A DNA stretch of 64,000 nt from Rhodanobacter sp. (GTDB taxonomy: Bacteria; Pseudomonadota; Gammaproteobacteria; Xanthomonadales; Rhodanobacteraceae): contig DATMQY010000005.1 in the NCBI GenBank assembly GCA_035566635.1, forward strand, positions 223,562 through 287,561. The letters run 5' to 3'. Numbering within the stretch: the first letter of the stretch is position 1; each line of letters starts with the position of its first letter. Under the pieces are notes generated by a model that worked only from the letters and a program-made list of their open reading frames with translations, was not told the origin of the DNA and made no database searches. Of the stretch, positions 1-64,000 are shown in pieces. The translations under genes and the position numbers were made by a program.

Positions 1-2
1 GC

Positions 3-1037
3 GGCTACCACCTCGTCTACTGCCTGACGGTGCTATGGGCTGCGACCGGGCTCGGCATCCACGGCCTCGAACGCGCGAAGTGGCTGCAGAACATCGGCGG
101 CATCGCGACCTGGTCGGCGGCAGCACTCATCCTCGGTGCCGGCGCGCTGGCCGCGTACCGGTTCGGTGCGGCCACGGCGATCACCACGGCGAACGTGATG
201 CCCGACTTCGGCAAGCTCGCGACCTTTTCCACCTTCACGACGATTGCCCTCGCCTTCCAGGGGCTCGAACTCGGGCTGATACTCGGTGGAGAAATCAGGG
301 ATCCCCGCCGGCAGATTCCGCGTGCCACGCTGATTTCCTGTGTCGTCATTGCAGCTATCTATATCGCCGGCACGACATCCCTGCTGATCGCGCTGCCCGC
401 GTCGACGATCGACATCATCGCCGGCATTCCCCAGGCGCTCTCCGCGATCGGAGAACGGATCGGCCTGCCGATGTTCGGCTCCCTGACCGCGGCACTTGTC
501 ACGGTCGGCACGATCGGCAGCATCTCCGCGTGGATCACGGGCACGGCGCGCCTGCCCTTCGTGGTGGGCGTCGATCGCTATCTGCCAGCCGCGCTGGGGC
601 GTCTGCACTCCAGGTACGGCACGCCCCATGTGGCCTTGATTACCCAGGGCGTTCTGACGTCGCTGGTGCTGATGGCTGCGTTGTCCGGCTCCAGCATCCA
701 CGAGGCCTATATCATTCTGGTCGACATGACCGCCATCATGTCGCTGCTGCCGCTGCTGTACATCCTGCTGGCATTTCCGCTGCTGCGTAAACGTGCCGCC
801 GGTCGCAACGAAGGCGTCAACCTGTCGCCCGGTGGAACCCTCGGCTGCTGGCTGGCCGGGCTGACCGGTTTTGCGGTCACCTTGCTGGCGATCGTCACCT
901 CGATGATTCCCCCCGCCAATAGCAGCAACCCCGGCCTGTTCCTGCTCAAGGTGGTGGGTGGCTCAGCACTGCTGATCGGCATCGGGTTGCTGTTTTACCG
1001 GCATGGCCAGCGGCAGGTCAGGCATCCCTCGCCCTGA
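3..1037 (+). CDS. APC-family amino acid permease, 5'-truncated by the window edge
   Basis: The frame is open from position 3 (GYHLVYCLTVLWAATG...). It has many hydrophobic segments and APC motifs (ALAFQGLELG...GEIRDPRR, RLPFVVGVDRYLP, HSRYGTPHVA). Confidence 0.85.
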   Translation, partial: GYHLVYCLTVLWAATGLGIHGLERAKWLQNIGGIATWSAAALILGAGALAAYRFGAATAITTANVMPDFGKLATFSTFTTIALAFQGLELGLILGGEIRDPRRQIPRATLISCVVIAAIYIAGTTSLLIALPASTIDIIAGIPQALSAIGERIGLPMFGSLTAALVTVGTIGSISAWITGTARLPFVVGVDRYLPAALGRLHSRYGTPHVALITQGVLTSLVLMAALSGSSIHEAYIILVDMTAIMSLLPLLYILLAFPLLRKRAAGRNEGVNLSPGGTLGCWLAGLTGFAVTLLAIVTSMIPPANSSNPGLFLLKVVGGSALLIGIGLLFYRHGQRQVRHPSP

Positions 1038-1436
1038 TCCTGCGCCGACAGTTCAAGGCCAGTGCGTATTGCCATTGAGCTGACCATGCATTGCCAGCGC
1101 AATGACCAAGCCCGGTAGAAGAACTGACCTGCATCTCCAACTCTGACCGGCAGCGGGCAGTCACCGCTTGCGGTGGTCAGTTGACTGCGTGCACCGGCCA
1201 GCGGTAATCACCGCTCCATCTCGGTGCATCAACGCATCGCTACTGATCACCGATCACTAACGACGATCATTGCCAAATGGCGGCTTACGACGAAGGGTCG
1301 TTTTCGACCCTAATCTGCCTGTGATAAACGGCAGCTTTGGGCGCGCGCCAACACTCTTGCCTGTTTTGACGCCAAAACGTTTGGGTATTAGCACGATCCG
1401 CAGCTGGAACATCGTACGCAGATTGAGCGGAATGCG

Positions 1437-1476
1437 TGTGTATACTTAGTACACAATATAGCGTACAGTGTACACA
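1437..1476. promoter_or_regulatory. Putative TetR autoregulatory operator (two palindromes)
   Basis: TGTGTA-N7-TACACA at 1437-1455 and GTACA-G-TGTAC at 1463-1473, immediately before the TetR ATG at 1478. Confidence 0.55.
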
Positions 1477-1477
1477 T

Positions 1478-2059
1478 ATGACTAGAGATCGTATCCTCGC
1501 CGCCGCAAGAGCCGTTCTCGACCACGATGGGGTGCCGGGACTGACTGTTCGCAAGGTCGCCTTGCGGGCCAGGCTATCGCCGATGGCCATGTACCGACAT
1601 TTCGCGGATAAGAGTGCATTGCTCGACGCCCTGATGGATGACGGCTTGGCAGCGTGGGGCGAGATCGCGTCCTCCATAACGGCCCGCCATCCGATTGCGT
1701 GGCTAGAGGAGCTGACCGAAGCGTTCCTGGATTTCGCGCTGACAAAGCCGCACCGCTTCGACGCTGCGTTCTTTCTACCCGCACCCAATGCGCGCCGATT
1801 CCCGGACGACTTCGCAGCCGGTCGCTCGCCCGTGATGGCGATGATCATCTTGCGGATCGACCAAGCCAAGTCCGACGGATGGTTGGGCAACAAACCGGCG
1901 CTCGAGGTCGCGCTGTCGCTCGCGGCTCTGGCCCAAGGCCTTGTCTCCATGCATCGCGGCAACCGTTTTTCGAGCGAAGAACAATTCAAAACCATTTTTC
2001 GCACGGCGCTGCGTCACTGCCTCGAATCCTATTCAGTCAAACCTCTTGGGAGAGAATGA
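1478..2059 (+). CDS. TetR/AcrR-family transcriptional regulator
   Basis: N-terminal HTH (RILAAARAVLDHDGVPGLTVRKVALRARLSPMAMYRHFADK). The stop overlaps the next start (ATGA). Confidence 0.9.
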   Translation: MTRDRILAAARAVLDHDGVPGLTVRKVALRARLSPMAMYRHFADKSALLDALMDDGLAAWGEIASSITARHPIAWLEELTEAFLDFALTKPHRFDAAFFLPAPNARRFPDDFAAGRSPVMAMIILRIDQAKSDGWLGNKPALEVALSLAALAQGLVSMHRGNRFSSEEQFKTIFRTALRHCLESYSVKPLGRE

Positions 2060-3393
2060 TGATCACCGTATTGACCGGGCTGCGGAGCGCGCGATATCAA
2101 ATCGGTGCGTTGTTTTGTTTGGCGCTGATCGGGCTGGTCGTTGGATCAACTCCCACGGCGGACGCGGTCGCCCGAGAGCAGAAAGGGCTTCCAGCCTCGG
2201 CAGAGCTTGCGATCGTGGGTGCGAAAATCTACCCGGCACCAGACGCTACGCCGATCGATGACGGCGTTGTCCTCGTGCGCGATGGTCGGATCGCGCGAGT
2301 GGGCTCGCGCCAGAGCATTACGGTTCCTCGAACCGCCCATGTGATCGACGCCCACGGCTCGGTGCTGACGGCGGGCTTCTGGAACAGTCACGTCCACCTG
2401 ATGACGCCGGATCTTCTTGGTGCAACCGCGGCGAAAGCCGGCACATTGCAAGACGCCCTGGAGACTATGCTCACCCGCTGGGGCTTCACTACTGTCTTCG
2501 ACATCGCCTCATCAACCGACAACGCGATCGCGTTACGGCACCGCGTGGAAGCGGGCGAGATCGCAGGTCCCATGATCCTGACGGTCGGCGATCCTTTTTA
2601 CCCCAAGGACGGGACGCCGATCTACGTGCGCGAATACCTGCGGGCACATGGCGCGCCCGATGAGGAGGTCTCGACCCCTGAGGAGGCCGCCGCCCGTGCC
2701 GCTCGCCAACTCGATCGCGGAACCGATGGCGTGAAAATCTTCGCCGGCGCGATCGTTGGCGGGAAAATCGGTGTTTTGCCGATGCGGATCGATATCGCCA
2801 AGGCGATCGTCGACGAAGCGCACCGCCGTGGGAAGCCCGCTTTCGCTCACCCCTCCAACCTCGCCGGGCTGAATGTGGCGATTGACTCCGGAGTCGATAT
2901 CCTGGCCCACACCACCGCAATGGACGGAGGCGGACCCGGAGGGTGGCCGCCGGAGTTGATCGCTCGGCTGCGCGCACACAACATGGCTCTCATTCCAACC
3001 ATGACGTTGTTCGGTGTCGAGGCGAAGAAGTTCCACGAAAGTCCCAATGACCTCGCGAACGCTATTACGGTCATCACGGCAGAGGTCAAAGACTACGCTA
3101 GCGCCGGCGGCCAGATACTGTTCGGTACCGACGTCGGTTATACCGACGTCTTCGACACTACCGAGGAGTACAAGCTGATGTCGGTCGCCCTTGACTGGCG
3201 CGCAATCCTAACCTCGCTCACCACTGCGCCGGCCGCGCGATTCGGTTTCACCGCGCACAAGGGTCGAATTGCGAATGGCATGGATGCCGACTTAGTGCTG
3301 CTGAACGGCGATCCCGCCAAGGACCCGACTGCCTTCGCCCGCGTGCGCGACACGATCCGGGCGGGGCGTGTGATCTGGGGGGCGGATCGATAG
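2056..3393 (+). CDS. Amidohydrolase superfamily protein with signal-like N-terminus
   Basis: Metal-ligand pattern NSHVH, GVKIFAG, FAHP, LAHT, GTDVG and the C-terminal GRIANGMDADLVLL. Start reassigned to the ATG overlapping the TetR stop. Confidence 0.88.
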   Translation: MMITVLTGLRSARYQIGALFCLALIGLVVGSTPTADAVAREQKGLPASAELAIVGAKIYPAPDATPIDDGVVLVRDGRIARVGSRQSITVPRTAHVIDAHGSVLTAGFWNSHVHLMTPDLLGATAAKAGTLQDALETMLTRWGFTTVFDIASSTDNAIALRHRVEAGEIAGPMILTVGDPFYPKDGTPIYVREYLRAHGAPDEEVSTPEEAAARAARQLDRGTDGVKIFAGAIVGGKIGVLPMRIDIAKAIVDEAHRRGKPAFAHPSNLAGLNVAIDSGVDILAHTTAMDGGGPGGWPPELIARLRAHNMALIPTMTLFGVEAKKFHESPNDLANAITVITAEVKDYASAGGQILFGTDVGYTDVFDTTEEYKLMSVALDWRAILTSLTTAPAARFGFTAHKGRIANGMDADLVLLNGDPAKDPTAFARVRDTIRAGRVIWGADR

Positions 3394-3707
3394 AGATGAG
3401 CGTTAAGCCGATTCCGGAGAAAGACCCGTCAATCGTCAAATGTATCAGCGAATCGACTCGACATCCTCCGTGGGCTCGGGCGTCCTCGTGGGCTCGCTTG
3501 ATCGGCACCCTGACCGCCTGAACGCCCGCAATGCGGCGACCACATTCCGCCCCCAGCTTCCACTTCTGGCCGATAACAGCCAGTTGAGCCGAGAGCGATC
3601 AATGCAATCGCGGCAGCGCTAATCACAAACTGCCGGCGCTGGACAACAGAGGTGGCGAAACTGGTCAGTTGGCTGGCGTTTTGCACCAGCGCAACCAACG
3701 TGATGGA

Positions 3708-4907
3708 TCAATCCAGCCGAACCATCACCACGCCATGGGACGGCACCTCCGCGGAGAAACTGCCCTTGGCGCCGGGCAAGTCCTTGTGAGTCCACAAGTC
3801 GCGCACCTTCAGGCTCAACGATGAAGGAAGGTGCAAGTCATCCCACGTTATCGTGACCGGGTGGCTGGCCTTGCTGCGATTCAGCAGAACGACGGCGCGA
3901 CCGCCACCTTTCAGGGGCCGGGCCCAGACCTCGTAGTCGCCATGTTTGGCCACGCGACTCGCCTGCACGCCGAGCGGATCCTGATCGATGGCGATCACGT
4001 CCTTGTTGGTCAGGATGGTCTTGATGTCCGGCGTCATCGTGGCGAGATCGTTGCCGGCCATCAAGGGTGCCGCCAGCACCGCCCACAAGCTGAAGTGCGA
4101 CTTGTATTCCTCGATCGTCATCTTGCCGTTGCCGACTTCCAGCATGTCCGGGTCGTTCCAATGACCGGGGCCGGCATAGCTCTCGAGTCCCACCTGCAGG
4201 TCGAGGATGTCCATCACGCTGTGCTCGTAGCTGTGCCTGCCCTGCCAGTGGTCGTAGATGTCGTCGGTCGTGCGCCACAGATTACCGATCGTATTGCCCC
4301 ACAGCCACGGTTTGCTCAGACCCCATTCGCAGATGCTGAAGACGATGGGCCGCCCGGAGGCGCGCAAGGCGTCGCTCATCGTCTCGTAGGTGGATTTGGC
4401 GTCCTGGCTGTAGGTCGAGCACCAGTCGTATTTGAGATAGTCGACACCCCAGGACGCATAGGTGCGTGCATCCTGATACTCATGCCCCAGGCTGCCCGGG
4501 CGCTTGCCGCAGGTCAATTTGCCTGCATCCGAATAAATGCCGAACTTCAGACCCCGGGAGTGAATGTAGTCGCCCAGTGCTTTCATGCCGGCGGGAAAAC
4601 GTTCGGGATCGGCGACGATTTGTCCCTTGGCGTCACGCCCGCTCTGCCAGCAATCGTCGATGACGATGTACTCGTAGCCGGCGTCCTTCATGCCGGAGCT
4701 GACCATGGTGTCGGCAGCCTGACGAATCACCGTCTCGTTGATCGTGCAACCGAACTTGTTCCAGGTGTTCCAGCCCATCGGCGGAGTCAAGGCGAGGCCG
4801 TTGGACTGCCGGGGCGGTTGCGGTGCAGAGCCCTCGGCCTTGACCGCAGCGGCATGCATGAATCCGAGAGCCAGTAGGCCGATCAGAAAACCGGAGATCC
4901 GCTTCAT
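3708..4907 (-). CDS. GH27 alpha-galactosidase (copy B), secreted
   Basis: LALTPPMGWN, IDDCW, YLKYDWC (nucleophile), WRTTDDI (acid/base), WNDPDMLEVGN. Signal peptide MKRISGFLIGLLALGFMHAAAVKA. Confidence 0.93.
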   Translation of the reverse strand: MKRISGFLIGLLALGFMHAAAVKAEGSAPQPPRQSNGLALTPPMGWNTWNKFGCTINETVIRQAADTMVSSGMKDAGYEYIVIDDCWQSGRDAKGQIVADPERFPAGMKALGDYIHSRGLKFGIYSDAGKLTCGKRPGSLGHEYQDARTYASWGVDYLKYDWCSTYSQDAKSTYETMSDALRASGRPIVFSICEWGLSKPWLWGNTIGNLWRTTDDIYDHWQGRHSYEHSVMDILDLQVGLESYAGPGHWNDPDMLEVGNGKMTIEEYKSHFSLWAVLAAPLMAGNDLATMTPDIKTILTNKDVIAIDQDPLGVQASRVAKHGDYEVWARPLKGGGRAVVLLNRSKASHPVTITWDDLHLPSSLSLKVRDLWTHKDLPGAKGSFSAEVPSHGVVMVRLD

Positions 4908-4977
4908 GGAGAGTCTTTCCAATAAGTGAGATGGATGGAGTCGCCGACTGTATGCAGCAGGCGACCTCAAGAAGAGA

Positions 4978-6180
4978 TCAGGCCTCGACGCGGATCATCA
5001 CCACGCCGTGCGGCGGCACATCGGCGGCGAAGCTTCCCTTCGTCCTGGACAGGTTCTTGTGGTCCCACAGGTTGCGCACGCTCAACCCCAGCGATGCCGG
5101 GTAACCCAGCGCCTCCCAGGTCACGCCGATCCGGTGGGTTTCCTTGCTGCGATTGAACAGTACGATCGCGCGACCACCGCCTTCCAGCGGTTTGACCCAG
5201 ACTTCGTCGTCACCGTTCTTGACGATGCGGCTGCCCTGGACGCCCAACGCATCCTGGTCGACGGCGATCACTTCCTTGTTGGTGAGGATCGACTTGGTTT
5301 CCTTGCTCATGTGCGCCAGATCGTTTCCGGCGATCAGTGGCGCGGCCAGTACGGCCCACAGACTGAAGTGCGATTTGTATTCCTCGAAGGTCATGCCGCC
5401 GTTGCCGACTTCCAGCATGTCCGGATCGTTCCAATGGCCGGGGCCAGCGTGGCTCTCGAGTCCCACCTGCATGTCCAGGATGTTGGTCATGCCGTTTTCG
5501 TGACCGTCACGGCTCTCCCAACCGTCGTAGATGTCGCCCGACATGCGCCATAGATTGCCGATCGTCTCGCCCCACAACCAGGGCTTGCTCTGACCCCATT
5601 CACAGAGGCTGAAGACGATGGGCCGCCCCGAGGCTCGCAAGGCGTCGCTCATGGTCTCGTAGCTTGACTTGGCGTCCTGGCTACCGGTCGAACACCAGTC
5701 GTACTTCAGGTAGTCGACACCCCAGGCGGCATATTGGCGAGCGTCCTGGTACTCAAAGCCACGGCTGCCTGGACGGCCCGCACAGGTCTTCTTTCCTGCA
5801 TCGGAATAGATGCCGAACTTCAAGCCCTTGCCGTGGATGTAATCCGCCAGCGCCTTGATACCCGAAGGAAAGCGTTTGGAATCCGCCTGGATGTCGCCGT
5901 TGATGTCGCGCTCGCCGTGCCAGCAGTCGTCGATGACCACGTATTGATAACCGGCATCCTTCATCCCCGAGCTGACCATCGCGTCCGCCGCTGCGCGGAT
6001 GACGCTTTCGTTGATGTCGCAACCGAATTTGTTCCACGAGTTCCAACCCATCGGCGGTGTCAGAGCCAGTCCGTTGGACTGCCGGGGCGGCTGTGGGGGC
6101 GCTGCTTCCGCGCTTGCGGACGAGGCCATGAAGGTCAGGCCGAACACCAACATAGACAAAGCCAGGGCGAACCGTTTCAT
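4978..6180 (-). CDS. GH27 alpha-galactosidase (copy A), secreted
   Basis: Same GH27 motifs (YLKYDWC, WRMSGDI, WNDPDMLEVGN). GGAGG RBS before MKRFALALSML..., which is a signal peptide. Confidence 0.93.
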   Translation of the reverse strand: MKRFALALSMLVFGLTFMASSASAEAAPPQPPRQSNGLALTPPMGWNSWNKFGCDINESVIRAAADAMVSSGMKDAGYQYVVIDDCWHGERDINGDIQADSKRFPSGIKALADYIHGKGLKFGIYSDAGKKTCAGRPGSRGFEYQDARQYAAWGVDYLKYDWCSTGSQDAKSSYETMSDALRASGRPIVFSLCEWGQSKPWLWGETIGNLWRMSGDIYDGWESRDGHENGMTNILDMQVGLESHAGPGHWNDPDMLEVGNGGMTFEEYKSHFSLWAVLAAPLIAGNDLAHMSKETKSILTNKEVIAVDQDALGVQGSRIVKNGDDEVWVKPLEGGGRAIVLFNRSKETHRIGVTWEALGYPASLGLSVRNLWDHKNLSRTKGSFAADVPPHGVVMIRVEA

Positions 6181-6274
6181 CAAGTTTTCCTCCATTGAGA
6201 TCGTCTGGCCTGTACTGGCCGGACCAAGGGACTGCCTGGCGTTGCCATGGCTTTCCTGCAGTCCATGACATTTG

Positions 6275-6292
6275 TATGATAATACGATCATA
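6275..6292. promoter_or_regulatory. Palindromic operator between divergent GH27 and galM genes
   Basis: Perfect TATGAT-N6-ATCATA in the only AT-rich patch of the divergent intergenic region. Confidence 0.5.
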
Positions 6293-6293
6293 T

Positions 6294-7325
6294 ATGACGA
6301 GTTACCGCAAGGTCGAACGCGTGCGAATCAACGGAAGCTGCGAAGGACACCTTGTTCAAGAGATCGCACTCGGCAAGCCCGGAGGACTGAGAGCCACCGT
6401 CATCACCTGGGGTGCGACGCTCAAAAGCCTGAGCATGCCCTTGCAGGACGGCCGACATCAGGATGTGGTCCTCGGACTGGACCATCTCGACGAATATCGC
6501 GCCCATGGGGCGCACATGGGCGCGATCGCCGGACGAGTCGCCAATCGCATCGGTGGCGGATCGTTCAAGCTGGAGGGCGACGTCTACAGCCTGCCCCGAA
6601 ACGATCGAGGTCGATGCACTTTGCACGGCGGCGACGGCGGCTTCGGCCAACGGCCCTGGCGATTGCTGAGCCATGACCAAACCCAGGTCACGCTCACCCT
6701 GACCTCCCCCGACGGTGACTTGGGGTTTCCCGGTGCCGTATCGGTCGTCTGCACTTATCGTCTGCTCACGCCGTCCATTCTTCGCATGGAGATCTGCGCG
6801 GAAGCCGATGCGCCAACCCCGCTGAACCTGGCGACGCACAGTTACTTCAATCTCGATGGCAGCCCGACGATCGACGGCCACCTGTTGACCATCAACGCCG
6901 CGTCCTACACACCGGTCGACGCGGACCTCGTTCCGACGGGAGAAATCAGATCCCTCGACGGAACGCCTTACGATTTCCGCCACCCGCGCGCAGTGGGTGC
7001 CGAAGTTTTTGACATCAACTATGCGCTTGAGCCACGAGCGCGAGTTCGCTCGTCGCCTGCTCATGCCGCCAGCCTGATGAGCCCCACAAACGGCGTTGCC
7101 CTCGAGATCTGGACGACAGAACCAGCGCTGCAGTTCTACGACGGGCAAGGCTTGAATGCCGGACGCTTCGGTCCACGCGCCGGGCTATGTCTCGAGCCGC
7201 AGGGCTTTCCCGACGCCCCCAATCAGCCAGGTTTTCCGAGCATCATCCTGCAACCGGGGATGCCATACCGCCAGGTGACCGAGTACCGGTTGAGCCTGGG
7301 CGAACCATCCGCTCCGTCCTGTTAA
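6294..7325 (+). CDS. galM: Aldose 1-epimerase (galactose mutarotase)
   Basis: GAIAGRVANRI, TLHGG, NLATHSYFNL and CLEPQGFPDAPN motifs. Start codon uncertain. Confidence 0.88.
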   Translation: MTSYRKVERVRINGSCEGHLVQEIALGKPGGLRATVITWGATLKSLSMPLQDGRHQDVVLGLDHLDEYRAHGAHMGAIAGRVANRIGGGSFKLEGDVYSLPRNDRGRCTLHGGDGGFGQRPWRLLSHDQTQVTLTLTSPDGDLGFPGAVSVVCTYRLLTPSILRMEICAEADAPTPLNLATHSYFNLDGSPTIDGHLLTINAASYTPVDADLVPTGEIRSLDGTPYDFRHPRAVGAEVFDINYALEPRARVRSSPAHAASLMSPTNGVALEIWTTEPALQFYDGQGLNAGRFGPRAGLCLEPQGFPDAPNQPGFPSIILQPGMPYRQVTEYRLSLGEPSAPSC

Positions 7326-7574
7326 ACATTTCCCGGATATCCGGCCTGAAAAGCATAAACCCCCGATTGCTCAGGAGGTTTATGGGCAAAAAGGCAACAC
7401 TCTCGGTCTAAGGTGCGGGCTAGAACCGTTGTATAAACATCTCGGATCGAAAGCGGTCATCGTGATGTCCTCCTTCAGATATCTCTCGATCGACCTTCTG
7501 CAGCCTTCGCACCGCGATGGCTACAGAAGGTCGCTAACACGCGAGGATGCCCCCAACGCCAAACCGCCCCGGTA

Positions 7575-8339
7575 TCAGTGACTATGCATGCCGGCAGGCG
7601 TTCCGTCGGACCAATTTCCGACCCCGACCAAGAACACGAGAATGGGCGGCAAATCTTTCATCTGGGGTTGTTGGTCCGAATAGGAGAACCAATAAGGACT
7701 GGACATAACCGGTGAGCCCTCTGCGCCGGAACCCCAATCCTTACCGTCTTTGACCAGGGTGTCGAACATGAGATGAGGCATGTTGTGGTCCCCTTCGTCG
7801 GTCAGATACGACGATTTCGACAGCATGTAATCCATGGCGCCGCTTTCGAGGTCCGGCAGTTGTTTATTCTTGTACGCGGTGTGGAGTGCCGACAGCATCT
7901 CCGCCTTGGAACTACCCGCCATCGCCATTTTGGCGCGCAGATTGAAGATGGGGATTATCGAACGTGCGGCTTGGGGGTTCAGACAATCGGCAGCCCTTAT
8001 TTTCGGGTTCCAGAATTCGGGCCAGTCAAACGGCCCTCCCCAACTTCTACCCACCACGCAGACAAACCCGTTCTTGCCTTCGACCGCTTTCTCGTAGCCC
8101 TTGCGTCCCAGAACCAGGACCGTAGCGTCACGGGAAATGGAGTCCGGCGCCGCACTGCGCGCCAGGGCTATCTCGGCTTCCCGGTTCGCCATGAGGTATT
8201 GGTCGACCGGGGCCATCTTCGGATAAGACGGCGCCACACCAGGTTTCTGCATATCCTGCGACACCGCTTGCTGCGATGCGCCGAACATCGCTAGTAGTAC
8301 AAGGCTCATGACTTCGATGGCGCGTTTCGCTTTTTGCAT
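7575..8339 (-). CDS. Secreted hypothetical protein
   Basis: 254-aa ORF with GGAGG RBS and signal-like N-terminus. No family recognised with confidence. Confidence 0.75.
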   Translation of the reverse strand: MQKAKRAIEVMSLVLLAMFGASQQAVSQDMQKPGVAPSYPKMAPVDQYLMANREAEIALARSAAPDSISRDATVLVLGRKGYEKAVEGKNGFVCVVGRSWGGPFDWPEFWNPKIRAADCLNPQAARSIIPIFNLRAKMAMAGSSKAEMLSALHTAYKNKQLPDLESGAMDYMLSKSSYLTDEGDHNMPHLMFDTLVKDGKDWGSGAEGSPVMSSPYWFSYSDQQPQMKDLPPILVFLVGVGNWSDGTPAGMHSH

Positions 8340-8622
8340 GGGATTCCTCCTGACAACGGGTACGTTTCAGTCAGCCCGTGATAGGCGCTGATTGGCTGCT
8401 TTCACGATGTCGACGAATGGCCGAACCGGAATTCGACAAGTCATCGGAAAAATTTGGCTGTGTCCGCATCGAGCATGGATTGACTCAAGCGGCGATAGCC
8501 AAATTGCTTTCGGAGGGGTCAGAACGCGGGTTCGCGCGTGCCGTGAAATCCCGAACCTCGGGGCCGAAGGTCGGATGAACTACAACGCTCGACTCGAGTG
8601 TTGAACAACATTGTTGAAAAAG

Positions 8623-8649
8623 AAAAAGCCCTCGAAATGAGGGCTTTTT
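8623..8649 (-). terminator. Rho-independent terminator of ssb (bidirectional form)
   Basis: AAAAAGCCCTC-gaaat-GAGGGCTTTTT just downstream of the ssb stop. Confidence 0.85.
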
Positions 8650-8683
8650 CAGGTCTTTCTCTACAGTTTGTAGAGATATGTTT

Positions 8684-9199
8684 CTAGAACGGAATCTCGT
8701 CATCCGCGAAACCGCTGTCAGCCGGCGGTGGCGCCTGCCGTTGCTGGCTGCCCTGCTCGCTGCCGCCACGCGACTGGCCACCGTAATTGCCGCCACCTTG
8801 CTGGCGCTGACCACCGCCCTGCGGGCGCTCACGTGGGGAACCGCCGCCGCCCTCGGCGCCGCCGACGCCTCCCAACATCTGCATGTCGCTGGCGATGATG
8901 TCGGTCGAGTACTTTTCGACGCCACTCTTATCGGTGTACTTGTCAGTGCGCAACGAGCCTTCGATATAGACCTGCCGACCCTTCTTCAGGTATTCGCCAG
9001 CGATCTCGGCCAGCTTGCCGAACATCTTCACGCGGTGCCACTCGGTGCGTTCCTGCTTCTCGCCGCTCTGCTTGTCGGTCCAGCTTTCCGACGTGGCGAT
9101 GCTCAGCGAGGCGATCGCGGTACCGCTGGTGGTGTAACGCACCTCAGGATCGTTGCCGAGGTTGCCGACCAGAATCACTTTGTTGATGCCACGTGCCAT
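8684..9199 (-). CDS. ssb: Single-stranded DNA-binding protein
   Basis: [27 protein letters not shown], Gly/Gln-rich linker and the acidic DDEIPF tail. Confidence 0.98.
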
Positions 9200-9380
9200 G
9201 GGATGTCCTCTGTTGAGCCGGCCGTACGTAAGGGGTAGTTACGGCCAGAGTGGTGTATCAGGTTGACTATCATAACCGTGGCACGGGCCGTGTACAGACA
9301 CCGGATTCCTGAGCAACCGTCAGCCCTGGCCGTGGCAGGCTGTGCGTCGAATGATCGCCCCGTCCAGGCCGCGCCGCCGC

Positions 9381-10073
9381 TCAGTTCACGATAAAACGGT
9401 AGCCCACGCCCGGCTCCGTCTTCAGCCAGCGTGGCGCGGTCGGGTCGTCGCCCAGCTTCTGGCGCAACTTGCCCAGCACGATGCGCAGGTACTGGCTGTC
9501 GCTGGTATGGGTCGGCCCCCACACCGCGCGCAACAGCTGCTGCTGGGTGACCACCCGGCCGGCATGGCGCAGCAGCAGTTCCAGCACGGCGTATTCCTTG
9601 CGGGTCAAGGCCAGCGGCGCACCATCCAGGCTCACCTCGCGGCGTGCCAGGTCGATGCTGAGCCGGCCGTCGTCATAGCGTGGCGCCGACTCCGGTTCAC
9701 CGGGACGGTTGCGCAATAGCGCACGCAGGCGCGCCATCAGCTCCTGGATGCCGAACGGTTTGGTCACGTAGTCGTTGGCGCCATGATCGAGCGCATGCAC
9801 CTTCTCGCTCTCGGCGTCGCGCACGGAGAGCATCAGTACCGGCACCTGGCTCCACTGGCGCAGCTCGGCCAGCACGTCGTGGCCATCGCGATCGGGCAGG
9901 CCGATATCGAGAACCACCAGATCGGGCGACTGCATGGCCGCCAGCGCCAGCCCTTCCGCCGCGTTGGCGGCCAGCAGCACCTCGTAGCCTTCCGCGCGCA
10001 GGCCGATATCGAGGAAACGGCGGATCTGTGCCTCGTCGTCGATCACCAGGATGCGTGGAGCGGCTGAGGTCAT
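9381..10073 (-). CDS. kdpE: Response regulator KdpE (OmpR family)
   Basis: REC domain (ILVIDDE, LDIGLPD, KPF) plus winged helix (YLRIVLGKLRQKLGDDP, TEPGVGYR), downstream of kdpD. Confidence 0.93.
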   Translation of the reverse strand: MTSAAPRILVIDDEAQIRRFLDIGLRAEGYEVLLAANAAEGLALAAMQSPDLVVLDIGLPDRDGHDVLAELRQWSQVPVLMLSVRDAESEKVHALDHGANDYVTKPFGIQELMARLRALLRNRPGEPESAPRYDDGRLSIDLARREVSLDGAPLALTRKEYAVLELLLRHAGRVVTQQQLLRAVWGPTHTSDSQYLRIVLGKLRQKLGDDPTAPRWLKTEPGVGYRFIVN

Positions 10074-10083
10074 GGGGCTGGCG

Positions 10084-12750
10084 TCATGAGTCGGTATCGG
10101 GCGGCGGTGGCAAGGGCAGACTGATGCGGATGGTGGTGCCGATGCCGTCGCCGGGCAAGGCCTCCACGCTGCCGCCATGTGCGCCGATCATGCCGCGGCA
10201 GATCGCCAACCCCAGCCCGGTACCCTGCGGTGCGCGGTCGCCGCGCGATACCGAGTAGAACATGTCGAAGATGCGCACCCGCTCGTCTTCCGGTATGCCG
10301 GGGCCGCGATCGCTGACGTCGATCTGCAGGCGTTCGTCGTTGCTGTGCACGCTGACCCGTACTGGCTCGTCGGGCGGGGAGAAGCGCGCGGCGTTCTCCA
10401 GGATATTGAACAATGCCTGCTCGATCAGCGCCGGATGCACATAGAGCAGCAGCGGCTCGCTGGGTGACGCCGTCTCCACGCGCAGGTCTGGAAACAGCTT
10501 GCGCAGTCGCGTCACGGCCGCGGCAACGATCTCTGCGCTGTCGGTCCAGTCGCGGTTGAGCTTAAGCGTGCCGTGGCCGAGCCGGGTCATGTCGAGCAGG
10601 TTCTGGATGTAGCGGTCCAGCCGCTGCCCCTCGCCGAGAATCGCCTCCAGCAACTCGCGCCGTTCTTCCGGCGGCAGTTTCTGCTCGTAGCTGATCAGCG
10701 TGCCGGCGGCGCCGATCATCGAGGCCAGCGGCGAACGCAGGTCATGTGACACGGACGATAGCAGCGCGTTGCGCAGGCGCTCGGTCTCGCCCTGCACGCG
10801 TGCGCCTTCGAGTTCATCGGACAGTCGCGCACGCTCCAGCGCCTGGCCGATATCCTGCGTCATCGCCAGCGCGAGGCTGCGCTGGTCGGGATCGGGGTCC
10901 TTTATAACCGGATCGAAGCGCAATGCCATGGCGCCCAGCGGCCGGCTCTCACCACCCAGCGGCAGCACCCAGCATGGCGCGCCGTTCAAGGTATCGGTAT
11001 ATCGACCCGCCTGCTCGCCATGCCGGTCGCTCCAGTCGGCTGCGGCCAGATCCTGAGCCGACAGCACACGCTCCGGTGGCACGCTCGCCACCACGCGCAG
11101 CACCTGCTCCGCATCGCGGGCGAGGATCGCCACGTCGCAACGCAATGCATGCGCCAGCGCCTTGCTGCCGACGTCGCGGATGCCGCCGGCGTCAGTGCTG
11201 GTGGCCAGTTGCTGGCCCAGCGTGAGCAGCGCGCGCGCCTGCACGTGTGCGCCGCGCAAGGACTCCACCTGGCTGGCCAACCGCGTGGCGAGACGACTGC
11301 AGACCAGCGCCGCCACCAGGAACAGTGTCACCGCAAGCACGTCGTCGACGTTGGAGATCGCCAGGGTGTAGCGTGGTGGCGCAAAGAAGAAGTTGTAGCC
11401 GAGGAAACACATGATGGCCGTATAGACGGCCACTGACATGCGCGTGCGTACCGCCACCACCAGCACCGCGGTGAGGAAGATCAGTGACAGGTTTGCCACC
11501 GACAGGTAACGGTCGGCAACGAACGCCAGACCGAACGCGACTAGCGTGGTAAGCGTGGCGTAGATGTACTCACTACGCGAGCCACGCCCAGACGGCAGAC
11601 GCAACCGGCGGCGCGCCTTCGCCCGCTCGCTCGGCGTAGCGATGATCGTCAGCTCCAGGTGCGCACCGCGGCGTAGCAGCAACTGGGTCAGCGAACGACC
11701 CAACATGCGCGCCACCACACGCTCGCGGGTACGGCCGAGGATGATCTGGCCGACGCCCTCACGGTCGGCATGTGCGATCAGTTCATCCGCAATCGCGTGA
11801 CCGCGCAGGATGATCGCCTCGCCGCCGAGCCGGCGCGTCAGCCGCATTGCCGCATCCAGCTGCTCGCGTCGTGCAGGATCCAGCCTGGCGCCGGTATCGA
11901 CGTAGGCGACGCTCCACGGTGCACCGCGACGCTCGGCGATGCGCCTCGCCACGCGCACCAGGTACTCGCTCTGACCGTGGCCGTCGATCGCCGCCAGCAC
12001 GCGGCGACGCACCGTCATCGCGCTGCCGCGCGCCAGCATGTGCTCGCGCAGGTCGCTGTCCACATGACCGGCGATGGTGTCCACCGCCAGCTCGCGCAAC
12101 GCGGCCAGATTGGTGGGCGAGAAGAACGCATCGAGCGCGGCAGCAGCCGTTTCCGGCACGTAAACCTTGCCCTGCTTCAATCGCACGATCAGTTCGCGGG
12201 GTGGCAGATCGACCAGCACGATGTCACGCGCCCGATCGAGAAAGGCGTCGGGCACCGTCTCGCGCACGGTCACGCCGGTGATGCGCCGCACCTGGTCGTT
12301 GAGGCTTTCCAGGTGCTGCACATTGAGCGCGCTGTACACCTCGATGCCGGCATCGAGCAGCTCGGCGATATCCTGCCAACGCCGCTCGTGGCGGCCACCC
12401 GGCAAGTTGCGATGCGCCAGTTCGTCGACCAGCAGCACCGCCGGTTTACGCGCCAGCGCCGCATCCAGATCGAACTCGGTGAAATCGCGGTCGTGGTAAC
12501 GCACCGGTCGGCGTGGCAACACCTCCATGCCGTCCAGCAGCGCCGCGGTTTCGGCACGGCCGTGAGTCTCGACCACGCCGACCACCACGTCCACGCCCTG
12601 CCGCTTCAGCTCGCGCGCCGCCGACAGCATCGCGTAGGTCTTGCCGACACCGGGCGCGGCGCCGAGAAAGATCTTCAGTCGATGGTTACGCTCACCCTGC
12701 CCGGTGCTCAGCAGGGCATCGGCACGCGCTTCGCGGGATGGTTCGGTCAT
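10084..12750 (-). CDS. kdpD: Sensor histidine kinase KdpD
   Basis: LKIFLGAAPGVGKTYAML, VDELAH, USP-like domain, 4 TM segments, GAF, H-box SVSHDLRSPL, GTGLGLAIC. Confidence 0.97.
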   Translation of the reverse strand: MTEPSREARADALLSTGQGERNHRLKIFLGAAPGVGKTYAMLSAARELKRQGVDVVVGVVETHGRAETAALLDGMEVLPRRPVRYHDRDFTEFDLDAALARKPAVLLVDELAHRNLPGGRHERRWQDIAELLDAGIEVYSALNVQHLESLNDQVRRITGVTVRETVPDAFLDRARDIVLVDLPPRELIVRLKQGKVYVPETAAAALDAFFSPTNLAALRELAVDTIAGHVDSDLREHMLARGSAMTVRRRVLAAIDGHGQSEYLVRVARRIAERRGAPWSVAYVDTGARLDPARREQLDAAMRLTRRLGGEAIILRGHAIADELIAHADREGVGQIILGRTRERVVARMLGRSLTQLLLRRGAHLELTIIATPSERAKARRRLRLPSGRGSRSEYIYATLTTLVAFGLAFVADRYLSVANLSLIFLTAVLVVAVRTRMSVAVYTAIMCFLGYNFFFAPPRYTLAISNVDDVLAVTLFLVAALVCSRLATRLASQVESLRGAHVQARALLTLGQQLATSTDAGGIRDVGSKALAHALRCDVAILARDAEQVLRVVASVPPERVLSAQDLAAADWSDRHGEQAGRYTDTLNGAPCWVLPLGGESRPLGAMALRFDPVIKDPDPDQRSLALAMTQDIGQALERARLSDELEGARVQGETERLRNALLSSVSHDLRSPLASMIGAAGTLISYEQKLPPEERRELLEAILGEGQRLDRYIQNLLDMTRLGHGTLKLNRDWTDSAEIVAAAVTRLRKLFPDLRVETASPSEPLLLYVHPALIEQALFNILENAARFSPPDEPVRVSVHSNDERLQIDVSDRGPGIPEDERVRIFDMFYSVSRGDRAPQGTGLGLAICRGMIGAHGGSVEALPGDGIGTTIRISLPLPPPPDTDS

Positions 12751-12797
12751 GCCCAGAGTTTGATCATGCGTGAAGCGATCCGGTAAGTAGCACTACG

Positions 12798-13397
12798 TTA
12801 GCGCGATCCGATGCCTTGCGCCTGCACTGCATCCAGCGCGAGGTTGAGCTGCAGCACGTTCACCCGTGGCTCGCCAAGCAGGCCGAGCTGACGACTGCGG
12901 GTGTATTCGCTCACCAGCGCCTTTAAATGCGCGGTGCCGAGTCCACGCGCCTTCGCCACGCGCGCCAGCTGGTATTGCGCCGCGGCCGGGCTGATCTCCG
13001 GATCGAGGCCGCTGCCAGAGGCGGTGACCAGATCCACCGGCACCGGCGCGGTATTGCCCGGGTCGGCCGCACGCAGCGCGACCATGCGCTGCTTCACCGC
13101 ATCGGTGAGTGCCGGATTGGTCGGCCCCAGGTTGGAGCCGCCGGAGTTGGTGCCGTTGTCCGCCTGCGGCGTGGTCGTGGACGGCCGACCCCAGAAATAT
13201 TTCGGGTCGGTGAACGACTGGCCGATCAGCGCGGAACCGACCGGCTTGCCGTCCTTCACGATCAGGCTGCCGTTGGCCTGGTGCGGAAAGATCAGCTGGG
13301 CCAGCCCGGTGGCGGCCAGCGGATAAAGCACGCCGGTGATCACCGTCATCAGCAACAGCAGCATCACGGCATTGCGCAAGAGCTTGGTCATGGCCAT
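12798..13397 (-). CDS. kdpC: Kdp-ATPase subunit C
   Basis: QANGSLI...[56 protein letters not shown]. Confidence 0.97.
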
Positions 13398-13401
13398 CAC
13401 C

Positions 13402-14919
13402 TCAGTAGTGCAGGATCGCGTCGAGCAGCGCGGTCACCTGATAGTTCTTCTTGCCGCCGTCATACGCCGGGAAATCATAAGCACGCTCGTAGCGGAATTC
13501 CGGCCGGATCTCCAGATCCGGCGACACCCAGTGGGTCATGCCGATCGTGTGGCTGGAGTAGCGCGTGGCGAAACCGGTGCGCTGACCCTGCGCGTCCTTA
13601 TAGAACTCGTTCCGGATCGATATCATGTTGCTCGGGTCGAGCTCGATGTTGAAGTAGTTGACGACGCCGTAAGCGGGGTTGTTGCCCAGCGGGAAATTCG
13701 GTGCCTGCCCAAGCGGATACCCGGGCTTTCCGGTCGGTGCTTGTGACTCCCAGGGGTCGGTAGTCAGAGCCTGGTCGCGTACGTAAATGCGATAGGCCTC
13801 CGTCAACATATGCACATTGGGGCTGAAACGGTGGCCCCAGGTCAGCACGAATTCCTGCAAATTGTTGTAGGTCTGCTTGGATTTGTTATACGACTCCACG
13901 CAGGGATACAGCATGTCGTTGTTGGACTTGGACACCCAGCGCACGCAGGCCTGCGCGCTCAGCCGGCTGGTGCTGTCCCAGATCGCCGAATCGTCGCCGC
14001 CATGCACTCCGAGCTGCAGCGTCCACTGGTCGCTGAGCTTGGTGGTGGTGATGATGCCCATGTTGGTATACGCATCGACGGTGTACAGGATCGAGTGCGT
14101 CATCAGGTAATTATTGGGCGAGAACTGCGCCTCGATGTCGGGCAGCGACAGATAACGACCCGCAGTGATCACCATGCCCTGCGCGACCCACGGGATGTAC
14201 AGGTCCACATACGCGATCATCGGATCGTTGCCGTAGATCTTGCCGTTGAGCGGCTGGCTCGGCGCGGGATGGTTGAGCAGCTGGTCGCTGGTCACTCCCT
14301 TCATCGTGGTGTAGTGGTAGTCGTAGCCGTAGAGATCGTCGAAATGGAAGCCCCAGTCGATGTGATCGGTCTGCACCGTGTCGGGAACGCGCTGGATGCG
14401 GAACAACGCCTGGTCGAATTCCACCCGGTTCGGCCGCGTCGCGTAGGACAGCGGATAGTTCGTGAAATTCGAGCTGCTGAGGTTCATCGACGGATTGATC
14501 CAGCCATACATCTCGATGCGGTTGTCCTGCATCCAGTGGCCAACGCTGGTGCACGACAGTGCCTTCTCCAGCGGATACTGCGAGTTTTCGTTCGGCACGC
14601 CTATCGGAAATTCCACGCCGCCAAGCTGCCACTCGGCCGACGGGAACGGTGGCGAGCTGAACGGTGAATCCATGCCGCGGCGCTTGGCGGCAGGCGCGTT
14701 CGGATCGGCCGGCTGCGCGTCCTCGCGATAGGCGGCGGCCAGACGGCTGAGGAATCCCGCAGAACAATCGTTGCTGGCGACATGCGTGGATGCCGGTGTC
14801 GATATGACCGATTGCGGATCCGGTGTATTACTGCCTGATCCCGCAGTCGTGGCCATCAATTGGCCGATCGGCAGCATCGCGAACAGGACTGCACTGGAAA
14901 GCATTTTCTTGCACAACAT
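13402..14919 (-). CDS. Outer-membrane beta-barrel protein (BBP2/OmpL-like putative porin) inside the kdp operon
   Basis: Signal peptide [23 protein letters not shown], aromatic-rich amphipathic strands, C-terminal aromatic residue (ILHY). The motifs [11 protein letters not shown] and [12 protein letters not shown] resemble the BBP2 family (from memory). Confidence 0.75.
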
Positions 14920-14989
14920 AGGAAACCCCTGCAACGGCGGTTCGCATCGAACCGCATCTGGTGGTGAATGAAAAATATCTCGTGTGGTG

Positions 14990-15202
14990 TCAGATGCCGG
15001 CGTAACCGCCAAGCACGTAATCGTCGTTGTCACCGCGCGATGCCTCCGTATCGCGTGGCACCGCGGTCACCTGAGCTGTCCGGCTCGACTGCATGGGCAG
15101 GGCAATGATCACATCGCAGTCCGAATCGTTGGCCGACAACCGCAGCTCCATGTCGGGATGGGTTTCGTCGGGCATCGATACCGAAAGTTTCAGCGTTTGC
15201 AT
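14990..15202 (-). CDS. Small acidic hypothetical protein (70 aa) directly after kdpB
   Basis: kdpB stop TGA is followed by GGAG-N7-ATG. Protein: MQTLKLSVSMPDETHPDMELRLSANDSDCDVII...DNDDYVLGGYAGI. Confidence 0.6.
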   Translation of the reverse strand: MQTLKLSVSMPDETHPDMELRLSANDSDCDVIIALPMQSSRTAQVTAVPRDTEASRGDNDDYVLGGYAGI

Positions 15203-15213
15203 GACTTCACTCC

Positions 15214-17286
15214 TCACGCCAGCCCGCACAGGACCAGCAGCATGTCGATGATCTTGATGCCGAGGAACGGCACCGCGATGCCGCCCAGGCCGTAAACCAG
15301 CAGGTTCCGGCGCAGCAGCGCGCCAGCGCCGAGCGCACGGTACTTCACACCTTTCAGCGCCAGCGGTATCAGGAAGATGATGATCAGCGCGTTGAAGATC
15401 ACCGCCGACAGGATCGCGCTCTGCGGCGTCGCCAGATGCATCACGTTGAGCGCGTTGAGCGCCGGATAGGTTGTCGCGAACGCGGCCGGAATGATCGCGA
15501 AGTACTTCGCGATGTCGTTGGAAATCGAGAACGTGGTCAGCGAGCCGCGGGTGATCAGCATCTGCTTGCCGATCTCCACCACCTCGATCAGCTTGGTCGG
15601 GTTGGAGTCGAGGTCGACCATGTTGCCGGCTTCCTTCGCGGCCTGCGTACCGGTGTTCATCGCCACCGCCACGTCGGCCTGGGCCAGTGCCGGCGCATCG
15701 TTGGTGCCGTCGCCGCACATCGCCACCAGCCGGTTCTCGGCCTGGATGTCGCGGATCAGCTTGAGTTTGGCTTCCGGCGTGGCTTCGGCGAGGAAATCGT
15801 CGACACCGGCCTCAGCGGCGATCGCCGCGGCGGTAAGCGGGTTGTCGCCGGTGATCATGATGGTCTTGATGCCCATCCGGCGCATCTCGGCGAAGCGCTC
15901 CTTGATGCCGCCCTTGACGATGTCCTTCAGCTCGATCACGCCTAGTGCGCGGGGGCCTTCGGTGACGATCAGCGGGGTAGCGCCGCGCCGCGCGATGTCC
16001 TCGGCCATGCGCTTGACCAACGGCGGAAGATGGCTGTTCTGCGCCTCCAGATGCTTCTCCACGGCATCCAGTGCACCCTTGCGGATCTGCCGCGTACCGA
16101 AATCAACGCCGCTCATGCGGGTCTGCGCGGTGAACGGCACGAACTGCGCGTGCATCGCCTCAAGCTGCTGTTCACGCAACCCGAAGTTATCCTTCGCCAG
16201 CACCACGATGCTGCGACCCTCCGGTGTTTCGTCGGCGAGCGAGGCAAGCTGCGCAGCCTCGGCCATGATCTTTTCGTCAATGCCCGGTGCCGGATAAAAC
16301 GCCACCGCCTGGCGATTGCCCAGCGTGATGGTGCCGGTCTTGTCCAGCAGCAACACGTCGACGTCGCCAGCAGCCTCGACCGCACGGCCCGAAGTGGCAA
16401 TCACGTTGGCGCGGATCATCCGATCCATGCCGGCGATGCCGATCGCCGACAGCAGCGCGCCGATCGTGGTGGGAATCAGGCAGACCAGCAGCGCGACCAG
16501 CACAGTGAGCGTGATCGGATGCCCCACGCCGGCGACCTGCACGCTGTAGATCGAATACGGCAGCAGCGTGGCGCAGGCGAGCAGGAAGATCAGGGTGAAC
16601 TTCGCCAGCAGGATCGTCAGCGCGATCTCGTTCGGCGTCTTGCGCCGCTTGGAGCCTTCGACCATCGCGATCATGCGGTCGAGGAAGCTCTCGCCGGGGT
16701 TGCTGGTGATGCGCACCACCAGCCAGTCCGACAGCACCCGCGTGCCGCCGGTAACCGCGCTGCGGTCGCCACCGGATTCGCGGATCACCGGCGCGGATTC
16801 GCCGGTGATCGCGCTTTCGTCCACGCTGGCCGCGCCGACCACCACTTCGCCGTCGCCGGGCATCTGCTCACCGGCCTCGACCAGCACGTGATTGCCGGTA
16901 CGCAGATCGCTGGACGGGACGAACGTGATCGCCGCCGTGCGATCGGGGCCCGCCAGTTTCTTCGCGATCACATCCTTGCGCGAACTGCGTAGTGCATCGG
17001 CCTGCGCCTTGCCACGACCTTCCGCCAGCGCCTCGGCGAAGTTCGCGAACAGCAGCGTGAACCACAGCCACAGGCTGACCCAGAAGATGAAACCGGTCGG
17101 CGCCTCGCCATGACCGGCGAGCGCCTGCACCCACAGCAAGGTGGTCAGCACGCTGCAGACGAATACAACGAACATCACCGGATTGCGGAACTGCAATCGT
17201 GGCGACAGCTTGCGGAACGAATCGGCCATCGCCGTGAGAACCAGCTCGCGGTTGAAGCCGCTAACTGCATGCGTTTGCGAAGTCAT
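15214..17286 (-). CDS. kdpB: Kdp-ATPase subunit B (P-type ATPase)
   Basis: NPVMFVV, TGES, DKTGT phosphorylation site, [17 protein letters not shown]. Confidence 0.98.
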
Positions 17287-17307
17287 GGAATCAGTGTCCC
17301 GAATGGA

Positions 17308-19110
17308 TCAGTGGGCCGACATCAGATATTCGGCGATCGGCCCGAGGGCCAGCGCCGGCAGGAAGGTGAGCGCGCCGATCACGATCACCACGCAGGCCAG
17401 CAGCGTGATGAACAGCGGCGTATGCGTAGGCAGCGTGCCGGCCGATTCGGGCACGTGCCGCTTGGCCGCGAGCGAGCCGGCCAACGCCAGCATCGCGATG
17501 GCGAGCGGATAGCGGGCGAGGAACATGCAGATGCTGAGCAGCACGTTCCAGAACGGTGTGTTCGCCGAGAGTCCGCCGAACGCGCTGCCGTTGTTGTTGG
17601 AGGCCGAGCTGACCGCGTAGAGGATCTCGCTGAAGCCGTGCGCCCCGGGATTGGCGATACCCGCCACCCCGGCAGGCACCATCACTGCGACCGCCGTGCC
17701 GATCACCACCAGCGCGCACGGCAGCAGCACCGCGAGGCTGGCCATCTTCATCTCGTACGCCTCGATCTTCTTGCCGAGGTATTCCGGCGTGCGGCCCACC
17801 ATCAAGCCGGCGATGAATACCGCCACTACAGCGAACGCGAGCATGCCGTACAGACCCGAGCCGACGCCGCCGAAGATCACCTCGCCGAGCTGGATCAGCC
17901 ACATCGGCACCAGGCCACCCAGCGGCGTCAACGAATCGTGCATCGCGTTCACCGCACCGCAGGACGCTGCCGTGGTGATCGCCGCGAACAGACCGGACGA
18001 AGCGATGCCGAAGCGCGTCTCCTTGCCCTCCATGTTGCCGCCGGCCTGCAGCGTCGAGGCGTGCTGATCGACCGCCAGTCCATGCAGCGCGGGGTTGCCG
18101 GCCTGCTCGGCTGCAACCAGGGCGATCGTCAGCGGAATGAAGATCAGCAGCATGGTGGCGAGGATGGCCCAGCCCTGGCGCCGATCGCCTACCAGCTTGC
18201 CGAACATGTAGCAGAGGCTGCCAGGAATCAGGAAGATCGCCAGCATCTCGATGAAGTTGGAGAACGGCGTGGGGTTCTCGTACGGATGCGCCGAGTTCGC
18301 GTTGAAGAAGCCACCGCCATTGGTGCCGAGCATCTTGATCGCGATCTGCGACGCAGCCGGCCCCATCGGCAGGGTCTGCGTGGTGAGCGGCGTTTCTTTG
18401 GTCACTTCATGACCTACGGCATCTTTCACCGCATTGCCGGCCGCATCCTTCACCGTCTCGGTGTAGCTGCTGGTCTGCAGGACCGGCACATCCACATACG
18501 GCCTGAAGTTCTGCACCACGCCCTGCGATACCAGCAGCAGCGCGATCAGCAACGACAGCGGCATCAGCACGTACAGCGTGCTGCGCGTGAGATCGACCCA
18601 GAAGTTGCCGATGCTGAGCGAGCTGCGCCGGGCAAAGCCGCGTACCACCGCCACCAGCACCGCAATGCCGGTCGCCGCGGAGAGGAAGTTCTGCACCGCC
18701 AGACCTGACATCTGGGTCAGGTAGCTCATCGTCGACTCGCCGACGTAGCCCTGCCAGTTGGTATTGGTAGCGAAGCTGATCGCGGTGTTCATTGCCGAAT
18801 CCGGCGACACCGCGCCGAAGTGCTGCGGATTCAGCGGCAGCCACTGCTGCACGCGCTGCAGCACATACACCGCCAGCACGCCGAGCACGTTGAACAGCAG
18901 CATGGCCAGCGCGTAGCGCTTCCAGCTCATGCCATCGTCACTGCGGATGCCGCATAGACGATAGATGCCGCGCTCCACGCGGGCGCCGAAACGTGTGACC
19001 CGGTTCGGTGCATCCGCGAACACCAGCGCCATGTAGCTGCCCACCGGCTTCACCAGCAGCAGCAACACGACCAGGTACAGGCCGACCTGCAGGAAATCAT
19101 TGGTGGTCAT
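17308..19110 (-). CDS. kdpA: Kdp-ATPase subunit A
   Basis: SFATNTNWQGY, LGTNGGGFFNANSAHPYENP, GGVGSGLYG, NNGSAFGGL selectivity-filter motifs. Confidence 0.98.
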   Translation of the reverse strand: MTTNDFLQVGLYLVVLLLLVKPVGSYMALVFADAPNRVTRFGARVERGIYRLCGIRSDDGMSWKRYALAMLLFNVLGVLAVYVLQRVQQWLPLNPQHFGAVSPDSAMNTAISFATNTNWQGYVGESTMSYLTQMSGLAVQNFLSAATGIAVLVAVVRGFARRSSLSIGNFWVDLTRSTLYVLMPLSLLIALLLVSQGVVQNFRPYVDVPVLQTSSYTETVKDAAGNAVKDAVGHEVTKETPLTTQTLPMGPAASQIAIKMLGTNGGGFFNANSAHPYENPTPFSNFIEMLAIFLIPGSLCYMFGKLVGDRRQGWAILATMLLIFIPLTIALVAAEQAGNPALHGLAVDQHASTLQAGGNMEGKETRFGIASSGLFAAITTAASCGAVNAMHDSLTPLGGLVPMWLIQLGEVIFGGVGSGLYGMLAFAVVAVFIAGLMVGRTPEYLGKKIEAYEMKMASLAVLLPCALVVIGTAVAVMVPAGVAGIANPGAHGFSEILYAVSSASNNNGSAFGGLSANTPFWNVLLSICMFLARYPLAIAMLALAGSLAAKRHVPESAGTLPTHTPLFITLLACVVIVIGALTFLPALALGPIAEYLMSAH

Positions 19111-19199
19111 TCGAACCACTCCGGCTTGAGCAGGGCAACACACAGGTAGCCGGCCAGCGCCACGGCGATCAGGCCGGCGAGGACATAGAGGACATTCAT
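19107..19199 (-). CDS. kdpF: Kdp-ATPase subunit F (30 aa)
   Basis: Translated by hand: MNVLYVLAGLIAVALAGYLCVALLKPEWFE*, matching the KdpF YL..ALL.PE.F pattern. The stop overlaps the kdpA ATG. Confidence 0.92.
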   Translation of the reverse strand: MNVLYVLAGLIAVALAGYLCVALLKPEWFE

Positions 19200-19244
19200 G
19201 ACTGGGAACTCAGGCAGTGGAGGAAGGCAGACTCGGCAACCGGT

Positions 19245-19337
19245 CTACTTGCGCGGACTCAGCCGGTCGCAGATCAGCGCAAAGCCCAGCGTGGCCGCGC
19301 ACAGCACGAGCAGGAACAACAGGTAGACGAAATCCAT
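19245..19337 (-). CDS. Second small hydrophobic peptide (30 aa) upstream of kdpF
   Basis: Translated by hand: MDFVYLLFLLVLCAATLGFALICDRLSPRK*. GGAG RBS upstream, single TM helix. Confidence 0.7.
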   Translation of the reverse strand: MDFVYLLFLLVLCAATLGFALICDRLSPRK

Positions 19338-19414
19338 CGGCGTCGACTCCATGAAAGGACGACGCACACTGTAGGAAGTACCGCATAAGATCGGGGTAGC
19401 GATTCGGCCGCTAC

Positions 19415-19432
19415 GCGTATAGAACGCGTAAA
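19415..19432 (-). promoter_or_regulatory. Candidate KdpE-binding tandem repeat
   Basis: Minus strand TTTACGC-gttc-TATACGC (11-bp periodicity), upstream of a -10-like TACAGT at 19368-19373. Confidence 0.45.
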
Positions 19433-19474
19433 GTTTTCCGGGCGGCGTGTGGATCGCGGATCAGGCAGTCATGT

Positions 19475-20458
19475 TCAGGCGGTCATGTGCAGCCGGTCGT
19501 CACCGTCCGCCGCGGAGTCCGACGGCAGCCGTTCGATCGCATAACCGGCCGAGTCCCACGCATCCAGCCCGCCAAGCAGCGGGCGCACGCGCCGGTAGCC
19601 GATCGCCATCAGCAATTGGGCCGCCTTCGCGGCGGAGACTTCGTTCGGGCAACTGCAGTAGATCACCAGCTCGCGATCCGGCGGAATGCCAAACAACACC
19701 TGATCGACACTGTCCAGATCGGCCAACAAGGCGCCGGGGATGATGCGCGTGTCGAGCAGGCGCGCAGCCTGCGAACGCACGTCGACCACGATGGGAGTCT
19801 GCCCGCCTGCAATGGACTCGTTCAACTCGTCCACCGTGATGCGCGCCATGCGCAAGGCCACCAGCAGGCGGCGGCGCTGCCACCATTTGGCGGCGATATA
19901 CAGCGCAAGCAAGACCAGCAGCAACTCGAACGCCAGCGTACCAGCGCTCGCCAGCGCCGCCAGCACCACGTCGATCTGCGCGGCAAAGGCGTAGCCGAGT
20001 CCCACCGACAAGCCCGCCCACAGCAGCGAGCCGATCCCGTCCAGCAGCAGAAACGTGGGGATGCGCAGACCCATCGCGCCAACCAGCGGCGGCGCCACCG
20101 TGGACAGCCCCGGCACGAACTTGGCGATCAGCAGCACCCGTCCACGCCAGCGCTGGAAGCGCAGCTCGGACTGCTTCACGCAGGAATCGGGCGACAGCGA
20201 GATACGGCAGAGCGTACGCATCACGCCGGAACCGAAGCGCCGGCCGGCCCAGTACCAGGCCAGGTCGCTGAGCAGGCACGCCAGTACCGCGGCCAGCACC
20301 ACGGCAGCCACCCCCAGCTTGCCGTTCGCCGCCAGCGCGCCGGCCACGATCATGGTGGGCACCGCCGGCACCGGCACGCCGGCCTGCTCCACCAGTACAT
20401 TGAAGAACACCAGCAGCAAGCCGTATTGCGCGATCAGCGTGATGATTTCATGGGCCAT
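19475..20458 (-). CDS. DedA-family membrane protein fused to a rhodanese domain
   Basis: EQAGVPVPAVP, LSDLAWYWAGRRFG, AKFVPGLSTVAPP, then VDVRS...HIPGA-like and YCSCPNE. Confidence 0.9.
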   Translation of the reverse strand: MAHEIITLIAQYGLLLVFFNVLVEQAGVPVPAVPTMIVAGALAANGKLGVAAVVLAAVLACLLSDLAWYWAGRRFGSGVMRTLCRISLSPDSCVKQSELRFQRWRGRVLLIAKFVPGLSTVAPPLVGAMGLRIPTFLLLDGIGSLLWAGLSVGLGYAFAAQIDVVLAALASAGTLAFELLLVLLALYIAAKWWQRRRLLVALRMARITVDELNESIAGGQTPIVVDVRSQAARLLDTRIIPGALLADLDSVDQVLFGIPPDRELVIYCSCPNEVSAAKAAQLLMAIGYRRVRPLLGGLDAWDSAGYAIERLPSDSAADGDDRLHMTA

Positions 20459-20628
20459 CGGATCGGTACTCGGTGCGCGTCCGCGTAACTGCAGGCATTG
20501 ATGATTGAGCCGGCGGCCGGCTATTGCAAACCCTTGCGCGTGACCGCCGCCGCGTTTGCGGCGACATGCCGCGGCGCAATTGTCCGCACGGCCCTATAAT
20601 CGCAACGATACGCCGCCTTGAAGCCTCC

Positions 20629-21630
20629 ATGATCCTGATGCCAGCCGACGCCAGCCGCCCTGCCGACTTCGCCCACGTGCGTGACCTCGCCGCTGCCGAC
20701 ATGCAGCGCGTCGATGCATTGATCCGCCAACGGCTGTCCTCTGACGTGGTGCTGATCAACCAGATCGCCGACCACATCATCGCCAGCGGCGGCAAGCGCC
20801 TGCGTCCGATGCTGCACGTGCTGGCCGCCGGCGCCGCCGGCTACCGCGGCGACCACCACACCAAGCTTGCGGCGATCATCGAGTTCATCCACACCTCCAC
20901 GTTGCTGCACGACGACGTGGTCGACGAATCCGACCTGCGCCGCGGCCGCAAGACCGCCAACGCGCTGTGGGGCAACGCTGCCAGTGTGCTGGTCGGCGAC
21001 TTTTTGTATTCACGCTCGTTCCAGCTCATGGTGGAACTGGACGACATGCGCATCATGCGCATCCTCGCCGACACCACCAACACCATCGCCGAGGGCGAGG
21101 TGCTGCAGCTGCTCAACATCGGCAATGCCGACGTCAGCGAGGCAGCGTACCTGGCGGTGATCGAGCGCAAGACCGCGGTACTATTCGCCGCCGCCACCGA
21201 ACTGGGCGGCATCCTCGGCGGACTGCCGGAAGCGCAAGTGACCGCGTTGCGCCGCTACGGCATGGAGCTGGGTTACGCGTTCCAGATCGCCGACGACCTG
21301 CTGGACTACGTCTCCGATGCCGACACACTGGGCAAGAACATCGGCGACGATCTGGCCGAAGGCAAACCGACCTTGCCGCTGATCTACGCGCTGGAGAAGG
21401 CAAACCCGGAGCAGGTGCAGTCGTTGCGCCACGCGATCGAACACGGCGGCCTCGACTCGCTCGACCGCATCATCGCCTCGATCCGCGACTCCGGCGCACT
21501 GGAACGTACCCGCGAACGTGCATTGATCCATGCGCAGGCCGCGCGCGATGCGCTGGCCGTGCTACCCGCCTCGGCTTATCGCGATGCGCTGGCCACGCTT
21601 GCCGACTATTCGGTGCAGCGCACGTTCTGA
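20629..21630 (+). CDS. ispB: Octaprenyl-diphosphate synthase
   Basis: GGKRLRP, LLHDDVVD..DLRRG (FARM), FQIADDLLD (SARM), DDLAEGKPTLP. Confidence 0.93.
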   Translation: MILMPADASRPADFAHVRDLAAADMQRVDALIRQRLSSDVVLINQIADHIIASGGKRLRPMLHVLAAGAAGYRGDHHTKLAAIIEFIHTSTLLHDDVVDESDLRRGRKTANALWGNAASVLVGDFLYSRSFQLMVELDDMRIMRILADTTNTIAEGEVLQLLNIGNADVSEAAYLAVIERKTAVLFAAATELGGILGGLPEAQVTALRRYGMELGYAFQIADDLLDYVSDADTLGKNIGDDLAEGKPTLPLIYALEKANPEQVQSLRHAIEHGGLDSLDRIIASIRDSGALERTRERALIHAQAARDALAVLPASAYRDALATLADYSVQRTF

Positions 21631-21729
21631 CGCTGTAATTCACCGTCTGGTGGAAGCTCAAAAGACTCTTGGTAAATCGCCATCGATCAAGCCTTTTCTG
21701 TCGATCGGAGAAGGAATAGCTAGCCGGTG

Positions 21730-22091
21730 TCAGCCCACACCGTTGCAGAAAATCGCCAACACCTTTTTCTTCTCAACGTCATATTTCAGGTTGACCACCG
21801 AACAGCCTCCGTCCAGAATTTTGGGAGCCTTCTCGGGGCTCACCACCCGAACGCCAGGCTCTTCATCCCCGAACACGAACTCACCGATCAGCAAGTGGTG
21901 CCCGTGCGCGGCTTGGCCCGAGTAGTAGCGTGCGTAAGCAGGCAGTGGCTGCTGCCCTCGGGCAATGTCAAGCGGGCTTCCACGTCGCTGATTTGCTGCG
22001 TGGTAGGCGTCCAATGCATTGAGGCCGTTGTTTCATTTGCTGTGACGTTGAAAGCGAATAGCGCGCACAAACCAATGCAAGCACCGAGCAT
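21730..22091 (-). pseudogene. Frameshifted secreted hypothetical gene
   Basis: One frame gives MLGACIGLCALFAFNVTANE...WTPTTQQISDVEARLTLPEGSS. A second frame continues PLPAYARYYSG...KILDGGCSVVNLKYD. One added base near 21948 joins them. Confidence 0.55.
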
Positions 22092-22297
22092 ATGCGGCGG
22101 GGTCGATGCCCGATTGATTTTGACCAGTGTCAGGCCACGTCTGAGGTCAGCGACGCGTTGACACAGATGCTCAACAGCCACCAGCACGAGGTGCTGCAGC
22201 AGGCGGCGCCATCGTCGGCGCGGGCCACGGACCATACCACCCAAGCGCGGTGGAAGCCTCGGCTGTAAAAACATACCGCCCCATTCTCGGCGATTAT

Positions 22298-22510
22298 TCA
22301 TTCCCACTTTTCAAGTTCATCCTCATGCACCTCCGTTGCGAAACCATCCTCGAACTCAACGGTGTAAACGACGCCGGGCGGGAATTTATCGAAATATGCC
22401 CCTAGGCTTTTTTCAAATACTCCCACCACCCAAGCCTTCTTTGGCGAGGTGAGTTCGGTGCGTGAATTCGCACGAACGCGAACGATGTCGTCGTGAGTAA
22501 ATTTCGGCAC
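22298..22510 (-). CDS. Putative immunity protein (70 aa)
   Basis: GTG start 1 nt after the RHS stop, with AGGAGG RBS inside the toxin 3' end. Small beta-rich protein (YTVEFEDG...EVHEDEL). Confidence 0.7.
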   Translation of the reverse strand: MPKFTHDDIVRVRANSRTELTSPKKAWVVGVFEKSLGAYFDKFPPGVVYTVEFEDGFATEVHEDELEKWE

Positions 22511-22511
22511 T

Positions 22512-23423
22512 TCAACCTCCTGTAGGAGGATTAATAGGTGGATTAATTGGAAGATGTGGGTTCCCGGTGGGGTCGGTCACCCCGGGCCGATGCGCATGAG
22601 GCTCACGCGCCTTCGGATCAGGCTGCGTTTTATGCCCACCTCGATCTAACCTATCGCCAGTAGCCTTACCATCCCTATCACGGACCTGTTGATAATCACC
22701 GCTTGAGGAAGTTGTCACCCTTTGCCCTGCACCGACGGGAATCGCGTTCCCATCCTTGTCGACTACCACCACAGGGGCATCTACAGGACCATCATACGGG
22801 TTCGTGTTTCCGTCAGCAGAAGGAGCTGGCTGAACTGCTGATGGAGGCGCTTCCTCGCTATGGTGCACAGGCGCCGTCTTGGGCGGAGCTATCGCATTCT
22901 GGACGGCTCGTTGAAGTATCACACCCCCCACATAGGCGTAACCGACCGCCTCTTCCAAGACACTGTGCGCAACAATCGTGCAGGAGGTTGAATTGCACGT
23001 AACGCTTCTACCATCCGGGTCAATGTTTATGATGGGATTGTTGTTCCCATACCCATACCTGTTGAAGTTGAACGCATTCCCCGGTGCTGGCGTGACCGGG
23101 TCTACACTAAGGAACCTGCCCGTGACCGGGTCGTAATACCTTGCCTGCATGTAGATCAGACCGGTGTCCGGGTCGTTGACGTGACCGGAATAGCCGGGCC
23201 CGTTCGGAGGGGAGCCAATACTTGGAACAGAGGAACCGTAGGGCGCGTAGTCATATGTGGCAACGATGTTGCCTTGTGCATCGGCTTTTGCCAGCACATT
23301 GCCCTGAGGGTCGGTGTAGTAGTAATGGCGCGTGCCGGCGTGCAGCTGAGTGCTCGAAAAAGCACCCATCAGCAGCATGATCAAGAGTCGGGCCCATTGA
23401 CCCATTCCCTCGTGACAGTTCAT
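22512..23423 (-). CDS. Short RHS-repeat-associated core protein with C-terminal putative toxin domain
   Basis: YYYTDPQG, YDYAPYG, GLIYMQARYYDPVTGRFLSVDP, NRYGYGNNNP, cleavage-type IDPDGR, followed by a variable C-terminus. N-terminal hydrophobic signal-like segment. Confidence 0.88.
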   Translation of the reverse strand: MNCHEGMGQWARLLIMLLMGAFSSTQLHAGTRHYYYTDPQGNVLAKADAQGNIVATYDYAPYGSSVPSIGSPPNGPGYSGHVNDPDTGLIYMQARYYDPVTGRFLSVDPVTPAPGNAFNFNRYGYGNNNPIINIDPDGRSVTCNSTSCTIVAHSVLEEAVGYAYVGGVILQRAVQNAIAPPKTAPVHHSEEAPPSAVQPAPSADGNTNPYDGPVDAPVVVVDKDGNAIPVGAGQRVTTSSSGDYQQVRDRDGKATGDRLDRGGHKTQPDPKAREPHAHRPGVTDPTGNPHLPINPPINPPTGG

Positions 23424-23790
23424 GCCGATCCCTCTCCTGATGTTTGCTGCCTCCCTCAGACTACAAGAAGTCGGCGTGCGCTCAAACTGGCCAGCATCCA
23501 TGCCAGCCACCCTGCGGGCTTTTCCCTCCACCAGGCCGCCGCTTCATAGGGGCCTCGGGTATAGCGCGCTTCAGAAGAGCAAGATCCACCGCAAAGCGAA
23601 CGACAAAGCGACACCACGCTTTGGCTTCTCCGCTTTTTCACCGAGTGCGGGCCACGATGGCCCGCTGTTCTACCCGGGGCCTCTGTGCGGCGGTGAGGCT
23701 GGGTGTCCTTTCCTCTTGGTCATTTCTCGTTTGGACAAGCAAACGAAAAATGACTCAGTCGCCAACGGCGAACGAAAATTCTTCGCTTCA
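23424..23790. repeat. Composite structured intergenic repeat (MITE/REP-like fragments)
   Basis: Imperfect inverted pair: 23536-23562 on the minus strand (TACCCGAGGCCCCTATGAAGCGGCGG) versus 23671-23694 (TACCCGGGGCCTCTGTGCGGCGG). Also hairpins GCGGGCCA-cga-TGGCCCGC and GTCATTT(C)TCGTTTG-gacaag-CAAACGAAAAATGAC. Confidence 0.55.
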
Positions 23791-23813
23791 AACCATCAAC
23801 CGAGAGCAAAGCA

Positions 23814-23835
23814 TCGCGACTGAAACCGCTCCTAC
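23814..23835 (-). repeat. GTAG-family REP element
   Basis: Minus strand GTAGGAGCGGTTTCAGTCGCGA: GTAG head followed by a GC-rich imperfect palindrome. Confidence 0.65.
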
Positions 23836-23954
23836 AAAAACCATGCGGCAACCATCGCAGCCGCACCTGCCCTCTGCGATTAGGTTTCCCAAGGAAACCA
23901 ACCGTTCCACACCTGGCGCTGGCACCGCCGCCGCCAATCGGCCAGACTTCGCCC

Positions 23955-24575
23955 ATGCCCCATTTCCGCTCAACCGGTTGGTTGTTATGGCTCGTGGCGA
24001 TCCTGCTGCCGCTGGCGCCGGCGCATGCCGCCAGCGCGAGCTATAGCTATGACACCGTGCATAGCCAGATCGTCTTCAGCATCAGCCACGACGGTTACTC
24101 GCGTCCGTTCGGACGACTGCACATCGCGAAGGGCTGGTTGCGTTTCGATGCGGACGACTGGAGTACGGCGGCCACCGAGCTGGATATCGATCTGGCCGGG
24201 GTGGACATGGGCGACGCGGACTGGAACAAAGCCGTGTGCAAACCATCCCTGCTCGACTGCACGCGCAACCGCTATGCACACTTCGTCAGCAGCAGCGTCG
24301 AACGCAAGGACGACCATCACGGAGTGTTGCACGGTCAGCTGACCCTGCGCGGAACCAGTCAGCCGCTGAGCCTCCCTTTCACTTTCAACCGTGCCGCCGA
24401 GACCATCTACGGACTGCATGCGGTCGCCGGTTTCTCGGCCAACGCCATGCTGGATCGCGAGACGTTCGGCATTACCACCAACCCCGACTCGATCGGCCAG
24501 CAGGTCAGTATCTGGCTCGAGCTTGAGGCGATTCGCGACGAGCACGCCATTCCAACATCGAAGGAGCAACCATGA
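23955..24575 (+). CDS. YceI-family periplasmic protein
   Basis: Signal peptide, YDTVHSQIVFSISHDGYS, G+LTLRG, GFSA...LDRETFGI. Confidence 0.88.
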   Translation: MPHFRSTGWLLWLVAILLPLAPAHAASASYSYDTVHSQIVFSISHDGYSRPFGRLHIAKGWLRFDADDWSTAATELDIDLAGVDMGDADWNKAVCKPSLLDCTRNRYAHFVSSSVERKDDHHGVLHGQLTLRGTSQPLSLPFTFNRAAETIYGLHAVAGFSANAMLDRETFGITTNPDSIGQQVSIWLELEAIRDEHAIPTSKEQP

Positions 24576-25150
24576 GTCTGCGCAGCAATGATCGTCAATG
24601 GGGTTCGGTCGCCAAGTTCTTCCACTGGGTCATCGCGCTGGCGATTCTCGGCAACGGCATCTTCGGCCTGCTGATGGATCTGGCGCAATCGCCGATGCAG
24701 AAAATCAACTGGCTCGCCCTGCACAAGTCGATCGGCCTGACCGTACTGGCGCTGGTGCTGTTGCGCGTGCTGTGGCGCTGGCGTGATGGGCGCCCGCAGG
24801 AGGAGCCGGCGCCGCACTGGCAGCAATGGGCTGCGCGAGCCGTGCATGGTGTTCTGTATGTGTTGATCGTGGCGTTGCCGCTCAGCGGCTGGTGGTTCAA
24901 CTCCGTCACCGGCAAACCGTTGCAGTGGTTCAAGCTGTTCAACCTGCCGGCACTGGCGGCGAAAAACGACGACCTGCGCCATTTCGCGCATGCAGTCCAC
25001 GAATACCTGTTCTGGTTTCTGCTGCTGGTGCTGGTGGCGCACGTCGGTGCCGCGCTGAAGCACCATGTGTTCGATCGCGACAACGTGCTGCGCCGGATGC
25101 TGCCGTTCGGCCGTCCGCGCAGCGATGCCACCACCCGAGGAGAATCCTGA
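24572..25150 (+). CDS. Cytochrome b561 (YceJ-like)
   Basis: KFFHWVIA, LHKSIGL, AVHGVLY, VHEYL, HVGAALKHH heme-ligand His pattern. Confidence 0.92.
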   Translation: MSLRSNDRQWGSVAKFFHWVIALAILGNGIFGLLMDLAQSPMQKINWLALHKSIGLTVLALVLLRVLWRWRDGRPQEEPAPHWQQWAARAVHGVLYVLIVALPLSGWWFNSVTGKPLQWFKLFNLPALAAKNDDLRHFAHAVHEYLFWFLLLVLVAHVGAALKHHVFDRDNVLRRMLPFGRPRSDATTRGES

Positions 25151-25695
25151 TGAAACGTCTTGCCACGCTGCTTGCACTCGCCTTGCCCTTCGCCGCCACC
25201 GCTGCCGACTACACCGTGCAGCCGGCAGCGAGCACGCTGGGTTTCAGCGATACCTTCCAGGGCGAGGCCTTCAATGGCCACTTCGGCCAGTGGACGGCGG
25301 CGATCAGCTACGACGCGGCCAACCTCGCCGCCTCGAAATTCGACGTCGAGGTGGCACTCGCCAGCGTGAAGACCGGTGATAAGGATCGCGACGGTGCACT
25401 GCCCGGCTCGGATTTCTTCGACATCGCGAAATTCCCGAAAGCACACTTCGTCAGCACTGGCTTCCATCAGAGTGGTGCCCAGGTGATCGCCGACGGCAAC
25501 CTCACCCTGCGCGGCGTGACCAAACCGGTCAGCCTCAATGTGACGTTCAAGCCGCAAGGCAAAGGCGCCACGCTGGACGTGACCGGTACCGTGAAGCGGC
25601 TCGATTTCGGCGTGGGTACCGGTGACTACGCCGATACCTCGGTGATCGGAGCGGACGTGAAAATCACCGCGCACTTGCAGCTCGCGCCGAAGTAA
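25150..25695 (+). CDS. YceI-family periplasmic protein
   Basis: Signal peptide, STLGF, DFFDIAKFPKAHF, GNLTLRGVTKPV, KRLDFGVG. Confidence 0.9.
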   Translation: MKRLATLLALALPFAATAADYTVQPAASTLGFSDTFQGEAFNGHFGQWTAAISYDAANLAASKFDVEVALASVKTGDKDRDGALPGSDFFDIAKFPKAHFVSTGFHQSGAQVIADGNLTLRGVTKPVSLNVTFKPQGKGATLDVTGTVKRLDFGVGTGDYADTSVIGADVKITAHLQLAPK

Positions 25696-25707
25696 GCGGC
25701 CGCCACG

Positions 25708-27078
25708 ATGGCGAGCGACGACCTGTGGCAGCGCCTGCGCGGCTGGATCAAGCCGGTCGCCGGCACACCATCGACGCCCGCGCCGCGCCCTGCTACAGCC
25801 GGTTCGTCCCGCGTCGCCGATAGTCTGCGCAGCCTGCTCGACGACCCGACCATCCCGGCCTCGGTGCGCAGCGAACTGGCCACCGATTTCGGCCGCATCG
25901 AAAGCATGCTGGACAAGCTCGAACGCGGCGAACTGCACGTCGCCGTGTTCGGCCGCGTCTCCACCGGCAAGTCGGCGCTGGGCAATGCGCTGCTGGGCCG
26001 TGAGGCATTCAGTGTCGGCGTACTGCATGGCACCACCACCGACGCCGCGCATGCGATGCTGGATGAGGCGCAGCACGACGGCCTGGTGCTGATCGATACG
26101 CCCGGCATCAACGAACTCGATGGTGAGGCACGCGAGCGGCTTGCGTTCGAAGTGGCCGAGGTCAGCGATCTGGTGATCTTCGTCGGCGACGGCGATCTCA
26201 CCCGCGAGGAACTCGACGCATTGAAAACCCTCGCCGCCACCCAGCGCCCGCTGCTGCTGGCGTTGAACAAGGCCGACCGTTACGGCGCCGATGAACTGAG
26301 CGATCTGCTGGCGCATCTTCGCCTGCGCGTGGCCGGGTTGGTGCGCGCCGAGGATGTGATCGCGGTGGCTGCGCGACCGGCCGCACAGCGCGTGGTCGAG
26401 GTCAATGCGCGTGGACACGAGCAGGCGCACGAGCAAATGCGTCCACCGGATGTCGCCGCCTTGCGCGAGCGGCTGTTGGCGATTGCCGCGCGCGAGGGCA
26501 AGACGCTGTCGGCGATCAACGCCGGTCTGTACGCAGGCCGGCTCACCGATCAGGTCAGCGCGCGCATCGCGCAGACGCGGCAGGCTGTGGCCGCGAAACT
26601 GATCCGCCACTACTGCCTCGCCAAGGGCGTGGCGGTCGCGCTGAATCCGATTCCCGTCGCCGACCTGCTCGCCGCCGCCGGGCTGGACGCGGCGATGGTG
26701 GTGCAGCTGTCGCGCGTCTACGGTCTGCCGCTTACCCGCGCCGAATCCGGCCGGCTGGTGGCGGTGATCTCCGCCCAACTCGCCGCCTTGATGGGCGCGA
26801 TCTGGGGCATGCAGCTGGTCGCCTCGGCACTGAAGGGCATGAGCGCCGGGCTGTCGGTGGTGGTCACCGCTGCCGCACAGGGTGCGCTGGGCTGGTACGC
26901 CACCGTGCTGATCGGCCGCGCCGCCGAACGCTATCTGATCGCCGGCAAGTCCTGGGGCGAGGCCGGCGCCAAGCGCGCCGTCGCCGACATCGTCGCCAGT
27001 CTCGACCGCGACTCGATCCTGCGCGAGGCGCGCGAGGAAATCCTCAAGCGGCTAAGAAACCGCAGCGTCACGCACTGA
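25708..27078 (+). CDS. Era-like GTPase with C-terminal DUF697/YcjF-like membrane domain
   Basis: G1 GRVSTGKS, G3 DTPG, G4 NKAD. C-terminal AVALNPIPVADL hydrophobic hairpin. Confidence 0.82.
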   Translation: MASDDLWQRLRGWIKPVAGTPSTPAPRPATAGSSRVADSLRSLLDDPTIPASVRSELATDFGRIESMLDKLERGELHVAVFGRVSTGKSALGNALLGREAFSVGVLHGTTTDAAHAMLDEAQHDGLVLIDTPGINELDGEARERLAFEVAEVSDLVIFVGDGDLTREELDALKTLAATQRPLLLALNKADRYGADELSDLLAHLRLRVAGLVRAEDVIAVAARPAAQRVVEVNARGHEQAHEQMRPPDVAALRERLLAIAAREGKTLSAINAGLYAGRLTDQVSARIAQTRQAVAAKLIRHYCLAKGVAVALNPIPVADLLAAAGLDAAMVVQLSRVYGLPLTRAESGRLVAVISAQLAALMGAIWGMQLVASALKGMSAGLSVVVTAAAQGALGWYATVLIGRAAERYLIAGKSWGEAGAKRAVADIVASLDRDSILREAREEILKRLRNRSVTH

Positions 27079-27177
27079 TCCGATCACGTCCCGATCACCT
27101 CCACGCGCTGCAACGCATGCAGGGCAACTGCGCCTAGAATCCACACTCCCACCACAACCCGCGGGTCAGAGATCGAC

Positions 27178-27750
27178 ATGTCAGAAGAATTCGAAGTCCG
27201 CGGCGTGCATGAAGACCACATGGACGCCGCGGCCGAGCACGAGCCTCGCGGCATGGCCGGCAGGTTGGCAGTGCTCACCGCCATTCTGGCCACGCTGGGC
27301 GCGATGTTCTCGTACATGGCGGGCGCCACCCAGGCCGAAGCCGGCCTGCTGAAGAACGACGCCGCGATCAAGAAAACCGAAGCGGCCAATCAGTGGAACT
27401 ATTACCAGGCGAAGGGCAACAAGCAGAACCTGAGCGAGCTCGGCATGGAGCTGTCCAGCGATGCACGCAAGCCGTTCTTCGCAGCCGAGGTGAAGCGCTA
27501 CGAGGCCCAAAAAGCCTCGATCAAGCTCGCCGCCGACAAGCTCGAGCAGGCCTCGACCGAATTCGATGAAAAGAGCGAGGTGCAGATGCACCAGCATCAT
27601 CGGTGGGCACAGGCCACCATGTTGCTGCAGATCGGCATTGCCATGGCGGCGATTGCACTGCTCACCCGCAAGCAGTGGCTGGGCAGGCTGGTGCTTGCGA
27701 TGGGCAGCCTCGGCATCGTCGTCGGTGTACTGGCGTATTTCGGCATCTGA
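27178..27750 (+). CDS. DUF4337-like membrane protein
   Basis: AVLTAILATLGA, KKTEAANQWNYYQAK, LQIGIAMAAIALLT. Confidence 0.75.
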   Translation: MSEEFEVRGVHEDHMDAAAEHEPRGMAGRLAVLTAILATLGAMFSYMAGATQAEAGLLKNDAAIKKTEAANQWNYYQAKGNKQNLSELGMELSSDARKPFFAAEVKRYEAQKASIKLAADKLEQASTEFDEKSEVQMHQHHRWAQATMLLQIGIAMAAIALLTRKQWLGRLVLAMGSLGIVVGVLAYFGI

Positions 27751-27810
27751 GTTCGCGCATCCGAATGCGGGCGCGCCACAATCTGCCCTCGGTCAAACGA
27801 GTTTGTGCGT

Positions 27811-28047
27811 TTACGTGGCAACCCGCAGAAACGCGCACACCGCCGCCGCATCGAACGGCCATTCCAGTTCACGCCCGTCGCGTGTATCGCGAAGCACCGG
27901 CACACGGGTGCCGTAGCGCTGTTCCAGTTCGTCGGAATCGTCCACCCACACGCTATCGAACTCCGGCGCATGCGCTTCGGCCAGCACGGCGAGTGCAAGG
28001 TCGCACAGGTGGCAGTCGTCGCGCTGGTACAGGATCAGATCGGACAT
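27811..28047 (-). CDS. Glutaredoxin-like protein (DUF836 type)
   Basis: [16 protein letters not shown] (CxxC), [15 protein letters not shown]. Confidence 0.85.
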
Positions 28048-28125
28048 GCGCTTGCGAATGGACTGCCAAAGGCGGGGACGCCGCGTAGAATAACCGGTTC
28101 TCCTCCCTTCCCCGGCAACGCCCCC

Positions 28126-29508
<1,383 letters not shown>

Positions 29509-29683
29509 GTTTCAAAAGCCCCCTCCTCCAAGCCTGCTCGGGCGCAAGGGAGCAAAGCACTGTCCACCCACACTGCCGGCTTCATGACTTCTGCCGGCTG
29601 ACAGGCCGGGCAGCGCTCTGTCATCATCCGGCGCTTGCGCCATCAGTCTGATGGCTCGTCGATCCACTGCACCGGGAATCTGC

Positions 29684-31354
29684 ATGTCCTCATCCAGCCC
29701 TCTTCGCCGCGACGTCGGCCCATTCGCCCTGATGCTTACCGGCCTGGGCTCGATCATCGGCTCCGGCTGGTTGTTCGGCGCGTGGAAGGCGGCCGGTCTG
29801 GCCGGTCCTGGCGCGGTATGGGCCTGGGTACTGGGTGCGGCGATCATCATGACGATCGCGCTGACCTATGCCGAGCTGGGCGCGATGTTTCCCGAGTCCG
29901 GCGGCATGGTGCGCTATAGCCACTACTCGCACGGCTCGCTGGTCGGCTTCATCGGTGCGTGGGCGAACTGGATCGCGATCGTTTCGGTGATCCCGGTCGA
30001 GGCCGAGGCCTCGGTGCAGTACATGGCTGGCTGGAAGTGGCAATGGGCGAAAGACCTGTACATGCATGTACCGGGCGCACCCGGCGAGCTCAGCCATGCC
30101 GGCTTGACGATCGCTGCGGTGCTGGTGATCGTCTATTTCCTGATGAACTTCTGGAGCGTGAAGCTGTTCGCCCACTCCAATACCGCGATCACTGTATTCA
30201 AACTGGTGGTGCCGGCGGCCACCGGCCTGCTGCTGATCGCCAGCGGTTTCCATCCCGAGAATTTTTCGGTCGGCATCCACGGCGGCTCGCATGTAACGGA
30301 CTTCGCCGCCATCCTCACTGCTGTCGCCACCGCAGGCATCGTGTTCAGCTTCAACGGCTTCCAGAGTCCGGTGAATCTCGCCGGTGAAGCGCGCAATCCC
30401 GGCAGGAGCATCCCGTTCGCGGTGATCGGCTCGATCCTGCTGGCCACCGTCGTCTACATCATCCTGCAGGTCGCCTATATCGGCGCGGTGCCGCGCGAGT
30501 TGCTGGCCCAGGCCGGCTGGCACGGTATCGACTTCAGCTCACCGTTCGCGGACCTGGCGAAGATCCTCGGCCTGTTCTGGCTGGCCAATTTGCTTTTCCT
30601 CGACGCGTTCATCAGCCCCAGCGGCACCGGCATGACCTATACCGCCACCACGGCGCGGATGATCTACGGAATGGAGCGCAACGGCACGCTGCCGAAGATC
30701 CTCGGCAATGTGCACGCGAAGTGGGGCGTGCCGCGTCCGGCGATGTGGCTGAACCTCGCGGTGTCGTTCCTGTTCCTGTTCTTCTTCCGCGGTTGGGGCA
30801 CGCTGGCGGCGGTGATCTCGGTCGCCACGATCATCTCCTACCTCACCGGCCCGGTCAGCGTGATGACCTTGCGCCGCACTGCTCCCGAACTGCATCGCCC
30901 GTTCCGCCTGCGCGGCCTGTCGATACTGGCCGGTATCGCCTTCATCATGTCGACCGAGTTGCTGTACTGGGCCAAGTGGCCGCTCACCGGCGAGATCATC
31001 CTGCTGATGGTCGTCGCGCTGCCGGTATACCTGTACTACCAGGCCAAGGCCGGCTGGCACGACTTCGCCCGGCAGATGAAGGGCGCCTGGTGGCTGGTGT
31101 TCTACCTGCCCACGCTGGCGTTCGTGTCGTGGGCCGGCAGCACCACGTTCGGCGGCAAGGGCTATCTGTCCTACGGCATGGACCTGGGCGTAGTGGCGGT
31201 GATCGGCCTGGTGTTCTACCTGTGGGGCGTGAAGTCCGGCTGGCGCACGCCATCGGTGGAAGCGGCACAACTGGAAGCGCAGGCCAATCCGAATGCGCCC
31301 CTGGTGCTGGTGCCGCCGGACGAAGCGACCTCCGAACGCATTACCGGGCACTGA
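29684..31354 (+). CDS. APC-family amino acid permease
   Basis: GLGSIIGSGWLFGA, ELGAMFPESGG, FSFNGFQSPVNLAGEARNP. Confidence 0.9.
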   Translation: MSSSSPLRRDVGPFALMLTGLGSIIGSGWLFGAWKAAGLAGPGAVWAWVLGAAIIMTIALTYAELGAMFPESGGMVRYSHYSHGSLVGFIGAWANWIAIVSVIPVEAEASVQYMAGWKWQWAKDLYMHVPGAPGELSHAGLTIAAVLVIVYFLMNFWSVKLFAHSNTAITVFKLVVPAATGLLLIASGFHPENFSVGIHGGSHVTDFAAILTAVATAGIVFSFNGFQSPVNLAGEARNPGRSIPFAVIGSILLATVVYIILQVAYIGAVPRELLAQAGWHGIDFSSPFADLAKILGLFWLANLLFLDAFISPSGTGMTYTATTARMIYGMERNGTLPKILGNVHAKWGVPRPAMWLNLAVSFLFLFFFRGWGTLAAVISVATIISYLTGPVSVMTLRRTAPELHRPFRLRGLSILAGIAFIMSTELLYWAKWPLTGEIILLMVVALPVYLYYQAKAGWHDFARQMKGAWWLVFYLPTLAFVSWAGSTTFGGKGYLSYGMDLGVVAVIGLVFYLWGVKSGWRTPSVEAAQLEAQANPNAPLVLVPPDEATSERITGH

Positions 31355-31376
31355 GCTTCAATCCTCCGGTCAGACC

Positions 31377-31409
31377 AAAAGCGCGCGGCTGATCACCGCG
31401 CGCTTTTTT
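31377..31409 (+). terminator. Rho-independent terminator
   Basis: AAAAGCGCGCGG-ctgatca-CCGCGCGCTTTTTT after the permease stop. Confidence 0.85.
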
Positions 31410-31506
31410 CATTTCGAATGCTTCTCTCCGACGGCTCCACAACGGCACAAGTTGTACAGTGAATCCTGGATCGTGACCTTCACGTTGATCAACCGAGGGA
31501 CGTCAG

Positions 31507-32205
31507 ATGAATCCGCAGAAGCCTGTTGCCACGAGAGTCAAGATTTCGAAGAACGGCCCTTATCTCGTTTCCGGAGCGCTGCCTCTGCACAAGCAGACCA
31601 TCGGCACCAACGAAGACGACGAGTCGATAACGTGGGACAAGGGACGGCAGTATCCCGCGCAGGAGCAATACTCGTTATGCCGCTGCGGCCACAGCGCAAC
31701 CAAGCCGTTCTGCGACGGCACGCATGCGAAGGTCGGATTTGATGGCAGCGAAACCGCGAGTCGCAAGCCGTATCTTGAGCAGGCTGAAGTCATCCGCGGC
31801 CCGACGATGTCGTTGACCGACGTCGAAGGCCTGTGCGCGTTCGCGCGCTTCTGCGATCCGCGTGGCAAGGTGTGGAATCTCGTCAACGAAACCGACGATC
31901 CTGCGGCCGGCAAGCATTTCGTCAGCCAAACCTGCGACTGTCCCTCGGGACGGCTGGTGGCCTGGGACAATGAAACCGGCAAAGCGATCGAGCCAGCGTT
32001 CGAACCCTCGATCGCCCTGATCGAGGATCCTGCCCAGCACTGCTCCGGGCCGATCTGGCTGCGTGGCGGCGTACCATTGATCGGCGCCGACGGTTTTGAA
32101 TACGAGGTGCGCAATCGCGTGACCCTGTGCCGTTGCGGCGCATCGCAGAACAAGCCGTTCTGCGACGGCACGCATGCGTCGATCGGATTCAGCGACAGCG
32201 AATGA
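31507..32205 (+). CDS. CDGSH iron-sulfur domain protein (two CDGSH motifs)
   Basis: CRCGHSATKPFCDGTH and CRCGASQNKPFCDGTH flank a central C..ARFC...CPSGRL region. Confidence 0.88.
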   Translation: MNPQKPVATRVKISKNGPYLVSGALPLHKQTIGTNEDDESITWDKGRQYPAQEQYSLCRCGHSATKPFCDGTHAKVGFDGSETASRKPYLEQAEVIRGPTMSLTDVEGLCAFARFCDPRGKVWNLVNETDDPAAGKHFVSQTCDCPSGRLVAWDNETGKAIEPAFEPSIALIEDPAQHCSGPIWLRGGVPLIGADGFEYEVRNRVTLCRCGASQNKPFCDGTHASIGFSDSE

Positions 32206-32227
32206 GTGCACGCTGGCCTGCATCGCA

Positions 32228-33322
32228 TCAGGCCAGTGCCAATACGTCCCCCAGCAACGCCTGTGCCGTCACCTCCGGCCCCGCGCCCGGCCCCTGGATC
32301 ACCAGTGGCTGGGTGTTGTAGCGGGTGGTGGTGAGAGCGAACTGGTTGTCGGTGCCGTACAGGCGTGCGGCCGGATGGGTCAGCGGCACCTCGACCAGAC
32401 CAACGCGGGCGCGGCCGCGCTGGTTGAGGCGTGCAAGGAAGCGCAGCACGCAACCACGCGATTTCGCGTCGGCATGCAGCTTCGCCAGCGGCTTATCCAG
32501 TTCCTCCAGCCGCGCGAGAAAGGCCTCGGTATCCAGCGCACGCAGCGGTTCGGGTACCAGGCCCTGCACATCCACCTCCTCGGTGCCGAGCGAGAAGCCG
32601 GCGTTGCGGGCGATGATCAGCAGCTTGCGCGCCACATCTTCGCCGGACAGGTCGGAACGCGGATCGGGTTCGGTGTAACCGAGCTGACGTGCCTCGCGCA
32701 GCAGCGCTGAGAACGGACGGCTGCCGTCGTACTGGTTGAACAGCCACGACAGCGAGCCGCTGAATACGCCTTCCAGCGTAAGCAACGCATCACCGCAGGT
32801 ACGCAGGCGGCGCAGCGTGGACAGCACCGGCAAGCCGGCGCCGACGGTAGCCGAGTCTCCGTAGCGGCCGCCATGCGTCAGCGCTGCCTGCAGCGCTCGC
32901 CAGCCGGGTAGCTCGCCACCTGCCAGAGCCTTGTTCGCGGTGACCACGTGGTAGCCGCTTGCCAGCCATTCGGCATGGCGCGCGGCCAGTGGAGCACTGG
33001 CCGTGGCATCGACGATCACCTTGACCACCGCGCCACTGGCATCCAGCGCGGCGAGCAGGCTGGCGTTGTCGCGCACGTCGCCCTGGCGGTTGAGCTGATC
33101 ACGCAGGCTGCGGCTGGCAAGGCTGGCGGGGTCGGTCTGCTGACGACGCGAGTTCGCGGCGCCGACCAGTCGCAGCGCCGCCGCGGCGGGCGTGTTGAGC
33201 AGCTTCAGCAAGGCGCCGCCGACCACGCCGGTGCCGAGCAGCACCACCGCGATGGCAGGTGCGGGAACGGCCTCAGCCGCGATTGCCCCGCGCACCGGAA
33301 GATCAGTGAGCACTGCGCTCAT
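32228..33322 (-). CDS. hom: Homoserine dehydrogenase (monofunctional)
   Basis: GTGVVG, VVTANKA, ATVGAGLP, GYTEPDPRSDLSGEDVARK, GPGAGPEVTA. Confidence 0.92.
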   Translation of the reverse strand: MSAVLTDLPVRGAIAAEAVPAPAIAVVLLGTGVVGGALLKLLNTPAAAALRLVGAANSRRQQTDPASLASRSLRDQLNRQGDVRDNASLLAALDASGAVVKVIVDATASAPLAARHAEWLASGYHVVTANKALAGGELPGWRALQAALTHGGRYGDSATVGAGLPVLSTLRRLRTCGDALLTLEGVFSGSLSWLFNQYDGSRPFSALLREARQLGYTEPDPRSDLSGEDVARKLLIIARNAGFSLGTEEVDVQGLVPEPLRALDTEAFLARLEELDKPLAKLHADAKSRGCVLRFLARLNQRGRARVGLVEVPLTHPAARLYGTDNQFALTTTRYNTQPLVIQGPGAGPEVTAQALLGDVLALA

Positions 33323-34506
33323 GCGAGCACCCGGCGTTTGGATTTATCCACGGCGGCGGCACGAACCAGTGCCGCGTCGAGGTCACGCAATAGATCATCG
33401 CCATCCTCGATGCCCACCGACAACCGCAGCAGGCTGTCGGCGATGCCGGCGGTGCGGCGCGCCTCGGGCGCCATCGACGCATGCGTCATCGAGGCCGGAT
33501 GCGCGATCAGGCTCTCCACGCCACCAAGTGATTCGGCCAGCGAGAAATACTGCAGGCCATCGACGAAGGCCTCGATATGAGCCACGTCGCCGGCCAGCTC
33601 GAAACTGAGCATGGCGCCGAAACCCTGCTGCTGGCGCGACGCCAGCGCGTGGCCAGCATGACTGGCCAGGCCGGGGTAGTACACCTTGCGCACGGCCGCA
33701 TGGGCGTCCAGCTGCTCGGCGATGCGCGTGGCGTTTTCCTGGTGCTGACGCAACCGCACGCTGAGCGTGCGCAGGCCGCGCAGGGTCAGAAAACTGTCGA
33801 ACGGTGCGCCGGTGAGGCCGTTGCAGTTGGCCCACCACTTCAGCTGATCGAACACCGCCGCGTCGCGCGCCACCACCGCGCCGCCGACCACATCACTGTG
33901 ACCGTTGATGTACTTGGTGGTGGAGTGCACTACCACGTCCGCGCCGAGCAGCAGCGGCTGTTGCAGCGCCGGTGACAGGAAGGTGTTGTCGACCACCAGC
34001 AGCGCACCGACCGTGTGTGCAGCCTGCGCCACGTGGCGGATGTCGGTGATCCGCAGCAACGGATTGGACGGCGTCTCCACCCACACCAGCGCCGGCTTCT
34101 GCGCCAGGCCGGCGGCCAGCGCCACGCTGTCGGTGAGGTCGGCGAACTCGACCTGGAAGCGACCCTTCTTCGCCCATGCATCCAGCAGGCGCCAAGTGCC
34201 GCCGTAGCAATCATGCGCAGCGAGCACCGTGGCGCCGGCCGGCACCAGTTCCAGCGCCAGCGCCACCGCCGACATGCCGCTTGAGGTCACTACCGCGCCG
34301 GCGCCCTGCTCCAGTTCCGCCAGTGCGTTGCCGAGCAGGTCGCGAGTCGGATTGCCGCTGCGCGAGTAGTCGTACGGACGCTTGCCACCGAGCCCCTCGA
34401 ACGCGTAGTTGGTCGACAGATGCAGCGGCGGCACTACCGCACCGTGCTGGGTATCGCTCTCGATGCCGGCGCGCACGGCGCGGGTACAGGGGGCGGACTC
34501 GCTCAT
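33319..34506 (-). CDS. metB: Cystathionine gamma-synthase / O-succinylhomoserine (thiol)-lyase
   Basis: YSRSGNPTR, WVETPSNP, VDNTF, HSTTKYINGHSD (PLP Lys), AESLGGVESL. Confidence 0.93.
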   Translation of the reverse strand: MSESAPCTRAVRAGIESDTQHGAVVPPLHLSTNYAFEGLGGKRPYDYSRSGNPTRDLLGNALAELEQGAGAVVTSSGMSAVALALELVPAGATVLAAHDCYGGTWRLLDAWAKKGRFQVEFADLTDSVALAAGLAQKPALVWVETPSNPLLRITDIRHVAQAAHTVGALLVVDNTFLSPALQQPLLLGADVVVHSTTKYINGHSDVVGGAVVARDAAVFDQLKWWANCNGLTGAPFDSFLTLRGLRTLSVRLRQHQENATRIAEQLDAHAAVRKVYYPGLASHAGHALASRQQQGFGAMLSFELAGDVAHIEAFVDGLQYFSLAESLGGVESLIAHPASMTHASMAPEARRTAGIADSLLRLSVGIEDGDDLLRDLDAALVRAAAVDKSKRRVLA

Positions 34507-34543
34507 GATGGATCTCCGGTTCTTGCTGGTTTCAGGTGGGGAA

Positions 34544-35569
34544 TCAGGCCAGCGCTTCGCGCAACAGCGGCGCGAGCTGCTCGGGTTCTTTGAGGAAGGC
34601 ATCGTGGCCGTACGGCGACTCGATCACTTCCAGCGTGGCCGGGCCATGCAGGCGATGCTGCAGCTCGCACAGGTCGGCCAGCGGCACCAGCCGGTCGGAC
34701 GGAAAACCGATCAGCGTGGCCGGCGTCGGGATCTGCTCCGGCTTGACGTCGTGCAGGTCGATCGATTCGGACAGCGCGAGGAAACGGTCGGCATCGAAGC
34801 GCTCGACGAAACGACGGCCCTGATGCGCCAGATAGTCCTCGACCGGAAAGTGGAAGCGGTCGTCGCGCCACTCCGGGCCACCGGCGAAGCGCCGGCCGAA
34901 CTCGCCGCTGCCGCGGTAGGTGGTGATCGCCAGTTGGCGCGCCAGCGCCAGCGCTTCGTCGACCTGGCCACTGGCCTGACCCAGCCGCACGATGCCGCGC
35001 TGCACGCTGCGCTGCGCGGTGCTGAGCGGATGCGGCCGATGCGCGCCGGCCAGCAGCACCAGCCGGCCCACGCAGCGCGGATGCCGCGCGGCAAACGCCA
35101 GCGCCACCATTGCGCCATACGAGGAGCCGATGAAGGCATGTGCCTGCGGGATGTCCAGGGCCTGCAGCAGCGCGGCCAGCGCGTCGGCCTGATCCTCGCT
35201 GGATACGGAGCCGGCGCCCAGCTCGTCCGGGGTCAGCCAGTCGATCGCGAGCACGCGCCAGCGTTCCAGATCGATCGCTGCACCGCTGCCTACCAGCGCC
35301 TGCCACCAGCCCGGTGCGGCATGACCGTCCAGCGCGGTGACGTCACGGTCGGCCGAGATGCCGCCCTGCACGATCAACGTGGGAGCATCCGGCGCGCCGC
35401 ACCACAGATAGCGCACCTCGACCTCGCGCGGGCCACTGCCGTACTTCGGGCTGATGGTCAGCCGCCGCGTAATGCGCTGGGCGCTCAGATCATCGCGACG
35501 GGCCTCCGCATGAAAGCGTGCCGGCAGGTGGCTTGAAGCGTGGTTGGCGAGTAGCGGCTGGCTGGTCAT
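34544..35569 (-). CDS. metX: Homoserine O-acyltransferase (MetX family)
   Basis: QGGISA, PGWW, IGSSYG nucleophile elbow, YGHDAFLKE. First gene of the met operon, with GGAGA RBS. Confidence 0.9.
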   Translation of the reverse strand: MTSQPLLANHASSHLPARFHAEARRDDLSAQRITRRLTISPKYGSGPREVEVRYLWCGAPDAPTLIVQGGISADRDVTALDGHAAPGWWQALVGSGAAIDLERWRVLAIDWLTPDELGAGSVSSEDQADALAALLQALDIPQAHAFIGSSYGAMVALAFAARHPRCVGRLVLLAGAHRPHPLSTAQRSVQRGIVRLGQASGQVDEALALARQLAITTYRGSGEFGRRFAGGPEWRDDRFHFPVEDYLAHQGRRFVERFDADRFLALSESIDLHDVKPEQIPTPATLIGFPSDRLVPLADLCELQHRLHGPATLEVIESPYGHDAFLKEPEQLAPLLREALA

Positions 35570-35651
35570 GCGGTTCTCCGGTCGCATCGCCTGCGGGGTG
35601 CCGGAGCCGGGTGTCATGCATGCACAGCAGTGAAACTGCAGCAGGATGACG

Positions 35652-35764
35652 CCCATCTCTCGGTGGCGCCGTGGCGCCTCCGCAGGATTTGGCACCGTGA
35701 CGGGAACGCTTCCCGCTGGTTGCCCCGGCATCAAAGGGCCTATCCCTCCGCCGGTCTCGATGAG
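35652..35764 (-). ncRNA. SAM-I riboswitch
   Basis: Minus strand CTCATCGAGA...GGCGGAGGGATAGGCCCTTTGATGCCGGGGCAACC...GGTGCCAAATCCTGC...GAGAGATGGG matches the SAM-I core, upstream of metX-metB-hom. Confidence 0.93.
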
Positions 35765-35772
35765 TGAAACGG

Positions 35773-35802
35773 ATAGTGAAGGCTTTGCTTATTACTTGTC
35801 AA
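35773..35802 (-). promoter_or_regulatory. sigma70-type promoter of the met operon
   Basis: TTGACA (35802-35797)-N18-CACTAT (35778-35773) puts the start site at the riboswitch 5' end. Confidence 0.55.
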
Positions 35803-35803
35803 T

Positions 35804-35827
35804 AGACGTCTAAACATCTAAACGTAT
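35804..35827. promoter_or_regulatory. Three tandem MetJ-type 8-bp boxes
   Basis: AGACGTCT (consensus), AAACATCT and AAACGTAT, contiguous and directly upstream of the -35 element. Confidence 0.6.
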
Positions 35828-35865
35828 ATGCGTTTAAGTAATAACGACAAAGGAATGACGTAAAC

Positions 35866-36000
35866 ATGCCAGCTGCACCGCAGCATCACCCGAAAACCCC
35901 CATAAGCCTGCGGCTGGGTGCGCAACTCCTGCATGTGCATCAGGCCAAGCTGCTCAAGCCGGCGCTGCTGCGCAACAAGGGCCTCCCCTTACCGGACTGA
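35866..36000 (+). CDS. Candidate small protein (44 aa)
   Basis: AAAGGA RBS. Protein MPAAPQHHPKTPISLRLGAQLLHVHQAKLLKPALLRNKGLPLPD*, with GC-rich third positions in the second half. Confidence 0.35.
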   Translation: MPAAPQHHPKTPISLRLGAQLLHVHQAKLLKPALLRNKGLPLPD

Positions 36001-36076
36001 CTGGTGCATGCACCTGGACCGAGGTCGATACGCGCCAGCCATCGCCGCTTCATGCGCCTCCTGCTAACGTATTCGC

Positions 36077-36802
36077 ATGACTCCCCACCCCGACACGACC
36101 GCGTTGCATACCCGCTTGCAGCGCGACGGCTTTGCCTTCGTCACCGCCGACACCATGCGCGGCCTGCTCCCGGTACAGGCGCTGAGCGACTGGCCCGCGT
36201 TCACCGCCAGCTGGAACGATCTGGCTCCCGACAGCTACCTCGCCGCTAGCGGCCGTCATCGGCGCCGGCGCCACGCCACGTTCGCCGTCGACGCGGACGG
36301 CGACGTGCAACGCCAGCCGCACCAGCCGCATTACCAGAGCCTGCAGTACAACTCGCTGCAGGGCGATATCCAGCGCTGGTTCGAACCGGTGCTGCCGGCG
36401 ATTGCCGACGGCGCCAGCCTGCGCCACATCCTCGGCTTCTGCCGCGACTGCTTCGGCGCGCTGGCGTCTGCCACCCGCCATTGGCATATCGAGGTGCACC
36501 AGTTCCGCATCGAGGCGCGCGCCGACGAAGCCGGCGAGCCGACGCCGGAGGGCGTGCATCGCGACGGCGTCGACTACGTGCTGGTGCTGCTGATCGACCG
36601 CGCGAACATCGAGAGCGGCACCACCACCATCCATGCCCATGACGGCAGCCTGCTGGGCAGCTTCACGCTCACCCACGCACTGGATGCCGCACTGGTCGAC
36701 GACAGCCGCGTCTTTCACGGCGTCACCGCGGTAACGCCGCTCGACCCGCAACAGCCGGCGCACCGCGATGTGCTGGTGGTGACATTCAAGGCGACGGCGT
36801 GA
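36077..36802 (+). CDS. 2-oxoglutarate/Fe(II) dioxygenase family protein
   Basis: TPEGVHRDGVD (HxD), VFHGVT (distal His), RDVLVVTF (2OG-binding Arg). Confidence 0.85.
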   Translation: MTPHPDTTALHTRLQRDGFAFVTADTMRGLLPVQALSDWPAFTASWNDLAPDSYLAASGRHRRRRHATFAVDADGDVQRQPHQPHYQSLQYNSLQGDIQRWFEPVLPAIADGASLRHILGFCRDCFGALASATRHWHIEVHQFRIEARADEAGEPTPEGVHRDGVDYVLVLLIDRANIESGTTTIHAHDGSLLGSFTLTHALDAALVDDSRVFHGVTAVTPLDPQQPAHRDVLVVTFKATA

Positions 36803-36913
36803 CCGGATCTCATCACGGCTGCGCCTGCCCGCGCATCCGTGATATCCGACCACTACACCCACATTACCTGCAGTCGCGTAAGATGCGCGGTTGATCTTTC
36901 GCCAGGCCATGTC

Positions 36914-38095
36914 ATGTCCCTCGATTCATCACATCGCGGGAACCCTGTTGCCTCCCCGCCGCATGATGCCCACGCCGAGCGTCTGAAATTCAGCGGTGAC
37001 AACTCGTTTCACCGCGAACTGCGCCGTCGTGTCGATGCCGAGTTCAAGCGCAGCGGCACCCGCCAGCGCGACAGCGCGCAGATGTATCTGAAGACGGCGG
37101 TCATTCTCGCCACGTTCGCACTGGCCTATGTCGCGCTGGTGTTCTTCGCGGTCACGTGGTGGCAGGCACTGCCGCTGGCGCTCGTGCTGGGCACGGCGAT
37201 GGCGGGGATCGGCTTCAACATCATGCATGACGGCGGCCATCAAGCGTATTCGGAGCGGCGCTGGATCAACCGGCTGATGGCGCTGGCGCTGGACCTGGTC
37301 GGCGGCAGCTCGTACATCTGGCAGTGGAAGCACGCACGCTTCCACCACACCTGGGTCAACGTGGCCGGCCACGACAGCGACATCGACCTCGGCGTGCTGG
37401 GCCGGCTGTCGCCGCAACAGCCGCACCGGCCGTGGCATCGCTGGCAGCACGTCTATCTGTGGCCACTGTACGGCGTCACTGCGATCCGCTGGCACCTCTA
37501 CGGCGATTTCCGCGACATGATCACCGGCACCGTCGGCGAGCGCCCGTTCGTTCGTCCGAAAGGCTGGGATCTGGTCGGATTCGTGATCGGCAAGCTGGTG
37601 TTCTTCACCCTTGCGTTCGGCCTGCCGCTGATCTTCCATCCGATCGGCAGCGTGTTGCTGTTCTATGCACTGGTCTCGGCAGTCGCCGGCGTGCTGCTGG
37701 CGCTGGTGTTCCAGATGGCGCATGTGGTGGAAGAGGCGGCATTTCCGTTACCCGACGAAACCGGCCAGCAGATGGATACGCCGTGGGCGATTCATCAGTT
37801 GGAAACCACGGTGGATTTCGCCCGCGGCAACCGCGTGCTGAGCTGGCTGATCGGCGGCCTGAATTTCCAGGTCGAGCACCACCTGTTCCCGCGCATCTCG
37901 CACGTGCACTACCCGCTGGTCGCCCGCGTGGTGGAAGCTACCTGCCGCGAGTTCGGCGTGGTCTATCTCGAACATCGCACGTTCGGCGCCGGCATCGCTT
38001 CGCACTACCGTCTGCTGCGGCACCTGGGCAGGCCGGTCGCCGCAATCGACATGGCATCTGCCGCGCTGTTGCCCGAGCCCATGCTGCACAACTGA
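36914..38095 (+). CDS. Membrane fatty-acid (acyl-CoA/lipid) desaturase
   Basis: Three His boxes: HDGGH, HARFHH, QVEHH. Confidence 0.92.
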   Translation: MSLDSSHRGNPVASPPHDAHAERLKFSGDNSFHRELRRRVDAEFKRSGTRQRDSAQMYLKTAVILATFALAYVALVFFAVTWWQALPLALVLGTAMAGIGFNIMHDGGHQAYSERRWINRLMALALDLVGGSSYIWQWKHARFHHTWVNVAGHDSDIDLGVLGRLSPQQPHRPWHRWQHVYLWPLYGVTAIRWHLYGDFRDMITGTVGERPFVRPKGWDLVGFVIGKLVFFTLAFGLPLIFHPIGSVLLFYALVSAVAGVLLALVFQMAHVVEEAAFPLPDETGQQMDTPWAIHQLETTVDFARGNRVLSWLIGGLNFQVEHHLFPRISHVHYPLVARVVEATCREFGVVYLEHRTFGAGIASHYRLLRHLGRPVAAIDMASAALLPEPMLHN

Positions 38096-38293
38096 TGTGC
38101 AACCTCCGATTGCGCGTGAATACCGCACTGCCACGAAATTCACGCGCAGCGAGCTTGTGCCTTGCGATGCTGTATTCGCAGTAGCCATGCCTTCGGTACG
38201 GTTTCACCTCCGGGCAAGCGCGTGCGCTGACATTTGCCGCTGTCCTTGACCTGTGGCTCCGCCACAAGCTTGGCATTCCATAAAGGACACATC

Positions 38294-38632
38294 ATGAAAA
38301 CGAAACTAGTCTTGGCCATGTGCGCCGCTCTGCTGGTATCCGGTGCAGCGATGGCAGCGCAGTCCGACGATCAAAGCGGCACCGTTCAAACCACCAAAAC
38401 GACGACGACCACTGTGCAGCACGTCAACGGTGCCAACACCACCTGGTACAAGGAAGGCGGCATCGTACCCACCGAGTATCGCGACAATCGTTACGTTGTT
38501 CAGCACTGGCAGGTCGAGCACTTGAACGAACCCGTCCATGGATCCCATTGGGTGCGCGGCGACGATGGTGACTACCTGCTGGTCGATGAAACCAACGGCG
38601 CGATCACCAAAATCATCCGCCACACCGATTGA
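38294..38632 (+). CDS. RcnB-family small periplasmic protein
   Basis: Signal peptide, then WYKEGGIVPTEYR...HLNEP..GSHWVR.DDGDYLLVD..NGAITKI. Confidence 0.75.
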   Translation: MKTKLVLAMCAALLVSGAAMAAQSDDQSGTVQTTKTTTTTVQHVNGANTTWYKEGGIVPTEYRDNRYVVQHWQVEHLNEPVHGSHWVRGDDGDYLLVDETNGAITKIIRHTD

Positions 38633-38666
38633 CCCACCAGGGACGCGATCCCTCACTGCGTCCCAT

Positions 38667-38701
38667 GAAAACGGATCCATGACTTCCATGGATCCGTTTT
38701 C
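38667..38701. terminator. Bidirectional Rho-independent terminator
   Basis: Perfect 15-bp arms GAAAACGGATCCATG / CATGGATCCGTTTTC. Confidence 0.75.
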
Positions 38702-38863
38702 TATTGCGGTAGTCAATCTGTCGATGGCTTCGACGTGACGACCGTATTGAACCTGCTCCCTCCGTTGCGCTTTGCAATTGCGATGAATCGACCCGGCTGC
38801 GACACTCCCCGCATGACGCTCCGACCCTGGAGCACCACGGCCAACCATCCGAGGGGAGCTGCC

Positions 38864-39220
38864 ATGTCCATCGCCGCGAATATCGTGATCGCCATCATCG
38901 CGTTGCTGCACCTGTGGTTCCTGATCCTGGAAATGTTCCTGTGGACCAAGCCCTCTGGCCGCCGTGCGTTCGGCCTCACGGCGGAGTTTGCCGAGCAGTC
39001 GAAAGCGCTCGCCGCCAATCAGGGCCTCTACAACGGTTTTCTCGCCGCTGGGCTGGTCTGGGGCCTCTGTCTCGGCAGCGTCGGCTTCAGCGTGAAGGTG
39101 TTCTTTCTCGCCTGTGTGCTGGTCGCCGGCATCTTCGGCGGATTGACTGCGAACCGGAAGATTCTGTGGATACAGGCGTTGCCGGCGGCGGTTGGCCTGG
39201 TACTCGTCCATCTGACCTGA
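38864..39220 (+). CDS. DUF1304-family membrane protein
   Basis: HLWFLILEMFLW, LAANQGLYNGFLAAGL, KILWIQALPA. Confidence 0.85.
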   Translation: MSIAANIVIAIIALLHLWFLILEMFLWTKPSGRRAFGLTAEFAEQSKALAANQGLYNGFLAAGLVWGLCLGSVGFSVKVFFLACVLVAGIFGGLTANRKILWIQALPAAVGLVLVHLT

Positions 39221-39234
39221 TCAGGCAAACACTC

Positions 39235-39897
39235 ATGGCGACTCCCTCTCGCGAAGCTGTCGGTCAGCGCTTCGATCATTCGCTGATGCAACATGCCCGC
39301 GAAAAAACCTGGGCCGCGCTGCACGGCATTAGCGCGCGCATGCGCCCAGGCATCAGCGAGGACGAGGCGAAAACCGAAGCCGACGAGGTATTCCGCAAAC
39401 TGGGCTTCGAGCGACTGTGGCATCCGGTGATTATCCGCATCGGCGCGAACACGATGAAGACGTATCGGCAACGCTCCGATCCGAACGCGCGACTCGGCGA
39501 GAACGACAGTTACTTCATCGACCTCGGGCTGGTGTTCGACGGGCATGAGGGTGATGTGGGCGACACCTTCGTAGTTGGCCAGGCACCGGAGCGACAGGCC
39601 TGCGCCGATGCGGCACGCGCGTTGTTCGGCGAAGTGGCGGACGCGTGGCGCACACATGGACTGAGCGGCCAGGCGCTGTATGAGTTTGCTGGCGAGCGTG
39701 CCGAGGCGATGGGTTGGCGGCTCAACCACGCGATCAAGGGGCACCGGGTCAGCGACTTTCCGCACTCGATCCACAAGGGTGGCGACCTCGGCGATCTCGA
39801 AGCGTCGCCATCCAGCGGGCTGTGGATCCTGGAGATCCAGATCGCGCACCCGACGGAGCCGTTCGGCGCGTTCTACGAAGACCTGCTGACACGCTGA
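39235..39897 (+). CDS. M24-family metallopeptidase (single catalytic domain)
   Basis: Pita-bread ligand pattern IDLG, EGDVGDT, GHRV, LEIQ, EDLL. Confidence 0.78.
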   Translation: MATPSREAVGQRFDHSLMQHAREKTWAALHGISARMRPGISEDEAKTEADEVFRKLGFERLWHPVIIRIGANTMKTYRQRSDPNARLGENDSYFIDLGLVFDGHEGDVGDTFVVGQAPERQACADAARALFGEVADAWRTHGLSGQALYEFAGERAEAMGWRLNHAIKGHRVSDFPHSIHKGGDLGDLEASPSSGLWILEIQIAHPTEPFGAFYEDLLTR

Positions 39898-40005
39898 TCC
39901 GCGCGAACATAACAACCTCGTCTGCATGCAATCACCTGCGTTAGACAGCATGCGCGCTATGCTGCAGCCTCATCCAGGCTTTGCCTGGATTTCAGGCTGC
40001 ACCGC

Positions 40006-43000
40006 ATGCCGTCGTATCTGAAGCCAGTGCCCACCCCTGCCGCCACCGCCGGCAAGGGCGGCCCGACGGCGAAAACCCGCAAGCGGCCACCGATCAGCAC
40101 CATGATCGTCGGCATCGGCGCATCGGCCGGCGGGCTGGAAGCGTTCAAGTCGTTCTTCGCACACATGCCGGTGGATGGCGAGCTGGCCTTCGTGCTGGTG
40201 CAGCATCTGGCGCCCGATCACAACAGCTTGTTGGCCGAGCTGGTCGGCCGCGGTACCACCATGCCGGTGCTCGAGGCGACCCATGGCATGCGCGTCGAAC
40301 CACGGCATGTCTATGTGATTCCGCCAAACGCCACCCTGACCATCAGCGATGGCGTGCTGCAGGTATGCAAGCCGGCACCGCCGCGCGAGCATCGCTGGCC
40401 GATCAATACGTTCTTCACTTCACTGGCCGAGGATCAAGGTGATTACGCGGTGTGCGTGGTGCTGGCCGGCACCGGCAGCGATGGTGCGCAGGGACTGCGC
40501 GCCGTGAAGGATCACGGCGGATTGGCGCTGGCGCAGTCCGGCTTCGATCACGAGGCCATGAATGGCATGCCGGCCAATGCGGTGGCCACCGGACTGGTCG
40601 ACGCGGTGATGCCGGTGTCCGACATGCCGGCACGGCTGCTTGCCTATCAGAAGCAGATGCACGCCGCGCAGCTGAAAAAGGGGTCCGATGGCGTGCGCGG
40701 CGACGTGGCGGCGCACCTGAAAATCATCTGCGAACTGCTGCATGCCGAAGTCGGCCACGACTTCAGTCAGTACAAGGAAAAGACCATGATGCGGCGCATC
40801 CAGCGTCGCATGCTGGTGGTGCAGGCCGAAACGGTGACGGATTACATCGAACACCTGCGCGAACATCCGAACGAACATGAGCTGCTGTTCCGCGAGTTCC
40901 TGATCGGGGTAACCGAATTCTTCCGCGACCCGGTCGCGTTCGAAGCACTGCGCACCATCGCCATCCCGTCGCTGCTGGCCGACAAGACCAGCGACGACGT
41001 GCTGCGGGTCTGGGTGCCAGGCTGCGCCACCGGCGAAGAAGCCTACTCCATCGCCATCCTGCTGCGCGAGACGATGGGTTCGCAACGCGGCCTGAAGGTG
41101 AAGATTTTCGCCACCGACATCGACAACCAGGCGATCGACCGCGCCCGCGCCGGACGTTACCGGGCACCGTTGAACGGCATTTCGCCCGAACGTCAGGAGC
41201 GCTGGTTCAGCAAGGATCGCGACGACTACTGCGTGGTCAAGCAGATCCGCGAGATGTGCATCTTCTCGCCGCACAGCGTGATCAAGGATCCGCCGTTTTC
41301 GCGGATGGACCTGGTCTCCTGCCGCAATCTGCTGATCTATCTCAACAACGACCTGCAGGAACGGCTGGTGCAGTCGTTCCACTATGCGTTGCGGCCCGGC
41401 GGCTTCCTGCTGCTGGGCACTTCGGAGCGACTGGCCCGGAACGCGCGGCTGTTCACCGAACTGGACAAGAAACAACGGCTGTACTTGCGCCGTGACGATG
41501 CCCGCACGCGACCACGGAATTTCCCCAACATGCAACGTCATCCCGTGGAACATGCAGCGCATGCCACCCTGCAGCAAGTCGAAAACCTGATCGATCAGCG
41601 CGCACGCCAGGCTCTGGAGCCATGGTCGCCGGCGTACGTGGTGATCAACGCCAGCCACGACGTGCTGCGCTTCGGCGGTGACACAGGGCGTTACCTCGCG
41701 CCGTCGTCCGGTGCAGCCAGCCTCAACCTGTTTCAGCTGCTCGACAAGCCGTTGCGTGGCGCCGTGCGTGCCGCCGCGCTGCAGGCCTTCGCCAGCGGCA
41801 CGCGAGTGGTTCGCGAAGGGCTGACCCTGCTGCTCGATGGTCATGAGCGCTCGCTGCGGCTGATCGTGGAGCCGCTGGCTGAAGGCGACGGCAAGGTCGA
41901 GATGTGTGTGATCGCCTTCAACGAACTGGAACTTGCACTGCGCTCGGCCGAATCGTCAACCGACGGCAAACCCGACAGCGAGCTCACGCGCGTCCACGCG
42001 CTGGAGGACGAATTGCGCGGTACACGCATGCAGCTGCATGCCGCCATCGAACTGCACGAAACAGCCGGCGAGGAACTGAAATCGGCGAACGAGGAATATC
42101 AGTCGGTCAACGAGGAGCTGCAATCCGCCAACGAAGAACTGGAAACCTCGACCGAGGAAATGCAGTCGATCAACGAGGAGCTGCAGACCGTCAACGCCGA
42201 GCTCAACAGCAAGAACGAGGCGCTGAACCGGCTCAACAACGATATCCGCAACCTGCTGGACAGCACGCAGATTGCAACCATCTTCCTCGACCGCGAACTG
42301 TACATCCGCAGCTACACGCCGATGATGACCGACCTGTTCCACCTGCGTGATGGCGACAGAGGGCGGCCGATCACCGAGATCTCGCCACGCATCAACTACC
42401 CGGAACTGAAAAGCGACGTTGCACAGGTACTGCGCGACATGGCGGTTACCGAACGCACCTTGCGCGGTATCGACGAAGCGCCGACCTTCCTGCTGCGCAT
42501 GCGTCCCTACCTGACCTTCGACAATGTCGTCGACGGCGTGGTACTGACCTTCGTCGACATTACTGAAAGCCAGCAGCTGAACAGCGAGCACGCCCGCCTC
42601 GCGGCCATCGTGAATTCCTCGCGCGATGCCATCTTCGGCTTTTCGCTGGATGAGCGGATCAGCAGCTGGAACGCCGGCGCCGAACGCATCTTCGGCATGA
42701 CGGCCGAACAGGTGGTTGGCCAGCCATTGAACATGTTGCTGCCGCCCGAGCCCTCCGAAGAGACCAGGAAGTTTTTCGTCAGCCACGAGCGGCCGACGCG
42801 GCTGGCCGAGTTCGACATGACCTGGGTGCGACCGGACGGTGCATCGGTGCCGCTGGCGATCAGCTATTCGCCGGTATGCGACCACGACGGCACCATGTTC
42901 GCCGGCAAGCTGATCGCGCGCGACGTCACCGAGCGCGTGCGCGCGGAACGGCACACGGAAATGATGCTGGCCGAGCTCAACCATCGGGTGAAGAACACCT

Positions 43001-43566
43001 TGGCCACGGTGCAGGCGATCGCCCAGCAGACGATTACCAATGCACCGGATCTGCCCAACTTCGCGGAAAGCTTCCTGTCGCGACTGCTGGCGCTGTCGCA
43101 CACGCATAACCTGCTGGCGCAGGATGCATGGCTCGGCGCACCGCTGATTGGTATCGTCAACAACGAACTGGCGCCGTACCGGCAGGACAGCGACACACGC
43201 GTGGACGACGCGCGAGTACGCCTGCAGGGCGACGAAACCCACCTGCCGCCGAAGCAGGCGCTGGCGCTCAGCATGGCCTTCCACGAATTGGCCACCAATG
43301 CCGGCAAGTACGGCTCGCTGTCGATACCCGAAGGCCAGGTCACCGTCACCTGGACGACACGCATGAAGGGCCAACGTCCATGGCTGCTGCTGCAGTGGAC
43401 GGAAAGCGGTGGTCCCACCGTAGAGCCCCCCACACGCCGCGGCTTCGGTTCACGCCTGATCGACGAGGGCGTGCCGTATGAACTGGATGGTGAGGTGACG
43501 CTCGCATTCCCCCCTGGCGGCGTCACCTGCACCATCGATGTACCACTGGACGAGGTAGTTCTCTGA
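40006..43566 (+). CDS. CheB-CheR-PAS-HWE histidine kinase fusion
   Basis: CheB GIGASAGG/QHL/GTGSDG, CheR WVPGCATGEEAYS and SCRNLLIY, coiled coil EELQSANEEL, PAS domains, HWE ELNHRVKN, ELATNAGKYG, WTESGGP. Confidence 0.92.
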   Translation: MPSYLKPVPTPAATAGKGGPTAKTRKRPPISTMIVGIGASAGGLEAFKSFFAHMPVDGELAFVLVQHLAPDHNSLLAELVGRGTTMPVLEATHGMRVEPRHVYVIPPNATLTISDGVLQVCKPAPPREHRWPINTFFTSLAEDQGDYAVCVVLAGTGSDGAQGLRAVKDHGGLALAQSGFDHEAMNGMPANAVATGLVDAVMPVSDMPARLLAYQKQMHAAQLKKGSDGVRGDVAAHLKIICELLHAEVGHDFSQYKEKTMMRRIQRRMLVVQAETVTDYIEHLREHPNEHELLFREFLIGVTEFFRDPVAFEALRTIAIPSLLADKTSDDVLRVWVPGCATGEEAYSIAILLRETMGSQRGLKVKIFATDIDNQAIDRARAGRYRAPLNGISPERQERWFSKDRDDYCVVKQIREMCIFSPHSVIKDPPFSRMDLVSCRNLLIYLNNDLQERLVQSFHYALRPGGFLLLGTSERLARNARLFTELDKKQRLYLRRDDARTRPRNFPNMQRHPVEHAAHATLQQVENLIDQRARQALEPWSPAYVVINASHDVLRFGGDTGRYLAPSSGAASLNLFQLLDKPLRGAVRAAALQAFASGTRVVREGLTLLLDGHERSLRLIVEPLAEGDGKVEMCVIAFNELELALRSAESSTDGKPDSELTRVHALEDELRGTRMQLHAAIELHETAGEELKSANEEYQSVNEELQSANEELETSTEEMQSINEELQTVNAELNSKNEALNRLNNDIRNLLDSTQIATIFLDRELYIRSYTPMMTDLFHLRDGDRGRPITEISPRINYPELKSDVAQVLRDMAVTERTLRGIDEAPTFLLRMRPYLTFDNVVDGVVLTFVDITESQQLNSEHARLAAIVNSSRDAIFGFSLDERISSWNAGAERIFGMTAEQVVGQPLNMLLPPEPSEETRKFFVSHERPTRLAEFDMTWVRPDGASVPLAISYSPVCDHDGTMFAGKLIARDVTERVRAERHTEMMLAELNHRVKNTLATVQAIAQQTITNAPDLPNFAESFLSRLLALSHTHNLLAQDAWLGAPLIGIVNNELAPYRQDSDTRVDDARVRLQGDETHLPPKQALALSMAFHELATNAGKYGSLSIPEGQVTVTWTTRMKGQRPWLLLQWTESGGPTVEPPTRRGFGSRLIDEGVPYELDGEVTLAFPPGGVTCTIDVPLDEVVL

Positions 43567-43928
43567 TGACCACCGACAGCCATCCGCCCTGCATCCTGCT
43601 CGCCGAAGACGAGATGATGCTGGCGATGATGCTGGAAGACCGGCTTAGCGCATCCGGCTACAGCGTGCTCAAGGCCGCCCGGCTGACCCGGTGCCTGGAA
43701 CTGGCCGAGTCCGCGCCGATCGACCTGGCAATCCTCGACATCAACCTGGCCGGCGAACCCAGCTTCCCCGCCGCGCTGGTGTTGCGCCGTCGCGGCATCC
43801 CGTTCGTGTTTTCATCCGGCTACGGCGGCGAAGACATACCGGAAATGTGGCGCAACGAAACCGTCCTGCAGAAACCCTACGACACCCGCCAACTGACCGC
43901 GGCCCTGACCGCGTTGCGCGCGGCCTGA
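43566..43928 (+). CDS. Single-domain response regulator
   Basis: LLAEDE, LDINL, FSSGYG, LQKPY. Start overlaps the kinase stop. Confidence 0.9.
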   Translation: MTTDSHPPCILLAEDEMMLAMMLEDRLSASGYSVLKAARLTRCLELAESAPIDLAILDINLAGEPSFPAALVLRRRGIPFVFSSGYGGEDIPEMWRNETVLQKPYDTRQLTAALTALRAA

Positions 43929-44201
43929 CGGCCTTTGCCGCAGCAACCTGCGGCCATTCGAGCTGTAATCGGAGTACGCTACCGGCCGGCAGGGCGGCGC
44001 CTGAGCAGCCCTTTGCCACCCCTCGGCTGAACCGACCGCAGCAGGCTTTCCGCCGGCCGGTTACAATAGGCGGTCTGACGCACTCGCGCCCTGCCTGTCG
44101 GGGCCAGCGCAAACCAGCCCCAGAACCAAAATATTCCCGGTGGACAGCACAGCTGCCCTCCTCACGCTTGCCCTGACACAACCCTTTCCGGAATCCAGAC
44201 C

Positions 44202-46331
44202 GTGGCCCGACAGAAACCTCTCTCGCTTTACCGCAACATCGGCATCATTGCGCACATCGATGCGGGTAAGACCACCACCACCGAGCGCGTGCTGTATTAC
44301 ACCGGCAAGAAGCACCAGATCGTCGACGTCCATGACACCAAGGACGGCAAGGGTTCGACCACCACCGACTACATGGAGCAGGAGCGCAAGCGCGGCATCA
44401 CGATCCAGTCGGCAGCCGTGACGGCCGAATGGAAAGGTCACCAGATCAACGTGATCGACACGCCGGGACACGTCGACTTCACCATCGAGGTGAACCGTTC
44501 GCTGCGCGTGCTTGACGGTGCAGTGGTGGTGTTCGACGGCGTGGCCGGCGTGGAACCGCAGACCGAGACCAACTGGCGCCTGGCCGATCAGTACAACGTG
44601 CCGCGCGTGTGCTACGTCAACAAGATGGACCGCATCGGCGCCAACTTCGCGCATTGCGTGAAGGGCATCCGTGAGCGCCTGAACGCACCGGCCCTGCTGT
44701 GCCAGATTCCGCTGGGCAGCAGCGATGAGTTCTGCGGCATGGCCGACCTGGTCGCCAACGTGGCCTACATATGGGCTTCGGACGACAAGGACAGCACGTG
44801 GGAAACCGTGTCGTTCGAGGAAGCGAAGAACCGCCTGAAGTTCGGTTCCACTGTCGACAACGACTGGATCGATCAACTGCCGAAGCTGCGCGAGGAAATG
44901 ATTGAGACTGCGCTGGCGATGGACGACGAAGCGTTCGAGCATCTGATCGAGACCGGCGAACACGATCCGAAGAAGCTGAAGGAATGCATCCGCAAGGGCT
45001 GCGTCACCGGCAAGCTGGTGCCGGTGTTCTGCGGCTCCTCGTACAAGAACAAGGGTGTGCAGCAGCTGCTGGACGCCGTGGTCGACTACATGCCGTACCC
45101 GGGCGAGAACGGCGGCATCTCGATGGTCGACGAGGACGGCAACGTCATCGGCGAGCAGGCAGTCACCGACGACGCGCCGGCGCGCGCACTGGCGTTCAAG
45201 GTCATCAACGACCAGTTCGGCACGCTGACCTTCTGCCGCATCTATTCGGGCGTGATCAAGAAGGGCGACACGCTGCAGAACGTCACTCGCGGCAAGAAGG
45301 AACGTGTGGGCCGCATCGTGGAAGTGCAGGCCAACGCCACCAAGGAAATCGACGAAGTGCGCGCCGGTGACATCTGCGCGTTCGTCTCGATGAAGGACAC
45401 CGAGACAGGCGATTCGCTGTCCGATCCGGCGCATCCGGCCCTGCTCGAGCGCATGCGCTTCCCGGATCCGGTGATCAGCGTGTCGGTCGAGCCGAAGACC
45501 CGCGGCGACGTCGACAAGATGTCGACCGCGCTCTACAAGATGGTCAAGGCCGATCCGTCGCTGCGCATGGAAGTGGACCAGGAAACCGGCCAGACCGTGC
45601 TCAAGGGCATGGGCGAGCTGCACCTGGAAATCACCATCGACCGCATGCGCACCGAGCTCGGCGTGGAAGCGAACATGGGCAAGCCCAAGGTCAGCTTCCG
45701 CGAAGCCTTCGGCAAGTCCGTCGAGCACACCTACACGCACAAGAAGCAGACCGGTGGCACCGGTCAGTTCGCCGAAGTGAAGATCATCTTCGAGCCGGGC
45801 GAGCCGGGGACCGGCGTGGTGTTCTCCGATGAAGTCGTCGGTGGTCGCGTGCCGCGCGAGTTCATCCCGGCAGTGGAGCAGGCCATCACGAAGGAGTCCC
45901 GCCAGGGTCAGGTCGCCGGCTACCAGGTGCTGGACTTCAAGGCACGCCTGATCGACGGCAAGTTCCACGACGTCGACTCCTCAGCGCTCGCCTTCGAAAT
46001 CGCCACCCGCGCCTGCTTCCGCGAAGCGCAGAAGCTGTCCAAGCCGAAGTTGCTCGAGCCGGTGATGAAGCTGGAAGTTGTCACCGAAGCGACCTACCTG
46101 GGCGATGTGATCGGCGACATGAACCGTCGTCGCGGTTCGATCACAGAGCAGGGTCAGAAGGGTGTCAATGCCTTCGTGCAGGGCTTCGTGCCGCTGGCCG
46201 AGATGTTCGGCTACATCAACTTCCTGCGCTCGGCGACCAGCGGTCGCGGCAACTTCAGCATGATCTTCGATCATTACGAAGAAGTGCCTGCCAGCATGGT
46301 CGAAAAGCTGATGGAGAAGGAAGCGAAGTAA
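44202..46331 (+). CDS. fusA: Elongation factor G, stand-alone paralog
   Basis: AHIDAGKTTT, RGITI, DTPGHVDF, NKMD, GMGELHL, HKKQTGGTGQFA. No rpsL/rpsG/tuf neighbours. Confidence 0.93.
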   Translation: MARQKPLSLYRNIGIIAHIDAGKTTTTERVLYYTGKKHQIVDVHDTKDGKGSTTTDYMEQERKRGITIQSAAVTAEWKGHQINVIDTPGHVDFTIEVNRSLRVLDGAVVVFDGVAGVEPQTETNWRLADQYNVPRVCYVNKMDRIGANFAHCVKGIRERLNAPALLCQIPLGSSDEFCGMADLVANVAYIWASDDKDSTWETVSFEEAKNRLKFGSTVDNDWIDQLPKLREEMIETALAMDDEAFEHLIETGEHDPKKLKECIRKGCVTGKLVPVFCGSSYKNKGVQQLLDAVVDYMPYPGENGGISMVDEDGNVIGEQAVTDDAPARALAFKVINDQFGTLTFCRIYSGVIKKGDTLQNVTRGKKERVGRIVEVQANATKEIDEVRAGDICAFVSMKDTETGDSLSDPAHPALLERMRFPDPVISVSVEPKTRGDVDKMSTALYKMVKADPSLRMEVDQETGQTVLKGMGELHLEITIDRMRTELGVEANMGKPKVSFREAFGKSVEHTYTHKKQTGGTGQFAEVKIIFEPGEPGTGVVFSDEVVGGRVPREFIPAVEQAITKESRQGQVAGYQVLDFKARLIDGKFHDVDSSALAFEIATRACFREAQKLSKPKLLEPVMKLEVVTEATYLGDVIGDMNRRRGSITEQGQKGVNAFVQGFVPLAEMFGYINFLRSATSGRGNFSMIFDHYEEVPASMVEKLMEKEAK

Positions 46332-46377
46332 GGCTTCGCCTCCGAGATTCAGCCGATTGCATCAATGAGAGTGTGAG

Positions 46378-46410
46378 AAAAAACCGGGGAGAAATCCCCG
46401 GTTTTTTTTT
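46378..46410 (+). terminator. Rho-independent terminator of fusA
   Basis: AAAAAACCGGGGA-gaaa-TCCCCGGTTTTTTTTT. Confidence 0.9.
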
Positions 46411-46544
46411 ATTGGATCAGACTGCACACGATAGACATCCCTCTCTGCCACGGTTGGCGCTAACGAATTCGCTCCGCGATTTCGCCGATGAGGCTTGCGA
46501 ACTGACGTACGCAAACCCCGTGCTCGCGTGTTTGAGACAACGCG

Positions 46545-47237
46545 TCATGCAACTGCTTTGGCGGCCTCCTCAATCAGTGCCGCGATCTCGTTCGGATACG
46601 ACGCCAATGAAGCATGACTGGAAGGCAGAGTGATCGCCTTTTGAGGCTTCATGCGCTCGACGAACCAATGCTCGGTTTCCGGCGGGATCATGCGGTCATT
46701 GCTCGACACCTGGTACCAGCTCGGCTTGACCTTCCACGCAGGTGCGCCAGTCTTGTCATCGAAACAGCGGGCCGCGATCGGCTTCTGGGTCACGGCCATC
46801 ACCAATGCTTCGGTCTGGTCGAGATCCTGGCAAAAGTTCTCGTGGAACTGTGTCTGGTCGATCCACAGGTAACCGTTGGCGTCCGGGCGAATCGCCGCGG
46901 CACCGGGCGGCGGCTCGCGCATGCCGAAGATGCTGCCAGGAGTTTCGCCTTCGTCGGGCGCGAAGGCGGCGACGTATACCAGCCCCACCACATTGGGCAC
47001 ATGGCCGGCACCAGTGATCACCACGCCGCCGTAAGAATGACCCACCAGCAAGGTGGGACCGCTCTGCGCGGCCGCCAACTTGCTGGTGCGGTCAATATCA
47101 TCAGCTAGCGAGGTCAACGGGTTCTCGACGGCGTTGATTTTGTATCCCTTGGCATGCAACAAGGGAATCACGTGACCCCAGTGCCCGGCATCGCCCCACG
47201 CGCCATGGACTAACAGGATGTTCGGTTTGCTGCTCAT
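46545..47237 (-). CDS. Alpha/beta hydrolase
   Basis: LVHGAW, GHSYGG nucleophile elbow, SSHAS. Confidence 0.9.
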   Translation of the reverse strand: MSSKPNILLVHGAWGDAGHWGHVIPLLHAKGYKINAVENPLTSLADDIDRTSKLAAAQSGPTLLVGHSYGGVVITGAGHVPNVVGLVYVAAFAPDEGETPGSIFGMREPPPGAAAIRPDANGYLWIDQTQFHENFCQDLDQTEALVMAVTQKPIAARCFDDKTGAPAWKVKPSWYQVSSNDRMIPPETEHWFVERMKPQKAITLPSSHASLASYPNEIAALIEEAAKAVA

Positions 47238-47481
47238 TGGCGTCTCCCAAACTGCAAGGCCTTTCTGGCTACCCGCCTGTCGTATCCGCTCCTGTGTATC
47301 ACTCTCGGATCAATGAATTTGTGAAGATTCATTAGTTGTCTGACAAAGCTGCAAATAGATCCGGGAGAACAGCCTGTTCTTGCTGCGCTCAAAGTCAGGA
47401 TGTAGCTGGCGGGGATAAGGAAGGCCTGAGAGCCTGTTCAAGCTACAATTGACGGTTCGCGCTCCAGCTGACCCGCCATCC

Positions 47482-49083
47482 ATGTCCACCCATCTGCAAG
47501 AAACCCGCCGCCGCCGCACCTTCGCCATCGTCAGCCACCCTGACGCAGGCAAGACCACGCTGACCGAAAAGCTGCTGCTGTTCGGCGGCGCGATTCAGAT
47601 GGCCGGCTCGGTGAAGGGGCGCAAGGCGGCGCGGCATGCGACCTCCGACTGGATGGCGCTGGAGAAGGAGCGCGGTATCTCGGTGACGTCGTCGGTGATG
47701 CAGTTCCCGTACGAGGGCAAAATCGTCAACCTGCTCGACACGCCAGGCCACGCGGACTTCTCCGAGGACACCTACCGCGTGCTGACTGCGGTGGATTCGG
47801 CGCTGATGGTGATCGACTGCGCCAAGGGCGTGGAAGAGCGCACGATCAAGCTGATGGAAGTCTGCCGGCTGCGCGACACGCCGATCATGACCTTCATCAA
47901 CAAGCTCGACCGCGAGGGCCGTTCGCCGATCGAGCTGCTCGACGAAGTCGAGTCGGTGCTCGGCATTGCCTGCGCCCCGGTGACCTGGCCGATCGGCATG
48001 GGCAAGCGCTTGAAGGGGGTGTACCACCTGGTACTGGACGAGGTGCACATCTTCGAGCCGGGCAAGAATTTCACCCGGCAGGACTCCACCATCTTCAAGG
48101 GACTCGATGCGCCGGGGCTGCTGGAGAAGATCGGCGACGAGGCGATGCGCGAGCTGCGCGACGAGCTCGAACTGGTACAGGGCGCCGCGCCCTCGTTCGA
48201 GATGGACGAGTATCTCGCCGGCAGGCAGACGCCGGTGTTCTTCGGCTCGGCGGTGAACAACTTCGGCGTGCAGCTGTTGCTGGATTTCTTCGTCGAACAC
48301 GCGCCGTCGCCGCGTCCACGCGGTACGCTGAGCCGCGAGGTGCAGCCGGAGGAAGAGAAACTTTCCGGCTTCGTGTTCAAGATCCAGGCCAACATGGATC
48401 CGGCGCACCGCGATCGCGTGGCGTTCATGCGCGTGTGTTCGGGCACCTATACCGCCGGCATGAAGATGATCCAGACTCGCACGGGCAAGGACATCCGCAT
48501 CGCCAACGCGCTGACCTTCATGGCCAGCGACCGCGAGATCGTGGAGACCGCCTACCCAGGTGACGTGATCGGTCTGCACAACCACGGCACCATCACCATC
48601 GGCGACACGTTCACCGAAGGCGAGGCGATCAACTTCACCGGCATCCCGAACTTCGCACCGGAACTGTTCCGCCGCGCGCGCCTGCGCGACCCGCTGAAGA
48701 TGAAGGCACTGCAGAAGGGCCTGGCGCAGTTGAGCGAAGAAGGTGCCACCCAGTTTTTCCGCCCGCTGATGTCGAACGACCTGATTCTCGGCGCCGTCGG
48801 CGTGCTGCAGTTCGACGTGGTGGCGTATCGGCTGAAGGACGAATACAACGTCGACGCCAGCTTCGAGCCGGTGACGGTGACCACGGCGCGCTGGGTGCAC
48901 TGCGACGATGAGAAGAAGATGGCCGAGTTCCGCGAGAAGAACGCGATGAATCTCGCGATCGACGGTGCCGGCGAACTGGTCTACATCGCGCCGACGCGGG
49001 TGAACCTGCAACTGGCGCAGGAGCGCTGGCCGCAGGTGCGCTTTGCCAACACGCGCGAGCATGCGGCCTCCGTCGAGGTGTAG
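47482..49083 (+). CDS. prfC: Peptide chain release factor 3
   Basis: [51 protein letters not shown]. Confidence 0.98.
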
Positions 49084-49176
49084 CGCTGGCCCCGATATCG
49101 GCCATGACAGACGTCACTAGGCGTCTCCAACTTCGGCTGTTAGCGTGCACCCCTCTAGATAGGGGAACACAGCGCC

Positions 49177-50082
49177 ATGCATGACGCGTCCGTTGCTTTC
49201 GTCACACCTGCCGGCGCGCCGCGCTGGAAGCGCTGGCTGGTGTTTTCGCCGCTAGCGCGCATGGTGATCTTCACCCTGCTGTTCATCGTCTTCAGTTTCG
49301 CGATGGGCAGATTGATCCATGTGCTGGGCTGGGGCGGCAAGGGAGCATCGGATGTCGCTCATGCCCTGGGGCAGCTGCTGATGCGCGCTCTGCCGGCGCT
49401 GCTGGCCTACCTGCTGCTGGTGAAACTGGTGGAGCGCCGCCCGGTCAGCGAGCTGGCGCTGCGCCGGTTGCTGCCGGATGGCGCCATCGGCATGCTCGCG
49501 GGCCTGCTGCTGTTCAGTGCTGTGGTCGGCGTGCTGTACCTGCTGGGCAGCTACCACGTCACCGGCACGAATCCGGATGCGCACTGGCTGCCGGCCCTGC
49601 TGATGGTCGGACTGGGCGCAGGCATCGGCGAGGAGATCATCACTCGCGGCGCGCTGTTCCGCATTGTCGAGGAAGGCCTCGGCACCTGGGCTGCACTGAT
49701 CGTCTCGGCGTTGTTCTTCGGCGCCGCGCATATCGCCAATCCGGGCGCCACGCTGTGGAGCTCGGCCGCCATCGCGATCGAGGCCGGCCTGCTGTTCGGC
49801 ATGCTGTATCACGTGACCCGCTCGCTGCCGATTTGCATGGGCGTGCATGCGGCATGGAACTTTGCCCAGGGCACGATCTACGGCATTCCCGTCTCGGGGC
49901 TCAAAACCGACGGCTGGCTGGTGTCCACCCGCAGCGGCCCGGACTGGCTCAGCGGCGGCGTGTTCGGCGCCGAGGCGTCGGTGATCGCGCTGAGCCTGTG
50001 CTCGCTGTGCACGCTCGGCCTGCTGGTTGTCGCGTTGCGGCGCGGCTCGATCGTGCCATTCATGCCGTGGCGCCGTCGCTGA
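49177..50082 (+). CDS. CPBP/Abi intramembrane metalloprotease
   Basis: EEIITRG, FGAAH, HAAWNF, GGVFGAEAS motifs. Confidence 0.9.
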   Translation: MHDASVAFVTPAGAPRWKRWLVFSPLARMVIFTLLFIVFSFAMGRLIHVLGWGGKGASDVAHALGQLLMRALPALLAYLLLVKLVERRPVSELALRRLLPDGAIGMLAGLLLFSAVVGVLYLLGSYHVTGTNPDAHWLPALLMVGLGAGIGEEIITRGALFRIVEEGLGTWAALIVSALFFGAAHIANPGATLWSSAAIAIEAGLLFGMLYHVTRSLPICMGVHAAWNFAQGTIYGIPVSGLKTDGWLVSTRSGPDWLSGGVFGAEASVIALSLCSLCTLGLLVVALRRGSIVPFMPWRRR

Positions 50083-50157
50083 ATCGTTGATGGAATGCAC
50101 GCCCGCCTTCACGGCGCGCGTGCAGCAAACAGCCGCGCAAACTGCGATGATCTTCGC

Positions 50158-53100
50158 ATGCGCCCGAACCGATCAAACCGTTCCTGGCTGGCCGACCAGC
50201 CGTTGCAGCGCAAGATGACGCTGGCGATCAGCCTGCTGCTGGGCCTGTTCCTGCTGACCAGCGGGATCACCCTGCACTCGCTGCATCAGCAGGAAAGCAA
50301 TCGGCACTGGGCCATGCACACCTACCAGGTGCTGCTCGAACTCGATGACGTGCAACGGGTGGTGCAAGGCAACCAGGTCGATGCGCGCGACTACATGCTA
50401 TCCCCCGGCACGAACCAGCTGGCGCTGTTCAAGGGCGCGACGCGCGACTTGCATGACCGCCTCGCCGAGCTGCGCCGCCTGACGGCCGACAACGTGTTGC
50501 AGCAGTCACGCATCGACTCGATCGAAGCGTTGGCGGCCCGATGGCAGCAGGAGATCACAGACAACGCGATCAATCCATTGACCGCGCTGGATCTCGGCAA
50601 CCCGGCTGCGGGCGTGGAACGGCAACGTATCCAGTCGAGCTATATGCAGCATCGCACCGTTCGGATCGAGGATCTGTCGATGCTGCTCGACCAGATGACG
50701 GCCGAGGAAAACCTGCTGTTGGTCACGCGCAAAGCGCAGCTGGATCGTACGCTTACCACCACCATGGTGATCAACGCGGTGGCGATCCTGCTGGGCCTCA
50801 TCCTCGGCATCGTGGTGATCCGGCTGACCTCGCGGCTGATCACCCGACCGCTGCGCAACCTGACCGACCTGTTGAACCGGCTGACAAAGCATGACCACAA
50901 TTTCGAGGTCGACCGGCTCGATCGGCGCGACGAGATCGGCGAAATCGCGCGCACGCTGCAGGTGTTCAAGCAGATGTCGCTCGATACGCAGGCGCAGACC
51001 TGGATCAAGGCGCAGGTCTCGGGCATTTCCCATCTTCTGCTGCAGGCCCCCACGCACAAGGAGTTCGCGCAATGGTTCATCAGCGAGCTGGTGCCGCTGT
51101 GCGAGGCCGGGGTGGGTCTGTTCTATTCGTACGATGACGCACGGCATCGACTCGACCTGCTGGGCAGCTACGGCCTGCGCCTGCGCAACCGTTCGTCGGA
51201 TCACTACATGCCCGGCGAAGGGCTGGTCGGGCAGTGCGCCGTGGAACGCAAGGCGATCATCCTCGATAACGTGCCGGCTGATTACCTGCACATCGACTCC
51301 GGCAGCGGCGAAGCGCTGCCCGGCCATCTGGCGATCCTGCCGGTGCTCTACCGAGACACCCTGATCGGCGTGCTGGAACTGGCCGGCTTCACCGCGCTCA
51401 GCCCGCTGCACCGTCAACTGCTGGAGGAACTCCTGCCGCTCGTTGCGTTGACCCTGGAAAACCTCAACCGCACGATCAGCACGCACGATCTGTTATTGCG
51501 CACGCAGGAGCAGGCCGACGAGCTGCGCGTGTCCGAGCTGGTAATGCGCCAGCAGAAACAAGTGCTGCGCGACAACAACGATGCCCTGCATGCGAAGACG
51601 GCCGAACTCGAACAGCAGTCCGAACGGCTGATCGCCTCGGAGGACGAACTGCGCAGGCAGGCCGACGAACTGCAGGCGTCCAACGCAGAATTGCGCGTAA
51701 CGACCGACGAGCTCGCGCGGGCCAGCCAGTACAAGTCCGAGTTCCTGGCCAACATGTCGCACGAGTTGCGCACACCGTTGAACAGCCTGCTGATCCTCTC
51801 GCGCAGCCTCGCCGACAACGACAGCGGCAATCTCAATGGAGAGCAGGTCGAATCGGCACGGGTCATCCATGACGCCGGCAACAGCCTGCTGTACCTGATC
51901 AACGACATCCTCGACCTGTCCAAGATCGAGGCCGGCAAGATGGAACTGATCATCGACGAGCTGTCGCTGACCGAGCTGGAACGGCGGCTCCGGCGCAGCT
52001 TTGCGCATGTCGCCGAGCAGAAGGGACTGGGTTTCACGCTGGAGATCGGGCCCGGCTTGCCGGCGATCCTGCACACCGATGCAGGCAAGCTCGAACAGAT
52101 CACCAACAACCTGCTCAGCAACGCATTCAAGTTCACCGTGCGCGGCGGGGTCAGCGTGCGGATCGGCCGGCCCGGCAGCGAACTCGCCGTCCCCGCCGCG
52201 CTGCGCGACCAGCCGCTGCTCGCGCTGACGGTCAGTGACACCGGCATCGGCATCCCGCGCGACAAGTTCGAGCGCATCTTCAACGCGTTCGAACAGGTCG
52301 ATGCGGGCACCAGTCGGCAGTTCGGCGGCACCGGGCTGGGCCTGGCGATCTCGCGGCGAATGGCCTTGCTGCTGGGCGGCGACATCGTGCTACACAGTGA
52401 AAGCGGTCGCGGCAGCGCCTTCACCGTGCTGCTGCCCGAGACGCCGCCGGCGCCATCACTCGAATCGGCCGACGCCGCGCCAAGGCCAAACACTGCAACG
52501 CCGGCGCGAGCGACATCGCCGCACCTGTTGCCGGACGTGGTCGACGACGACCGTCATTCGCTGCTGCCCGGTCAGACCACGATCCTGGTGATCGAGGACG
52601 ACCCCGTGTTTGCGCGCATCCTGATCGACATGATCCACCGCAAAGGCTACCGCGCACTGGCCGCTGCCGATGGCGAATCCGGATTGCTGCTGGCGCGACA
52701 GCATCGCCCCAGCGGCATCCTGCTGGATGTCGCGCTGCCGACGATGGATGGCTGGGCGGTGCTCGACCAGCTCCGCGCCGACGACGCCACCCGCACGATT
52801 CCGGTGCACTGCATCTCGGTCACCGACGAGGCCCCGCGCGCGCTGGCACGCGGCGCGATCGGCTTCCTGACCAAGCCGGTCAGCCGCGAATCGATCGGGC
52901 TCGCGCTCGAACGCCTGCTGCTCGTCGCCAGCGGGCAGCAGGCCGGGGATAACGGCGGCAGCGCCGTGCCCGCGACGGCCGGTCCGCCACCACCGGTCGC
53001 GGGACTGAGCGGCCATCGAGTGCTACTGGTGGACGACGATATGCGCAATCTGTTTGCGCTGTCCAAGGTGCTGCGTGGCTGGGGGTTGCAGGTGAGCCTG

Positions 53101-53379
53101 GCGCAGGACGGCCACAAGGCGTTGAGGATGCTGGCCGACGAGGCCGCCCCGGAGCTGCTTCTGATGGACATCATGATGCCGGGCATGGACGGCTACGAGG
53201 TGCTGCGCACGATCCGCGCGCAGCCGCGGTTCGCCCAGTTGCCGATCATCGCGCTGACCGCCAAGGCGATGCATGGCGATCGCGAGAAGTGCATGGCCAT
53301 GGGCGCCAGCGACTATCTGTCCAAACCGATCGACATCGATCGGCTGGCGGCCATGCTGCGGAGCTGGCTGCCGCGTTGA
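50158..53379 (+). CDS. Hybrid sensor kinase (CHASE3-HAMP-GAF-HisKA-HATPase-REC-REC)
   Basis: WAMHTYQV (CHASE3), RRDEIGEIA (HAMP), GEGLVGQ (GAF), SHELRTPLNS, GTGLGLAIS, two REC domains. Confidence 0.9.
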   Translation: MRPNRSNRSWLADQPLQRKMTLAISLLLGLFLLTSGITLHSLHQQESNRHWAMHTYQVLLELDDVQRVVQGNQVDARDYMLSPGTNQLALFKGATRDLHDRLAELRRLTADNVLQQSRIDSIEALAARWQQEITDNAINPLTALDLGNPAAGVERQRIQSSYMQHRTVRIEDLSMLLDQMTAEENLLLVTRKAQLDRTLTTTMVINAVAILLGLILGIVVIRLTSRLITRPLRNLTDLLNRLTKHDHNFEVDRLDRRDEIGEIARTLQVFKQMSLDTQAQTWIKAQVSGISHLLLQAPTHKEFAQWFISELVPLCEAGVGLFYSYDDARHRLDLLGSYGLRLRNRSSDHYMPGEGLVGQCAVERKAIILDNVPADYLHIDSGSGEALPGHLAILPVLYRDTLIGVLELAGFTALSPLHRQLLEELLPLVALTLENLNRTISTHDLLLRTQEQADELRVSELVMRQQKQVLRDNNDALHAKTAELEQQSERLIASEDELRRQADELQASNAELRVTTDELARASQYKSEFLANMSHELRTPLNSLLILSRSLADNDSGNLNGEQVESARVIHDAGNSLLYLINDILDLSKIEAGKMELIIDELSLTELERRLRRSFAHVAEQKGLGFTLEIGPGLPAILHTDAGKLEQITNNLLSNAFKFTVRGGVSVRIGRPGSELAVPAALRDQPLLALTVSDTGIGIPRDKFERIFNAFEQVDAGTSRQFGGTGLGLAISRRMALLLGGDIVLHSESGRGSAFTVLLPETPPAPSLESADAAPRPNTATPARATSPHLLPDVVDDDRHSLLPGQTTILVIEDDPVFARILIDMIHRKGYRALAAADGESGLLLARQHRPSGILLDVALPTMDGWAVLDQLRADDATRTIPVHCISVTDEAPRALARGAIGFLTKPVSRESIGLALERLLLVASGQQAGDNGGSAVPATAGPPPPVAGLSGHRVLLVDDDMRNLFALSKVLRGWGLQVSLAQDGHKALRMLADEAAPELLLMDIMMPGMDGYEVLRTIRAQPRFAQLPIIALTAKAMHGDREKCMAMGASDYLSKPIDIDRLAAMLRSWLPR

Positions 53380-53477
53380 TCCCCCGGCCTCGGTGGCGGC
53401 AATGCCGCTAATTTCACACCGATCGGCAATGGCGCGGTTTAAGGTTGCCACACGGGATGCCACTTGGTGCGAACGTG

Positions 53478-54470
53478 ATGCTGCCGAAAATTCTGATCGT
53501 CGACGATACCGCCGCCAACCTGGTTGCCATGCGCCGACTGCTCGCACACAGCGGTGCGCAGATCTTCGAGGCGCGCAGCGGCAACGAAGCGCTGGCGTTG
53601 TGCCTGGATCACCGGTTTGCGTTGATCCTGCTCGACGTCCACATGCCCGACATGGACGGTTTCGAGGTGGCCACCTTGCTGGGCGAGGCCGAGCAACTGC
53701 GCGACACACCGATCATCTTCGTCACCGCCGCCTATGCCGATGACCTGAACCGCCTCAAGGGTTACCGCTCCGGCGCCGTCGATTACATCGCCAAGCCGAT
53801 CAACGACGTGATCCTGCAGTCCAAGGTACGCGTGTTCCTGGAGCTGTATGCGGCGCGTGCCGAACTGCAGCAGGCCATGGCCGAACTGGCCGAGCGCAAC
53901 CAGCAGCTCACTCAGGAAGTCGCCGAACGCGAGCTGATCGAGGCGATGGTTCGCCACCAGGCCAGCCACGATATGTTGACCGGCCTGCCGAACCGCATGC
54001 TGTTCCGCGACCGGCTGCACGTGGCGATTCAGCGCGCGCATCGCCATCACGACAGCTTCGCGCTGGCCTGCATCGACATCGACGGCTTCAAGGACATCAA
54101 CGACGAACATGGCCATCCGGCCGGCGACGCTTTGCTGCAGGACATCGCGGCGCGGCTGTCGGCGCAGCTGCGCGGCAACGACACCGTGGCGCGGCTGGGC
54201 GGCGACGAATTCGCGCTGATCCTGGAGGACATCGAGGATCCGCAGCAGGCACTGCAGCTCTGCCAGAAATTGTGTGCGGCGCTGAGCGAGCCTTACGCGC
54301 TGCGCGTCAACGGCAGTTCGGTCGACGTGCGCATCGGCGCCAGCATCGGTATCGTGCCCTACCTTCCCGATGACCGGCCCGATGCCGACGAGCAGTTGAT
54401 CCAGGCCGCCGACCGCGCCATGTATACGGCCAAGCGCAGCGGCAAGAATCGTTGCGTGCTGGCAGACTGA
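53478..54470 (+). CDS. REC-GGDEF diguanylate cyclase
   Basis: REC (IVDD, LDVHMP, KP), HDMLTGLPNR, RxxD I-site (RGND), intact GGDEF. Confidence 0.93.
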   Translation: MLPKILIVDDTAANLVAMRRLLAHSGAQIFEARSGNEALALCLDHRFALILLDVHMPDMDGFEVATLLGEAEQLRDTPIIFVTAAYADDLNRLKGYRSGAVDYIAKPINDVILQSKVRVFLELYAARAELQQAMAELAERNQQLTQEVAERELIEAMVRHQASHDMLTGLPNRMLFRDRLHVAIQRAHRHHDSFALACIDIDGFKDINDEHGHPAGDALLQDIAARLSAQLRGNDTVARLGGDEFALILEDIEDPQQALQLCQKLCAALSEPYALRVNGSSVDVRIGASIGIVPYLPDDRPDADEQLIQAADRAMYTAKRSGKNRCVLAD

Positions 54471-54494
54471 GCCCACGCACCACAGACAACACGT

Positions 54495-54968
54495 TCAGGC
54501 GTGCTTGCGCGGCGACATCCACATCATCACACGTGCGCGGAAAACCACCTCGCCGGCGGCATCGGTGACTTGCACATTGACTGGCCACTCATAGCCTGCG
54601 GCAGCAGAATGCACCGCCGTCTCGGGCGTGGCGACTCCATGCAAGGTGCCCACCGCCTTTTTCAGGTACTCGACGGTCATGCCCTTGGGAATCCAGCGCA
54701 TGTCGGCCGGAATGGTCGCGTCGGTCATCACACCGGCGCTGAGTTCGGCCAGGTTGCACAACGCGATCGCATGCACGGTGCCGATGTGGTTGTGCACGCG
54801 CCGACGGTCGCGAATACGCACTTCGCAACGCCCCGCCTCCAGCGCCACGAATCGCGGCGCGATTGTGGCGAAGTAAGGCGCCTTGAAACAGACCAGTCGC
54901 GAAAAAATCCAGTGGCCCGCTGGCCAGCGTGTGATGCGACGGTATAGCGACAGCACGGACGCACTCAT
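54495..54968 (-). CDS. Hotdog-fold thioesterase (DUF4442-like)
   Basis: APYFATIAP, HNHIGTVHAIALCNLAE, RWIPKGMTVEYL. Confidence 0.85.
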   Translation of the reverse strand: MSASVLSLYRRITRWPAGHWIFSRLVCFKAPYFATIAPRFVALEAGRCEVRIRDRRRVHNHIGTVHAIALCNLAELSAGVMTDATIPADMRWIPKGMTVEYLKKAVGTLHGVATPETAVHSAAAGYEWPVNVQVTDAAGEVVFRARVMMWMSPRKHA

Positions 54969-55056
54969 CGACAACTCTCCGGGAAAAGCCAACACGCGCC
55001 TGATGTCGTGCGAGCCACATCAAGCGCGAGCCAGTATGGGCAGGCTTGCCAGCTTC

Positions 55057-57504
55057 CTACTTGTCCGCGCGGGTCTTGAGCGCGCGCAGCTCGTCGGGTT
55101 CGAAGTCGTCCACCGAGATGAACTCGAACACGCCCTCGCGCACGCGCTTGAGCAACGCCACCTCGCTGGCATTCAGCACGCCGGACTGTTCGGCTTCGGC
55201 CAGCTGGTCCATGTAATCGTGCGCCGTGAACTGGCCACTCTTGAGCGCCTTGCCGAACTTGCGATCGACCGGCTCCGCCGCGATCACGTCCGGTAGCAAC
55301 GCATTCATGCGGCCGATGGTGTTGTTTGCGGTCGGGGTCAGGTAGACCCATTCCATCAGCCGATCGCGCGCCTCGCTGGGGGCGGTGATCAGCGCGGCGA
55401 CACGGCGACCCAGCCGATCGGACGGCGGCACTTCACGGCGACCGAACGGGAACACCAGCGCGCGCAGCAGCCACGACACCGGGCGCACCGGGAAATTGCG
55501 GATCGCGCCATCGAGCGCCATCTGCATGTTCCACACGCACTGGTGGAACGCCCATGCCAGCAGCGGACGATCCGCTTCCGGCCGGCCGGTATCCTCGTAG
55601 CGCTTGAGCATTGCGCTGGCTATATACAGATAGCTCAGCACGTCACCGAGGCGCGCGGACAGTTTTTCCTTGAACTTCAGCTTGCCGCCGAGCACACCCA
55701 TGAACACGTCGGCGCACAACGCCAGCGCGGCGGAGTAACGATCGAGCTTGCGATAGTAGCGACGGGTATAGGCGTCGCCGGCGCTCTCGCCGAGACGCGA
55801 ACCGGTAAGGCCCATCGCGAAGCTGCGCACCGCGTTGGAGATGCCGAAACCAATGTGACCGAACAGCAGCCGGTCGAACGTCTTCAGCTGCTCGCCGCGA
55901 TCGGTGATCGACAGTGCCTGCATTTCCTTCAGCACGTATGGATGACAGCGAATCGCACCCTGCCCGAAGATCATCAGGCTGCGCGTCATGATGTTGGCGC
56001 CTTCCACGGTGATCGCGATCGGTACGCCTTGCCAGGCCCGGCCGGCATAGTTGCTCGGACCGAGTTGCACGCCCTTGCCACCGAGCACGTCCATCGCGTC
56101 GCCGGCGATCTGCCGACCCCATTCGGTGGCGTGGTATTTCGCGATCGCCGACGGCACCGCCGGCTTCTCGCCGCGATCGACCGCGGCGGCGGTGGCGCGC
56201 GAGAGCGCCGCAGTGGCATAGGTCAGGCCACCAATGCGAGCCAGCGCTTCTTCCACACCCTCGAACCGGGCGATCGCCAGGCCGAACTGCTTGCGCATGC
56301 GCGCATACGCGCCGACCGACGCCACTGCCGCGCGTACACCACCGGTGGCGTTGGACGGCAGCGAAATCGCTCGGCCCACCGAAAGACACTCGACCAGCAT
56401 GCGCCAGCCGTGGCCGGCCATGTGTGGCCCACCGATCAACGTGGACAGCGGCACGAACATGTCCTTGCCGTGGATCGGACCATTCTGGAACGGCACGTTC
56501 AACGGGAAGTGACGACGACCGATCTGCAGCCCCGGCGTCGAACGCGGCAGCAAGGCCAGCGTGATGCCGAGGTCATCCTTGTCGCCGAGCAGGTGCTCGG
56601 GGTCGTACATGCGGAAGGCCAGACCGACCACCGTGGCAACCGGCGCAAGCGTGATGTAGCGCTTGTCGAAGGTAAGCTTGATGCCGATCGTGTCGACGCC
56701 ATCGACAGTCTGCTTGCAGACGATCCCGAAATCGGGGATCGAGGTGGCATCGGAGCCGGCATACGGGCCGGTCAGCGCGAAACAGGGAATTTCCTCGCCG
56801 ACGGCCAGTCGCGGCAGGTAGTAGTTTTTCTGTTCGTCGCTGCCGTAATGCAGCAGCAGCTCGGCCGGCCCGAGCGAATTCGGCACCGCGACGGTCGAGG
56901 CCACCGTGGCCGACATCGTGGCCAGCTTCTGCAGCACCGCCGAATGCGCCAGCGCGGAGAACTGCAGGCCGCCGTACTGCTTCGGGATGATCATGCCGAA
57001 GAAGCGATGTTTCTTGATGAACTCCCACACGTTCGGCGGCAGGTCGGCCAGCTCGTGGGTGATCTGCCAGTCGTCGATCATCCCGCACAGTTCTTCCACC
57101 GGACCGTCGAGGAAGACCTGCTCCTCCACGCTCAATTCTGGCTTCGGCTGCTTCAGCAGTTCGTGCCAGTCCGGTTTGCCGGAGAACAGCTCGCCCTCGA
57201 AACCGACCGTGCCCGCTTCCAGCGCGGTCTGCTCGGTCTCGGACAGCTTCGGAGTGACCTTGGCGAACAGCTTCAGCAGCGGCGCACTGATCTGCCTGCG
57301 ACGGAAATCCACCAGCAGCAGTGGCACCGCAATCGCCAGCTCGATGATCAGCAAGATCACCATCGTCCACGGCGCCTGCGCGATCAGACCGACCACCAGC
57401 GTGGTGACGATCGTGGCGATTGCCCAGGTACGCAGGCTGCTGCGATGGTAGGCACATGCGCCGGTGGCAATCAGCGCCGCCAGCAGGGTCAGTATCACGG
57501 ACAT
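55057..57504 (-). CDS. fadE: Long-chain acyl-CoA dehydrogenase (FadE type)
   Basis: ALEAGTV, VPNSLGPAELL, CFALTGPYAGSDA, GWRMLVECLSVGR, ITVEGANIMTR. GAGGTG RBS. Confidence 0.93.
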   Translation of the reverse strand: MSVILTLLAALIATGACAYHRSSLRTWAIATIVTTLVVGLIAQAPWTMVILLIIELAIAVPLLLVDFRRRQISAPLLKLFAKVTPKLSETEQTALEAGTVGFEGELFSGKPDWHELLKQPKPELSVEEQVFLDGPVEELCGMIDDWQITHELADLPPNVWEFIKKHRFFGMIIPKQYGGLQFSALAHSAVLQKLATMSATVASTVAVPNSLGPAELLLHYGSDEQKNYYLPRLAVGEEIPCFALTGPYAGSDATSIPDFGIVCKQTVDGVDTIGIKLTFDKRYITLAPVATVVGLAFRMYDPEHLLGDKDDLGITLALLPRSTPGLQIGRRHFPLNVPFQNGPIHGKDMFVPLSTLIGGPHMAGHGWRMLVECLSVGRAISLPSNATGGVRAAVASVGAYARMRKQFGLAIARFEGVEEALARIGGLTYATAALSRATAAAVDRGEKPAVPSAIAKYHATEWGRQIAGDAMDVLGGKGVQLGPSNYAGRAWQGVPIAITVEGANIMTRSLMIFGQGAIRCHPYVLKEMQALSITDRGEQLKTFDRLLFGHIGFGISNAVRSFAMGLTGSRLGESAGDAYTRRYYRKLDRYSAALALCADVFMGVLGGKLKFKEKLSARLGDVLSYLYIASAMLKRYEDTGRPEADRPLLAWAFHQCVWNMQMALDGAIRNFPVRPVSWLLRALVFPFGRREVPPSDRLGRRVAALITAPSEARDRLMEWVYLTPTANNTIGRMNALLPDVIAAEPVDRKFGKALKSGQFTAHDYMDQLAEAEQSGVLNASEVALLKRVREGVFEFISVDDFEPDELRALKTRADK

Positions 57505-57517
57505 CTTGAGCACCTCA

Positions 57518-58417
57518 TCACGGTTGGACAGCGCCGGCATGCCGCCGGTCGACAGATGGAGCAAGGCTCTGCACGAAGCGGACGACTTCGCGCGTAAACG
57601 CATCATTCGCGTCGCCCGCCACCATGTGCGTGGCGTGCGGGAGTTCCGCATGCTTTGCATGCGGCACCAATTGCAGAAATTCATCGACGGTGGCACGCGA
57701 GACCACGTCGCTGCGTGCGCCGGACAGCAGCAGCACGGGCACGTCGATCTTCGCCGCGGCCGCCTGCAGGCGTGGCTGGTAACGCTCGCTCTCCTGCACC
57801 ACACCACCGGCCAGCAGGGCCGGATCCCAATGCCAGCGCAGCCGGCCGTCGGTGCCTTCGCGCAGCAGCGGGCGCAGTTGCTCCTCGCTCTTGCGCTCGC
57901 GACGCTGCGGCAGATATACGGCGATCTGCTCGGCCGCCTCGGCGTAATCCGCGAAGCCGTCCGGATGCGCCTGCATGAACGCGAGAATGCGCTCCACCCC
58001 GGCGGTTTCCCAGCGCGGCGTGATGTCGACCAGCACCAACGCGCGGAACGGCGTCGGTCGTACTTCGCCGGCGAGCACGATGCCGAGCAAGCCGCCCATC
58101 GACGCGCCGACCAGGATCGGCGGCTCGGGCTGCGTCGCGGCCAGTCGCAGCAAGTCGTCGGCAAACTGATCCATATGGTATTCACCGTCGGCCACGCGAT
58201 CGCTTTCGCCATGACCGCGGGTATCGAACGTCACACAACGGCAACCGGTATCGGCCAGTGCCGTGGCCGCACCGTTCCAGGCACCGCGGGTCTGGCCGAA
58301 ACCATGCGCAAACAGCAGCGCCGGATGGCCGGCCGGATTGCGCGTCTCCACCGCGAGACTCAAGTCGGCAACGGGGAAACGGCTGACAGCATGGAAGGAT
58401 GGGATATCGGAAACCAT
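57518..58417 (-). CDS. Alpha/beta hydrolase
   Basis: FAHGFGQ, GASMGG, ATHMVAGD. Confidence 0.9.
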   Translation of the reverse strand: MVSDIPSFHAVSRFPVADLSLAVETRNPAGHPALLFAHGFGQTRGAWNGAATALADTGCRCVTFDTRGHGESDRVADGEYHMDQFADDLLRLAATQPEPPILVGASMGGLLGIVLAGEVRPTPFRALVLVDITPRWETAGVERILAFMQAHPDGFADYAEAAEQIAVYLPQRRERKSEEQLRPLLREGTDGRLRWHWDPALLAGGVVQESERYQPRLQAAAAKIDVPVLLLSGARSDVVSRATVDEFLQLVPHAKHAELPHATHMVAGDANDAFTREVVRFVQSLAPSVDRRHAGAVQP

Positions 58418-58431
58418 ACGGATGAGTATGG
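58414..58431. promoter_or_regulatory. Putative TetR operator overlapping the hydrolase start codon
   Basis: Perfect CCATAC-N6-GTATGG. A degenerate copy CCATAC-N6-GAATGT lies at 58548-58565 over the TetR start. Confidence 0.55.
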
Positions 58432-58557
58432 ATTGCCTCGACGCTTGCCGTCAACCGCCCCTTCGGCGACCTTCAAGCAAGCTGAAAATAGCCAATACAT
58501 TCAGCCAGATTGGCCGTACCCCATTACAAATACACAGGGTGTGGCTACCATACGCAC

Positions 58558-59136
58558 ATGAATGTCAGCAGCAAGCCAGAACGCACCCGTCTGTCCGCCG
58601 AAGATTGGGAACTCGCCGCCCTGCACCTGATTGCCGAGCAGGGCGTCGGCGCACTCGCCGTCGAGGCACTGGCGCGCCAGCTGGGCGTGACCAAGGGCAG
58701 CTTCTACTGGCATTTCCGTACCCGCGAAGCCTTGTTGAATGCGGCACTGGAACGCTGGGAGCAGTATGGCGAGCGCGAGGTACTCGGCCAGATCGAACAG
58801 ATCGCCGACCCGCGCAAGCGCCTGCCCGAGCTGTTTCGCCGGGTGGCGCACGAGTTGCAGCCGCATCGCGTGTATGCCTCGCTGCTGAAGGCGCTGGATC
58901 ATCCGCAGGTGGTGCCGGTGATGGCTCGCGTGTCGCAGCGGCGGATGGAGTTCCTGACCACCGCCTATCGCGAGGCTGGCCTGCCGGCGCCGCAGGCATT
59001 GAACCGGGCTCGCCTGACCTACGCCGCCTACGTGGGCTTCCTGCAGCTGAACTTCACGTTGGGCCTGCCGCGGATCAATCACGAGGAATTCGACGCCTAC
59101 GTCGAACACATGATCGCGACGCTGATTCCGGCCTGA
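58558..59136 (+). CDS. TetR/AcrR-family regulator
   Basis: LAVEALARQLGVTKGSFYWHF HTH; divergent from the hydrolase-fadE-thioesterase operon. Confidence 0.92.
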   Translation: MNVSSKPERTRLSAEDWELAALHLIAEQGVGALAVEALARQLGVTKGSFYWHFRTREALLNAALERWEQYGEREVLGQIEQIADPRKRLPELFRRVAHELQPHRVYASLLKALDHPQVVPVMARVSQRRMEFLTTAYREAGLPAPQALNRARLTYAAYVGFLQLNFTLGLPRINHEEFDAYVEHMIATLIPA

Positions 59137-59160
59137 TCCCCTTCGCAGCACACGGCCCGC

Positions 59161-59184
59161 ACGGCGCCTATCGGCGCCGTTTTT
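59161..59184 (+). terminator. Rho-independent terminator
   Basis: ACGGCGCC-tatc-GGCGCCGT-TTTT after the TetR stop. Confidence 0.75.
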
Positions 59185-59261
59185 ATTGCACGAAACCTTG
59201 CAATACCAGTGCACGCAAACTAACGTTTCAGATCAAATTTTACGAAATCCAGAGGGACGCG

Positions 59262-61046
59262 ATGGCCAGCAAGCTGGAAGCACTCGAGCATTGGGTAAAC
59301 GAAGTGGCGGCGCTCACGCGCCCCGCACAGGTTCACTGGTGCGACGGCTCCGACGCCGAGTACCAGGCACTGGTGCAGCAGATGCTGCACACCGGCACCC
59401 TGATCGAGCTGAACCAGCAGACCCATCCGGGCTGCTATCTGCACCGCTCCAACCCTTCCGACGTGGCCCGTGTCGAACACCTGACCTTCGTCTGTCACCC
59501 CGACGAGCAGGACAGTGGCCCGAACAACCACTGGATGGCCCCTGCCGACGCGCACGCGAAGATCGATGCACTATTTGACGGCTGCATGGAAGGCCGCACC
59601 ATGTACGTGATTCCGTACTGCATGGGCCCGATCGACTCGCCGCTGGCACGCTGCGGCGTGGAGATCACCGACAGCCCGTACGTGGTCGCCAACATGAAGA
59701 TCATGACCCGCATGGGCGCCGCCGCGCAGGCGCGGATCGAACGCGAGGGTACGTTCGTCAAAGGCTTGCACTCGACCGGCGAACTCGACCCCGAACGCCG
59801 CTTCATCATGCACTTCCCGGCCGAACTGTCGATCAAGTCGTACGGCTCCGGCTACGGTGGCAATGCGCTGCTGGGTAAGAAGTGCCACGCGTTGCGCATT
59901 GCCAGCGAACAGGCGCGCAACGAAGGCTGGCTGGCCGAGCACATGCTGATCGTGGGCATTGAGGATCCCCGCGGCGACACGCACTACATCGCCGCCGCGT
60001 TCCCGTCCGCCTGTGGCAAGACCAATCTGGCGATGCTGATACCGCCGGCGGGTTATCGCCAGGATGGCTGGAAGGTGTGGACGATCGGCGACGACATCTG
60101 CTGGATGCGTCCCGGCGCGGATGGACGTCTATACGCGATCAACCCGGAAGCCGGTTTCTTCGGCGTGGCACCGGGTACCAGCGACGCCACCAACCCCAAT
60201 GCGCTGAAGAGCATCTCGCACGACACCATCTTCACCAACGTCGCGGTCACCGCCGACAACCAGCCGTGGTGGGAAGGCCTGCCCGGCATGCCGGTCACCG
60301 ACTGGCAGGGACGTCCGTACGATGCCGCCAACGGCCCCGCCGCGCATCCGAATTCACGCTTCACGGTCAGCGCGAAGCAATGTCCGACCTGGTCGGAAAT
60401 GGCCGAGGCAGCGCAGGGCGTGCCGATCAGCGCGATCGTGTTTGGCGGCCGTCGCCCATCCCTGCTGCCGCTGGTGATGGAAGCGCGCGACTGGGGCCAC
60501 GGTGTGCTGATGGGCGCCGCGATGGGCTCGGAAACCACCGCCGCCGCCACCGGTGCGGTCGGTGTGCTGCGCCGCGACTCGATGGCGATGAAACCGTTCT
60601 GCGGCTACCACTACGGCGACTATTTCGCGCACTGGCTGGCGTTCGAGCAACCCGGCGCGAAGCTGCCGAAGATCTTCCACGTCAACTGGTTCCGCAAGGG
60701 CGCGGACGGCAAATTCCTGTGGCCGGGTTTCGGCGACAACCTGCGCGTGCTGGAGTGGATGATCAACCGCGTCGAGGATCGCGTGGCCGGCGTCGAAACC
60801 CCGGTCGGCATCGTGCCCGCAGTAGACGAACTCGAGCTGGACGGCCTCAAGCTCGACCCTGCCCAGCTCGATGAATTGCTCGACGTGGACACCGCCGGCT
60901 GGCAGCGCGAACTCGCTGCAATCGGCGAGTACCTGCAAACCCTTGCCCCGCGCCTGCCGGAATCCCTGCGCAAGGAACAGCAGCGCGTGGCCAAAGCTCT
61001 GGATGAAGCGGACGTCCGGCCGCGCCGCGAAGCCGCCGCACACTGA
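59262..61046 (+). CDS. pckG: Phosphoenolpyruvate carboxykinase (GTP)
   Basis: DVARVE, SYGSGYGGNALLGKKCHALR, FPSACGKTN, IGDDI, AAHPNSRF, FHVNWFRK. Confidence 0.95.
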   Translation: MASKLEALEHWVNEVAALTRPAQVHWCDGSDAEYQALVQQMLHTGTLIELNQQTHPGCYLHRSNPSDVARVEHLTFVCHPDEQDSGPNNHWMAPADAHAKIDALFDGCMEGRTMYVIPYCMGPIDSPLARCGVEITDSPYVVANMKIMTRMGAAAQARIEREGTFVKGLHSTGELDPERRFIMHFPAELSIKSYGSGYGGNALLGKKCHALRIASEQARNEGWLAEHMLIVGIEDPRGDTHYIAAAFPSACGKTNLAMLIPPAGYRQDGWKVWTIGDDICWMRPGADGRLYAINPEAGFFGVAPGTSDATNPNALKSISHDTIFTNVAVTADNQPWWEGLPGMPVTDWQGRPYDAANGPAAHPNSRFTVSAKQCPTWSEMAEAAQGVPISAIVFGGRRPSLLPLVMEARDWGHGVLMGAAMGSETTAAATGAVGVLRRDSMAMKPFCGYHYGDYFAHWLAFEQPGAKLPKIFHVNWFRKGADGKFLWPGFGDNLRVLEWMINRVEDRVAGVETPVGIVPAVDELELDGLKLDPAQLDELLDVDTAGWQRELAAIGEYLQTLAPRLPESLRKEQQRVAKALDEADVRPRREAAAH

Positions 61047-61155
61047 GCCAGCGCATCCGGGCGGATCATCACATCCGCCCGGGATGCTTCCATAGCAAGG
61101 ACACTGCGGCAGCGGTTCAAACCCTTTCGCACGACGACGCATCCAAGCTGGCAAG

Positions 61156-61734
61156 ATGATCGCCGCCTGCCCTGCCATTGGAAGCTCCATGTCGCCTGCC
61201 CCAACGGGAGCCAACGACACCGATGACGTGCGCGCCGCGGCTGCCGGCGATCGCCAGGCATTCCAGCGGCTGTATCGGCTGCATGTGGGCCGGGTGCACG
61301 GCGCGGTGTACCGGCTTGCCGGCTACGACCATGCGCGCGCCGAGGATCTGACCCAGGATGCGTTCATCCGCGCCTGGCAAAAGCTGCCGGGTTTTCGCCA
61401 CGAGAGCGCGTTTGGCACCTGGCTGTATCGGCTCGCAGTGAACGTGGCGCTGATGGATATCCGCGCCCGCGGCGCCGATCCGGTCAGCATGCTGGACGAC
61501 GAACATTTGCCGGACACCGGCTCCACCCCGTTCTGCGCCGCCGAACGCGACGAACTGGAACGCGCGATCGGCCAACTGCCACCGCGAGCCCGCGCCGTGC
61601 TGGTGTTGCACGATATCGAGGGCTGGCTCCACGAGGAGATCGGCAGCGAACTGGGCATGGCGGTCGGTACGTCGAAAGCGCAACTGCATCGCGCCCGCGG
61701 CCTGCTGCGCAAAATATTGGGAGAAAAGTCATGA
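61156..61734 (+). CDS. ECF RNA polymerase sigma factor
   Basis: AEDLTQDAF..AW, FGTWLYRLAVN, LHDIEG..HEEI...LG...GTSKAQLHRAR. Start may be 61156 or 61189. Confidence 0.92.
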   Translation: MIAACPAIGSSMSPAPTGANDTDDVRAAAAGDRQAFQRLYRLHVGRVHGAVYRLAGYDHARAEDLTQDAFIRAWQKLPGFRHESAFGTWLYRLAVNVALMDIRARGADPVSMLDDEHLPDTGSTPFCAAERDELERAIGQLPPRARAVLVLHDIEGWLHEEIGSELGMAVGTSKAQLHRARGLLRKILGEKS

Positions 61735-62186
61735 ACGAATTCGAATGGCGTCGGCAGATGCGCGACCTGCGCCAGCCGCTCACACCGCAGCGCGATCTGT
61801 GGACCTCGATCGACGCCGCACTGGACGATACGGAACGCACGCATGCGCCGGTGATCCAGGCAGTGTCCGAGCATCCGCCGAAACACCGGCAGCATTGGCT
61901 GTTGGCCGCCAGTCTCGCCGCCTCGGTAGTGCTGATCGGCAGCATCGGCTGGCATCTGCTGCAAGCGCCGGTGACCCCACGGATCGCTAGCATCAGCAAG
62001 GCTCCGGCAAGCTGGAAACCGGCCGATCCACGCCTGGCCGGTGCCGCGATCGAACTGGATGCCGCGCGCATGGAACTGCAACTGGCGATCCAGCAGGCAC
62101 CTCATTCACCGGCGCTGCAGCGCCTGCTCGACCGCACCGAATTGCAACAGGCGCAACTGCGCCAATTAGCCAACCAGGCCGGTTGA
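61731..62186 (+). CDS. Single-TM protein, putative anti-sigma factor
   Basis: ATGA overlap with the sigma gene; one hydrophobic segment WLLAASLAASVVLIGSIGW. Confidence 0.7.
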   Translation: MNEFEWRRQMRDLRQPLTPQRDLWTSIDAALDDTERTHAPVIQAVSEHPPKHRQHWLLAASLAASVVLIGSIGWHLLQAPVTPRIASISKAPASWKPADPRLAGAAIELDAARMELQLAIQQAPHSPALQRLLDRTELQQAQLRQLANQAG

Positions 62187-62203
62187 TACCTACAGGAATG
62201 CCC

Positions 62204-63106
62204 ATGAAAACCACCCGCTATCTTCCGCTGCTGCTGTGTCTGTGCATCGGCCACGCGCTCGCTGACACACCGATCCAGCTGCGCCATGACGCCACTCCGA
62301 CGGCCCGCGTCAGCATCAGCAATATCGCCGGCACGGTGAACGTGATCGCCTGGAATCGCAACGAGGTGCAGGTCAGCGGCCAGCTCGGCAATGGCAGCAA
62401 GCCGCTGACCATCACCGGCAGCAATGGCGACATGACGATCAAGGTCGAACCGCAGGGCGGCTCCGGCTGGTTCAACTGGAAAGGCGACAACAACATGGCG
62501 CCGACCACGCTGGAACTGCATGTGCCCGAGGCCGCCTCGCTGGACATCGACGTGGTCAGTGCGCCGCTGGTCATCGACGGCATGGATGGCGGCAGCATCG
62601 CGGTCAATACGGTCAGCGGCAAGGCGCGCATTAACGCCCGCACGCCCTCGCTGAAAGTGGACAGCGTTAGCGGCGGCATCGAGCTGGCCGGACATGCCGA
62701 ACAGGCCGACCTGCAGACCGTCAGCGGCGAAATTCTGGCGCCCGCACTCGGCAGCGACGTCAAGCTGCAGACCATTTCCGGCCGTATCCAGGCCGCTGGC
62801 GGCCCATGGCGGAAACTCACCCTCAGCACGGTATCCGGCGACGTGCAGCTGACCGGCGGACTGACCGTCGACGGCAGCCTGGGCATCGACAGCATGAGCG
62901 GCGACGTGCAGCTGCAATTGCCCGCGAACACCTCCGGCAACCTGCACGCCAGCAGCTTCAGTGGCAACCTGCGTAGCGACTTCGGCACGCCGAAGGAACC
63001 CGAGCACGGCCCCGGCAGCTCATTGAATGTCCGCCTTGGCGATGGCAGCGGCAAGATCAACATCGAAACCTTCAGCGGCGACCTGCGCGTTCGCAAGCAG
63101 AACTGA
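62204..63106 (+). CDS. DUF4097-type beta-strand repeat periplasmic protein
   Basis: Signal peptide and repeated (T/S)VSG motifs (NTVSG, DSVSG, QTVSG, QTISG, STVSG, DSMSG, SSFSG, ETFSG). Confidence 0.88.
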   Translation: MKTTRYLPLLLCLCIGHALADTPIQLRHDATPTARVSISNIAGTVNVIAWNRNEVQVSGQLGNGSKPLTITGSNGDMTIKVEPQGGSGWFNWKGDNNMAPTTLELHVPEAASLDIDVVSAPLVIDGMDGGSIAVNTVSGKARINARTPSLKVDSVSGGIELAGHAEQADLQTVSGEILAPALGSDVKLQTISGRIQAAGGPWRKLTLSTVSGDVQLTGGLTVDGSLGIDSMSGDVQLQLPANTSGNLHASSFSGNLRSDFGTPKEPEHGPGSSLNVRLGDGSGKINIETFSGDLRVRKQN

Positions 63107-63131
63107 CGACAGCTTGACCGGCTGCTCAAAT

Positions 63132-63163
63132 GAAAACGCCGTCGCATCCGCGACGGCGTTTTC
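63132..63163. terminator. Bidirectional terminator between convergent genes
   Basis: GAAAACGCCGTCGC-atcc-GCGACGGCGTTTTC. Confidence 0.85.
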
Positions 63164-63192
63164 GTCTCAGCCGGTAGGTGCCACCCGGCGGA

Positions 63193-63999
63193 TCAAAGAT
63201 CCTGGTGATACTGCACGTACGGCGTGCGCGACTGATCCGGCTCCGGACCCGCCGGTGTGTTGGCCGGCGTGCCGGACGACCACAGGTTCTGCGCACCGAC
63301 ACTCAGCGCACCGCGCCACGGCAGACGCCAAGTCACGCCGAGATCAATGCTGTTCCAACGACGATCCGCATTGAAACCGCCCGGAATGCCGGCCTGCGGC
63401 TGCATCGTGCGACCGGTCAGGACACCGCTCAACGGGCCGTGGTCGATACCGAAACTCAACGCTTTCTGATCCAGCGTACTGACGCCGAGCAGGTTGCCCG
63501 GCAACAGGTGGATGCGACCGACGCTGGCGCCCAGATCGATACCGCTCTTGCTGCCCAGGGCCAGGCGGCCATGCGCGCTGAACTGGGCGCTGTTGTCGAA
63601 ACTGGAGAGACCATCGACGCCCGGCGCGGCGCCCGGAAGCACGCGCGGCAGGATACTGTTGTTGGTCGTGCTGGTCGTGCCGACACTCACGCCGAGACTG
63701 TAACGGCCGGCGTCGTACGTGGCACCCACTTCGCTGCCGAGTATCCGCGAGCGCTGGTCGGCCCACGAGTGCTCACTGATTTCGGCATGTGCCTGCAGCC
63801 TCGGGCCAAGGCCGTATTGCAAGCCGGTCGTCATTACGCTGGCCGCATCGACCGCATGCAATGCCAGCGGTGCATTCTTGCGCAACGCATCGGCACCAGT
63901 GCTTTGATCCGCCTTGAGCGCCAGCAGGCGGCCATCGGCGCCACGCCACAGCGGCACCACGACACCAGGCTCGACTTCAGTCATCTGGTCCGGCGGCTG
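63193..63999 (-). CDS. Hypothetical protein, 5'-truncated by the window edge
   Basis: The frame stays open to the window end; beta-strand-like alternating pattern; ends TPYVQYHQDL. Confidence 0.7.
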   Translation of the reverse strand, partial: QPPDQMTEVEPGVVVPLWRGADGRLLALKADQSTGADALRKNAPLALHAVDAASVMTTGLQYGLGPRLQAHAEISEHSWADQRSRILGSEVGATYDAGRYSLGVSVGTTSTTNNSILPRVLPGAAPGVDGLSSFDNSAQFSAHGRLALGSKSGIDLGASVGRIHLLPGNLLGVSTLDQKALSFGIDHGPLSGVLTGRTMQPQAGIPGGFNADRRWNSIDLGVTWRLPWRGALSVGAQNLWSSGTPANTPAGPEPDQSRTPYVQYHQDL

Positions 64000-64000
64000 C

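Follow-up and report, generated by a model that had tools for sequence, protein, structure and literature searches.

In a soil Rhodanobacter sp. a gene for a porin of the BBP2 family lies inside the kdp operon, between the genes for two subunits of the potassium pump: the protein has a porin fold, the gene is a transcribed member of the operon, and its linkage to kdp recurs across phyla. Together these observations suggest that in some bacteria a dedicated channel for entry through the outer membrane is made along with the Kdp pump. As far as we know, accounts of how Gram-negative bacteria take up potassium always treat it as a matter of the inner membrane, with the outer membrane taken as freely permeable; the presence of a porin in or beside kdp in Gammaproteobacteria, Verrucomicrobiota and Acidobacteria suggests that the assumption of free permeability fails for some bacteria. 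The groups that carry the gene are typical of nutrient-poor, often acid soils, and in such bacteria entry of K+ across the outer membrane would be selected together with the pump. Linkage to kdp is also the first functional handle on BBP2 (TC 1.B.66), and the synteny, being conserved, will call for explanation even should the porin turn out to be dispensable. We know of no outer-membrane partner of any characterised KdpFABC, which has four inner-membrane subunits, and a full-text search of the literature returned no description of a kdp-linked porin. Features of the locus are listed in Table 1; the window is the whole 64,000-nucleotide stretch of DNA that was analysed.

Table 1. Features of the kdp locus, in the order of transcription (positions are those of the window).
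Feature	Position	Strand	Evidence
KdpE-box-like direct repeat TTTACGCGTTCTATACGC, upstream of operon	19415..19432	-	sole match; conserved
orf35, small hydrophobic peptide (MESTPMDFVYLLFLLVLCAATLGFALICDRLSPRK)	19245..19352	-	sequence; conservation
kdpF (30 aa)	19107..19199	-	TIGR02115, E 1.3e-9
kdpA	17308..19110	-	TIGR00680, E 1.5e-228
kdpB, P-type ATPase subunit	15214..17286	-	TIGR01497, E 0; Pfam E1-E2_ATPase + Hydrolase
orf70, small acidic protein without signal peptide	14990..15202	-	sequence; conservation
Intercistronic hairpin GCGGTTCG-ATG-CGAACCGC	14937..14955	-	sequence; directly upstream of porin ribosome-binding site
Porin gene (505 aa, BBP2 family)	13402..14919	-	Pfam PF07642 match, models, Foldseek
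Predicted signal peptide, porin residues 1-23	14851..14919	-	sequence features; homologue N-termini align here
N-terminal extension (porin residues 24-134): variable linker, helix 56-68, conserved motif	14518..14850	-	both models; homologues
Long loop, strands 5-6 (porin residues 258-284), predicted L3 constriction loop position	14068..14148	-	models, conservation
kdpC ribosome-binding site GAGGTG	13398..13403	-	sequence; overlaps porin stop
kdpC	12798..13391	-	Pfam KdpC E 1e-77; NF001454 E 3e-82, profile position 1 on ATG 13391
kdpD sensor kinase	10084..12750	-	NF007793, E 8.5e-196
kdpE response regulator	9381..10073	-	NF007820, E 1.2e-70

The porin gene and its product

The porin gene is an open reading frame of 505 codons plus TGA on the minus strand. 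Pfam PF07642 (BBP2) matches its product with an E value of 5.5e-27 (95.3 bits vs a cut-off of 26.2), and the match covers positions 9-338 of the 339 in the profile. No second family appeared in the Pfam search at E ≤ 1 – Porin_1, Porin_4 and Porin_O_P were not matched – and the NCBIfam search gave no model. A sequence search of the PDB with the family profile found no porin or plausible relative, the three weak matches (E ≥ 0.012) all being unrelated proteins. BBP2 comprises 1478 representative clusters at 50% identity. It is listed as a family of unknown structure and function with neither a characterised member nor a substrate (PMC4827864).

Judged by eye, the N-terminus has a basic n-region, a hydrophobic core, alanine at -1 and TT after the cleavage point; the C-terminus (...LLDAILHY) ends in tyrosine and carries hydrophobic residues at -2, -4 and -6. 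The open reading frame, read directly, thus has the length, the signal-like N-terminus and the C-terminal aromatic residue that the earlier note had ascribed to it. A longer form of 543 amino acids, initiated from GTG at 15033, was rejected as unlikely because it overlaps the 3' end of orf70 and because homologues begin at the ATG at 14919, where their aligned N-termini have the consensus MxxKKxL. Across the alignment mean column identity is 67% and more than 100 positions are invariant, which indicates that the protein is under strong purifying selection.

Two AlphaFold models each place 16 strands within residues 135-504, with long loops after the odd-numbered strands and short turns after the even-numbered strands. 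Mean pLDDT was 71 for the first model and 64 for the second, which was run with a more diverse alignment: confidence was not higher and the topology was the same. The best Foldseek matches are the trimeric 16-stranded porins DcaP, Omp32, OmpF and OprP (E values down to 3e-11, probability 1.00, target-normalised TM-scores 0.58-0.68), to which sequence identity is about 10%. The models and these matches point to a 16-stranded outer-membrane barrel that is probably trimeric; the earlier note's outer-membrane beta-barrel is thus supported by profile and by predicted structure alike.

The helix in the extension that precedes the barrel is present in both models. In sequence comparison the motifs of this extension are conserved in homologues at 29-43% identity, and for that reason extension and motifs appear to be family-wide rather than specific to the kdp-embedded clade. 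The 27 residues of the long loop form the most conserved segment of the family, with low pLDDT for part of the loop in the second model; in the 20 family members listed it carries a net charge of -2 to -5 and lacks basic residues. In the porin described here three residues at the L3-position loop are acidic and none is basic. A crude count of predicted lumen-facing residues gives 17 D+E vs 9 K+R, and the pI of the mature protein is 5.3. Acidic linings are common in non-specific porins too.

Organisation of the kdp operon

The operon comprises nine genes (orf35, kdpF, kdpA, kdpB, orf70, porin, kdpC, kdpD and kdpE) that share one strand and are separated by gaps of 0-70 nt. The stop codon of kdpF overlaps the start of kdpA as ATGA, the ribosome-binding site of orf70 (GAGGAG) overlaps the stop codon of kdpB, and the stop codon of the porin gene (TGA, 13404-13402) is overlapped by the GAGGTG that precedes the likely kdpC start, an ATG at 13391. 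This last junction is tight and compatible with translational coupling, as the earlier note had proposed; so too the position between kdpB and kdpC is borne out by the TIGR01497 and NF001454 matches on the two flanks, and the count of nine genes by conservation of the two small reading frames that it includes.

On comparative sequence evidence both small reading frames are real, conserved genes. Nearly every aligned Rhodanobacteraceae locus has orf35 in this position, with the ATG at 19337, the second in the frame, as the probable conserved start; the NCBIfam search gave no match to it. orf70 is conserved in all Rhodanobacteraceae loci aligned, and its C-terminal DDYVLGGYAGI is invariant while third codon positions change. 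It has 303 homologues, every named one of which is 'hypothetical' and comes from Dyella, Rhodanobacter or Frateuria; searches of Pfam and NCBIfam gave no match.

Regulatory elements and transcription

The direct repeat upstream of the operon is the only KdpE-box-like match within the window, and the pattern TTTACG-N5-T-N-TA-Y-GC is conserved upstream of orf35/kdpF in 17 of 18 aligned upstream regions (L019 is not covered). We infer that it is a KdpE site from half-sites spaced by 11 bp, an arrangement typical of OmpR-family regulators. From kdpB to kdpC a consensus scan found no internal promoter and no terminator-like site. The hairpin upstream of the porin gene, whose ribosome-binding site is AGGGG (14926-14930), occupies a conserved position, and among 11 loci two of its base pairs vary in both partners; it is followed by no strong U-tract and is a candidate partial terminator or mRNA-stability element.

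RNA-derived sequence from relatives bears on co-expression. A 4758-nt contig from an RNA library of a close Dyella relative runs from the porin gene through kdpC and kdpD to kdpE; further RNA-derived contigs join kdpB to orf70, and porin to kdpC and kdpD, all of them being assemblies without strand information in which DNA carry-over is possible. Reads from Xanthomonas RNA runs cover the porin gene and the kdp genes to a similar depth, and much upstream DNA is at zero. Given a single upstream KdpE-box-like element, no terminator-like site, and RNA contigs that span porin-kdpCDE, the porin is very probably co-expressed with the pump, as the earlier note had supposed. In Xanthomonas translucens the KdpE box lies between the porin gene and kdpF, and the porin forms a separate RNA contig: co-regulation is therefore not universal.

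Linkage to kdp across relatives

In the clade of at least 60% identity, 39 of 40 loci are kdp-linked. In 36 of these 40 close loci the porin gene separates kdpB from kdpC, and in others the flanking sequence ends early. X. translucens has a porin of 82% identity immediately upstream of a divergent kdpFABC, in which KdpA shares just 39% identity. A neighbour-joining tree without support values places the Xanthomonas copies among those of Dyella, which suggests that the gene is mobile. A search of plasmids gave one match only, a 23%-identical 'porin' in a nif/isc context.

In Verrucomicrobiota and Acidobacteriota, too, relatives (38-47% identity) adjoin kdp, in other gene orders. Among distant homologues as a whole 13 of 67 loci are kdp-linked; where at least 4 kb is available on both flanks the figures are 6 of 16 linked and 10 of 16 away from kdp. 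The orders seen among the linked distant loci are porin-kdpABC, kdpABC-porin-kdpDE and kdpC-porin-kdpA, and the distant linked clades fall within Chthoniobacterales and Ca. Acidiferrum. Neighbours of the unlinked homologues include other BBP2 paralogues, an OEP efflux protein, a Cu-type P-ATPase and an EF-hand protein, with no single theme. The linkage of porin and kdp is not chance, as the close loci show, and we estimate chance adjacency at well under 1%. Co-occurrence with kdp, which the earlier note had proposed as a check, thus holds for the close loci and recurs in three phyla, but does not extend to most of the distant ones.

The role of the porin

The explanation that we favour, with moderate confidence, is that the protein is a diffusion porin with an acidic, cation-favouring lining, made with KdpFABC when K+ is scarce, that speeds the resupply of K+ to the periplasm. 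The porin gene would be transcribed within the kdp operon from a KdpDE-controlled promoter upstream of orf35/kdpF, and the porin would be produced under K+ scarcity, when the pump is produced. Its acidic, cation-favouring lining would raise the permeability of the outer membrane to K+, and the periplasm would be resupplied fast enough for a pump of micromolar affinity – the logic of the phosphate-starvation porins OprP and PhoE alongside the Pst transporter. Control by KdpE, a preference for cations and a benefit at low K+ are each what we infer from the evidence above. Against this explanation counts the usual assumption that K+ crosses outer membranes freely through general porins; the well-flanked distant homologues found away from kdp and the separate RNA contig of the porin in X. 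translucens count against it as well.

An alternative is that the porin, though co-expressed with Kdp, answers a different demand of the same stress than supply of K+: passage of another solute (NH4+, polyamines, another cation or an osmolyte), or remodelling or stabilising of the outer membrane when ionic strength is low or after osmotic upshift. Most distant homologues are unlinked to kdp and have varied neighbours, the kdp-linked members have no distinguishing sequence signature, and kdp in well-studied systems responds to osmotic and ionic signals besides K+. Such a role is nonetheless unlikely: association with kdpABC arose independently in three phyla, with several different gene orders, which points to the substrate of the pump, and the porin has no other transporter or enzyme as a consistent neighbour. 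A stronger version of the potassium reading holds that kdp-linked BBP2 proteins are K+-selective (or K+/NH4+-discriminating) channels and an obligatory first step in high-affinity uptake where the outer membrane is of low permeability, possibly docking to KdpC or KdpA through the N-terminal extension; if true, Kdp in these soil bacteria would be a two-membrane system. We regard it as quite improbable. A signature search that compared kdp-linked with unlinked homologues found only one column, Q298, that separates the groups; with no residue signature for the linked members a K+-specific filter is not indicated, and K+ specificity is unproven.

Docking itself, with the barrel seated on KdpFABC (for example through contact of the extension with the periplasmic domain of KdpC) as a trans-envelope conduit or scaffold, had been raised in the earlier note. 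In Rhodanobacteraceae the gene adjoins kdpC and their translation signals overlap, and the extension of about 110 residues, with its confident helix, is predicted to be periplasmic. Yet extension and motifs appear to be conserved family-wide at 29-43% identity, the porin does not keep its place beside kdpC (in other lineages it adjoins kdpA or kdpD), and neither a TonB box nor a membrane-fusion-type partner nor a periplasm-spanning domain is present. Lineages differ in where the gene stands relative to kdpA, kdpB and kdpC, a variability that argues against a fixed Kdp partner. None of the evidence favours a physical complex across the envelope, and the trans-envelope proposal now looks very improbable. 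Very improbable too is that the gene entered the operon once as a passenger and has persisted by inertia, unconnected in function with potassium. The GC content of the porin gene (0.59-0.60 vs 0.64-0.69 in the flanking kdp genes) is what a passenger might show, as is the mobility suggested by the unsupported tree; but linkage is kept throughout nearly all of the close loci, the transferred Xanthomonas copy landed beside kdp again, Verrucomicrobiota and Acidobacteriota have kdp-linked clades of their own, and purifying selection on the porin is strong. As to the suggestion that the porin helps cation entry at low pH, support is circumstantial only: the carrier taxa are typical of acid soils.

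Comparison with known systems

The porin agrees with BBP2 (PF07642; TCDB 1.B.66, 'putative beta-barrel porin-2, OmpL-like') in being a beta-barrel with a sequence match far above threshold. TCDB guesses at 10-18 strands, where our models give 16, and the family description makes no link to kdp, whereas this porin is kdp-linked. OprP and OprO of Pseudomonas and PhoE of E. coli are porins produced with the high-affinity Pst transporter when phosphate is scarce; the likeness, as far as the models go, is that of a 16-stranded trimeric porin type paired with a high-affinity inner-membrane pump. By query-normalised TM-score OprP (2o4v) ranks first (0.48) among the 50 matches listed, although at about 9% identity there is no sequence relationship. 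OprP is anion-specific and has an arginine ladder, whereas the predicted lining here is net acidic; and OprP and PhoE are encoded at loci of their own as members of a regulon, whereas the kdp-linked porin sits between genes for pump subunits.

MnoP of Bradyrhizobium japonicum sets a precedent: this outer-membrane channel is dedicated to a small metal cation, Mn2+, is co-regulated with the inner-membrane transporter MntH and is induced when Mn2+ is scarce. MnoP differs from the porin described here in protein family and in its divalent substrate, and it is not known to share an operon with the transporter. The best structural match is DcaP of Acinetobacter baumannii (6eus; E 3e-11, 10% identity), a 16-stranded trimer with an N-terminal periplasmic helical extension; the porin is predicted to be built alike, with its helix before the barrel. 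Unlike the porin, DcaP prefers dicarboxylates and other anions and has no known link to kdp. Compared with KdpFABC-KdpDE of E. coli, the locus has the full set from kdpF to kdpE in canonical order, with strong equivalog matches and preceded by the KdpE-box-like repeat; the differences are three extra genes (orf35, orf70 and the porin gene) and the broken adjacency of kdpB and kdpC.

Organization of the kdp locus

The earlier note placed a porin gene (505 codons) between kdpB and kdpC of a nine-gene kdp operon and had the ribosome-binding site of kdpC overlapping its stop codon. This is confirmed in every particular: gene coordinates and equivalog matches bear out the interruption and the gene count, and the sequence itself shows that the porin stop (TGA, 13404-13402) shares bases with the kdpC ribosome-binding site GAGGTG (13403-13398). 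Intergenic gaps across the locus are 0-70 nt; no terminator-like site was found from kdpB to kdpC, and no sigma-70-like promoter within the operon of the window. The window is from a soil Rhodanobacter, a MAG contig being 99% identical to it across the porin.

Features of the window (window coordinates)
Feature	Position	Strand	Description
KdpE-box-like direct repeat	19415-19432	-	5'-most element of locus
orf35	19245-19352	-	small hydrophobic peptide gene
kdpF	19107-19199	-	strong equivalog match
kdpA	17308-19110	-	strong equivalog match
kdpB	15214-17286	-	strong equivalog match
orf70	14990-15202	-	small acidic protein gene
hairpin	14937-14955	-	between orf70 stop and porin ribosome-binding site
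porin	13402-14919	-	Pfam BBP2 match
kdpC	12798-13391	-	strong equivalog match
kdpD	10084-12750	-	strong equivalog match
kdpE	9381-10073	-	strong equivalog match
signalling cluster	51595-53840	+	found by tblastn with KdpD and KdpE

GC content is 0.59-0.60 over the porin (window 13500-15000) versus 0.64-0.69 in the flanking kdp genes, a dip to be expected if the gene is foreign, but also from the amino-acid bias of beta-barrels.

Family and predicted fold of the porin

The HMM search for BBP2/OmpL-like families suggested in the earlier note identifies the porin as BBP2 (PF07642, E 5.5e-27); NCBIfam models gave no match, and database names are confined to 'outer membrane beta-barrel protein' or 'hypothetical'. 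The N-terminus resembles a signal peptide and the C-terminus reads ...ILHY. AlphaFold2 predicted a 16-stranded barrel both from an alignment of 40 close homologues (pLDDT 71, pTM 0.72) and from 46 sequences including homologues at ~40% identity (pLDDT 64), with a common topology in which a helix at 56-68 and short helices at 116-132 precede 16 strands in residues 135-504. In the model, long loops (10-36 residues) follow odd strands and short turns (2-10) follow even strands, which is the canonical porin pattern. The top Foldseek matches in the PDB are all outer-membrane porins, the best being DcaP, Omp32, BpsOmp38, OmpF, PorB and OprP, all 16-stranded and trimeric. For these the probability is 1.00, the lowest E-value 3e-11 and the target-normalised TM-score 0.6-0.68, at ~10% identity. 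A sequence search of the PDB found no solved structure of a family member.

Strands 5 and 6 are joined by a 27-residue loop at the position of the classical constriction loop L3. No other stretch of the family is as conserved, and in the 20 members displayed the loop carries 2-5 acidic and no basic residues. By a crude inside/outside assignment, lumen-facing strand residues comprise 17 D+E versus 9 K+R. The predicted lumen charge is compatible with a cation-favouring channel but falls short of proof, since many general porins are acidic too.

Linkage to kdp across taxa

A one-genome-per-species scan gave 27 porin loci and a metagenome scan 80 more. Co-occurrence with kdp holds among close relatives but only in part among distant ones: where the porin is at least 60% identical to that of the window (Rhodanobacter, Dyella, Luteibacter, Pinirhizobacter and Xanthomonas), kdp genes adjoin in 39 of 40 loci – the exception, X. 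maliensis, being a sequence that stops 149 nt past the porin – whereas homologues at 38-47% identity are linked in 13 of 67 cases (or 6 of 16 if only loci with 4 kb or more on each side are counted). Within the Rhodanobacteraceae the order is invariably kdpB-(orf70)-porin-kdpC, the last two genes lying 5-77 nt apart. Distant orders include porin-kdpABC, kdpABC-porin-kdpDE and kdpC-porin-kdpA; in a neighbour-joining tree the linked sequences fall into several distinct clades with unlinked ones in between. One linked clade belongs to Chthoniobacterales (Verrucomicrobiota) and another to Candidatus Acidiferrum (Acidobacteriota).

Could such adjacency be fortuitous? Because a kdp operon occupies ~8 kb of a multi-megabase genome, we estimate the chance of adjacency at well under 1%: the linkage is more than chance, and three phyla have kept or re-created it. 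In X. translucens the porin lies directly upstream of kdpFABC, and since it is 77-82% identical to that of the window while KdpA is 39-40% identical (KdpB 59%, KdpC 49-50%), the sequences suggest horizontal gain and insertion beside a resident, divergent kdp operon. The tree (computed without support values) nests Xanthomonas porins among those of Dyella, which likewise suggests that the porin moved independently yet came to adjoin kdp again.

Five kdp-linked clades compared with ten well-flanked unlinked homologues differ consistently at a single column (Q298 versus H/R); K+ specificity is not indicated by these alignments. Neighbours of the unlinked homologues varied (among them other BBP2 paralogues fused to a CarboxypepD_reg domain, a copper-type P-ATPase, an OEP efflux protein and an EF-hand protein). 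The comparison suggests a broader cation-favouring porin family from which kdp operons recruited members.

Two further arrangements were seen. Paralogues of BBP2 with an N-terminal CarboxypepD_reg fusion occur in metagenome locus L078 (9636-11681) and eight others, presumed to be Acidobacteria-type, often adjoining an unfused homologue. Chthoniobacterales-type loci L112 (10041-11555), L082 and L083 have a shorter second KdpA-like gene (504 aa) downstream of the porin, so that the order is kdpABC-porin-kdpA'-kdpDE. It is unusual for a KdpA paralogue to lack a KdpB/C of its own.

Putative promoter element and transcription

The direct repeat TTTACGCGTTCTATACGC occurs once in the window and is kept upstream of orf35/kdpF in nearly all aligned related loci. 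Its half-sites are spaced 11 bp, as in OmpR-family sites, and we infer it to be a KdpE box. The X. translucens counterpart, TTTACGCAGAATTTATGC, lies between porin and kdpF (loci L017, 7452-7469, and L024, 7554-7571).

Co-transcription of porin and kdp is well supported in the Rhodanobacteraceae and is not the Xanthomonas arrangement. Four root-associated RNA libraries containing a Dyella close to D. jiangningensis yielded a 4758-nt contig that begins within the porin gene and takes in kdpC, kdpD and kdpE, and others spanning kdpB-orf70 and porin-kdpC-kdpD; these are unstranded assemblies in which DNA carry-over is possible. Small contigs from a soil metatranscriptome match exactly inside the window's own porin gene. 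In four Xanthomonas libraries the porin (depth 8-14) is covered similarly to kdpA/B (7-16), and much DNA immediately upstream of it is uncovered, which argues against DNA contamination there; porin and kdpF-A fall on separate contigs with the KdpE-like box between them, hence the different arrangement.

Proposed role of the porin

Together these data show that a porin-fold outer-membrane protein is encoded inside the kdp transcription unit. The gene is real and its conservation strong, and there is good support for a tie to Kdp. The canonical Kdp system is not known to include an outer-membrane component. If KdpDE induces the porin at low K+, then cation flux through the outer membrane would rise and the pump would not be starved: we lean slightly towards this reading of a KdpDE-induced, cation-feeding porin, and the supply of K+ is a plausible mechanism. 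By our own back-of-envelope figures, a water-filled pore of ~0.5 nm² would pass only a few hundred K+/s at a 1 µM gradient. We put the demand of a cell at roughly 10^4 to 10^5 ions per second, which calls for open pores in the hundreds to thousands. Supply might become limiting where few general porins are open or where porins close at low pH. The closest functional analogues would be OprP/PhoE, partnered with Pst, and, where cations are concerned, MnoP with MntH.

The earlier note went further and raised a trans-envelope Kdp system, wording that overreaches: nothing observed here supports a physical complex across the envelope. The porin's N-terminal extension, made up of a variable Ala/Pro-rich linker, a helix and a SPPFPxxxWxxGG motif, is kept down to 29% identity and so appears family-wide, not peculiar to the kdp-embedded clade; the neighbour of the porin is kdpC, kdpA or kdpD depending on lineage, and nothing resembling a TonB box or periplasmic adaptor is present.

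What is new is an accessory to a known pump; it would extend a familiar regulatory logic to a new substrate and to another family of porins. In open-access PubMed Central and bioRxiv we found no paper describing a porin within or beside kdp operons, though a subscription journal may contain one. The TCDB survey (PMC4827864) enters BBP2 (1.B.66) as a family whose structure and function are unknown. The TonB-dependent receptor that a Caulobacter study found induced upon K+ depletion is a loose parallel.

Small genes, hairpin and an unrelated signalling cluster

orf70 encodes an acidic protein of 65-75 aa without signal peptide, always between kdpB and porin. Its C-terminus, (D/E)(D/E)xYxLGGYAGI, is invariant across the Rhodanobacteraceae despite third-codon-position variation, and every named one of its 303 homologues is 'hypothetical'; by sequence it is a real, lineage-restricted gene. 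The conserved hairpin GCGGTTCG-ATG-CGAACCGC has two covarying base pairs (11 loci), and TTT(T/G)CAGG follows it in place of a strong U-tract. It might set the ratio of kdpFAB to porin-kdpCDE, whether as a leaky terminator or by affecting processing or stability. The orf35 peptide, MD(F/V)(I/V)YLLF...ICDRL, has no NCBIfam model; it is conserved directly upstream of kdpF and distinct from KdpF. The remaining cluster, in which three tandem receiver-domain segments come after a histidine-kinase-like one, is an unrelated signalling cluster.
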